64,000 nucleotides of DNA from Paramecium tetraurelia (Eukaryota), in contig CT867997.1 of assembly GCA_000165425.1 (NCBI GenBank), forward strand, positions 372,001-436,000. The letters run 5' to 3'. The translations under genes and the position numbers were made by a program. This document shows, one piece after another, positions 1 to 64,000 of the stretch. The notes under the pieces are model-generated. The model did no database searches, was not told where the DNA came from, and worked only from the letters and a program-made list of their open reading frames with translations. The first letter of the stretch is position 1. Each line of letters starts with the position of its first letter.

Positions 1-287
1 AATTAAGTTTTTTATTGGAGAGTTAAAATGTATTTTCATTATTAAATAATATAATTTTGGAGGTAATACTTACAAGGGAAAGTTTATAAATAATTGCAGA
101 TCTAATAGATATTAATAGTTTTTAAGGGGAACTCATAAGCCCTTTCACTCATTAAAGAAAAATAGAAAATTGGTGAAGAAATAATTTACTAGTATAAATT
201 GATTAAGAATTTGAAATGAATATTTGAAGTGGGTTAAAACAAAGCGATTTTTGGTTTGATATATAAGGTTGATGTTTAATAATACAA

Positions 288-2342
288 TCAAGAATCCAAA
301 AATGATTTCTAATGCAAAAACTTTATAAATGATTAAGTTAATTAGGTTTGATCAGTGTAGATATAGAAGGATAGTTTATTTTAATACACATTGTGTGTTT
401 AGATTAAATCCATCATGGAAGGAAACACATTCATGAAATCTTTTTAGACTGAGTTGTTTTCATAATACACGTTTTGAGATTGCTGAACTGAATTATAAGG
501 TCCTATTTTTTTGAGTAAAAAATTAGTTATAGGGTAGGTTAATATGAAGTCTTAATTGTTGTTGCTTTGAAAGTCTTCAAAAGACTTAGGATTTAGAATA
601 ATTTGAGTTTACGGTTGAAGTTCAATAAATCTTTCGGTAAGAAAAGAGAACTCAAATTTGATTAATTTCTGAAAATCTGTTTTAGTGGGACTCTCTTCTG
701 ATTCCAAGACCACTTTTTTTATGAAATCAAACTCTTTAATACAACTATTTTCTAGAGGAATATTCTCTTGTTTCAGCGGATTTAAGTTCAGTTCTGTTCT
801 AATAGTTAATGTTATAATTGTATTGACATCTGCTTAAGCTAGACACTATTCAAAAATATTCATAACTATTTAAGAAAGAAATTTAGAATTGATTTTGACA
901 TTGCAATCTTCTAAACACAGTTAGATAACAAATTTTTTCTTCAATGCATCTGACATATATTAGAAATAGGGTTCCAAATTTTTAATAAAATTCTTTAGAT
1001 TAACAACTTTATAACTTACTGAATCATTGTTTATTCTACAAGCATTTACAAAATAGTAAAAGTTTTAAAATTAATTCATTATTGATAGATTTAAGCATTT
1101 GATAGACCATACTTTATCATTGCCTACAGAATTCAGATTCAAGATGGCACTCGAAAGATTAGATAGCAATGCCAATATTTGATTTGACACAGAAGTGATT
1201 ATTTTATTGAGAAATTTGATTTGTTCTTCATTTTTAGTCATCACTTATTGTGGCTTCTCTTCTTTTAAAACAAATAAAAGGTAATTCTTTCCGTATGTAA
1301 GTTATCTAATATCAATACTGAGAATTTTATTTTTTTCCTTCTCGTTCTCAAAATACACTCCATCCAAATTCTCAATAAGTTTAAGATCATCGTGTTTTAT
1401 CGATAAATTTTGTTTAATTTTGTAAAAAGAGTACTCTTCCAATGTTTATCGCTTCTATTACACTTTTTTTGCTGACAAGTCTGCTGACTTTTGCATTGGA
1501 ATAGAGGACAAATCCACAAATGTAGGTATTTAATTCTTATGTGAAACCTATATATTCCTCAAAACTTCGATCATAGACTTTGTATCTTCAATATTTAATT
1601 AATTCTTAGCCTATTGATTTAAGAATTCTAGTTAAAAGGAATTGTTGTGTTCATTTAAACTTATTGCAAAGAAAGAATGTGGTACATATTCCTCTAGTAG
1701 TTCTCTATTATAAAACTACAATAGATTACCTATATTTAGCATTCAGATGGGTGTAAGAAAACGCTAATCTAAACATAAATTCATTGTAATGGGAGTATAT
1801 GACAACCAAAAATTGTGATGCAAACATGAGGATGATATATGAGAAATCTTAGTTAGTAAGAGCGTCTAATATATATAGTTAAACTGTAGGAACAATTACA
1901 AATGCTAATAGTCTTAAGCGAAAACTGCTAAAGAGATACTGGATAACTGAAATTGACCCACTGTAAAATCCATACAAATAGAGAGCCCTAAAATCGAGAG
2001 AACAAATTACTTTTATTTAGTCTCTGTGGCTATGTACACACTGATGATGATAGACATTAGGTACATAAAAAAGTAATAATATCTTATCTTTTTGTCAAAT
2101 ATTTTAGTAATTATCAGGACACCTAAGATAAATGCACCTAAAACAGCCAACGAGATTATCAAAACCAAATGTTGTCCATCAATCAAATAAATAATAAAAA
2201 AGTAGAAACTTAAAAGCATAACGACTATCTCTATGATGCGAAAATAATGAAGCCTGTATTTACTCATCTCAATTTCATACAAATCTTCAAAGTCTTGGTT
2301 TCTAAATCTCAAGGTCCATCGATTAAATAGTAAATTATTCAT
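288..2342 (-). CDS. Multi-TM sensor histidine-kinase-like protein with degenerate H-box
   Basis: Code-6 ORF from MNNLLFNRWTLRF to TGA at 288-290 (2055 nt, 3n). It has N-terminal hydrophobic helices, a PAS-like end, an H-box-like KIITSVSNQILALL and an N-box-like FLSQIVMNIFE. Confidence 0.7.
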
Positions 2343-2945
2343 AATTATTACAACTAATTGAAAATTTAATATATATATGCTCAAAGCTCCCTCAATTTGC
2401 TATAATCTAAACATAAAATTATCAAAACTTTTCCGAATTTCCTACCCTTTTACTCTCCTTAATTTAAAAAAACTTACATATTAAAACAATAAAATCTGTG
2501 AAATCTATTAGGAACGTATAGAGCAATATATTAAATTAGAGATGTTACAATCGATCTTCAAGTGCAAATAATGTTGAAATGATTCACAAATATTTGATTA
2601 TATACACAATTTAAATTCGAAAAAATTAATTAATTAAATTTTATTTAAAATATCAAGTCATTAAGCAATGTTATCTGTAAATTGATTACCTTAATAATTT
2701 GAGAATCATTATAATTAAAATGAAATAATTCTCTGAATTATAGTAAATTCTAAGTTGAAGCAAGTTTATCCAACAATTTATGATTCAAATTAAGTAGATT
2801 GAAATGTGACATCAAATTATCAGTATAGGAAGATAATTCTTATGGCAGATTGTAGAATGCAGTGAAGAAGAGTTGGAGATTAGAGATTTTTGGTGAAAAT
2901 GAATAGAAAGAAGAGATAATTTCATTATAAAATTATTATAATTTA

Positions 2946-3829
2946 ATGAGTGATATATTGATTGATGATCGTATTAGGGACTGGGTATTCTTGCCAATAA
3001 TAATTGTGATGTTTATGATTCAGATGTTCAGAGGATTGTTAACAAAATATATGGACAATAAAAAGACATCGCAAAAAGTGACATCAAAAGCTTAAGTTTC
3101 AGAGATGATTGATAAGTACATAGAGTAGACAACATAATTAGAAATATAACTCAACAATCTTAAAGACTAGCACGATTATATGGATTATTGCCAGATCATT
3201 CTTTTAAGATGAAGAGGGCTCATTTATGCGATAATAAGTCAGGCATATTAACAAAGGCAAGTGAAAAGCCAGCAAAGGATCCAATGCAATCAATGTCAAT
3301 GATGAATCCAGCTGCCATGGCTGATATGCTAAAACAAAATTTAAGTGGAATTGTATTCATGGCACTTCAATATTAATGGGTTTCTTATTTTTTCTCTGGT
3401 TTTGTGATTGGCAAAGTCCCATTTCCCTTGACTTAGAAATTCAGAACAATGTTATAGAGAGGAGTAGATGTGCAAAATTTAGATGTTAGATATATAAGTA
3501 GTATCAGTATTTACTTTGTGTTGTTGTTTGGAGGTCTTTAAAAGATTCAGTAATTGATGTTTGGAGATGATACTGACGAGTTTGTTGATGGTATTGAGTG
3601 TTTTTTGAGTATTATTAGACACTCAAATGTAGATGTAGATGTAAATGATGGGAATGCCAACGATGCCATCTTTTGGATAATAGAATGACCCAGGAAAATT
3701 GTTTATAGCTGAAAGAAGTAACTTAATATATCGAATTTAGCTCGTTTGGAAGGAGTAAAACATTCATTTGAATTGAATAAATCATAGGAGAAGGCCATAA
3801 AATCCTTAAAGAGATTTTTAATTCAATGA
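2946..3829 (+). CDS. EMC3: ER membrane protein complex subunit 3
   Basis: Motifs [48 protein letters not shown] and LDVRYISSISIYF. Three tiny introns (about 3116-3141, 3591-3618, 3718-3740). Confidence 0.93.
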
Positions 3830-3927
3830 TGTACAATAAATGTTATATATTATTTTGATAAACCATTCGAATATTTGTCCTACTTATACTGGGCTGGGGT
3901 TTCTACAAGAATATAATTATCTCCCAA

Positions 3928-4494
3928 ATGAATATCAAACACCCAATAGAGTTGATCAAGAAAAAAGTGAATTCAGATGGCATCACCTACAAATTTAGAT
4001 GGAGCAACAATTCTGTTTCTATTGAACCCATGACTCAATTAACTCAGGAGATGTTAGTGTTGGTTAATGATTTTGAATTGAGAAATTTGGGATTTGATCC
4101 TCAGGAACCAAAACCATAAAAACACATCAAGCAAGATTCCTAAGTTGTCAGATAACCAGAAGAACAAAAGAGAGAGAGGAGATAGAGTGAGAAAAGGGAT
4201 AAATCATTAGATAAAGCACCTGAAAAATAAAAATAAGCAAAAGACACTGACAGCGTTTAGACTAATAATACTATTGGGAATACTGCTCATAAACCAAGAA
4301 AAAGCAAGGCTTGCTAAGTGAAATCAGTTAAACATGATTGTGGGAGAATAGAATTCTTTGTTTGTTTTGATGAGTCCACTGAATCCAAATGGGTATCACT
4401 AGAGGAAATGAAGGAGAAAGCTCCTTTGGCAGTTTGTGAATTCTTATTGGGGAAGGTCAAGTATGGAGGAGGAGGAGCTAGCAATAAAAAGTGA
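3928..4494 (+). CDS. HP1-like protein: degenerate chromodomain, charged hinge and chromo-shadow-like domain
   Basis: 188-aa code-6 ORF. The N-terminal HPIELIKKKVNSDGITYKFRWSNNSVSIEPMTQL is chromo-like. The C-terminal IEFFVCFDESTESKWVSLEEMKEKAPLAVCEFLLGKVKY is chromo-shadow-like. Confidence 0.72.
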
Positions 4495-4527
4495 TTAAGA
4501 AATATTATTTTATTAATTATATTAATT

Positions 4528-5229
4528 ATGGGATATAGATTATCTGATCCTAAGAGATTTGGATTAGCCAGAACATCAAAATAGAGATGGCATTTGTGGA
4601 GAACTCAAATGACCCAATTAGTGACACATGAACGTATTCACACTACTTGGGCCAAAGCCAGAGCACTCCAATTTGTAGCTCATAAGACATTCAAAATGGG
4701 ATAAGATGCCAGCAAAAATAGAGGCAATGCTATCAATAGATTAATGGGTATCGCATCTATTTACTACTAATTAGGTATTCTAACTACTAAATTTGCTATT
4801 AAGAAGCTCATTAATGAAATCGTACCTAAATTCAAAGATCCAAAAGAATAAGTGTTTAAAGTTGTAGAAACCAAAAGAAGAAGAAGTGATTTCGCTAGAA
4901 TGGGATATATTGAGTTTACAAAGAATGAAATTGCCAAATATGAAGAATCTTAATAAAAGTAATTGTAGGAGACAGGTAAGATTGTGGATATCAGTAAATA
5001 CAATAAAACATGGTTGATAGAAGAGAGAGACTTCATTAAAGATAAATTAGACTAAGCCCAATCTAGATTTGATGCTCTCTAAGCTGATCCTAACACTCCC
5101 AGTGTTGAAATTAAAAGAGCAGATTAGGATGTTAAATTTTTCAAACGCAAACTAGAAACCGTTGAAAAGGACCTTTGGATTGAAAATAAGAATCCATTAG
5201 ATATGAGAAGATATTTCAGAATTTATTGA
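4528..5229 (+). CDS. MRPL17: Mitochondrial ribosomal protein bL17m
   Basis: RTQMTQLVTHERIHTTWAKARAL and RRRSDFARMGYIEF match L17 motifs. There is a probable 27-nt intron at 4748-4774. Confidence 0.88.
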
Positions 5230-5859
5230 TATAAGGAGATGCATTATTCCTATCAACCAATCTTGCAAAATCCATATTTCTTCTATAAAAATTAGGTCTT
5301 TTTTAATTATAATGTACTTCAAATGTAAGTATGTTTATGTTGCCTTCCTATCATCTATATGATATTATGATGTTGGTCTCTATCTATTAAACGATCCTTT
5401 AGAATAGTTGACATAGCAAATGGTCTTCGGTTTTGGAGGATCGCTACTCAAATCAGGCATTACGACTTAAGTATGCCACGATTTTCTTTTCGTTTATTTA
5501 TCAAGTGGAATGTGTTTTCTCGTTGGCTCCCATGGAATTACAAAATTAGTGGCTTACTGCAGTTGAAAATCTTTTTGTTCTTCAAATATCGTCACTCTCT
5601 ATCTACAATTGATAGAGACTGAAGGAGTTCTGGGTCTGATGCATTTCCAAAATTCATCCTATATTTTGTCAACCTTGTTTCTGAATCTGGATGTAGCTGA
5701 GTGCTCTCTCTTGGCAGTTGTATGAAAATGTTAATGAAAGGCTTGTAAATTAACTAATTGATCCTCATTTTGAATGCATTCTACAGGTCCATCGACTTTC
5801 AAAATCTATCCTAACGATTTATCAAGAAGCATTTATCGAATTTTTGATTTTTCGATCAT
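5216..5859 (-). CDS. Hypothetical protein (~200 aa)
   Basis: Code-6 ORF MIEKSKIRQMLLDK... After one short intron (donor at 5317) it ends RNMDFARLVDRNNASPYINKF-TGA. Confidence 0.6.
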
Positions 5860-5898
5860 TTTAATTAATATAGTTAATTAATATGCCATTCTTAACTC

Positions 5899-7043
5899 TC
5901 AATTAAAGACACAATCAGAAAAATAACCATATGGCCAACTAGAAATTTGATCTCTATTAAATGCCTTATGCATTTTTTTAATTTATTCATTTTATAGTAA
6001 TATCAAAAATTTTCATTTTTTACTAATCCACAATAGCCATCATCACTTTGTCTTGGTTTTTAATTAATTGGACTCTAGATTTTAGTCTGAAATCATATTA
6101 ATAATACATACTTAGATGAAAGTTAGATTATTCCATCAATTACCAAATCTTTTTATTGAATTTTATACTAACCATTATCTCTATTCGATATTGCAGACAT
6201 TAACAATTCTCAACTGGAATACAAAGAGCATATGTTACTTAAGAAGGAGTGAATTCCATCAGTACAACGTCAATATCATTACCATATAAAATGTAATCTC
6301 TGTTTGTATTGCATACCTTAATACCAATACTAGGTGCAATCAGCCATTCATCAATTGATAATGGGATCATCGTTAAACTACAAGGCAACATGTTTGTATT
6401 CACCTTTCTTAATAATTTCTCCTTATAATTTACTTAAATTATAGTTGCTCCTTATTCTCCAGCCATGTATACACTAAACAATTCTTCAGGTTTAATCAAT
6501 TCCATTTTATATTATTTTTATCTATCTTGTACTTTTAAATACTAAAATTTAGAAATAATTCTAGTTTGGTCATCTCTTTATATTCCAATCTTCCATCAGC
6601 ATCTAGAAATGCAAATGAATTATTTTGCAAATTTAGACCTGATAAAATGGGTTTATTTGAAAGTGTACATTTATCCTATATTTTCGCAGTTTGTCCTTAA
6701 TAAATCCAGTAATAAACTTAACCATCATCTGCTTCTGTTATAAAAGTGTTCGGTGATTATGATTCTATCCAGTTTATCCGTTGAGTATGCCCATCAAATG
6801 CCAATAAAGATTTCTTTTTTGAGTGTCAAACACCCTCCATTTGGAATCATTTTAAGCATTCATAACAAATGTTGAATTAGATAATCCGATCACTACCCCC
6901 CTATTGTAAAATTTAATGTAAACTTTCTATTCAATTTTAAATGGGACCATTCTTTTTTCGTAAGATCTAAGGCCCTACTGAATTTACAATATGTTCCAGA
7001 TTAACCAATAATAATTGAGTCTGAAAGCCCATTCATTTCACTT
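5899..7043 (-). CDS. WD40-repeat-like protein
   Basis: Starts MNPKTIVSEM. LAFDGHTQRINWIES..FITEADDGQVYYW is WD-like. Intron and stop placement are approximate. Confidence 0.55.
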
Positions 7044-7104
7044 ACAATTGTTTTAGGATTCATTTGACTGTTTTATTAAAAATTAATACATTATTACACT
7101 AATT

Positions 7105-7880
7105 ATGGAGATTAAGGGAGGTATTCTTAATTAAAACAATAACCTAAATATAGTTTTATAAGGTTCTTATATTGTCGAGTATTTATCTTTATTAATCAGA
7201 TTCAAAATCTTTGGCGACTCATTTGCTATTAACAATTTTATGAATGAATCCTATAGATATTCTTAAATACTATCATGAATTAGTTTTATTTTTCTTAGAT
7301 ATTCTTCTGAATTATCTTAAATTACTAGTCAGATAAGTGCAGATAAAAATGAATTGGCTTCAAGAAAGAATCTAGAATAGAATTGCCTACTGATTTATTC
7401 AATAATGACTCACAGTCTGAGTAAAATTAGTCAAATTTTCGAAATATGCTTTCTTTAATTTATTGCAAGTGCATCTAGAACGGTTTTACTATAAATATCA
7501 TAGCCGAAGCCGCTAGAGTCTTTTAAGTGTCAATATTATCTGAATATAGTTATAGATTTTAAGATTTCATGAATATTTAAAACTATTCTAATGAAGTTTT
7601 ATACTACTGCCCTAGTATATAGATTAGCTGAATTTAGCAAGGAATTGTTTTATCTCAAGCACATTATTACTGTGCTCCATATGTGCATCCTCATTAAAGT
7701 ATTATTAGCAAAGTAATATTTCATTCTTTTAGATTTCTTATCTGCACAGCCTTTGATAATAAATCTTTGCTTACGATCTTTGCAACGTAATATAACTTAA
7801 AATAACGAAGGGTATCTCTTCTTGCATGGTAAAAATAAAAATATATATTTTACAATACAATTTATCCTAACTTAATTAAT
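7105..7880 (+). pseudogene. Possible degenerate gene or unresolved hypothetical CDS
   Basis: A long TGA-free code-6 stretch runs about 7380-7850, but I could not build a consistent frame from the ATG at 7105. Confidence 0.2.
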
Positions 7881-8251
7881 TAATATATAATCATTCATCA
7901 AAGCTAATTTTCACATTGATTAAAATTTTTATATTCTCTTTTATACTATCAACTTCTGATTCTAGCAAACATTAAAATACCTCAAAGGGTATCATATAAT
8001 TACACTCCTTTATATATAGAAATCGAATTATAGCTTAATATAATTCTAATACACTGTTGATTTTTGGGATTAGATTTAGTAATTCTTTGAGTCATATTCT
8101 AAGCCTTTAGGATTGATAGTACTAGGCTGTATTGTAGTGATATTAATAAGAATTTCACTTTAAAATTCAAAATAAATTGGTTGTCATCAGAACTATTACA
8201 AAGAGAATATATATTAATTTATTAACGGTTATATCTCAAAAAGACTCAAAA

Positions 8252-8963
8252 ATGAATTACTATATAGAAAGCCAATTGTAAAAGATGAGCTAACTTTTAG
8301 AATCAAAGCAATCTGAGATCAATAAATTGAAGGCATAAGTGGAGAAATATTAAAACTATGATTAGTAAGAAATGCTATTTATTTCAGATAATTGGAAGAA
8401 CTAAACTAGTACATCATGTAGTTAAATTACTAATTCGAATAACAAGAATAGACTCACAAGGATTAGATTTATTTTATGCAAAGGGAGTTGGCATTTGCCT
8501 AAGACGAAATAAAAAATTTGCAAGTATTCATATTCATGTTTTTATTAGAGAACAAGAGGTTAAACTGAATAACAATAAATAGCTTCACTTCTAAAGGAGT
8601 TGTCAGAAATCAAACAAGAGAACAATCAACTTAAGGTAGAATTGTCCAGGTAATAACAAAAACCAAGAACGAATTCTATTCAAGAGAACAGTTTTCAAGA
8701 AGTTAAAGTAAATTTGTAGAATTAATAAATAGAGACTGTCTCCTCACTTGAGAGTGCATAATTGCAGTTTTACAAGTCCCTCCTAGAACCTAGTAAAAGA
8801 GAGAAGAGTTCCTTCACTTCCTGATGTTAACTCAAATAGATTATCCATCAACAAGACTTCGTTTCACAATTTGTCATAAAATCAACCATATTCCAAGAAA
8901 CCTCCACTTCAATAGATACATAATATCAGTCCTAATAAGTAAGTAGTAATTGTTCGTCAATGA
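8252..8963 (+). CDS. Coiled-coil hypothetical protein
   Basis: Starts MNYYIESQLQKMSQLLESKQSEINKLK. Three 23-25 nt introns restore the frame to TGA at 8961. Confidence 0.72.
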
Positions 8964-9016
8964 TTAAATACAAATATATATATATATGGGGACTTTGAAA
9001 ATTTAATTTATAATTA

Positions 9017-10359
9017 ATGAGTAGTTTTAATACAAAATTGAATTTCTTATAATAAGAAATTAAGCTACTTTAAGACGAAAACACAGAGCTTAGACATCTC
9101 CTATAATTAAATAAACAAATTATTAAAATCCAAGGAGGATAAGCAAGCACAAACTTTGTATTTTAATTATTGAATTCAGTCATTACCAAGTGGTCCATAG
9201 TTGTCAATTGAAGTTTGCAAGTCTGATGCAAATGATTATCATGACACTTAATTCGTGATAGCAAATTTGATGGATGAAAATAATAAACTACTATCCATCA
9301 ATGAAGAATTAAGAAAGTAGAGAGATTAATTGAGAGCTCAAGTTAGTTAAATATATTATTTTAGAATCTCCTATTACAACAAATTGAAATTGAAAACTCT
9401 TAAAGAATACTCGATATCCAGGCTGAAAAGCATCAGAAATTAATTGATTTCTAAAATTAAATTCTAGGAAAAGATAATCAAATCTAAGAATTGAGTGATT
9501 AATTGTAGAACATTCTCTCTAGAAAACGTCTCAAAACCAAAATCGTAATTATTTTATACTATAGATTAAGTAAATACCTTTGTAAAGTGAGTACCTAATC
9601 TTTTAGAATCAACTTGAGACTATGAGCAAAGCTCTGAACTATTACTATTAGGAGAATAAACTATTCAGGTAAGAGAATAAAAAGATGTCATTATTGTTGG
9701 ATTTATTAACCACAGATAAGAATGCAGAAAATAAATTAAATTCAGAATAAAGTCCAGATATCAATGATTCAAGTTATTTTTTGGAGTCACTCCCAATGAA
9801 AGTTAAACAACCTCCTAATCCTAATTAGTTAATCACAGTACCCAAGCTTGATCTTAATAAAGCTCGCAAGATCCAATAACTTAATGTTGAGAAACAACAG
9901 GAATCTGAAGAATAACACCTTCCCTTAGAATAGTTTCTAACAATTGATAAAAAGATTTATCCATAGACAAACGCTCAAACTCCCAGTTAAGGCAGAGGGG
10001 GACAATTCATAAGTCCAAATAAATTGTTGATTTAATTGACCTCATTGGCAGACTCAAATAAAACTTTGAATAAACAACTTAATCAATATAAATAAAAGTT
10101 GCAGGATGAATTACTATTAACAAAATCACTTGAGACCAAACTAGATGAATTGTATCGATATGTTTAAGACCTAGAAAAAACAAATGAAATTTTAATCGCT
10201 TCTTAAATAAAACTTACAAATAATCTTTAGAAACTAAAAATTTTCGTTATTACAGGTAAAAAGGAATAAACAATAAGTAAACATAAATATAATATGTCCA
10301 TTTAATATAAAGCGGATTTATATTAAAAAACTAAAGATAGAAGTAATTCGATATACTGA
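9017..10359 (+). CDS. Coiled-coil hypothetical protein
   Basis: Starts MSSFNTKLNFLQQEIKLLQDENTELRHLL. Heptad-rich with tiny introns, TGA at 10357. Confidence 0.72.
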
Positions 10360-11405
10360 TTTATGATTAATTAATAAAATATATGAAAAAATAAACAAAC
10401 TAGAAATTAGTTCCTTATAGTCGCATTTCTTATATAAGAGGTGTTTTTAACACTATGATCATAAGGAAGAAGTATAAATCATCAGGTTTCGTTAAATTGC
10501 TAATAGATCAACAAAAGGTTTTTAGTTATCCAAAATCATATAAAGTTGGTAATCTCTGATCAATGTTTGCCAAATTGAAAACCTTATAATTAGGTAATTT
10601 AAAATATATGATTAGTATTGTTTTCATCATTTGCTATTTTGGATAAATATTTATTCATCCATTTATGTGCCATGGTTAGTGTCAAAGTTCATAAAATATA
10701 AAACGATATACTATTGGGTGATTTGATATCAGATAAAGCAAAATCCAAGATTGAAAATATCAATAACAAAAATAAACAGTATTTTTAAATAAAAAGCAGA
10801 ATCAAACAAATAAATTTACAATTTGTAAAATTACTATAAGATTTATCGAAATCTATGAATAAGTTGACAGAAGATCATTAATTATCCATTAATAATTATA
10901 TGGAATAAATATCACTTTTTTGAATTATAAAATTTACTATTGTGTCTACAGATTTTTCATATCCCTCATTATAAACAATGTACACTTAATTGGGAACACA
11001 CTTTAATATCTGTCATATTTTCATATGATGAGTAATTCATATATGAAATGAAGTTATACTCTCATATTGCAGTCTTCATAGTAAGCCCTCTGATTTTAAC
11101 CTTCCTAAGTAAATTGGAAAACATTAGCATATTTAATATTGCACTATAGACAACAAATATTTCGATGAAATCAATTTGATTAAGGCCTTTTCAAAATTAA
11201 TTCATTATCTAAGGGAGATCATAATGGTAGATAATGCTAAAATATTAAAAATTGAGATTTGTAGTAAAGTAACTAGTTGAAAATGGATGTGAGAATGCTT
11301 GAGAGGTTCTTTAACAATACAAAAGTTAATAACTATCTAAATTTTGATAGGTGTCTCATATATTTGATAAAAATATCTTTATTATTAATAATTAATTATT
11401 TAAGA

Positions 11406-14400
11406 ATGGCTTCCTTTAGACCATAGTCTTCATAAGCTATTTCAGTCAGATCACCCAGTAGAAGTATGTGATTGTTATTATGAGTTAGTTATTCCAATTG
11501 CATCCAACATGGGTCATTCTTATGTGATTCCAGCAGCCCAAAATTTACCAACCACAGTAATAGTAAAAGAGAAAAACCCTGTTTCATATGATAAATCAAA
11601 AGAACATGATGATGAGTATAAGGATGAATTGGAGTTGTGGAAGAAAAAATATTTTACATTAGAGGCTTAATTGGCTAAATATGATATTGAAAACGAAATA
11701 GTACTCAATTAATCTGACTATTTAAGAAAGATGAATTACAATCAAGGATTTTGGGGTCTCAAGAAGATGCCAAAAAGTTCTAAATTGATATTTCCAAAGT
11801 TCAGGCGGATATGGACAAATAAAGAGGAGAAATGAATGATTTAGTAATTGAAAATCAAAAACTACTGAATTAATAAGTAGAAGTGGAAAGATTGAAAAAA
11901 TTAGTTGGTGAAAGGGAGGATACAATAGGCTAAGTATTAATTTTTTCTAATTAATAGTTGTCACAAAAATGTAGAGAATACTAAGAATAGTTATAGGAAT
12001 TGGAAGCATTTCAATAAGCATTGCAAGATATGCACAATCAAAATGAAGGTAAAGAAAGGATGATTGAATAATGGAAACTAAAATATATAGAAAATGATTA
12101 AAAGAAGCAAAAGGAAATAGATGAGTTAAAATAAAAGTTAGCTGAATACAATCCAACAGAAGTACAATTTCTAAAAGCTCAATTGGATAGAGAAAAATAA
12201 GAGTGGTAGAATAGCTAAAAGAAACTCTAACAGGATTTAACTGATGCTCTTAAACAACTAGATTAATGCAAAATTAAATATAATGTAAGAGTTTTTCTCT
12301 AAAATAGAATCTTGATATGCAACATTAACAACTCTCATCAGCATAAAAGGAATCTGTTGCAAGAATAGATGCCTTAAATCAGGAATAAAATAAACTCACT
12401 GTTTAAGTTCATAATTTGAATGATGATAAACAAAAGCTATAAATAGAGTTGGAAGCCACAAAAGGATAATTAAAATTACATTAGGGTTTGATTGGAGAGT
12501 TAGATAGATTGAAGAGGTTGTTAACCGATAAAAGTGCAGAACTTTAATAACTATAACAATAATCACAATAAAAGGATATTGATCTTAATAATGCAGATTT
12601 AACTATTTAAGAATAAAACCAAAAAATTAAATCATTATCCTTATTGTAGTAAGAAAATTAAAGATTGCAATAGGAATTAGATTAGCAACATAGATAAAAT
12701 GAATAGTTGCATTAATAGAATGCTGAATTATTGAAAAATCTAGACAAATTTAAGCTATTAGAAGAAGAGAAAATGCAATTAGAAAATAAAGTAAGTATGT
12801 TGGCAGCAGAAATAGAAAGATTAAAAGTTTAATTGAAATAGAAGAATGATAAAATTTTATAAGAACAAGAAGAATTGAAAAGACTCTAAGAATAATTGAA
12901 TGAAATAGATGAATTATAAAAGTAGAATGAAGATTTAATACGTTAATTAGAATAAGCAAATAGTACAATTAATGAATTAGAGAAGAAATTACAAGCAATT
13001 ACGGAACTTGAATAAAAGCTCTAGGATGCTAATAATAAAATATATGATTTAGAAAATAAGGTAGCAATGTTGAGTGCTGAATCTCAAAGATTAAGATATC
13101 TAAATGATTAAAAGACTGAATAATTAAAAGCAGCTGAGCAATAATTATCAGATCTCAATTTACTTAAAGAACAACTACACTAATTATAGAGTAAATACGA
13201 TGCACAATAATAAATGAATTAGAACTATTAAGCTGAATTAGAAAAACTAAGAGGACAATCAACTTAATAAGATACCAATATTGCAGAATTGAGAAGACAA
13301 TTAGATGAACAAAAAGCTTAAAATATAGTACATAAGCAAGCTAATTCAGAACAAGTTATTTCAGATTTATAATAATAATTAAGTTCATTGTAATAAAGTT
13401 ATAAGAAGGTATCTGAATCCAATTTAGCCAATGAAGAGGACCCAACTTTGGATTTATAAAATAGATTAACTTTATTGAAACAAGAAAATCAGAGGTTGAA
13501 TTAAACAATTGTATAAAAGAATTAAGAGGTCTTAAATCATTAATAATAAAATCAATAATTACAAAAAGACTTGTTATCCTCTGATACTTTGAAGGTGTAA
13601 ATTCAACAATTACATGAATCAAATTCAGTGTTGTAAGAACAACTATAGAATGAGAAATAAGGCCGAAAGGATTTAGAGGAGAAGATTTAATAATCAGAAT
13701 AAGAGAAATACGATCTATAAAGTAAATGTGCCATGCTTTCAACACACATCGAAGGTATGAAGTATAAACTTGAAAAAATGGAAAACGTTGATGAACTGAA
13801 AAAGATCATATAAGATCAATAAGCCTAATTGGCTGAGATGGATGCCTTAAAATTAGAAATTGAAAGTCTTAATGACAGAATAGCTGAATTAGAAAAAGAA
13901 TTAAAATTGTGGAAATAAAAACATGAATAATTGGATTAACAATATCAATAGTTACTTCATGTGAAGGAATAAATGGAAAATAAATTAGCTATGCTTTCAT
14001 CAGAAATTGAAAGATTAAAAGTACTCAACTAAAAGAAGTAAGGGGAAATTGATCAACAAAACTAAGAAGTTAATGAAAATGGATTAAGAATTAAACGATT
14101 TACATAATCAACTAGAAGATATTAATGAATTAAAAACTTAATTGAGTTCGCTTGAAAACCAATTATAATAATTAACTGATGAAAATTAAAATAAATCAGC
14201 TGAAATTACTCAACTTAAATAACAAATTGCTGAAATAGAAGGATTACTAGTCAATTAAGAGGATCTTTAGAATTAAATTAAGAAATTAGAAAAGGAGTCA
14301 CAATCAAAAGATGAAATAATAGAATAGTTTAAATAAAAGATTACATAATTAGAGAGTAAGATTGCAGAACTTGAAGACATCAAAGTATTTATATTCTATA

Positions 14401-14787
14401 ATATTATCAGTATAAATATGAAGATAAAATGGCTTTATTAAGTAGTGAAGTTAAGAGATATGAGTTTAAAGCTAAGAAATTGGAAGATAAGTCTAACGAA
14501 CTATAAATCTCAGTTGAGCAATTAACTCATGATTTGAATGAAGCAGATTCAAAAATTGTTGAATTAGAAAAGGTATAATTCTATAGTTGAATATTTTTTA
14601 GGATTTAGGCTAATGGAAGTTTGAATATTCCAAATTAAACAGTCTTCAATATAAAATAGATGAATACAGTTTCTTATTAGTAGTTTCATTTGCTGAAATT
14701 GAAGCTTTAAGATCATAAAACTCCTCATTAAATGAATAATTAGATAATCATTAAAAAACAAAAGTGGCCCTTGCATTAGCATAATGA
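11406..14787 (+). CDS. Large coiled-coil protein with repeated ENKxxMLSxEIERL motifs
   Basis: Starts MASFRPQSSQAISVRSPS. Motif copies lie near 12780, 13050, 13720, 13975 and 14420. Several introns and a frame discontinuity near 14060. Confidence 0.8.
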
Positions 14788-14939
14788 GAGTTATAATAAT
14801 AAATAAATAATTTATATTTTATAATTTGATATTCAACAGTATTTGTTTAGTTGTGGATAAAAAAAAAAAGAGTAGAATTAAATATTAATAGGTATATATT
14901 AAAATAATATTTTGTAATTTAAAAATTATTAAAGCTTTC

Positions 14940-17900
14940 TCACTCTGTCTACTAGAACTTATCATAAAACATCGAACAAAAAAATTCAAACATTTATTGC
15001 TTTGATGGTTAATTTGATGAATGGATTGGACTTGTAGGGTAGGAACTAGAATTCTTGTAAGGCATCTAATTATTATTCCTTTAATCTTAATAAGGGTAAG
15101 GCTAAGCATGCATATTGGATGGCCCCTGATTGTGATTAAAGCTTTAATTATTAGAATATTATTCATGATAAGGATTAAATTTTCTTTGCTTTTTTATGTG
15201 AGGTTCTTAGTGATTCTAATAATTTTATTTTTACCTATAAAACCCTTATTGACGATGAGGGGACTGGTTTCTAAATTTATTATCCCTTGGTTTTTAATTA
15301 TTATAGAATTATTGTTATTATGGATGCTAATATTATTATTATTATTAAAATGGTTATTATTATTGTTATGATTCATATTATTACTACTAAAATTGCTATG
15401 GGTATTATTATTATTATTATTACTACTATTACTTCCTATAATTATTTTATTTTATGCTTGGAGATTGTACTTATTCAAGATCATATTAGACAGGATTGAC
15501 AATTGATTTTTAAATGTTTTTCTAAATGGTCTAGTCTTTTTTAGTTAAAAATTCTTAAATTCCATACTATTCTAAGGGAAATGCATAACTGTTTTATCTT
15601 TATTACTATTGATTTTATTGGGCATTAACTTATTCATTGGAATTTTAGTTTCTTTAGTGTCTATCATTTTATTTCTAGTTTTGCTAATGGAATTATTAAT
15701 TATTTTATGAATCCCATTGTTTGTTTTATTGAGAGTGGGGCATCATTGATTTTTCATGGCCTTAATTGTATTATTAAGATCTATTTCCAAATGATTAACT
15801 TTCCTATATTTTTTATTGATTTTACTAATTATAATTCTAATTATGGTTCTAATTATGATGTTTAAATTTTGCATCTGTATTGCCATATTATTAATCTTAA
15901 ACTTATCTATCAAATGGTTTAGTTTTTTAATTTTGTTCTTAAATTTAATTATCATTTTTATAATTTTAATAAGATTATTAGTAGTTTTATTAATATTTCT
16001 TATGTTGATGATGGTGATGATGATGTTGATGCTAGTGTTGATATTATTATTATTCCTTTAATTCTCTTTCTTTAATTTCTTTTTATATAGCTTGTTATTA
16101 AAGGTACTCTTATTCTTTCTAAAATTCAATTTCTTCAGATCTCAATTTCTGTAGCCTTATTTCAGCTTTTTTGATATTCTCTTAATGAATCCTCTCTTTT
16201 TCCTTCTTCTTCTATTCCTCCTTTAATCTCTCTTTAGCTTCTTTTTCTGCTTACATTTATTTGAGAATATCTTGACCACTTTTCCTTTCGCTACTCTTTC
16301 TTCTCTTATTATCTTTACTCTTCTCTTTTCTTTTAGATTATTATGAACTTTTAGCTCTTTTCTTTTCTTTACTATCCTTTTTAGACCTAGTTTTTGAATT
16401 TTCACTCCTTTCTTTTTAATGTTATCTCTTATTATTTTTATTTTTTTATTTATCTTTAACATCAATATCTGATTCTGAGAGTTTTTTGTCTCTAGATTTT
16501 TATTCTTCTTCCCTTTGTTCTTTGGTGTTAGGTTTCTCCACATTTTTTTCTGGTTCTTTTTAGATATCCTTATTCTTTTATTGATTAATTTATTCTCTGG
16601 ACTCTTTTTATTTTTTATTGGCTTAGGTTTCACCAAACTATATGCTACTTTAATCACTGATCAAAATTGATGATGAACTTACTATTGAATCTGGACTATC
16701 AATATCATTATTATCTTGAAATAGATTATCAATATCATCATTCATTTAGTTGTTACCTTATTAAAAGGTTGAACAAACATTGTTTTAATTTTAAATTTTA
16801 ATGCCTTCCCCTTTTTATTGTTGAAAAGTTGGCTATTGTGGTTTGGAAATGATTTCATCATTTGAAGATTCAATGCATATAATATTTGATTTATTAGAAT
16901 GACTCTGTTATTATTAAGTTTCTTATAATTTAAGCTATTTATCAACATTTTCTGGTTATATTTCCTTTGATTTAGTAATTTCTGAATTCAATCTATTTGA
17001 AGCTGTTTTAATTATTTTAGATGATTAGCCCTTTTTGTTGATATCTCCTTGAGAACTCTTAAATATCTCATTATCAATATCAATTATTTAATAAGGAGTT
17101 ACTTCTTAAATCTCATTTTACAGTAATTAATTTTGGTTAATAAAGGTATCATCATCTGCCCTAGAAGTAAAATGATTGCTTTCCTTATTGATATAATCTA
17201 AATGATCTTGTTATTTATGAATTTAAGGCTATTAAAAGTCCTATGGGTTCTTAATTGAATTTTTCTAATTTTAATTTAGATTATTGTCATCAATTAATTT
17301 AGTATAATCAAATTTCTCTGGAGAAGAACTAATATGAATTATTTTCTATCCATCAGAATTTTAATTATCCACCAATATATTTGTTTTTTCTTGATCTGGT
17401 GCTCTATGAAGTCTAGTAAGAGTTGTTTCAATTTCAGTAACATTTTTCCTTGTTTTGATAGCCCATCTTTTCATTAATATAGGTAATTTTTCAAACAATA
17501 TCAACTCAAGTTCTTTATCACTCATTGCTTTATGGCATCTATCTTAGAATTTAGACCACCAATAATTCTATTAACACTTCTCTTTTAACAAATCATACAA
17601 TTTAATTAATTCTGTATCTTGAGAAAAGTCAAATTCTTATTGTTCTTTATCACTTAGGGTATCACTTAACTAATTGATTTTATCTGATTCATTGTTAAAA
17701 TTATTATTTGCTAATATTTATTCTGTATTATTTATTTTCTCAGACATTTCAGTAATTTATTCTTTTTGTTTTGGATTAGATTTGGATTTAGAAGAAGGGA
17801 GGTTTTGTTATTGTTGAACCTTATCTGATTGCATTGTAGCCATCCCAGGTACTAAATAAAATAAAAGAAAAAATACATTTTTAATCTGGTAAATCATCTT

Positions 17901-18783
17901 TAAAAACAGATTCCAATGAAATTTTTTGTTGTTCTGAAAAATAAGATCCCTTTGGGTTGTCTATATTATTTTGGTGCTTCTAATTTTGTATTACCTATTA
18001 TTATGCTTATTATTATCTATTTGATTCATTTTATTGTTACTATTAGAGTGTTTTATCCTCTATCTCTATTGATGATATGAGTGTTTTTTCTTTATTTATT
18101 TACTACTATTATATAACTTCTAAATTTTGCTTTTAGGCTTGCTCTGTATTTATCATTGGATTTATTGAATCTTGATTAGACTTGACTTCTTCAGGACTCT
18201 TTTAATCTAATTAAACCTCAGAGACTTGATTTCTATTTATTTAATATTAATTTTCTTGTTTTTAATTCTTATGAAATCTACCTTTCTTTTTATTCTACGA
18301 TGTCTAATTTTAATTAGATTACAATTCTCCTTATAAATTAAACTCTTGAGTTACTTACCCATTTTGTAGTTTGAGTAAATATTAATCATAAGAACTGATG
18401 ATTTTTTGAAATAAGCCTTCTAGGAACTTAAATTCTCCTAAAATGTATTGATGCATAATCATTTACACTGGTTCTACCTTCATCTACTCAATATACCATA
18501 AGGCTGCAGGATTATTCATAAAATCATTGAAAAGTTTTGTCTAGTTAAAATCTTTTGATGCCAAGATTTGGAGCAATCTAAAAATATCATTTTTGTTATG
18601 GATGATAAGCAATAAAGCTAGAGTCTTTAACAACTTTGGTAATTTCTCCTTTACATCTATTCTATTTTGCTACTATTCTTGCTTGATATAATCCAAAATT
18701 ATAGCAACATCATACTATTATGGTTTAATGAGACTATAGGTTCTACAGTCATAAATGCTCGTGTTATCAATCCAAAAAATCAT
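14940..18783 (-). CDS. Large hypothetical protein with a helical N-terminus and Q/N/R/E low-complexity body
   Basis: Long code-6 ORF from MIFWIDNTSIYDCRTY to MFEFFCSMFYDKFQQTE-TGA. Confidence 0.72.
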
Positions 18784-19254
18784 TATTATATTTTTATAAA
18801 TTTATATTCAAGAATCTTAAGACATTAAAAAATCATTGAATTTATTAAGTTTTAAATTTGAAATTTAAGACTCTCACAATCATTTAATTAAAGCATTTCT
18901 TTTTAATAAATATTTAATTTCCTTTACTGTTCATTATAAAATAATTATTGATATCAATATGAGAGTATGAAATCCCAATGCTCATAGAAAGCAACAAGAA
19001 TAATCTATTTAGTGCTGGATCCTACTATTAATTCTATATTTTAATGTATTTTTAACTTTTTCTATGAATTCTGTATTCTCTCTTATTAAACAAAAGTTAA
19101 TCGATAATGAACTCATAAGAATTTTTAGAATTATTAGACTGAAATCTTATTGATATTATTTGGTGATTGAGATTAATTAATTTTAGTAAGATGTTTTATT
19201 GTAATTCATTTATGAACTGCTAAATTTAAGTATTAAATAAAATTTTATTAAAAA

Positions 19255-20803
19255 ATGGGAAACAAAGTATATATCATAAAATCGGCAGACAAATCATTTT
19301 TCAATTAGAATCAATCACTAGAAGATTAATTTGAAAGTGTGGGAGGGTAATCTTTCCCACACATTGATCGTGTTGAACTTTATAGATTAAAAAATGAGAA
19401 TACAAAATATGCAACCATCTTTGAAAAAAGACATTCGAATACAGCAACTGACGATGAAGGGCCATTGTTAGAACTTCATGAATAGCTAATGCTTCTAAAG
19501 CACCATCATTTGGTTAAATATTATGGTTTATGCATTGACCCCAACCTCACTACAAATTAACAAATAAGCAGATGGTTTTATGAAGCAGTTTATAAGACCT
19601 TGAAATAGGTTTGTGGACATCATTTTTCAAATAAGAGTTATATTCCAGAAAGGTAATTATGGAAGAGTCTTCATGAAATATTATTAGCCTTACATTTTCT
19701 TGATGCAAGATAGAAATGGCATACTCACATTCAACCTGATTCAATTTATTTAGACAAAAACGATACTATCAAACTGATTCCCAAGGGGGTTCTAAGACTT
19801 ATGAGTGGATATCAAATAGTACTCACAGGAAAAGGATAAGCCTTATTATCACCTTAACAGATGGAAGGTTTAAAATAAAAGTTGGAAATTCCAATTCATG
19901 ATATTCAAAAGTCTGATGTTTTTTCATTAGGAATGACATTCTTGGAGTTGATGACACTCAAGGATAGCTTTGAGTGCTATAATTATGATCTTCATAATCC
20001 ATACATAAAAGAACAAGTATTGTAGGAGAGACAACTAGAAATTCAAAATATTGGATATTCTACTGATCTAGTGAGGATTGTCCTGACAATGTTATAGTAT
20101 GAAGAGATAGATAGACCCACTTTTATGGAATTATTAGTATTATTTCACTTATATATAGAACTCCCATGAAGTTACTTAAAATCTAGCGAACTTTAAAAAT
20201 AATCCATTGCAACCAACTACTCACACTCCTAAACAAGACCTAAAGATTTTTTAAAATAGATTTCCATCTGATTCCTCTAGTTTGAATATAGTTTAGCCAA
20301 GCATCCCTATCACCAATAATCAATAATAAATACAATCCTCTCCTATTAGAATATAATCACAAGTGGTTCCTCCTCAGTATTTACCTGTCAATAATCCTAA
20401 GTAACAAGAAGCGGATCGTCAAAGATAAGAACAAATTTTAAGAGAATAACAGATACAATAACATTTATAATTATAATTAAGATAATAACAATAACTATTA
20501 CAACAATAGGAATAATAGTAGCAATAGTAATAGCTGTTAATTTAATAACAATAGCAATAAATACTTCTATATTAATAATAATTAGATAAGTTAAAGAACT
20601 TAGCACCTTAACCAAAAATCAAGGAACAAAAAGCACCAAACTTACAGGATTACATGATACATCCATTACCTACTCCACCAATTGTATTGGATCCTAATGC
20701 ACGAAATTCAACTATCGACGAATTCTAGGAAAGCCAAGAACTAAATAATAGAATAAATTCTGCTTTAGCTTTATCGAGATAAGCAATTAATAAATATAAA
20801 TGA
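19255..20803 (+). CDS. Protein kinase-like, probable pseudokinase with a Q/P-rich tail
   Basis: The kinase C-lobe is intact (KSDVFSLGMTFLELMTL, MLQYEEIDRPTF). The catalytic loop reads WHTHIQPDSIYL and DFG is replaced (IKLIPKG). Confidence 0.82.
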
Positions 20804-21157
20804 TTATCTAATGTATTTTATTTAGAAATATACAACTTTAATTAATTTATTGTCTCTAATTTGATTGATTGCAATCCTAAATTTAAAAAAGGAAACAATC
20901 ATCCTCTTATTTATAATCTTAGAATTCGTAAAATATTTCTATTATTTTTATTTATAAATAACCAGAGATATTCAACATAAAATGCTTTCATTAAGTTTAT
21001 AATGACTTTTTAATGGTTAATAAATGTGTAACTAACCATCCATCCAAAATTTAAATGAAATTAGTTGTATAAAGATATAAGATAAATTATTTAACCAATT
21101 AAGTAATAAATCCTAAAAAGAAATGAAATAATATTATTTTTAAAGTCATTTATAATA

Positions 21158-21932
21158 TCAATTCTTCCCTTTTTTTTGTTTTTTTGATCTAGCAACATCC
21201 ACAATATTCTTTGTTGGGGTTGATTGTGTAGTACTACTAAATTAAGAGGGACAGATTTATTTTTCAGGAGTAGATGAAGTATCATTATTATGATTATTGT
21301 TGTTGTTATGATCATGAAACTCTTTCATGATTTATTCAAAAGTATTTCTTAGTTTTTAAGCTAGTTTTTAGTTTTTTTAGTTTAATTTCTTTTTATGCAT
21401 TTCTAATTCTTATTAATCCTTTCTTAGATCATTAATAATATGATTAGTATTCTAATAAAAGGAAATGGATTTATTAATTTCAATAGTTGATAATTATGAT
21501 ATTTGTGTATTTTACAAATCAATCTTCTAATCCACTTTTTGATTAAATTCATTAACATAAGTTAAAAAATCCAGTTTTTCATTGTTTATCTCTTACTTAA
21601 TTTATTCTTTGTAATCTGTCAATTTCTAAATTAAATTATTCATGCAATTATCAAATTATTGATCTACCTTCTCTGAATTATTGCATATTGGCTAAATCGA
21701 CACGGATGCCAATTTTTCTATCTTACCTTTCAATTCAACTTCGAACTCTGATATTAATCTTCTATGATGAGAGCCAAAATCATTTGGTACGTGAAATTCC
21801 AAAAAACAATCGGCACAACCTACATCTAAGATATTTTCCAGTACCTATCTTTTATTCCTGATCACAGTGTTTGTCTAAGCAGATGTATTTAATTCTTTGA
21901 CAATCATGGTGTTTAATTCTGCACTAATTCAT
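21158..21932 (-). CDS. Cys/His-rich (B-box-like) N-terminus plus coiled-coil hypothetical protein
   Basis: MNQCRIKHHDCQRIKYICLDKHC..IGCADCFLEFH after a 25-nt intron, TGA at 21158. Confidence 0.68.
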
Positions 21933-21968
21933 ATATAAATTAAAATAATTAGCGCCAAATATAATTAA

Positions 21969-23601
21969 TCAATTCCTATACTGTCTCTATATTTGACCAT
22001 CAGGATAAACTATATCTACATTTCCATTTGGATATTCGATTTACTTTACTTTTTAACTATTAATCTTTTATATTATCCCATCACTGAAGAAAGTCTACTC
22101 TTCACCACTGGCATTTATGTACTTTTCAGTTCCATCTCCAAATCTAATTTCTTTCGTGCCATCATTAAAATGAATTTCGATCTATTAATTGGAAAAACGA
22201 TAAATCTAAAAATCTATCTAAATATAATACATTTGGTCCATTGGCAATTGTAATTTGAGTCGTACTTGCATCAGCAAAATAATATATTACTGTTCCATTG
22301 GGTAAAGTCTGCTTTACATCTTTATTGGTAAAGTGAACTACAACATATCCATCAGGAAATACTTCCCTCTTAACTCCATTATGGAAAACTACCTCTTTTT
22401 TACCATTAGAATATTGTCTAGATATTTTACCATCAGGACCAACATTTTGATTAATTATTTTTGAAGGAACATCCTTATTCTTTCTATAACCCTGATAAAA
22501 ACGATTTTAATCATAATTAAATTCCTATTCCGAAATCAAACTATTGATATTTTTTATTGTAAATGGGATACCTTCATCCTACATTTCTACTAAATCATAT
22601 TTCTTAGTATTTTATTATTACAAATTTCTTTTTTATTTTTCCTATCTATAATCATTCTCCTCTTAACTATCATCACTCAGGTCATCATTTTATTATTCCT
22701 CATCATTATCGTTATCATAATCGTTTTCATCATCTGATTCTTATTTCCTATATTCCTATATTGATTATTTATGTTTTATTTATTGTTCCTCCACAAAACT
22801 GTTTGGGCTTTGTCTTCTATTCTTTTATTGTGGTACCTCTTTCTTTTAAGAAAGTCCAGAAACACTGGGTTTCAATTAAATTTATTAGGATTTGCTTTAT
22901 TAAATTGTTGCTTAAGAGTTTGGTCTCTTCTATTCTAACAATCTAAGTTCTAAGGCTTTTACCTCAGCCTACAATTCTTAGTTTCTTTATGATAATTCTT
23001 CATTCTATTTCTTTAATCTATCATAGGATAACTTATTCTTTTGATCTTTTTATTTCTATTCTTCTGTTAATTTTTAAACCTACTATTTTAATAATTCTAT
23101 TTCTTCTCGTTCTTTTCTATTGGGCAAATTTTATATCGTTTTTTGTTGCCTTTCTTACACTCTTTTTTCCCTTAGCATTTTTTTTTTCTCTTCTTCCTTC
23201 CATTCTTCTAATTCATGTTTTTCTATTTCTTTTTACTTCTCCCACTCTTCTCTCTCTCTTTGTAATTATTTCAATTAATCATCACATTTCACTTTAGCTT
23301 TCTTAACCTTTTCATTTTCACTCTTAAATTTAGCAATTTCAGCATTTAAATTATCAATCTTGTCTTATACATATTTCCTTACGATTTCTTCTTCAGATTC
23401 TTGAGGTTAAGGTTTCTCTTATTTTTTTTCTTTTCCATCTTTTTCCTTTTTTAATCCAAAATAGGAGGTTGCAATCTTGGATTATTTAGGAGGTTCATCA
23501 TTCCAATCTTCATTATCATCAAATTAATATTCTTAATATGAGTCTTGATGATTTTCAGATTCTTCTTTTTGTTTGAGAGGTTTTTATTATATTTATTATT
23601 G

Positions 23602-23638
<37 letters not shown>

Positions 23639-25355
23639 TACTTAGGAGGCTATTATTATTTAGGTTATTCCTTTGATAAATCCTATTTTTTTTGTCTTTA
23701 TTAGACTTCTTTCTATTCTTACTTAAATTCAACTTTTTATTATTATTATATTTTTTAAGGTTTAAATTAATTGCTTTAATTTTAAATAGGAAGAACCCCT
23801 GAAGCATTATTCTCCTTTAAAATTTCAGCATGTTCTTTTTTAGCAATATCAGATCTTTACTAAGCGTTTGATAAAAATTATCTTGTTCCTTTTTTCAAAA
23901 ATGCTTTTTTCTTGGCACGCCCTTAATCTTCAAAATTAGCCTCTTCAAGTGGTTTTTTAAAGTGATTTCTCGGAGGCATTTCATCAAACTCCTGGTTTTT
24001 GTTAGATTTAATAGGCATGTCATCAAATGCTGAATTTTTATTGTTTCTAATAGGGATCTCATCGAATGCAGAATTTTTATTTGTCTTTATAGGCATATCA
24101 TCAAATGCTGTGTTTTTATTTGTCTTCACAGGTATTTCATCAAAAGTTTAGTTTTTATTTGTCTTTATAGGCATGTCATCAAAGCCTTAATTTTTATTTG
24201 TCTTAATAGGAATGTCATCAAAACCTTAATTTTTATTTGTTTTAATGGGTATATCATCAAAACCTTAATTTTTATTTGTTTTAATTGGTATGTCATCAAA
24301 TGCCTGGTTTTTAGCAGGTTTAATTGGAACTTCATCAAAGGAGTTCTTTTTGGTTTTGATTGTTTAATCTTCATAACCTTTCTTAACAGGTTTAATTGCA
24401 ATTTCATCGAAATTATTTTAATTTTGCTTTGTGGAAGGGATTGGGACTTCATCAAAAGGATTAGAATAGTTTGTTCTCTTAATGGGTTAATCTTCAAATT
24501 ATTTAGATTATTTATGATTTTATTAATTTTGCCATTGTGTTTCTTCTTATTATTTAGTAAAATCATCTTGTTTCATAGTTCTAATAGGAATGTCATCGAA
24601 ATTATTGCTTTTTATAGGTTTAATTGGCATTTCATCAAAGGGATTAGATTATTATTTAAAATCATACTCATCTTATTAATATAAATTATTTTTATTAAAA
24701 TTGGATCGAATTTATTGTTCATCTTGAGTAGCTTATTTAATTGGTATATCATCAAAAGCAGGAGTTTTCTTTTATGGTTATTTTTGTTATTTATTGTACA
24801 TGTCTTCATTATCTGATTAATCAAAATTTTGAATTTATTATTTAGTTGATCTCTGATCTCCATATTCATTGAGTCTATGTTAGCGTTGTTTTTGATCTTA
24901 TTTATTTTTATATTAATTGAACAGTTCATTATCTGGCAAAGTATAATCATGAAACTCATTTCTGTAATTCGAAGTTACTTAAATATCATCAAAGTGAAGT
25001 TATCTATTGGTGTTTACGTTGGTTTCCTACTTAATACTAATAATTACTTCTTAGTATTTGGATGGATTATAGTTATGGATGAATTAGGATGACTATTATA
25101 ATTAACATTCTTCAGGTTTCATTTGGTTGTAGAATTAATTCATATCATTAACTTTGTTATGGTAAAACTTTTCTAAATCAAAACCTTGACATAAGAAAAT
25201 CAAATACCAGAAGATTGGGTTTGCATCATTTACATCATTTGCTGTTGAAACATTTTCATCATACTCTGCATCATGACATCGTTGGGATTGATGTTTTGAT
25301 TTGTCATTTCATTTTAGAAAATTTGTTAGCCAAAATTGCTTCGTTGTTATTGCAT
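21969..25355 (-). CDS. SAS4: SAS-4/CPAP (CENP-J) centriole/basal-body protein
   Basis: C-terminal TCP10/G-box repeats (YSNGKKEVVFHNGVKREVFPDGYVVVHFTNKDVKQTLPNGTVIYYFADASTTQ..FNDGTKEIRFGDG), a coiled coil and KAFLKKG. Confidence 0.9.
23975..24345 (-). repeat. 39-bp (13-aa) coding tandem repeat FD[DE]xPIKTNKNQx
   Basis: tcatcaaa/tcatcgaa recurs with period 39 (23981, 24020, ...) for about 10 units. Looser copies extend to about 24760. Confidence 0.92.
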
Positions 25356-25391
25356 TTGGAAATTGAATTCAAATTTTAACAATTAATAACT

Positions 25392-26903
25392 TCAAAATTA
25401 ACTCCAAAATTCAAATAGAAATTAGGCTTGGTGATCATTTTAAATCTTTTTCAACTTATCACAATGTTGTAAGGCTTCCTTAACGATCTCACTGGATTTG
25501 CTAGCATCAATCAACTTTTGAGTGCGTAGTTTGAATTAAAATAAATATAATATTTGAATATATGGGAATCTATCGCATAATTTTATATAATACCTATTCT
25601 CTTTCTCTTCTTCAATAACCTACTTGATGAAGTCTATATTCTCATCAAGATATTTATTAATTTCATGTATTGCCCCTTAAAACTCTTATTAAATAGTATT
25701 AGTTTATTTAAATCCTTCATTATCGAATGTTACATCGATTTCACTTGGAATTAGAAATTTGGAGAACTCATCTTCACTAATCATTGTATCTAAAGCTCCA
25801 TTTTAATATATTTAATTAAGAATCCTTATTTTTAAGTTATTTAGTTATTGTTCTTCAAAAGTAATAATAACATTAATGCCTTCCACTTTCACATTGATAA
25901 TTTTGAGAGCATTTTCGTTATTAAACAGTTCAAAGGAGTTCTCCACATTAGTTATTGCCCTGTTAAATTATAATGTGACTGAATTATTTGAAATCTTTTC
26001 GACTTTTGTTACACCAAAGGGTTAAACAACACCAACTAGCCATCTGTGATATAAAAAAACACCGTGTTCTTTTGGTTGTATATAAATTGCTTATTAAATT
26101 AGTTCTGTTTCTTCTTTCAATCTATCATAAGGCAAAGGTAGTAAACCTAAAATTTTATCAGATTTAATTCTCTCAATGATATTTTCAGGTTAATTGTAGT
26201 TTTTCATAAAAAATTTGCTTCTGAAGTGATAAGCCGAAAAATTACTAAAGTTTTATTCAATCTAAATAGTATTATTAATAAATATACCTTTTTCTTAGTA
26301 AATTCATCTTCTCTTCCAAAAGCACAAATTGATGATAACCAATTTCTATAATTCCAAACATGAAAATTACGTTCGTCTCTGTCTAACATTTTGCTGCATA
26401 ATTCATATTCCTGTTTGATGGCTTCTATCAATTTAAGTTAGTTATCTTAATTACTTTATAATAAGATTAATTAAATACATTGAACTAATGAGCTAATCTA
26501 TTTCTTAGCTTCTTAAAACCATCCATTATCTATGAGTCCAAAGAGTGTATGATTTTGGATGCTATTTTAGTAATATAGCTATGAGCATAAACTCAGATTG
26601 AATCAATTTGACTAACTACTTATATGCATCTATGCTTTTTGATTCTGTAAGTAATCCTCCTAAATGATCAAACTTTGTTTAAAGCACCTCTCTTCTGTAA
26701 TTATAAATAGTAGCAATTTCAGGACATAACTTAGCCATAAGTTCTGAAAAAGCTAATTGATCTTCAGGTTAATTCACTTGATTTTTTCTCACTTTAAAAA
26801 AATAGTCTAAAGAATCTAATATCTATTGTCCTTTTTCTGCTCTTTGCTTTATCTCTTCTTCAGACAATATTTCAGTCCTTGATTTAGATTAACCATGCAT
26901 CAT
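25392..26903 (-). CDS. RABGGTA: Rab geranylgeranyltransferase alpha subunit
   Basis: MMHGQ start. Prenyltransferase alpha repeats IYNYRREVL, HPKSYTLWTHRQW, LDRDERNFHVWNYRNW and NFSNFSAYHFRS. Confidence 0.92.
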
Positions 26904-26948
26904 CTTTTATCAGAATATATAAAATTAAATAAAATAATTTAAAATACA

Positions 26949-27863
26949 TCATTTGAATAAGCCTAGATTATTTCTTTTTCTTCCTGTGTATTTGGTAGTC
27001 TTTTTAATTTTCCTACCTAATCTAGCCTATTTTTCTTTTCTCTTAATAATCCATAATTTAGATTTTTCATTTACATTCTTTTATTTTTTTTATTTCCTAA
27101 TTTTCTTTTATTATCTTCCAATAACTTTAACTTTTTCATCATCTGATTCTTCAACTAATCCTTAAATAACATCCATAGTCTTTTTGGATGATTATCCTCC
27201 TAATTGTACAACTAGATAAAGCTTTTTGGCTTTAGCAGAATTAGGATAGTCAACAACAATGTCACCACTAAAACCTAATTACATAACTCTTCTTTAGAAT
27301 ACCTGCTCTTAAAGCGGCACTAGTAATCATATTTATTTATTCGTTGTTCTCTGGATAGAATTGAAAAACTCCCCTTCCATTATTTTTTAAGCAGTTTCTA
27401 AGAGATTCAAAGAAAACAGTGCATCTTCTATATGGGTTTTCTGATTTCTTAAAACTCACGCATAACCATTAAATAACAGAAATTGAAATAGCAGCATCAA
27501 AGACTCCTGGTCTAAATTTAAAACCTTGTCCAATATCGCATAATAATAATTCCCCTTCTGTCTTTTCTTATTGAGCTACATTCAACATTGATTCTGAAAT
27601 ATCTAATCCTACCCAATTCACCCCTTCTTATGTTAGATAAAACCCTGAAATTCCAGAACCACACCCAATATCAAGTACTAAACTGCATTCATCTAGATTT
27701 AGATCCAATAATTAGATAGCTCTTTCACTTAATTAAGTTTGAATATTGATAATTCTATTGCAATTAGTATATTTAACACTTTCCTATTGATTATAATACT
27801 AGAGGATGACTACATGATGATACTTACTAGATTTGGTGGTAATTGTGATTCTGGTCGTGACAT
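26949..27863 (-). CDS. BUD23: 18S rRNA m7G methyltransferase Bud23/WBSCR22
   Basis: Motifs [60 protein letters not shown] and VVDYPNSAKAKK. Confidence 0.95.
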
Positions 27864-27904
27864 TAATTTTATAAATTAATATTATAATTCAATGATTTAT
27901 ATTC

Positions 27905-29435
<1,531 letters not shown>

Positions 29436-29783
29436 CTATAAATCAATTAATAAACAAACAAATTATCAAAAATCTTGATTTTATAAGTCAAATTAATAAA
29501 TTATTTTTATATTATAAATTCAATTGGGAATAATTATTTTAATAGATATATTAAAAAATTTACTACCTCAATAAATCTTACATTATTTATGCATGTATTC
29601 AATTAAACTATAATATAATTGCTTTCTTATTTTTTATATCGGTTAATTCTAAATAAATAAACTTTAAACCTTAACTAATTACCACATAAGTATAATTTTA
29701 AAGAACAAAAATAGTAAGCATCCTTTATAATTAATTCAAAAATCTCAAATTATTATATATATGATATATCTCAATATAAAAAT

Positions 29784-31975
29784 TCAAAGGTTTTACTATT
29801 CTTATTATTTTTCATCTTGTTCGAGTTCCTCAAGCTTTCTCTTTAATTATGTCACAGTATTCATCATAAAATCAAAAGAAATCTTTGATTAATCTAAAGT
29901 AGATCTTGATGATTTGGATTACATTGATTTATTTGTTGAAATGTTTAAACCTTATTTATTGAGATAAATCTATTATAAAATAAGATAATACTCTTTAAGT
30001 GCTTGGAATCTTTAATTTGAGTTGATTTATTTGACCTGTGGACTATCTTTATAATTAAAAATATTTATTTGAAAGGGTTGTACTAGGAATCACAGTTTAT
30101 GGAGGCTATTAATTAGACTGATTGGTTTATTGTGATTATTGAGTTTATTGTTATTTTTTAGCTGTATAGATAGATGGTTGCGATGCCTTTTGAGGAGTTT
30201 ACTCAATTTATTTGGTTCCAATTTCTTAGTGAGTTAAATTTTAAGATTTTCTTGACAAACGCTTTTATTTTTCAATGGGTAATTCTGATATTGAAGGGAG
30301 ATTTGGCAATTAATTGAAGGTTATTCTATTAACATTCAAACTTGTATTAGATAAAAGAAGTTTCTCCTTTTCATTCTCTTCTTTAGCATTAACCAGCTTT
30401 CTTAATTTTTAAGACATCAAATCTCTAAAATAGATTATTAAATTCTTACGCTTTTCTTTCAAATTAAGTTTATTCACACTATTATGTATATTATAAAAAG
30501 CAATCCAAACAAACTTAGGTGGTTAAGTCTTTCCAACTTTAATTTTATTATAATTATTAATATTTTTCTTCATTAATTTTACCCCAAACTTTGAGAATCA
30601 AAGGAGGAATATGATTAAAATTAAACTTTTAATCCTCTTATTCTTCATTCAATAATTAAACTAACTCTTTAATTTATGTATATAATTCATTTTCTGTTAG
30701 TTTATTTTAGCAGATCTTTTTCTTTTCAATTAAAATATTATTTGAGTTATTATCATTCTGAAATTCATTCTAAACCTCATATTCTAAATGTCATAATGAT
30801 TATTACCTTCTTTAAGGTTTTATTTTTACCTCACTCTAATGTTTCTGGAAAAAGTGACTTTAGGAATTTATTAATCTTATTTCTATTTCATCTTTTCTAA
30901 TTCTTCAGGCAACCTAGTAAAATCTTTCTTCACTAAATTCTTATATTTTAAATTAATACTTATTTAAAGCTTTCAATAATAAATTGTAATTTCAATTGAT
31001 ATAGTTAATGAGAAAATCTATCACAATTGCTACAGATATTTTTAAATTAATATAATAGAGACTGCATTTCACCTTAATTATTTATTTTAATAACAGTCTA
31101 AGCCTATTCCTTGGCAAAAGACACTGGTTCTTGATCTTTTCTTAAAACCCTAAAAATAGGAGAAAACACTCTTTGCTATTGCATTATATCATTAAACTTA
31201 TCCTTCACCTTAATATTAGTACAAAAAAGCAACCATATCCTATTTTCATAATCAACCTTAAAATATAGGACCATTCTTATTATTTAAATGTTCCCTCCTG
31301 ACACTTCTAAAATGTGTTTTACTATATTCACACATAATTATTCTAAATCTGCACTTAATAAAGGAGAATTGATTGAGTCTGCTTGTATTAAATATTCTGG
31401 TCCATCAAAAGTAGCAACTCTTTCAACTTGAGTCTTCCTTGTATCGTTCATTTTATTGATATTTGTCTTCCTCATAACCAGGCAGAATTATGGAGACCAC
31501 GTGACTTTAATCAAAGAGTTCTAATCGTTTTTTGGGTATATAAATCTTGTATATTTAAGATTCATACTTTTATAGGACTAAATTTAAGTCTTTCTCTCTC
31601 TAATGAAGAAATATTATAAAATTCTCATAATCCAAATACTCAAATGTAATAATCTCTTGTTATTTGCTTTGCATCTGAAGTATATATATAATTTTAAATT
31701 ATACCTGACTTGTCATTAATTAAGCCACTGTATTCTCCTGGTTAAATGAACTTTCAACTTGATCTATAAATACTCTCTCTTTAGTTTTCCTGATAATTTA
31801 CCCATCCGATACAGTAAAATATCCTTAAATTATTATGCTATTTACTAAAGTATGGCTAAGCCCAACGATAAATGATTGAATCTGCAACAAAAATTCCATC
31901 ACAACTATGTCCAGTCTTCGGATTTTTTTTCCATATATGAAAGAATAACCACTCTGTACATGTTCCCAATTTCAT
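29784..31975 (-). CDS. Hypothetical protein with a globular-looking N-terminus
   Basis: MKLGTCTEWLFFHIWKKNPKTG...RMVLYFKVDYENRIWLLFCT, tiny introns and a low-complexity tail. Confidence 0.68.
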
Positions 31976-32276
31976 AAATAACAATCTAATTTATTTATAA
32001 TATTAATCTGTTTCGACATTACAATTAATAATCTTAAATTATATAAATATGTGATATTAATAGCTTTTGGGTTGCTTAATAATACATTATTTTATTAGAA
32101 ACAATAAAGTCCTTTATGTAAGTTAATTATGCATTACTCTTTTTAACAATCCAAAAATATACAAATCTATATTTGTCTTTACAATTACAACCCAAATAGA
32201 TCGAATCTAATATGCAAAAATAGATTCAAATCTAATCATAATAAATGATTTATAATAATGTTTAATCAAATAATAT

Positions 32277-35200
32277 TCAAAATTACTTATTAATTTACTT
32301 TAGAAGATCTTCCATTGCTTAATTATGAGTCGCTAAACCTTATTTGTAATCATTACAAAGATTTTTTACAAGCTAATTAATATTTCTTAAATTATACTTA
32401 GAACACATCATTAAATTATTATCCATCCTCTTCTTGCACTTCATTAATTTACAGTTTTAGTTTTAATAACTTTTCAGTAATGTCTTAAATAATTATTTTA
32501 TTTTATACCTGTTAGCAATTTCTCAATATTTGAAACTGATTCTATATACTTGTCCACTTCTTATTATAATTTATTATCCAATTCATCAAGTTTTTAAACT
32601 AAACCTTGTATTTATTAATCATCATCTCCATTCCCTCCCTTTTTCTTTTTGAGTTTATTTAAATCATCCTGACTTTTGGCGATTTATTTTTCTAAATCTG
32701 ATCTTCTTTTATCGCTTTAAGTAGATTCCTTTTCCAAATTATCTAGTATTGGTTTTTATTCTTAAATAAACTTTCTCAATTTATCAATTTCTCCTTTTAT
32801 ATCATCCTTCTTCAATTACTGATTTTCTTTTTATAATTGATCTATTTATTTTTATTTTTCTTTAATTTCATCCTCTTATTACTTGGCTTACTCTTTAAGA
32901 TTTTATACCTGAGTATCCAGAGCATTGCATTCATCATCTAAATCCTTATTTTCTTTCTCTTTTTATTTTAATTGACTATTAGCTTTATCCAAATCTTTCT
33001 TTGCCTAATTTTACGCTTAAATGGCATTTTTAGCATCTTGTTCTGCTTTTTATAATTTATTTTTAACTGCCTCTGGGTCTAATTAAGCTATTTGTTTTTC
33101 AGCTTAAGCTAATTTGTTTTAGGTATCTTTTAATTGTTTTTTCAAATCATTCAAGTTTTACAATTCTTATTTTAATTTTTCAGCCTCATTAATAGCTGCT
33201 TGTCTTTATTAATCTAAGTGATCACATTCGGCATCCAAATCTTTTACCTATTTTTCTAAGTCCTTTCTTTATTAATCCTTATCTTTTTGCTCTTTTTATT
33301 CTTTTTATTTCTACTCTTTTAGTTTATTTAATTCATTTTATACTTTAGTTAATTAATCTTCTTTTTATTTTAGTTATTATTAGGCTTTATTTAATTCATC
33401 ATTGAGTCTGTTAATTTCTGAGTTTTCTTGTTATTCCTTTATTTTTTATTAGAGTTTTGCATCTAGATCATCACATTCCTTATTCAGATTATTAACTTCA
33501 TTTTATAGATTTTTCTTCTCTTTTTCTTGTTCTTTAATTTAATCCTTCAATTACTTAATTTCATTTTATGCATCCTATAGTTAATTTTTCAATTAATCCT
33601 AAGTCTTATTCTATTTCTACTCAGTATTGTTAATTTAATCTTATAATTTTTAATTTTGTTTTTTTGACTCATTTAATTATTTATTTAAATCATTATTATT
33701 TTATTGCAATTGTTTATTTTCTTATTACTTACTTTAATTATCTTACTTTTATTTTTCTAAATTCTCTTATAATTTTTAAATATCTTTAGCTTGTTAATCT
33801 ATTTATTTCTATTTTTAGTTAATTTCTTTATTTAATTAATTAATTTAATCATTTAATGAATTAATTTCTTTTTATAATTCTTTATTTTCTTACTCATATT
33901 CATCTAAATCCTTATTTAATTGTTCTGCATTATTGTGCTTATCATTCAATTCTTTTTATGCTTTCACTAAATCTTTTTATTATTGCAATGCCTTCTCTTC
34001 AGCCTAATTGAACTTTTAATGTAAATTATTGTTATCTTAAATTAAATTTTATTTTTCTTTATTCAAATCTTTGATTTCTTTTTCAAGATCTTTAATTTAA
34101 TTCTGTTAATCTTTAACCTTTTATTCTAAGTCAGCAATTTTTTAATCCAATTGATCCAACTCTTCATTAGCAGCGTTAATTTATTTTGCCTATTCATCAT
34201 TTTTATCCTTCAATGTCTTATTATTTTTGTCCAAAGTAGCAGTTTTCTTAAGTTCCGCATCTAATTTCCTCTAAACATCTTTAACTTCTCTATCTCTCTT
34301 ATTATCAGCGTCTTTAAGTTCTTTTTGTAATTATGATATTTATTTATTCTACGCCTCCAGTTAATTGGCCTTATTAGAATTGTCCTTTTCAAGTTGATCT
34401 ATATTGTGATCTTTTTCATCTTCAGTTGCCTTAGCATTATTTAGCAACTCTTTGATTTGTTTTTCATATTAATTCATTTGATCTTACAATTATTTTTCAA
34501 GCTCTTAAATGTATTAAGCCAATTGTTTAATTTTGGCTTGAGCATCATTATATTGTCCTTCATAGTTTTATACTCTTTACAAATCTTCAGCAAAGAATTA
34601 CAATTGATCTTTGAGGGAATCTATTTCTGCCTGCTTCTCTTAAAGTAGTTTATAATATTGGTCATTCTATGTAACAATAACTTAGTTATCGTGCTACATT
34701 TCTGCCAATTTAGCAAGGGTGTCATTGATGATTTCTTATTATCTATTAATTTCTCCATCTTTTAATTTGATGATCTTCTCTTTGCCTACTATAAATCTTT
34801 CTCTATCATTAACTGAATTTCTCAAATATTAAGCCTCCTTCTGTAAAGTGCTAATTTGGTTAGCCTGATTCAAGGTATTTCTTTGTTCTACTTCCAACAT
34901 CTATCCTAGACTTTGTAGTTGTTCATCCATAACTTATTTACTAAGATATGCGTCATCCAACTTGGTTTGCAAAATTTACAATTCGTTTTTTAAATTAGCA
35001 TTTTCTGCCAATGCCAGTTGCAATTCTCCATTTCTGGATCTTGATTTTACAATTTCATCATTAGCATTTTGTGATTTCAGTTCGGCTATCTCTTTATCTT
35101 TACCTATTACAACTGATTTAAGAAATTCGGCTTAGTCTTGAGTTTCTTTCAAAAGTTCTGAGTATTCGTAATTTTCCTCTTTGAGAAGATTGATTTCGGA

Positions 35201-35371
35201 CTCGTATGTCTCCTTCATTTTTTCAGCTTCTTGCTGAAGCCTTTCAATTTCGTCGCTTGGATTAACTTTTAACTTCAATGCTCTTATTTCATTATCCTTC
35301 ATCATCAAACTTAGTTTGAGCCTGGATATCTCATCTGATTGTTTTTCCGGTTCTGGAGATTAATTACTCAT
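32277..35371 (-). CDS. Long coiled-coil protein (~1000 aa)
   Basis: Starts MSNQSPEPEKQSDEISRLKLSL and continues as heptads. Two 25-nt 3' introns lead to TGA at 32277. Confidence 0.82.
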
Positions 35372-35396
35372 TTTTATTAATAAAGTTTATTTATAT

Positions 35397-36997
35397 ATGA
35401 CTGAGTCTTAGTGTTAAATTTGCATTTAATTTGAAGCTGAAGATATTTGTATCCTCTCCGAAATGCTAAGTTAAATTACTACTCCAATTTCTGGTATGAA
35501 ATCGAATATTTATATAGACCATAAAATACCTATTCAGATGTTTCCTTACATTTTTAAAAGTTTGAAGTTCCGTAAATGTCTTGCTCAAATATTTGATACC
35601 AAGTACCTTGAAATATGCGAAAAATGCTCACATAATAGACTTTAGCAGGTGTTTTTGCCTTTATTTTCATCTACTGTTACTGAATATAATGAAACTTAAT
35701 TAACATAACAAATAGAAGAAGGATTAGACAAATTATATGAATCCATACAAGAGAAACAATAAAAACTCAAGTAATCCAAAGAATAGTTTGATAAACTGGC
35801 TTCTCAATTGTTTAATTGTGAAGATGACGTAGAAGAGAGCAATTCATTAGGAGAGGAAAGCAGTAGCAATGAAGAAATCAGTAAAAATTATATGTTTAAA
35901 AGTAAAAGAAAAAAATGAGGATGATGACCAACAACCCATAATGCAGTTTAACAAAAATTCTAACAAGAACAAATTTCAGAAGAGATCTATAGACATTCTT
36001 AAAAAGTGGTTTTTGGATCATCTCGATAATCCATATCCAGATAATACAGAAAAGTAGAGACTCTCTAAGATTACTGGAATGCACGTTCGATAAGTAACTC
36101 TAGATAACATATATTTTATAGATTTAAAATTGGTTTACAAACTCGAGAAAAAGATATTTGGAACCTTTAAAAAAGAAATTTGAGCATGGATTAATGAAGG
36201 ATAGTGATAGTCAAGAAGAAGACTCCTCTAAAGAATAGAAAAAACCGTTAAAGATAACTTAATAGCAACAACAATAATAATAATAGATAATCTAACCTTA
36301 ATAATTGAATATTGCTTCGTAATAATTACAATAATAATAATTTTAATAACAATAATAATAATAATAATTTTAACAATAATAATAATAGTAATTATAATAA
36401 TAATAGTTACTATAATAATAATTTCAAATGCAAATACCACTTTAAAAGAAAGTGAAAATGGAGGAAGGCAGCCAAAATAAATCCTCCGATCCAAACAACA
36501 TTAAGTAGGAAGCTAAAATTGGATAATTTCCTTCAGATCTTTTATAATTCCAACAGCCTAATCAATTTTAGTAATTCTAATAGATGTAATAAATCGCTCA
36601 ATTATAACAATTACAATGGCTTAATCCTCTAAATCAAATAAACCCTCCTCTTTAATTTTAAATTCCACCATAATTTTTATCTCAATATTATAACTTCTAA
36701 GATCAATCAAAAACCCCTCCTCTTAACGGAATACCCTAAATGCACTAAGTTCCTCTATTTCAAATATTGCCCTCATTGCAATAAGCTGGATTTCAATAAT
36801 TTTTATAGTAAGGTCCAGGATAACCAATTTAATAACAAGTTTAACTTCCAAATATGTAGGCTTAACTACCTTAAGTGTCCAACATACAAGCACTTTAAGC
36901 AGGATTTCAATAGTTAAATGGACAAATGTAAAATCCTTAAAATGGATTATTGTACCCGATGTATTAATAGTAAATGCTTAATGAATAAAAGAAATGA
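35397..36997 (+). CDS. TALE-class homeodomain protein with a Q/P-rich tail
   Basis: KFQKRSIDILKKWFLDHLDNPYPDNTEKQRLSKITG..QIQNWFTNSRKR, with the PYP loop extension. Confidence 0.92.
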
Positions 36998-37054
36998 AAT
37001 CAATAGATTTATATTTTTAATTGCATAAATTTATATTAATTTTAATGAACTAAA

Positions 37055-38470
37055 TCAAAGAAGTTAAGGCTTTTTTTTCAATGCTTAAGTATTAATTTTA
37101 CCACGTATCATAGACTTAGCATGGTTATCTTATTATTCAACTACTTATTGAAACGTTTAAGTATGAATGTTACCACGTATCATAGACTTTGAATGATTAT
37201 CTTATTATTCAACTACTTATTTAAACGCTTAAGTATAAATGTTACCACGTATAATAGACTCGTTACATTATTCTAATGCTTCTTTAACTTTCATTGCCCT
37301 ATCATGATTTTCTTCTCTTTAAGCATCAGTTATGGGTTATTATGTCATAGTTTGTACAATTTTATTAGGTTGAAATTAAGAAACTTAAAGGTCATTGACT
37401 GACTTGTTTTTATTAATCTTTTTGGTTCCTCCTTTTGTTAACTTATTTATTACTTCATTAATTGTAATTCTCTTATTGGGATCGATTTACATCATTTATA
37501 AAACAAGATTGACATGCTCTAAATTACCAATCTTGTTTTTAATTTTTTCCTCTAAGCTTTCTTATTTAGTACTCAATATCAAATCAAAGATTTCTTAGTT
37601 GCTGTTGCCCATGAATAAGACCTCTCCAGAAAATAGTTCATAAATCACTGCTCCTAATGCCCAAATATCCACAGAAGCAGTATAACCTATAAACTTATTA
37701 GATAAATTTTAGATTCCTTCTGGAGCCATGTAATGAGATGTACCACATTTATAGGTTTATGAAATCTCTTTAGTACTTGACAATCCAAAATCACATATCT
37801 TATACGTTATCTAGGTGTTTTCTCCATCTACATAGGAGAACACTAGAATATTTTCTGGCTTTAAATCTCTGTGAATAATTTATTTTTCATGAAGTTCCCT
37901 TATACCATTTGCAATTTATTTAATTATATAGCGAGCATCTTGGTGATTTAATTTTTCTTGATTTATCACATCTTATAAGCTTTTTTCGCAATACTCCATC
38001 AAAACAAAGTATTCTTTAGTCTAACAATTTTACAAACAGTCAATAGTGTTTACTAGATTTTTAAATTTTATTCCTTTGAGATCTAGAAGAATTTTTTTTT
38101 CTTACTCATTAATCTACTTTTAAACCTTAAGAGCAAAATATAAATTAGAGTTTTCCTTATTTAATAGAAAGACCTACCCAAAACTGCCTTATCCAATTTT
38201 CTTTATAACTTTATATTTAATTTATTAAATCTGGATGTGATCTAGATTGTTATGAAGCATCTCTAATGTTAAAAGTGTAAATGAGAAAGCTTATTATCTA
38301 GTCTCATGAAATGAATTGTGATGATGAGGAGCTCTACCCTAAAATTATAAATTTTTTTGATCTGTTTGCTATTAAATTGGTAAGTTTTTGTAAAATTGTG
38401 TTGGGGGAGGAGGTATAACATTAAATTTGATATCATTTTTCCTCATATATACGCTCAAGAGATTGTCCAT
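37055..38470 (-). CDS. Ser/Thr protein kinase with C-terminal 24-aa repeats
   Basis: Motifs IGQGSFGQV, ALK, IIHRDLKPENIL, ICDFG, CGTSHYMAPE and VDIWALG. Confidence 0.93.
37080..37262 (-). repeat. 72-bp coding tandem repeat (~2.5 copies)
   Basis: ccacgta occurs at 37101, 37173 and 37245 with near-identical flanking sequence. Confidence 0.9.
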
Positions 38471-38652
38471 TTATTGTAAATAAAATTTATTAACTATTAA
38501 TGATAGAAAAAACTATTTTATAGAAATATCGAAATATGTATGTTATTTAAAGCTCTAAAAAACAAAATTATCTAATCTAGTAAGACTATAAAAAATAATT
38601 GATTTCTTTATTCATACCAAATAAAGAACTAAAAAAAAATCTCAAAATTGAA

Positions 38653-39667
38653 TCAAAATTTCAAAGGAATAAATTCTGCTTTAATTCCTCCCTTTCTAAG
38701 TAGGAATCGTTATACTATTGTTATATTCTCTCATTTACATAGCTTTGATGTTAACTATACTTAAAACTACTATGACTCATTCTCCTTTGTTTATTGAATG
38801 CAGCTGGTGTGTAATAATAATCATCACTAAAATAAAATAGAGACGTACTTTTCGTATTTTTAAGGAGTGTGTGTCCATTAAAGAAAGTTCTCTTTGTTTG
38901 TATTATTGTTTTCCTTCTATTACTTCTTAAAAAGCAGATATTTTTTATGCATTCTATTTCTTCTAGGATGTTTAATAATAGTTCTATTTCTTATATCATT
39001 CTATTAGATATTAATTATTATCTACATATTATTAAATTCTAATTGCAGTACTTTCTCTGCTTTATTATATTGGTTATTATTTTGGTTGTTCCTCTTCTTC
39101 GTCTTCAGAATCTGTGAGTAAGCTCACATAAGTTTTGTTGAGAAAGATGATTTCCAAAGCTTTCCTTTCAAACTCAATCTCAAATTGCTCAAAATAGGAA
39201 GGTCTTCCTTCATAAAATTAATAGATACAACCCTTTTTAGAGAAACTACTATTTAATGCCTAATAATTTATGTGTGAATTCTGGGATTCTTTTTTTCATT
39301 CCAGAATTCCAATGATTTTTAATGGCATTGTCTGTTCTGCCTTCTAAATGCTTAGCGATTTCTGCCCATTTATTGCTAATCGCTTTATGATATAAGAAAA
39401 GCAGCCACTCCTCACTTAAGTCCCAAGGAGTCTTTTTAATCAAAGGATTTAAATGATTATGCCATCTTAAGACAATTAATAAATTGAATACCTCTCTCTG
39501 CATTATTTTCCAATTCTTCCTGGTAATTTGGAGGCTATGAATGTCCACTTATGAGGACCGTATTATTCGACCAATTACATTACCTGGGTGTCTTCATAAT
39601 CGGTCCAAGGCTCTAAAGATAAATGAGAGCAGATACTTTTTTTTGTTTTCTCTATTTTCTTTCGCAT
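38653..39667 (-). CDS. R2R3 Myb transcription factor
   Basis: PWTDYED..YGPHKWTFIASKLPGRIGKQCRERWHNHLNP..W..EE..NKWAEIAKHLEGRTDNAIKNHWNS. Confidence 0.95.
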
Positions 39668-39838
39668 TTTTAATTTTGAAATATATATTTAACTGATGAA
39701 TAACAAAATAAGAAATAAATAATCAAAAAATATCACAATTTCTCTGAATTTAGTCTCAAAAACATAACTAAGTTATGTAAAAGTGTCTTTGCCAATATAT
39801 ATATGTCAAATTAAATACAATATGTTTTATAAAAATAC

Positions 39839-41481
39839 TCATACAGCTTCATATATAGCAATTATAGTAATTGTGCTTAATACTAATACATATATCAATA
39901 TGAGCAAAACTGAAAGATCTCTGGCGAAATGATACTTCTTTACTATACCATATAAAAAAGTGATTATCAATACAAATAGAGTGGAAAATATGATGATAAT
40001 CATTATCTAAAATGCTATAATTTCTATTTACCAAATTTTATTGAATTAGATCTTTATTAAACAAATCGAATTCAACACTGGCACCTGTTTTCAAATTAGT
40101 TTTTAAAAGTGATATGCCCAGACCCACTAACAATCCAAAAATTTACCCAAAATATCTATATATATTATGAACTTTGATACGCTCCTGTTATTCCCATAAC
40201 GGCATACCCTTATTTGGCAAGAGTCATGGTAACTATTCCGTCTGGGAGAGCATTTCCCATAGCAATGATTGTCATCCCTAAATAAGTATTGGATAGGTTG
40301 GTTAGCATTCCAAAAAAGGTTAGAGTATCTATGAGAATTCCACTCAAACAATAGATCCAAACCAAGGATACTATGGTTATGTAGATCTAGATATAAATGT
40401 AGTAGCTAGGCAATTCCTATTTTAAATGTGGACTATATTACATTATCTTATGGATATGATGAATAGATTGCTATGGCTAATACAATAGAGACGGACAATA
40501 TGTATAAATAGCTGAAAATATCGTAATTTTTTGATCCTAATATGAAGTAGACAAAGCTAAGACTTGGGAAAATGGTAATTAGCAAAGTAGATTTGGCAAC
40601 ATTAAAAGAGGGAGGTATACTATATTTCAAGATGAATCTAAAGGGGATATCTACAACACAAAATGTTTTGTCAGCACATGTCTTTTTGTTATCTTCATTG
40701 AGATTAACACCTTGCAATTCAGGCTATATTTCCTCAGTTACCTAGGTTTCATCCATCACATTTTCAATTAAAAATTCATCAAATTGTTTTTTAGATCGAC
40801 CTATTTAATGTATAAATTTATACTTGAAAACTTATCTTAAAATAATACTATAATTACTAAGATTATATAAATTAACAATAAGAATGCAGAATCAATCAAT
40901 GAAAATTCGCCCACAATTCCATATATAATTACTATGATTGTTGCAACAATATAAAACAAGATATCTCTCCAAATAAAATAGGACTTCATGACTATATATG
41001 ATTGTGAATTAATTATAGTTATTCCAACAACTAATGTGGCCACAAAAAAACCTGCTCCATATAAAGAACCAATATTATAGCTGATGGCGTCCAAGGTTTC
41101 AGTGGCCACAATTGCAGTGACAACATCTCCAGCCCTTAAATCTATTGAACATGAGATACCCATTAGCAAAAGCCAACAAAGTGACTGCACTCAATGATTG
41201 TGAAATATTTAATTTCTCTGTTATAAACTCTATTGCAGGTGTTAGATAAAACATCACTAATGTGCTCATAAATCTATATAAATGATATCAACTAACCTGA
41301 ATACTATCAATACAACAAATATGGCCATCAATATGAACAAAATCCAATGTCCGTCGAGTTGGCAATAGATTATAGAGTAATAGTTTATGAATATTTAATT
41401 TTGAGCACATAACGAATTGGCTATTTCGCACTTCTATTCTAAATTAGAATCACTAAAAAAGAAGGATGAGTCGCAACTCAT
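39839..41481 (-). CDS. Cation/Ca2+ exchanger (CCX/NCLX-like)
   Basis: Alpha-1 repeat AVTLLAFANGAGD and alpha-2 repeat GMTIIAMGNALPDG, with many TM segments. Confidence 0.9.
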
Positions 41482-41509
41482 TACAATTAATATAATAATT
41501 TATGCTTGA

Positions 41510-42792
41510 TCATATAATGAAAATAAGGAATTTTCACAGTTCTGAATTATCAGATGGAACATGATCCTTCCCCAAATCTTGATTGTCCATCAATAATAGA
41601 TGCTCTATTAATACATCTCCCATCATTCTATGAACATAATTTTGTAATGCCTAATCAAGAGAGGCTGATTCATGTTCCGCTTACAACAATTACGTCATCT
41701 AAGTTGATAATGGCTAGGATATTTCCCTAACCATTTCAGAACATAAATCATTCAGGTATTTCTCAATGGCCAAATCATCCAAAGCCTCGAAGATTATTGT
41801 CCTCAACGTGTTTGGGATGATGTGATCCTTTATCACTCTTGCATATTATAAATCAATGTAATAATTAGCACTTGACTCCTAAATTGCTTCCTTTGCTATG
41901 ACGTATACTTCCTTATCCATGAAGTTTTGAATCGTTTGAAATGCAACCAATTTCATTGGATCCTTCTCCTACTCTGGCTTATCCTTGAACCTTTAATTTA
42001 ATATGCTTGTAACTAAATAATCAGTCTAATCTTTAACTACTTCATTAGCCATTCGTCTCACCACTCTATTCAATAGATCATCGATGATTCTCAAATATGC
42101 CTAATGCTTATCGCTGTAAAGTGACAAATCTTGGTTGTATTTGTTATAAGTAATTACTTCCAATACTATGTCTGGAATAAATTTATCCTAAGTATTATGA
42201 ACTTTCATACATATAGAACTTTTCTCAAATAATCCTCAGAATACAATTAACATACTTTAATTTTCTACTTTATTCTTGGTATTCTGAATCTCCTTACATG
42301 ATACCCTTTCATTGCAGCCTACAACATTATCAATCTCTTCAATCGCAATTTCGGAAGCGTATAAGCTTTGAATTCATTTATTATTTATTCTGGGGTTTTT
42401 TATGCTAAATTTGATTTCAACACCAGACTTTAGATTTTATCTTACGCTCTATCCTTCTGTTCCATAAAGTCCTTTTACCTATCATATTTTTATAGGTCGA
42501 TTGGTTTCTTTTGTAGTTCTACAGCCTCATAATAAGGTTATTAAACATATTTATTATTCGCGGATGTATAAATTGTTTAGGGTTTCAATTATCTAACAGG
42601 TATATCAGGAGTTACTCTTTATGATAAATTACCATAATCTTTAAATGTATTTGGATCATACCTATTATATTGAGGTTTATTGTGAAGCATAGGATCATAA
42701 TAGTCCATAGATAAATTTTATGGCTTCACAATCTCATAGCCATTTCTCTAAAGCTAGCTTTGATAATTTTAATTTGGGTTTTGCTAATTCAT
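41510..42792 (-). CDS. Hypothetical helical protein
   Basis: Code-6 ORF starting MNQQNPNQNYQSQL, with introns. The 3' end is approximate. Confidence 0.65.
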
Positions 42793-43680
42793 ATAATTTA
42801 GATAGCTATATTAAAATGTAATATAAATATTATTTTAGTTTAGTAATTTATTTATAAATGTAAATGTATTAATAATAAAGCAATATTTAGATAAGAGGAC
42901 TTAAATATCAATGTAATTGCCATAAATTCAACTGTTTTGAAATAAGTTTCATCATTATTTCATAAGTTTAAAAATGTCTTAATATGTTGAGAGAATCATC
43001 ATAAATAGATAGGTTTAGACTCTCTGGTCAATATTGTTTTAAATTATGAAGATCCTAATAATTTATAATTAAAATATATGATTTTAATTTGGAAGAAGCA
43101 AAAGTAGAATTGCAAAAGTAAATACAACATGCAAATAGAATATAAAACAATAATATTATTATTAGTAAGAAACTGAGTACTATAAAAATCATAAAAATTT
43201 GATTAATTTGAAGGAGATAATTCCATTAAATTTTTATCGTTCTATCTCTTTTCTTTAAAAAATACTGGATACCAAATATTAAATCGACAGTATAATACTA
43301 TAATATATATAAAAATATATTGAATTGTTTTTCTGTAACAAATGGTAGGGAAGATATTAAAAAAGAAATTTTCCAAAATTTTAGTTTTAATTAATCCACA
43401 AAATAAGATGTGATTCACATATTAGAGATAAAACATAAATGATATAATAAACAGTTATAATTTTCTCATAAAATCGATAATATTTCAATTTATCAAAGTA
43501 TTAATAAAGATGAACATATGATCGAATTTACTAACTCTATTATTTTGCAAGCGACCTTTAATAAAGTGTTTACTTATGATTTTGAATTCTCAATTTTATT
43601 GTTATTTTTACCCATTGTATTAAAACTTAAGATTAAGCTTTTGTTTTAAATTATATAAATAGGTAACATAAATATTTATA

Positions 43681-44072
43681 ATGAACTTTATGAATACTCA
43701 CTCATAATTTAATATCTAAAGGAAAACAATACCTCGACCAACGATATCTAGATAATTTACAAGAGAAAAAAGCTAAACCAATTTTAACCCAGCAACTCCA
43801 TCAGTAAGTTACTTATTGTTATGACTTAGACAAAATTTCGTATTACAAATAACATTCAGCAAATAAATAGAGATAAAATCCAGAAAGCTTGTGGGAACTA
43901 TTTTAATCAAAACGACGATACAACTGGGAGCACAAAAATGTCTAAAGGAATGACTTAGCATTTATTAAAAAAACATGAAATTGAATTTAAGCAATCGTGG
44001 TTTGAATAAGAAGACAGAGAAGAAGAAATTCAATTCGCTCTTCTTCTCTAAACTCTTGATAAGATCTTGTGA
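43681..44072 (+). CDS. Small hypothetical protein
   Basis: MNFMNTHSQF..PATPS, a 26-nt intron, then TKFRIT..KIQKACG..LLLQTLDKIL-TGA. Confidence 0.6.
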
Positions 44073-44261
44073 TTCTAATACTTGCATTTATATGATAAGA
44101 GTTTTTAATGGAATGTGTTTATAATTAATAAATAAAATTTGTTTAGAATTAGATTATTTCATTCAGTATGATATGGGGATAATTAATTAATGCACCAGAC
44201 AATTTTACGAGATAAATAAAATAAATATTAAATTATATACTAATGAATAAGACCCACAGAT

Positions 44262-45676
<1,415 letters not shown>

Positions 45677-46694
45677 TTAATATATTAATAATATAAATAA
45701 ATTTATTTTAAGGTTAAAAAAGATTAGAGTATCTGAAAGAATATACTATTAAAATCAAGTAATAATTAAAGTATTTGTATTTATTGAGGAAAGTTGATTT
45801 GGATTATAATTTATCTTTAAAAGTTCTGTAACTGTATCAAAAACAAAGCGAACATCACTTGAAATGAATAGTAATCAATAACTAATATGGAGTATTTATA
45901 TCTTACAAAAATGAATGCATACTCTAAACACAAATATGTTGGTTAATCAACAATATATTTATCATTTTATTTTTAATGAAATCATTTTATTCAGTAAATT
46001 AAAAACCTTCATTCATTAAGAATAATATTGAATTAAATCAAACTGAATCTAGTAAATCGATTTAAGCAACTTTGATAATAGCTTAAAAAAAATTCAACAC
46101 TTTCTAGAATTACATTTTTTATAAATTTAAGGTACTATATAAAATACAAAATCCATTTGTTATTCCAGATATATGTGTTTAGAATTCAAATATAAAACAA
46201 AATTATAATATACAAGGCATAACCCAAGTGTATATTCATCATAAAGATTATCTTTAAGCTATTTCTGAAATTTCAGTGATTGTACAAAAATAATCCTACA
46301 AAAGAAGATTTTAGAATTAAACTAAACTTCATTATTGAATAAGTCAACATTAGGCAGGATTGAGTTCAAAATTTACATCCCATAATAGATCTAGAGTCTA
46401 TGGATTCTATGTGATTGCTCTGTAATATCTAGAATAAATGAGATGACTGTATGGATTATATAAACAACTGATAAAGTACCCGATAAACTTAGACTGCGAA
46501 ACATGAATGGTTGAGATGTTGGAGGATTATAAACGAATAGGAATTTTTGGTTCGTCTAAAAAAATCAGTTACTAAAACTAACTTAGGAATTTTATAAGAA
46601 GAATAATGGTGTAGAGAAATGATGCGTAATTTTTTCATCGCCTTCGATATTATAATATTATATTAAATAATCATTTCTAAAATACAAATTATAA

Positions 46695-47290
46695 TCACAA
46701 TTTATAAGGTAAACCCTTACTCCTTTTTGAATTTTTAATAAGACTATATATACTAAAAATGTTATACTTTTGTTTTAAAAAGAGATTCTCTATGTTGTTG
46801 AGAAGATTTTAGTAAGTAAGAGGTGGAAGCTTGTTTCCTTTTTTCTCTGGATGCTTAAATTAACACCTTTCTCCGTAGCAACAATACCTAATGTTAATTA
46901 TTTAATATGTACCCATCTTTTGTGTAATTTTTACAAATTTGTGTTTTGTAATTATGAGGAACATGCACTTTTTGCCTTACTTCATGTTTTCCATGAGCAA
47001 ATGCACACTAATTTATTTATACTTCAATATACTTGTTTTCCATAAGGGCAATAGCCTTCTATAGACCAATATTTGCAAATCTATAAACAAATAAAGACTA
47101 GAAATACCTCAGTTTTGACTTTCACTATGAAGGAAGTCTTATTTTTGTTCTTTTATTACTTTTTTATTTGGCGTTCACATTCGTCTTAAATACTTTCACT
47201 ATATATGGTAATGATAACAAAATACCAACTCAAGCCTTGTGAAAGATTATCATTCTCGTCTTAAGTTGAAACATTGCAACACTATTACAT
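46695..47290 (-). CDS. Tandem CCCH zinc-finger (TIS11/ZFP36-like) RNA-binding protein
   Basis: [26 protein letters not shown] and YKTQICKNYTKDGYCCYGERCQFKH after removing about 5 tiny introns. Confidence 0.9.
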
Positions 47291-49142
47291 TATATATATT
47301 CTTAAATATCTTAATAATATTATTAACAAATTATTTAATCATTTTTGGATTAAATAGAATCATAAAATTAATAATATAATAAATTAATGATTGTTATAAT
47401 ATTATTAACAATTGAGAAAATCTATGAAATCATCATATAATAGCAATATCAAAGGCTAAAACAAAAGTTTTATATATGATATAAATAATGAATATAAATT
47501 TTGATCTAAAAAATATAAAAATTAATATATTTTAATCAATATTCGTAATTAGAATCAAATAAATGGAATGACGATGATATAATAACAAAATTAAAATCAT
47601 ACACTTGATTATAAATCCCATGCTTTGTTTATATAAGTTATATTTCTCTTAAATTATTTTTGATTAGAAAAATGACTTAGAAATCACTAATTCAAATACT
47701 GATATATAAACAATGATTAGTTTTTTGTTGAATCCTTGTGGATTTGCAAATGATAACTAATTTAATTGGCTAATACATTAGAAGATTTGACTTGATGAAA
47801 TTATTACCATTTTGTAATTTTTTATTGTTAAGAAATTGAAAGGGCATCAAGAATACTAGCGACATTATTTATTTCTGCCTCTTTGTCAATTGAATTAAAA
47901 TAATAAATTATTGATATAAATATTTATATTTTTAAAATCAAATTATTTTTATTTCATCAAATAGAAAGTGGCTTCATGATTGATTTTCATGTTGATAAGT
48001 CTATTTGTTTAGGATATTCTTTTAAACATTATCGATTCTAATTATAGTTATTTCAATTTATGACTATTAACATCCTTTAAATATAGTGTCTTAAAAAGGA
48101 TTCAGAGTTTAATTTTATCAAAATTATGCTGCTTTATAGCACAAGTGGATAAAATATTCTTTGGGTTTAGTGATGATGATTTTAGTTGTAGCCTATTGAA
48201 ATCTTTCGTCATAAAAATAATTATTAACACAGTATTTTTGTAATGAGTTGTTGGACAAGTAGAAAAATATATAAATAATGAAAATACTCCTTAAATAATT
48301 ATAATCATTGAAATTCTTTTTTACTAATCAAGATTTTTTATGTTGAAGCTAACTTTAGTTTAATATTTTTAAAGCCAACTATTTTTTGAATTTTTGAAGT
48401 TCGATCACTTCACCTGGAAATTGGTTTAAGTTAATGATCGTATATGTTTTATATTAGTGTTATTCAGGTGCTTAGGTATTAAAATTCATGAGGATTATTA
48501 ATAATTATTTCAATTATATTTAGATATGTTTTAATCTTGAATTAAATAATCACAGCCATAAAACCATCAAATCGTTCTAATTAGAATAAAAGATATTGAA
48601 TGGAACTATTTAATAATTAATCATCTTTAGAAATTCAAATGATTAAAAAACTTTAATATTTAAATATAATTATTATTTTTATCCAAATATATCAATCTAA
48701 AACTTTTCATCTAAATTATTCTAAAGAAGTCTAATATAAAATTATAAAATAAAAAATTTTAAAACTATTTTTAGATATCCACACTAGCGAATTATATCAC
48801 AAATTCAAAACAAATTAAGATAAATTAAATTAAATAATCTGATATAATTTACATATAATAGTGATTTATATATTAACAATTGCAAATATCATATTTTATA
48901 ACATAAATAAAATGTTTAGATTTTCAAACTCAAATTGGCTATAATTTTTGAATTTTTTTCAATATTATAAGAATTGATCTAGATGTTCCAATGTTTATGT
49001 ATGCAATTCAGATTTCAAAGGATTTCGAAATGTTTTTTGATTAATATTAAGATTATTTGTAATTAACTGCTCATTTATCGACTTGAAGTATTAGTTTGAG
49101 ATTTATTATTTAACTTCTTCTAATAATTAAATTAAGTTATAA

Positions 49143-51291
49143 ATGTCTAAAGAGGTGTAAGGCTTGTTGAAGACGTATTTGTAGGTCGAAAAGGAGGCTC
49201 AATAGATTAAAGATAAATAAATAAAGTTAGCTAAAGTAAAGAAATCTAGTAAATAAGAATTTAGCGAATTCCTGAAATAGGTCCTCATCCTTAAAAGTAA
49301 TCATAAAACAAAGTTAAGGAGTAAGTTTCAGCTCTGAAATAAAAGAGAATTCAATTAGAAAAGGAATCCCATAAAATATCTTAAGAACATGATTATATGT
49401 AACAAATCCTTTAAAATGAATTAAAGAAATAATTAGCTCCTCCTCAAAAGCATAATGATATATTATTAAATCTAGAAAAAGTAGCACAAGAAACTTAATT
49501 CACATATCTCAAATTCAGAACAGAGAAGTTTGTATAAAAATTGGGGAAGATCTTTTCTATTTTTTCAATCAAGCAGGAATTTCTTCATAAATTAAAGAAG
49601 CATCAATAGAAATCCTAAGAAGATTTGCATCAATACATAGAATTCAGAAATTTCCAATTACAAAAGAAGGCCTTTAATTGCTGGACCCTTTATTTTAAAT
49701 AAATAAAGGAAGAGAGAAGATTGAAGGAAGAATAACAATAGAAGAAATACGAAATGGGATAGAATGTAAGAAATTGTATTAATTTTAGCAATTGGCTTTG
49801 GAATTCAATAACTTTTGTTTAACAAATAAATGCTTCAAAGCTCTTAAGTAATATGTTAAGATGAATAAATTAACTAAATAATTTGAGACAGATTAAAATT
49901 AAATCAAAGTTAAAGTCAATAATTTCTTGAATCAAATGCAAAGGCAGATATCTGATGCTTTAGAAAAAGAGAAGGAGGAAATTTAATTGATTAAATAATC
50001 AAATTTGATAAACGATGAAGAATTGACAATTTCAAATTCCTAATAATCAATATAATCAGAGAGAGAAGAGTAAATTGATCTCAATTAAGAAGAAATTCTT
50101 TAGTCTTATGAAAATGAATTTTTATAATAGTCAAATGAAGAATAAATGTAATTAACAATAAAACCTATACAACAACCTGAAATATAATAAATTAATCAGA
50201 AGAAATAAAACGAGAAATAAATAATTGAATAATAGGAGGTAATTAATGGAAAATAAAAAACTCCAATCATTAAGGAAAGTTATCAACCTCCTTTACCAAT
50301 AAATCCTTGGAAATAGAAGTAGACCACATCAATTTAAAATATGGTTGAAGATAATGAATAATCAATATAGAAGCAAAATAGTCCTCAAAATATGTCATAA
50401 TAAAGTTTTTCAAGATAAAGATCTGTTGATAAAAAGAGTACTTACAATAAGGAATTAGAAGAAAAGGCAAAAAAAAGAAAGGAAATGAATGAAGTCATTA
50501 AGAAGAAGCATGAAGATAAAAAGAAATAGAAAGAAATAGAAAAATAATAATAGGAATAATAAAGATAGTTGGAGATAAAAAAGCAAAAGGAGGAGGAATA
50601 CAACAGAATTCAGGAAAAAAAGAAGAGAGAATTAGAACAAAAATAAAAAATGGAACAAGAGAAATTTGAACTTGAATATAAAACTGAAATTGCAATAAGA
50701 CATTATGAAAAAAGTTTACAAAAATATCAAATATTCATACCTATTTTGAAATTGCATCAACAATATCAAAATAATTAGTAGAGAGCAGAAAATCATTACG
50801 AAAATAATTTAAAATAAAGCCTTTTTCTTATCTTAAAAAAGATTAAATAAATATGTGAGGATTAAAGAGAATATGAAGAATAAATTAGGATCAATATATC
50901 TAATAATCATTATGAAAGAAATTTAAAACTAAAAGCTATTTTCAGTCTAAAATCACTTCAGAAAAATTAAAAAGACAAACTAAAGGATGCTTTATAGATT
51001 AGAGAAAAGTATATTAAAAGACATATTATGACTGCTTGGTATATTTAATTGCCAGAATTGAGAGCTGAGAATGTAAAACTTGAAAGAGCTTCAGAGAGAT
51101 TAGTTAATGATTTTAGAAGAGTAAATTTTATCATAAAATTATAGGCTATACTTTAGAAACAATTTTTTAATCAATGGAAAACTGTGGCTAGGGAAAATAT
51201 TGCTTAAAGAATACGAGAGTAGAACAAATAGGAAATGTGGCAAAAAGTAAATTAATGGCTTTAAGAATTTGATGATGAAAAGATTGAATGA
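49143..51291 (+). CDS. Coiled-coil protein with Sfi1-like repeats (A..HY...L...F..W), CCDC191-like
   Basis: IAIRHYEKSL, RAENHYENNLK and NNHYERNLKLKAIF, ending FFNQWK..MWQKVNQWLQEF. The family assignment is an inference. Confidence 0.65.
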
Positions 51292-51389
51292 ATAATTTAT
51301 TTAACTTTATATTCATATTTATAAAATCATTATAATATTTAGAATTATAAATAGAAAATGTATGAAAAATTAAAAAAGTATATTTCTTA

Positions 51390-53126
51390 ATGGAGTTAGA
51401 AAAACCAATCAAATAAGATGTTCACAATTACCCACCTAAAATAGAATAAGCATAGGAACAATAAACAGTCTAAATTGAATTCAAACAGATTTTATAAGGT
51501 TTGGAAGATTAAATTGCTTAAGCGTTCTAAAATTCTGCATATTTTGAAAAAGAGAACTTTAAAGATCATCATTCTATTTAAATGGTGATCTTTAAAGAGT
51601 TGAGAGCTACAGAATAGTGGTAATAATTGTAGAATGAAACTCCTATGGGAATTTATAATTCTATCTTTCCAAAGAAGTTAATTCGATACTTGATAGATTA
51701 AATTAATGTAAAAATGAAGACTTCATTTGCTAACTAAGATGAAAAGTAAATTAGAAAAAAATTAGTGAAGATAGATTAAATATTCGATTTTTTTGGAATA
51801 AAGATAATAATGGGATACATTAAAATGCCTCATTTGGAAGATTATTTTAATGAGAAGCAATTATTTTAATGCAAAATATTCGAATGTTTTAAAGAGGGTA
51901 GATTCAAGTGTTTAGAATAATGGAGTAACTTTACTGACGAATGTCTACTAAAGAATATCAATAAAGCAAAGCCAATAAATGAATTTTAAACAATTAGAGT
52001 ATGTAAAAAAATTGGAAAAACGTTAAGAAATATTAAAACACCTGGAAAAGATTTAATACTATAAGTAAATTCAGGATTCATAATAGAATAGTCAATTAAT
52101 TCTTAATAAATAATGATTTGTGATCCAAAGAGCAAATTAATAGTTTGGTAATACTTTTGTAACAACATCCAAGAAGAGAAAGTAGGTCTTTAAATTGTTC
52201 ATGTATTACAGTAGTTCAAGGATAACAATCATACATTGTACATCTACGATAATATTCTAAATTTAGAGTAAATTGCATATTTGAAAATTAAACTCAAAAT
52301 TTAATGTGTCCAAAAGCTTGATAGCATTTAAGCAAGCTAAGTGCCTTAAATTCCACTTTATCTCGATTATATGTCGATAATTAAAGAGCAAAATGAAGTT
52401 TTTGCTGTTACTTCTGGAGAATAGATTTAGCAATTAATCTGCACTTATAATCAATACAAAGAGACTATGTTATTGTATTGCATACACAAATTTAGGCCAA
52501 ATTTTTCGTATATTCATTACTCAAGTGCAATTATGACTGAATTATAAGAAATTACAATATGGAATTCTTATTAGATTGTTATGAAATTAAAAGCCTCACA
52601 GCACTAGTAAACGTATGAATAGTTTCGATTAGGGTTAGCTTAAGAATTATTGAAGAATAAAATTACTTAAATAAAGAATGTTCCAACTTTATTACATAAA
52701 TAGAAAGTAGTGAATGTGGCTTTGGGGACAGAAATATTTGGGGATTATGGCTAAGGAACCAAAATCAATACAAAATCCTTATTCCACATCCCAACAATTA
52801 TGGCTACTCCTAAAACTTATGCTGGATCAATGAATTGCTTAGTTTGTAAAAGAAATACTTAATTAATCACTCTATGTAAACCTTGTTCAGAGATATCAGG
52901 TAAGTTAGTTATTCTATGTGCTTGTGATTGCTTTTATTTGTTCCATCAGAATACTTTGGAATACATAATAAATGGAGAAGATGTTACTCAGACCTAGTAT
53001 AAATCAATAGAATAATCAAGCCAACAATTATATCATTAAGCCTTTTAATAGAAACCTGGTTTGATGTATGAAAATGTGGATAAGGGCAAATCTGTTTAGT
53101 ATGCAAAGTAAGTAGAGATTGAATGA
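51390..53126 (+). CDS. PGML: Domesticated piggyBac transposase, PiggyMac-like (probably PgmL1 class), catalytically degenerate
   Basis: Intronless 578-aa code-6 ORF. piggyBac-family blocks are PMGIYNSIFP, IFDFFGIKIIMGYIKMPHLEDYF, RF, PGKDL, HTLYIYDN, YNQY, IWNSY and FRLGLAQELL. The C-terminal Cys-rich domain is H..CLVC-x9-CKPC-x10-CACDCFYLFH. Confidence 0.88.
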
Positions 53127-53516
53127 TTGATTAAATATATAAATAAATTTAACAAGATACATATTTCTATCAATTTCTTTGTAATTATTTTAATTATCAA
53201 TGAGATTATAATTCTTAAAGATAATGAACCTAAAATCATTGATAATAAGATCTAGCATGAATTTCATAGAATATGCTTATTGTAAAGTATCAAAGTCATG
53301 AGACTATACTCAATAATATTATTAATTCTAATGGGATTGCCCTAGTTGTTGAATAGGGAGACCCTTGTTTAGAATCAATTGTATTAGAAAATAAACTATA
53401 TAGAACTGATTAGAGAGTTTAATGAAAGAATTAAGATAATAAAATTTATGTTATTTAAAATGCTTTTTGCAATTCAAAAAGCAAGATAATATTTTTAAAA
53501 AACCACATTTTAATTT

Positions 53517-56500
53517 ATGGATCAAAAACAAAGTTTCGCAAGAAGAGACAAGCTAAGAGCGATTGAAATATCAATCCAGGAATAATGGGCAGCCAATTAA
53601 TCTTTCTATTCAAATCCAGATGAGAGAAAGAAATTTTTCTTGACTTTTCCATTCCCATATGTAAGAGATCTATATATTCTATTAGGCTAATGGTAGATTG
53701 CATCTAGGCCATTGTTTCTCATTTAGCAAGTGCGATTTTATTGCAAGATTTAAAAGACTTTAGGGTCAAAATGTGCTCTTGCCATTTGCATTTCATTGCA
53801 CAGGAATGCCAATTAGTGCTGCTGCCAAAAGACTTTAACGTGATTTGGACACATTGGTAAAATCAATAGTTAATATTAGAAATCAGGATAAGAGTTACCA
53901 AAGCAATGCTAATACTCATCACTTCTTTAGATGAATATAAAGGAAGATGAAATTCATAAATTTACTGATCCATATTATTGGATTCGTTTTTTCCCATCTT
54001 TGGGTAAGGAAGATTTGATTTCTTTTGGATCCTCAGTTGATTGGAGAAGAAGTTTCATCACCACAGATGAAAATCCATACTTTAATTCATTTATTGAATG
54101 GCATTTAACTAAATTGAAGGAAGCTGGATATGTCAAATTCGGATAGAGACCTTCAATATTTAGTACTTAAGATGGTTAATTGTGTGCTGATCATGATAGA
54201 AGAGAAGGAGAAGGAGTCAACCCATAAGAATACACATTAATCAAATAAAGAGTATTAAAGCCAGAATTGGTAGATGCAGCTTTGGCTGGAAAAAACCTCT
54301 TTTTGGTATGTGCTACTTTAAGACCAGAAACAATGTATGGTCAAACTAATACATTCGTATTGCCTGAAGGAGAATATGGAGTATTCGAAATGAAAAATGA
54401 TGAATTATTTGTTTGTAGTGAAAGATCAGCATTAAATATGGCCTATCAAGGTTTGACCAAAGAAGAAAAGAAGGTTAACAAAGTAGCTACAGTTTTGGGA
54501 ACATAATTAATTGGATTGGAAATTAAAGCTCCTTTGACTAATTATGAGAAAGTATATGTGTTACCTATGCCTGGAATCAAAATGAATAAGGCAACTGGAG
54601 TTGTTACATCCGTCCCAAGTGATGCCCCAGATGATTGGGCTACCTTAAGAGATTTGTAAAAGAAACCTGATTTTTATAAAATCAAACCAGAATGGGCTGA
54701 TTTCAAACCCATTCCAATTATTGATGTTCCTAAATATGGCGATTTAGCCGCTTTGACTGCATGCGATCAACTCTAGATCAAATCATTGAAAGATAAAGAC
54801 TTATTGTAAAGAGCAAAAGAAGAAGTCTACAAGGCAGGTTTTTATGAAGGAAAAATGATTATTGGAAAATACAAAGGAATGAAAGTTTGTGATGCCAAGC
54901 CATTAGTTAGAAAGGACATGATTGAAAGCGGTGAAGCCTTGCCATATTTCGAACCAGAGAACACAGTCATTTCAAGAAATGGTGATGAATGCGTAGTTTC
55001 CTATTGTGATTAATGGTACATCACATATGAGAATCAAGAGTGGAAGGATAGAGTTAAGGAGCACGTTAAAAACAATTTCGAAACTTACAATGTTAAAGTC
55101 AAACAAGAATTATTGGATGCCATCGATTGGATTAGAGAATGGGGATTGTCTCGAAGTTTCGGATTAGGTACAAAGGTGCCTTGGGATAAGCAATATTTGA
55201 TTGAATCCCTTTCAGATTCAACCATTTATTTCGCTTATTATACAGTTGCTCATTATATATAAGGAGACCTAAATGGAACTGTTCCAGGACTTGCTGGATT
55301 CACTGCAAATCAAATGACAATTCCTGTTTACGATTATTTGTATTTGGGCAAGGACAGTGAATAGGTTCCACCTGAAATGAAACCATAATTGGATGTCATG
55401 AGAAAGGAATTCTTGTATTATTATCCAATGAACTTGAGATCATCTGGAAAAGATTTAATTAAAAATCATCTCATCTTTGCATTGTTCAATCATGCAGCTG
55501 TTTGGAAAGACTAACCTTAATTGTGGCCAAAAGGTTATTTCTGTAATGGTTACATATTGGTTGATGGTTAGAAGATGTCCAAGTAATTAGGAAACTTTAA
55601 GACTGTTTAAGATATGATTAAGATCTACGGAGCTGATGCAACAAGATTAGGATGTGCTGAAGCAGGAGATTTGTTGGATGATGCTAATTATGAATTGAAA
55701 TTAGCCGATTCTGGTATCTTGAAATTGACAACACTTGAAATGTATCTTGAAAAGATCTTCCCAGTTATATAAAACTATCGTACTCAAGCCTAATCTAAAA
55801 ACATTGAATTTTTCGATAAAGTCTTTGAGAGCTAAATCAATCATCAAGCCATACAAGTTATTTAGAATTATGAAGAGATGAAATTCAGAGATGTTGCCAA
55901 AAATGGATTCCATGTCTTGTAAGGATACAAGGATGATTACTTACTTGCTGTTTAAACTGAAGGACCTAATAAAAATTTAATATTAAAATACATTGAAATC
56001 CAATTAACCTTGATGAATCCAATAGTTCCTCATATAACTGAATATTGCTATTAGAAATATTTCTATCCATTTGTTAAAGACTAAGGATATCCAGAAACAT
56101 TGACTAAGTTTGTCTTACCCAATGTTGGAACCTATGTGTATGATGCAAATGTTCTTAGATAATATAATTACCTTTAAATATTAATGAGTAGTTTGAGAGT
56201 TGCTATTGCTAAATACAAGGAAACTCTTAAGAAGCAAAAGAAGCCAGAAGTTATTAATAAGGTTACTTTGGTTGTTGCTAAAGACTTTGCTGATTGGTAG
56301 AAAGAAGTCTTAATCTTCATGAATAGACAATTGATTGATAATGAACCAGGCTTTGATTTCAACGCTTAAATCAAGGCTAACAAGGGTAAAAATATGGCTG
56401 CCTAATTACAATTTAGCAATTATATCATGGTAATACTTCAATATTAAATGTTAGGGTGAATATAAATAAAGAGGAGTAGATGCCATCAATCCAAATCCTA

Positions 56501-56698
56501 CCCTTGATGAGGAAGCATTCTTAAACAATTTTACTTAGTATATAATTAGTGATCTGAAGGTTAAAGAATTCGCTGTAATTTATGTTTATTATCCTTTAGA
56601 TTATTGACTCAATAGTAGCCTAGAAGAGTGATGCAAAACCAGTTCAATAAGCAGGTAATAATGCATAACCTGGAAAACCCTGCCCATTATTTGAATGA
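53517..56698 (+). CDS. LARS: Leucyl-tRNA synthetase (eukaryotic cytosolic type)
   Basis: Motifs [72 protein letters not shown] and KMSKQLGNF. Possible upstream in-frame starts at 53448 and 53460. Confidence 0.97.
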
Positions 56699-56737
56699 TT
56701 ATATAGCATATAGATGTTCAAATTATAAATATTCCAA

Positions 56738-57570
56738 TCATTTTTTATTAGAATCATGAATTCTAAATTTGCCTGATAATTTAATATAATTTTACTCACT
56801 AGTTTTCATTTCTAATATTCTACTGATTTTTTCATTAAAATTCTTATATTTGGAATTCTATATATCATTTAATTTAGTTGTTTCTATTAGTCCTGGAACC
56901 TATACCTTATTTAAATATTTTCTTTCGTTTCTGGTACTCTAAAATGTTATAAGATTGTGTTGTTAAATAACACTTAAATTTTGTTATTGTTTAATAAATA
57001 AAACATCGCATCCAGTTTTTATTTCTATCTGAATTAAGCTAAATTGACATATCATTAATAGATATATGCCTCATGTGCATTAAATTTGTTTTATATTAAT
57101 TATCATAAGTCAAACTCTAACTTTTATACATTTCACACATAACATACCCAAAATAATAAAAGAATTTATAAAATTTGCAAATATATTATGCAAAATCCTA
57201 TCTCTATGTTATTGTATGAAAGTTCATTGCAATTTGCATGAATTCTGAGATATTAAGATCAAACCTTAGCAACTTTTACTGCCAAATATTATATTTAATA
57301 TGTCATTTGATTTTTCTCAATCTTTGAATAGGAGTTCACTTTCCTTTGAAATATTCCATTCTGAATTTACAACATAACTGAAATTGATATATTATGAATA
57401 TATAAATGACTCTTTCTCTTAGTTCCATTATTATTCACCTCTATTAAGGAGTTAAAATACAATAACTGCTATAATTTTGGAATAAGTAATCTAGAGGGTA
57501 TCAATATAGGTGTTCTATTGTTCTTCAACAAATTACTTAGATTTATATTCGACAGAATGTTTACTCTATA
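56738..57570 (-). other. Possible hypothetical or degenerate CDS
   Basis: Coding-like code-6 stretches, but I could not establish a clean start or frame. Confidence 0.25.
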
Positions 57571-57613
57571 TTTATACCTTATTCCTAAGGATTATAATTT
57601 TTTTTAATTAAAT

Positions 57614-59567
57614 ATGTAAGAATCAGTATCGGCTTATATGAAAACAGAACCAGATTCACTTAGAGAGCATCCTCCAAGCAAGTTTAAGCAAAACATGATC
57701 CAAAACAATCAAAGAATTCTTAATGGTAAGAAAGTTACTTACTTGAACATTAAAAAGTAAAATCCATCAAATCAGAAGGATGCTTGGAAGCAGATGTTTG
57801 GCAATTTCCTACATGATATTAATTTGAAACAAAAAAAGAAACATTTCTCCCCTGAGGCAAAACAAGTACATATATTTAATATTGTGTATAGCATCTTTAG
57901 GATCCATTAGTAAATGAAATTCCTATTCTACTCCCTTGTACTAATAAGCAATTCAAGCTGGAGTTCTATAAATATCTTGAAGGGGAACAATCAATTCAAT
58001 AATTAATGAAGGCCATCAACTTTCCTCACGTTCATGCTGTACGTCTATTTGATATATTCTAAAATAGAAATAAGTTGAGGATTCAAAAAGTCTTCAGAGA
58101 AAACTGTCGATTGTGCAGAAGATCAAAAAGTTTAAGAATCATGGATCAACTAAAACTACTACTGACTAAACTCCTTTATTAGATATCAATAGTTCAACCA
58201 GATAACTCAAAGCACATCAAATACGTATGGTTGATTAAAGGAGATTTACTGAAGCTGGAAAATTATTGGACATTTTTAAAACCAAAATAAACAAAAAGAT
58301 TCAGGTTTTAAGAGACTTCGTTTAATAAAGAGTACTTGTAAATTGTAATTTTATAGATCGATTTGAGGAAATCCTTAAATAAAGAGCAAAGAGAGGAAGA
58401 AATTAGAAATATTCATTTTATCAAGACATTTTTTGACATCACTAACGATTATAATTAACATATACAGTAACAGCAAGATGAACTTAAAGATGATGCTTAA
58501 TATTATAAAAAATTAGTACCATGTCAACGTAAACTAAAATAATTATTGGTGAATTATGACAATGTGTAACCAATCATCAAACATCAGGAAAAGCATTTTG
58601 ATAAATTTGATTACCCTTCTTTGGGAATGTTGAAGAATCAAATGAACTAATATTCCAAAGATTACTTAATGGAATTAGAATAACAAAAATAAATTTAATT
58701 TAAGTTAGCTTTAAATCAAGTCAGAAAACTTTTGGAATAACAGAATATTAAATTTTAATCTGAATTAAGAAAATCCAAAATAAAAAGCAATTAAAATTCA
58801 AAATCCTAGTCTCCACTCTTAATTAAGTAACAATAAGATCAAATATTCTAAACTAATTCAAAGATGTCAGCTGATTGTGCATTAGATGTTGTAGTAGCCA
58901 GTCCCAAGCATCACCGTAATTAATATCAATCAGTATGTTAACTGAAGGATTCCATATCTGATCCGAGAAAAAGAAAGTAATATGTAATTACTAAGAAACC
59001 TTTTTATCTGTTTACCTAGTAGGTAGAGGGTAATAAAAACTCGAAAAACTCAAAGGGGTTAATCACAAACTTTGATGTTAAGTTATACGATTATATTCAC
59101 AATAGAAATATCTATACTTTGAATAAGCAGTACTATTGCTATTTATTTTAGGGTTAAAGAGATGACTTAGAAATTCCATACCATGGTTGAAAGCGAACAT
59201 GAATAGCAGTTAAACGAATAATTAGATACACATTTAAATCAATTAAAAAATCGAAAATTGAAATTTCGTTAACACGGATCTTTGGAGGCATAGAAAAGGG
59301 TGTAAACTGAAAGATAGGCTGATGAGATTTCAGATGATTAATCACTTTAATCTATATATGAAGTAAACCTTGATGTTTTATATGATCAATCAAACCAATT
59401 GACTAAAAAATTAAGAGAAAAAAATGATGCTGGGTTTGCCAAAAGAATAAAATAACTTATTAGATTGGAAGAAGTGAATTCGTAAGCATCAATCATTTAT
59501 TTCTAGGTAATGCCTGAAAACAAATTTGTAGAAGCTGAATAAATCTTAGAATTCTCTAAATAGTTGA
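57614..59567 (+). CDS. Hypothetical protein
   Basis: Starts MQESVSAYMKTEPDSL, with multiple tiny introns and TGA at 59565. Confidence 0.65.
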
Positions 59568-59644
59568 TTATAGGGTTTTGTGTTCTCTATTTATTATAAA
59601 ATTAGTTAGTTGCATAATAAATTTTAAATTATATCAAATCAAAA

Positions 59645-60281
59645 ATGACACACAGGGATATGGATGCTCCTCCTTTGAATGAGGATGAATTAAACGAAAT
59701 TTACAATTGGGTTGATACTATACCTTTATCGAGACCTAAAAGACACATCGGAAGAGATTTTGCAGATGGAGTCTTGATGGCTGAAATAGTTTAACATTAC
59801 ATACCCAGAATAGTGGATATCCATAATTATAGTTTGGCTCATTCTGTTTAACAAAAATAATACAATTGGAATACTTTGAATACAAAAGTAATTGTAACAA
59901 TCAAATAATAGGTCTTTAGGAAGATGGGCTTCTAAATTACTTAAAAAGATATCGATGCAGTTATTGCAGTTGTACCTGAAGCAGTCGAAAGAATTCTCAA
60001 GGTTGTTTAAGTCAAAATATCAATGTTTTTGGACAACAAGGAACAAAATTAGATTCATCAATAGGAGAAAACCATTGAAGTTTAGCAAAATTAAAATAAG
60101 GTTAATAACAAATAGGCACCCAATAACAAATAAAATGAGAAAGATTTGATTATTCTAGGATTAGAAGGAAACAATTGAGATTCTAGAACTTAAAATATAA
60201 AAATTAGAATAACTTGTAAAATTAAAGGATAGTAAAATATAATAGTTAATGTAAAAACTCTAATAAGCAGGAATAAAATGA
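59645..60281 (+). CDS. SPEF1: SPEF1/CLAMP-like CH-domain ciliary protein
   Basis: IYNWVDTIPLSRPKRHIGRDFADGVLMAEIVQHYIPRIVDIHNY..KQYNWNTLNTKV, and C-terminal TIEILELKIQKLEQLVKLKDSKI. Confidence 0.93.
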
Positions 60282-60300
60282 TATAGTTACTATATATATA

Positions 60301-60984
60301 TCATTCGCATAAATTTTAGAAATAGTGCTGCTCAATATTATTTTAACTAGAGTCACTTTTCCCATCGCAATATTCGTTACTTATTTGATGTTGATTTCTT
60401 TTCATATTTTCTTTAATTTCTTCTTCGTCAGAAGAGAATGCTTATTATTAACCTTTCATTTTCTAAAAGATTGACATTTTTTATTATTTTAGAGGTACTT
60501 ATTTCTCTTAGATTTTAGTGATCAATGGGGAACTTTAAGGAGTTGAATTTGGAGTTCTTCTTTATTTGATTGAATTCATTTCTATACTCATTTATCGAAT
60601 ACAAAGTTGGGTGTCTTCCTTATTGTCACTTTCTTCATTATTATTTGGTATGGTATCAAACGTCATTGTGCTGGATTTATTGAATCTTCTTTTAGGTTTT
60701 TTATAAAACTTCTCTTGCTTTTCTAAAGGGTCTGTTTTCATTTGTATCCCCAATTATTTTAAGTATACTACTATTACTTACTCTTTCTTTATCCACTCGT
60801 TTTCAGGGTGTTGATTGCTTAGTATTACTAATTCGAAAGACTCATCAGATTATTAATCCCAGGTATATAAATTTTGTGAATCTCCAAAATTTAATTGTTG
60901 TGATGAGTCATTCTTATTTGTGAAATTCGTGCATTCTTAAGTATTTTATGTAGTTTCTGATTATTAAAATTCACCTTATTTCAT
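60301..60984 (-). CDS. Hypothetical protein
   Basis: Code-6 ORF starting MKQGEFQQSETTQ, one intron, TGA at 60301. Confidence 0.6.
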
Positions 60985-61709
60985 ACACTGTTAGATAAAA
61001 AATGATTATTGACTTTATAATTTTAATTATTAATATCATATATTATCCTAATTAATTTTTATTTAGATTTATAGAATAATCACAGCATAATTGAAGATTA
61101 GATTAATTATTAAAATGTTAAAATAATAGTTGAATATTAAAAATGAACATAAACAGAGATGAGTAACAATGTAATTTAACGTAATAATTTATGTAAATAT
61201 GTATAATTTAGTCCTAAAATATAACGATATTTTTTTTTCACGAGTAAGCAAATTTTGCAATCATCTAGTACTTACCTTAATATCAGGAGAGTTAAAGCAC
61301 AACATAATTATTTAAACATGAATTCATAGACCTAAAAGTTATCAATTGATAGTTATTATTTTAAGTAACTTTAATATTTGAGATTTCTTATGCAACCTTT
61401 TATTCCGATGTTTTTCTATATAATTCAGGCCTCGTTCTTCTCTCTATACTCTTGTATCAAATATGATGAATATTTATTTGGCATAGATTGACAATTAATT
61501 TCACTACAGGTAATTTGCTTTGTAGAGTCTTGTCTGATATGATTCCGTCTACAATTATATAATCTAATAAAAATAATATTAAATTTAATATCATCTCAAT
61601 AGCCTATAAATATATTTACATTTTGTTTTAAATAAATATAAATGTTTACATATATATTTCATTAAATAATCTTTATAAATTTGTAAAAATTTACAAGAAA
61701 AAAATATAC

Positions 61710-63142
61710 TCAATTTTGAGCTTATTCTTGATTCAAATTGATAGAAGATTAATTAATCGAGGGATTTATATTTCTTGAAAAAATTATAGATTTTGTCTGC
61801 TCCAGCTTAATTTTTTCAAAATCGACTACTTATCTACAATTAGGACAAGAATAGGATTAATTGTTATTGAACCAATTCAATAAGCATTATGCATGATATG
61901 TATGAAAGCAAGGAGTTTATATCATGTTATTATTTTAATCTTAACAAATCGAGCATTAATTATTTCCTTTCTAAGCTTACTACAAGCATTGTTGTAATAT
62001 TTCTAATGTTAGATAAGGTTAAGATTCTGATAAGATTTATGGTATCACTGAGATAATTCTGTGCCTTTTAGCCCTACATTTTTAAATGGCACATCCAACA
62101 ATTAGAGTAAGGAATGCACAAGCCAAAGAAATTAAGATAGTAATTAGAATTTAGATTGCGTCATTATAACTATTATCTGAAGGCTTTTCGGAGATCTCAA
62201 ATTACAATAATGATTCCTAATTAGTAGTTATTTTGAGAAGTAGACGATTGAATCTAGATCATTAATATAAGTACCTCTATAAATTTGCATTATAAGTTAA
62301 GTTTGAGATGTCAATTATCCTACTTATTTTCATCGCTTCTTTGGATAAAGTACAGGTTTCATTAATTTAAATAGGAACACCATATATAAAATTTTCGAAC
62401 ATGTAAGATAATGACACTTTCACATTATCTTGATAAAAATTCCCTTAGAATCCAAAGCTGAACTAAATTTTTTCTAATTTTGTTTCTTATTAAAAATAAA
62501 AGTAGGATGATCCTTGTAATGTAAAATTATCAAGGGGTTAATCCAAATTTAAAGCAATTGCATCTATGGAGCAATCTAAGTCTATTTTATTAAAATTGCA
62601 TTAACATATCCCATTAATACAAGTTCCAAAAGGTGAAGAACAATTTTTAGGGCAAGGTTACTCAACTAGTTTTCTTATTTTAAGGATATATTAATAAATG
62701 CGTCGATCATTTCTTATTAAATTTGTTATGTATAAAGTGTCATTTAATTTGAAATGGTGGGCAGGAATTACAATAGAATGATAATTTTTATGCAAATAGT
62801 AAGCATTATAGTCAGCATAGTCAGCCATGATAGTAGAATTTTATAAGCTTGTCAATTTATTATTTCCTGCAGTTGTAATGAAATTGACATCTCCATTCTT
62901 CGGATATTAAAAATTAATTCTAGGTTATTTGTATTAGCTTACTCTAAAAATATATATTTGGCAATATCTTCTTCACTTACTGTCAGATAGAAAGTTGCGT
63001 TGCTAATTTTTTATGTGATAAGATATTCTTCTCTTACTAATTCTAACAAATTTCCATCTTCACTGAAATTCACATCTACATCTATGTCAATTACTATATT
63101 CCCAGAGTAGGAACAAATAAATAAAACAAAAAATTTGAACAT
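61710..63142 (-). CDS. Signal peptide, EGF-like, TM and RING-H2 E3 ligase
   Basis: Starts MFKFFVLFICSY. EGF-like CPKNCSSPFGTCINGICQC..DLDCS, TM ILITILISLACAFLTLI and RING CSIC..TPCFHTYHAQCLLNWF..SCPNCR. Confidence 0.85.
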
Positions 63143-63386
63143 AAAGTTATTTGTTATTATAATTTTTATATATATGATGCAATTTCATTTTTTAATTTAT
63201 GCTAAGTCCAAACCTTCGATCCTCAATAATAGAATGGATTAAGAGTATTTTGATGAATGTTTTCACTTCTAGCGTCAATTAATAAAATAGATGTCAAAAA
63301 TCAAAATTTTATTATTATTTATAAAATACTTGAGATTTATTTTATTATTAATTTTGCGCGACGTTAATTATTTTAACGAATAAATT

Positions 63387-64000
63387 ATGGAAATTAAATA
63401 CAACAGATCACTAAGTGGAATACCAGAAAATCAATTATAGTAACCATTCAGAAAAGTAACTAAAACTTAAATTGAAAACAAAGATCCAGTCAGAAGGAAT
63501 TTGACTCAATTGTATAATGAAGGTAAAAATTAAACATTATTGCAATCAAGACACATAATAAATTAATAAATCAATGCTCAACAGTAATTATGATTTGAGG
63601 AAGAAGGCATTCAATTAAGAGAGAGTAAAACGATCTCTCAATCAGGATGTCTTGGATGATAAGGAAAACATGCCTCAACATAAAGGACTTATGACTAAGC
63701 TCTATACTCTCCCCCAAGAATTATCAACAATTACAATTAAGCATAAATTCGATCATACCATTGAGGAGAATAAGAATCTTCAAAAATAGTATACAGATGA
63801 AATATTTTTCTATTTAAAAGAACAAGAAGTATTTATGATTGCAATTTCATTAGAGAAAATCGACACCCTTAGAATGGTTAAAGAATCACTCTATTCCAAG
63901 TAATTTGAGAGCTAAAATGATTGATTGGATGGTTGAAGTTCTATGTTCATATAAATGCACAGATTAAACATTCTTTGTGGCAGTAAGAACTTTGGACTAT
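63387..64000 (+). CDS. A/B-type cyclin (truncated by the window end)
   Basis: Cyclin-box start YTDEIFFYLKEQE..LRAKMIDWMVEVL..QTFFVAVRTLDY. Confidence 0.9.

Follow-up and report, generated by a model that had tools for sequence, protein, structure and literature searches.

A 578-codon open reading frame of Paramecium tetraurelia identified as PGML1, a domesticated piggyBac transposase without the DDD catalytic triad

The stretch of Paramecium tetraurelia DNA analysed here (64,000 nucleotides; assembly GCA_000165425.1, contig CT867997.1, positions 372,001 to 436,000 of the forward strand; "the window" in what follows) contains an intronless open reading frame (ORF) at 51390..53126 on the + strand that resembles a piggyBac transposase whose catalytic residues have been lost. 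The question raised by this locus is whether it is the decaying relic of a transposon, an already described component of the machinery that eliminates DNA in Paramecium, or a component that has escaped description. The frame consists of 578 codons and a TGA stop and is open throughout when translated with NCBI table 6 (code 6). Within it there are 52 in-frame TAA and TAG codons (38 TAA and 14 TAG), and it is because of these that the frame was missed by the ORF track, which had been made with table 11; the initial annotation had described an uninterrupted 578-residue code-6 frame that was invisible in that track, and the translation bears this out. The spacer of 98 bp that had been reported on its 5' side is likewise as stated, with the stop of the upstream ORF, which encodes 476 aa, at 51291. 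Directly downstream of the frame, and also on the + strand, lies a gene for leucyl-tRNA synthetase (LeuRS). This gene is one of four neighbouring ORFs that score above the Pfam curated cutoff, the others being two kinases and a CH-domain protein, and all four belong to cellular families. Most of the window's other ORFs gave no match in the Pfam search, and a search of the window for tRNA genes found none.

The protein encoded by the frame is not new to the public databases, as an identical one is already present in NCBI, UniRef and EukProt. We hold it to be almost certain that the ORF is PGML1, a domesticated piggyBac gene without the DDD triad, and that its product serves the excision machinery of Pgm and PgmL1-5 as an architectural subunit with no catalytic function. 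The identification is carried primarily by the "PgmL1-Ptet" row of the transposase-domain alignment published as Supplementary file 1 by Bischerour et al. (2018, eLife; PMC6143343), to which the protein is identical at 340 of 340 residues (residues 82-421). For this comparison the eleven sequence-bearing PgmL1-Ptet rows, with gaps removed, were set against eleven segments of the ORF and compared visually, one row at a time. Across these residues the orthologues of P. octaurelia, P. pentaurelia and P. sonneborni score 327, 315 and 288 of 340, respectively, and the match is therefore species-specific. Letter-by-letter identity applies to residues 82-421, and the assignment of residues 1-81 and 422-578 rests on length and on the coordinates of the C-terminal cysteine-rich domain (CRD).

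The length of the protein leads to the same assignment. In passages of PMC6143343 the PiggyMac-like proteins of P. tetraurelia are divided into five groups of 578 to 1085 residues, among which PgmL1 and PgmL2 are described as organised like canonical piggyBac transposases. Residue numbers beyond 578 appear in published passages for all of the other groups (614 for PgmL2, 735 for PgmL3a, 931 for PgmL4a and 840 for PgmL5a), and by elimination a protein of 578 aa is therefore PgmL1; ours is of exactly this canonical size, with no N- or C-terminal extensions. PgmL1 had in fact been guessed at the outset from length alone, and the guess is upheld by the fact that 578 is the shortest length published for a PgmL as well as by the row match. 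The wider claims of the initial annotation, that the gene encodes a PiggyMac-like subunit for DNA elimination and that Paramecium uses Pgm together with five degenerate PgmL families, agree respectively with the 340 identical residues and with what is described in passages of PMC6143343. By comparison with PgmL1 of P. tetraurelia we are, in short, dealing with the same gene, which is alike in sequence, in length class, in CRD coordinates and in having no DDD triad, and no difference was found over residues 82-421.

Accessions for PGML1 appear in a passage of Supplementary file 2 of the same paper as GSPATP00004877001 (strain d4-2) and PTET.51.1.G0110267 (strain 51), both being ParameciumDB identifiers. 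The second of these is also given in the data-access passage of PMC9808624, a study in which, according to another passage, an anti-PgmL1 antibody served for the sorting of new MACs. Nothing that contradicts the identification was found. Both the gene and what it does were published in 2018, and the ORF is thus already known and adds no new subunit. PGML1 is an essential and well-studied part of Paramecium DNA elimination, a textbook example of how six domesticated transposases cooperate; its recovery from raw sequence illustrates that code-6 genes and dead transposases are recognisable there, and brings no new biology.

The relationship to piggyBac is evident from the Pfam profile DDE_Tnp_1_7 (PF13843), which matches residues 84-413 of the protein (51639..52628, + strand) with an E-value of 9.7e-17 and 61.7 bits, as compared to a gathering cutoff of 22.4 bits, and which is covered from position 1 to position 323 of its 349; the piggyBac-family blocks noted from the sequence alone have accordingly passed a profile check. 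With PF13843 above the gathering score and a cysteine-rich domain at its C-terminus, PgmL1 has both of the features by which PGBD proteins are recognised. What is left of the catalytic centre can be followed in three motifs, namely PGKDLILQV (residues 218-226), HTLYIYDN (residues 281-288) and YNQYKETML (residues 353-361). The catalytic residues of T. ni piggyBac, with which these are to be compared, are numbered D268, D346 and D447. In the rows of the published alignment the column of the first is occupied by Q225 (codon at 52062..52064, + strand), that of the second by Y286, with D287 following one position late (codons at 52245..52250, + strand), and that of the third by L361 (codon at 52470..52472, + strand). 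The sequences in these columns are LTIDEQ, NITCDN and KGGV-D for T. ni piggyBac as against LILQV, TLYIYD and KETM-L for PgmL1-Ptet. The DDD positions are thus eroded, as had been claimed, and the mention of a "shifted Asp" in HTLYIYDN was accurate. A statement to the same effect, i.e., that PgmL1 has no conserved catalytic Asp, is found in a passage of Bischerour et al. (2018; PMC6143343).

The placement of the first column was also approached by profile-profile alignment (hhalign) of four PgmL1 orthologues with five relatives whose motifs are intact. Only residues 81-224 were aligned, with TPGKDLIL facing TPGSELTI, the residues that come just before the catalytic Asp of the relatives. This result gives independent support to Q225 as the probable occupant of the first catalytic position, columns two and three being taken from the published alignment. 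The residues that have taken over the catalytic columns are themselves stable, as both Q225 and L361 are kept in 5/5 aligned sequences. All seven PgmL1 orthologues seen (P. tetraurelia, P. octaurelia, P. pentaurelia, P. sonneborni, P. biaurelia, P. sexaurelia and P. caudatum) retain Tyr followed by Asp at 286-287, and D221 is invariant across the four aurelia orthologues that were aligned, with an Asp in the matching motif of P. caudatum as well.

It is this conservation that gives some substance to the notion that D287, possibly together with D221, may allow PgmL1 to keep a measure of catalysis or metal binding. D287 lies right after the second catalytic column, its conservation extends to P. 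caudatum, and a shift in register by a single residue would set it on D346; the conservation of D221 points in the same direction. We nevertheless consider residual activity very unlikely. Both the first and the third positions are held by residues other than Asp (Q and L) in every one of the five aligned sequences, and passages of PMC6143343 report that mutation of one residue of the triad suffices to abolish the activity of T. ni piggyBac in vitro and that the authors placed the alignment columns with the use of secondary-structure prediction. A search of PDB sequences with PgmL1 alone returned no piggyBac chain and two rows at chance level, and a profile made of PgmL1 orthologues only gave no matches; a mixed profile that included PgmL1 and relatives with intact motifs reached 9c0f (E 1.7e-30) and 6x67 (E 6.2e-16). 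In a search of the literature, no paper title among the matches listed had the structure of PgmL1 as its subject. By a different route, the nearest protein clusters found with a language model all carry PF13843, which we regard as a lead only.

The CRD of PgmL1 comprises residues 463-539 (52776..53006, + strand) and presents one His, then seven Cys and then a further His, i.e., H466, C483, C486, C496, C499, C510, C512, C514 and H519. These nine residues span exactly 52785-52946, the interval in which a His/Cys-rich C-terminal domain had been proposed, and lie inside the published PgmL1 CRD. The domain is followed by a C-terminal tail of residues 540-578 (53007..53123, + strand) that is nearly invariant across orthologues. 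At full length, the PgmL1 relatives of P. octaurelia (578 aa), P. pentaurelia (576 aa) and P. sonneborni (578 aa) are 96%, 92% and 87% identical to the P. tetraurelia protein, respectively, and orthologues in P. biaurelia, P. sexaurelia and P. caudatum are reported in passages of PMC6143343. When the identity to the first three of these orthologues is counted by region, it amounts to 62-78/83 for the N-terminus (residues 1-83), 278-317/330 for the transposase domain (84-413), 44-47/49 for the linker (414-462), 76-77/77 for the CRD and 38-39/39 for the C-terminal tail. It follows from these counts that conservation is tighter in the zinc-finger region and in the tail than in the dead catalytic core. 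Even in a diverged paralogue from P. sonneborni, 33 of the 39 residues of the tail are identical.

A published construct corresponding to the domain, PgmL1(463-539), binds a histone H3(1-19) peptide, and the binding of H3(1-19) by PgmL CRDs is independent of methylation. One could imagine from these observations that the working parts of PgmL1 are the CRD and the 39-residue tail, which might dock to Pgm, PgmL3 or chromatin, together with a D287 that would be the true counterpart of D346 and would help to hold metal or DNA near the active site of Pgm, and that the eroded core is not among them. We regard this combination as speculative and, taken as a whole, unlikely.

Transcription of the locus was followed in three oligo-dT RNA-seq runs (X21, X22 and X23) from one study, in which the stages are coded, with reads mapped on 49000-57000. 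The polyadenylated transcript extends approximately over 51403..53271 on the + strand, as judged from depth bins of 267 bp. Depths were averaged by hand from such bins, seven of them for PGML1 (51403-53271) and twelve for LeuRS (53539-56742). The mean depth for PGML1 was 40.6 in X21, 76.6 in X22 and 1.3 in X23, and that for LeuRS 78.9, 121.6 and 127.9 in the same order, which gives PGML1/LeuRS ratios of 0.51, 0.63 and 0.010. When LeuRS is taken as the reference, X21 and X22 express PGML1 and in X23 its RNA is reduced about 50-fold, the stages of all three being coded. The first mate of every PGML1 read pair maps to the - strand, which is also the case for LeuRS, a + strand gene, and within the PGML1 ORF the reads contain neither joints nor indels, nor any of the listed loose ends. 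From the strand of the reads, the absence of joints and the differences in depth we conclude that PGML1 gives rise to an unspliced, + strand poly(A) RNA that is strongly regulated between samples. In LeuRS, paired loose ends occur about 22-25 bp apart, which is typical of the tiny introns of Paramecium. A small-RNA run (X24) contributed 11 mapped reads, too few to be informative. The RNA analysed here shows conditional expression of PGML1, and the specificity for autogamy comes from PMC6143343, passages of which place the induction of every PGML gene at T5-T11 of autogamy and describe an accumulation of the encoded proteins in the developing macronucleus.

A transposase gene that has lost its catalytic triad might also be nothing more than a decaying piggyBac relic under neutral evolution, without a role in the cell, and terminal inverted repeats (TIRs), piggyBac-type ends and additional copies were therefore looked for around PGML1. 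A single inverted pair brackets the ORF (51294-51315 and 53128-53149), with 17 matches in 22 positions. When the two spacers were shuffled 300 times, 152 of the shuffles attained this score, as did 45 of 200 AT-rich control pairs taken from the real sequence of the window, and the pair was rejected as a TIR because it is at the level of chance. Elements of the piggyBac type end in TTAACCY / RGGTTAA, and neither motif occurs in 50300-54300. The claim of the initial annotation that there are no terminal inverted repeats is thereby sustained, and the combination of multiple copies, TIRs and TTAA target sites that it had named as the mark of a relic was not seen, there being no second copy of PGML1 in the 64-kb window by tblastn or blastn. 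When 1.84 billion representative proteins were searched exhaustively, 21 were found at E<=0.001 and only two at E<=1e-30, these being PgmL1 itself and a P. sonneborni paralogue. PGML1 is a single-copy gene of the somatic genome, a statement which at the scale of the whole genome is made on the authority of the published paper and the protein searches.

The loss of the triad and the erosion of the core, over which the profile-profile alignment ends at residue 224, are what one would expect to see in a relic. They are, however, accompanied by a frame that is intact across 578 codons, by full-length orthologues of 576-578 aa that are 87-96% identical in three other species, by the orthologues reported for P. 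biaurelia, P. sexaurelia and P. caudatum, and by a CRD and C-terminal tail that are nearly invariant. To these can be added the absence of TIRs and of TTAA-CCY ends, the lack of a second copy in the window, the regulated transcription and the fact that, according to passages of PMC6143343, knock-down of the gene blocks most IES excision. On this evidence a neutrally decaying relic is extremely improbable. The idea that the ORF stands for a sixth, undescribed PgmL family, and would thus add a subunit to the excision machinery beyond PgmL1-5, draws on the strong divergence from canonical piggyBac and on the fact that no solved piggyBac chain is reached by the sequence or by an orthologue-only profile, but it is refuted by the 340/340 identity to the published PgmL1-Ptet row, a length equal to that of the shortest published PgmL, a CRD at the published coordinates and the mere 23% identity of a PgmL3-type protein, and we give it practically no credence.

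With the ORF taken to be PGML1, its product can be placed among the domesticated and active members of the piggyBac family. It shares with Pgm the PF13843 domain and a C-terminal CRD (one His, then seven Cys/His), the expression window and the nuclear location, and the two proteins interact physically. They differ in the catalytic columns, which read ITIDE, VVMDN and KGGV-D in Pgm as opposed to LILQV, YIYDN and KETM-L in PgmL1, and also in their relation to condensin I, with which Pgm, unlike PgmL1, co-precipitates according to the passages available on this point. PgmL3 (a/b/c) is the class of functional partners of PgmL1: in published passages, about 17% of IESs are still excised when PGML1 or PGML3 is knocked down, with internal errors shifted by 10 bp, and both proteins are condensin I-independent. 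In sequence the two are far apart, with a PgmL3-type protein being 23% identical to PgmL1 over 435 aligned positions, and PgmL3 is described as having a coiled-coil C-terminal extension that is absent from PgmL1.

The piggyBac of T. ni (6x67/6x68) and the piggyBat of Myotis (9c0f) have a core homologous to that of PgmL1, which the mixed profile reaches. They are active, element-encoded enzymes with a DDD triad, TIRs and TTAA targets, whereas PGML1 is without all of these; neither the triad nor the TIR/TTAA ends that go with an active piggyBac are found in it, and the window has no second copy. Lia5 of Tetrahymena thermophila is, like PgmL1, a domesticated piggyBac protein without the catalytic Asp residues, and it adjoins the PgmL1 rows in the published alignment. 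Its sequence is clearly unlike that of PgmL1 throughout the aligned rows, and it does not keep the Asp after the second column (HVYFQNEE).

The role of PgmL1 in DNA elimination has been addressed experimentally by others. Passages of PMC6143343 report that every PgmL binds Pgm and that each of them is needed for the stable nuclear localisation of Pgm. After knock-down of PGML1 only about 17% of the internal eliminated sequences (IESs) are still excised, and these residual excisions are prone to partial internal errors, at TA dinucleotides that are shifted by 10-11 bp; the authors proposed an architectural role, in which the catalytic sites of Pgm are placed on both ends of the IES (PMC6143343, in passages on these knock-downs). 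In passages of a 2025 preprint, PgmL1 and PgmL3 are found neither to depend on nor to co-precipitate with the developmental condensin I, and Pgm, PgmL2, PgmL4 and PgmL5 are in this regard set apart from them. In the published picture, PgmL1 is switched on while the new macronucleus develops, accumulates there, binds the catalytic PiggyMac (Pgm) and serves the Pgm/PgmL1-5 machinery as an architectural subunit that has no catalytic function itself. In its absence Pgm is held less stably in the nucleus, most IESs are retained and the excision that still occurs tends to take place at TA boundaries displaced by about 10 bp. Along with PgmL3, as a pair that is independent of condensin I, it is proposed to position the active sites of Pgm on the IES ends.

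Beyond the identification itself, what our analysis adds is minor and partly expected, i.e., the unspliced conditional transcript, the stronger conservation of the CRD and tail than of the core, the conserved D287 and a promoter motif. The last of these is an exact 18-bp copy of the "Co-PGM" motif at 51323..51340 on the + strand, whose 5' base is 67 bp upstream of the ATG of PGML1. The consensus, AAAATCMTTdWAATAWTT (18 bp), is that of Bazin-Gelis et al. (2023, NAR; PMC10711438). Of 180 promoters belonging to genes that are co-regulated with PGM, 98 carry the motif according to passages of that paper; its occurrences cluster at -60/-50 relative to the transcription start site (TSS), and the expression of PGM needs it. 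In passages of the same paper PGML1 is placed among those intermediate-peak genes for which upregulation is seen late in PGM, KU80c and XRCC4 knock-downs; one of its supplementary files has no mention of PGML1 or its gene id. By our estimate the PGML1 copy fits the -60/-50 interval. From its sequence and position we infer that the motif may drive PGML1, in which case the developmental induction of the gene would run through this exact copy. The exact match is the only one in the 64-kb window, and none of 100 dinucleotide shuffles contained any; when up to two mismatches are allowed (<=2), the window has 11 matches as compared to 4.9 expected.

The part of PgmL1, the 578-residue domesticated piggyBac transposase encoded at 51390-53126 on the forward strand, that has been held most constant among the aurelia species compared lies at its C-terminal end. 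In alignments with three other aurelia species, 76-77 of the 77 residues of the cysteine-rich domain (CRD) are identical, as are 38-39 of the 39 residues of the C-terminal tail that follows it (CRD and tail together, 52776-53123). Conservation is lower than in either of these in the transposase domain, which is catalytically dead and in which 278-317 of 330 residues are identical.

A protein of P. sonneborni (P0003, 378 aa), aligned to the product of 51390-53126 with 55% identity, is a diverged paralogue of PgmL1. The alignment shows that it is without the first 130 residues, that, of the zinc ligands in the CRD, the first five are missing, and that the position of D287, the Asp one residue after the second catalytic column, is occupied by Asn; 33 of the 39 tail residues are identical to those of PgmL1. 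P0003 may represent a duplicate in decay, or its gene model may be at fault.

Three near-matches to Co-PGM, the published 18-bp promoter motif, each with 1-2 mismatches, begin at 18520, 18776 and 18829 on the forward strand, all within 330 bp (18520-18846). This cluster sits at the start of a reverse-strand ORF (17749-18783) and just beyond it; the ORF carries on into a Q/K-rich one at 14940-18029, over 1000 aa long, for which a Pfam search returned no matches. The gene behind these near-matches may be another development-regulated gene.

Upstream of PGML1, a K/E/Q-rich ORF of 476 aa (49861-51291, forward strand) likewise had no Pfam matches and is near-silent, its depth being at most 2.5 in each of the three poly(A) RNA data sets. 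Downstream lies a leucyl-tRNA synthetase gene (53539-56742, forward strand), whose RNA reads have paired loose ends at 53856/53879, 56430/56454 and 56574/56600 that indicate introns of about 22-25 bp; the reads also place the beginning of its transcription well upstream of the ATG of the long ORF at 53931. Within the PGML1 coding sequence itself, at approximately residues 56-70, is a 17-nt inverted repeat (51557-51597; 94% complementary, 7-nt loop), which was also detected as a self-match by blastn.
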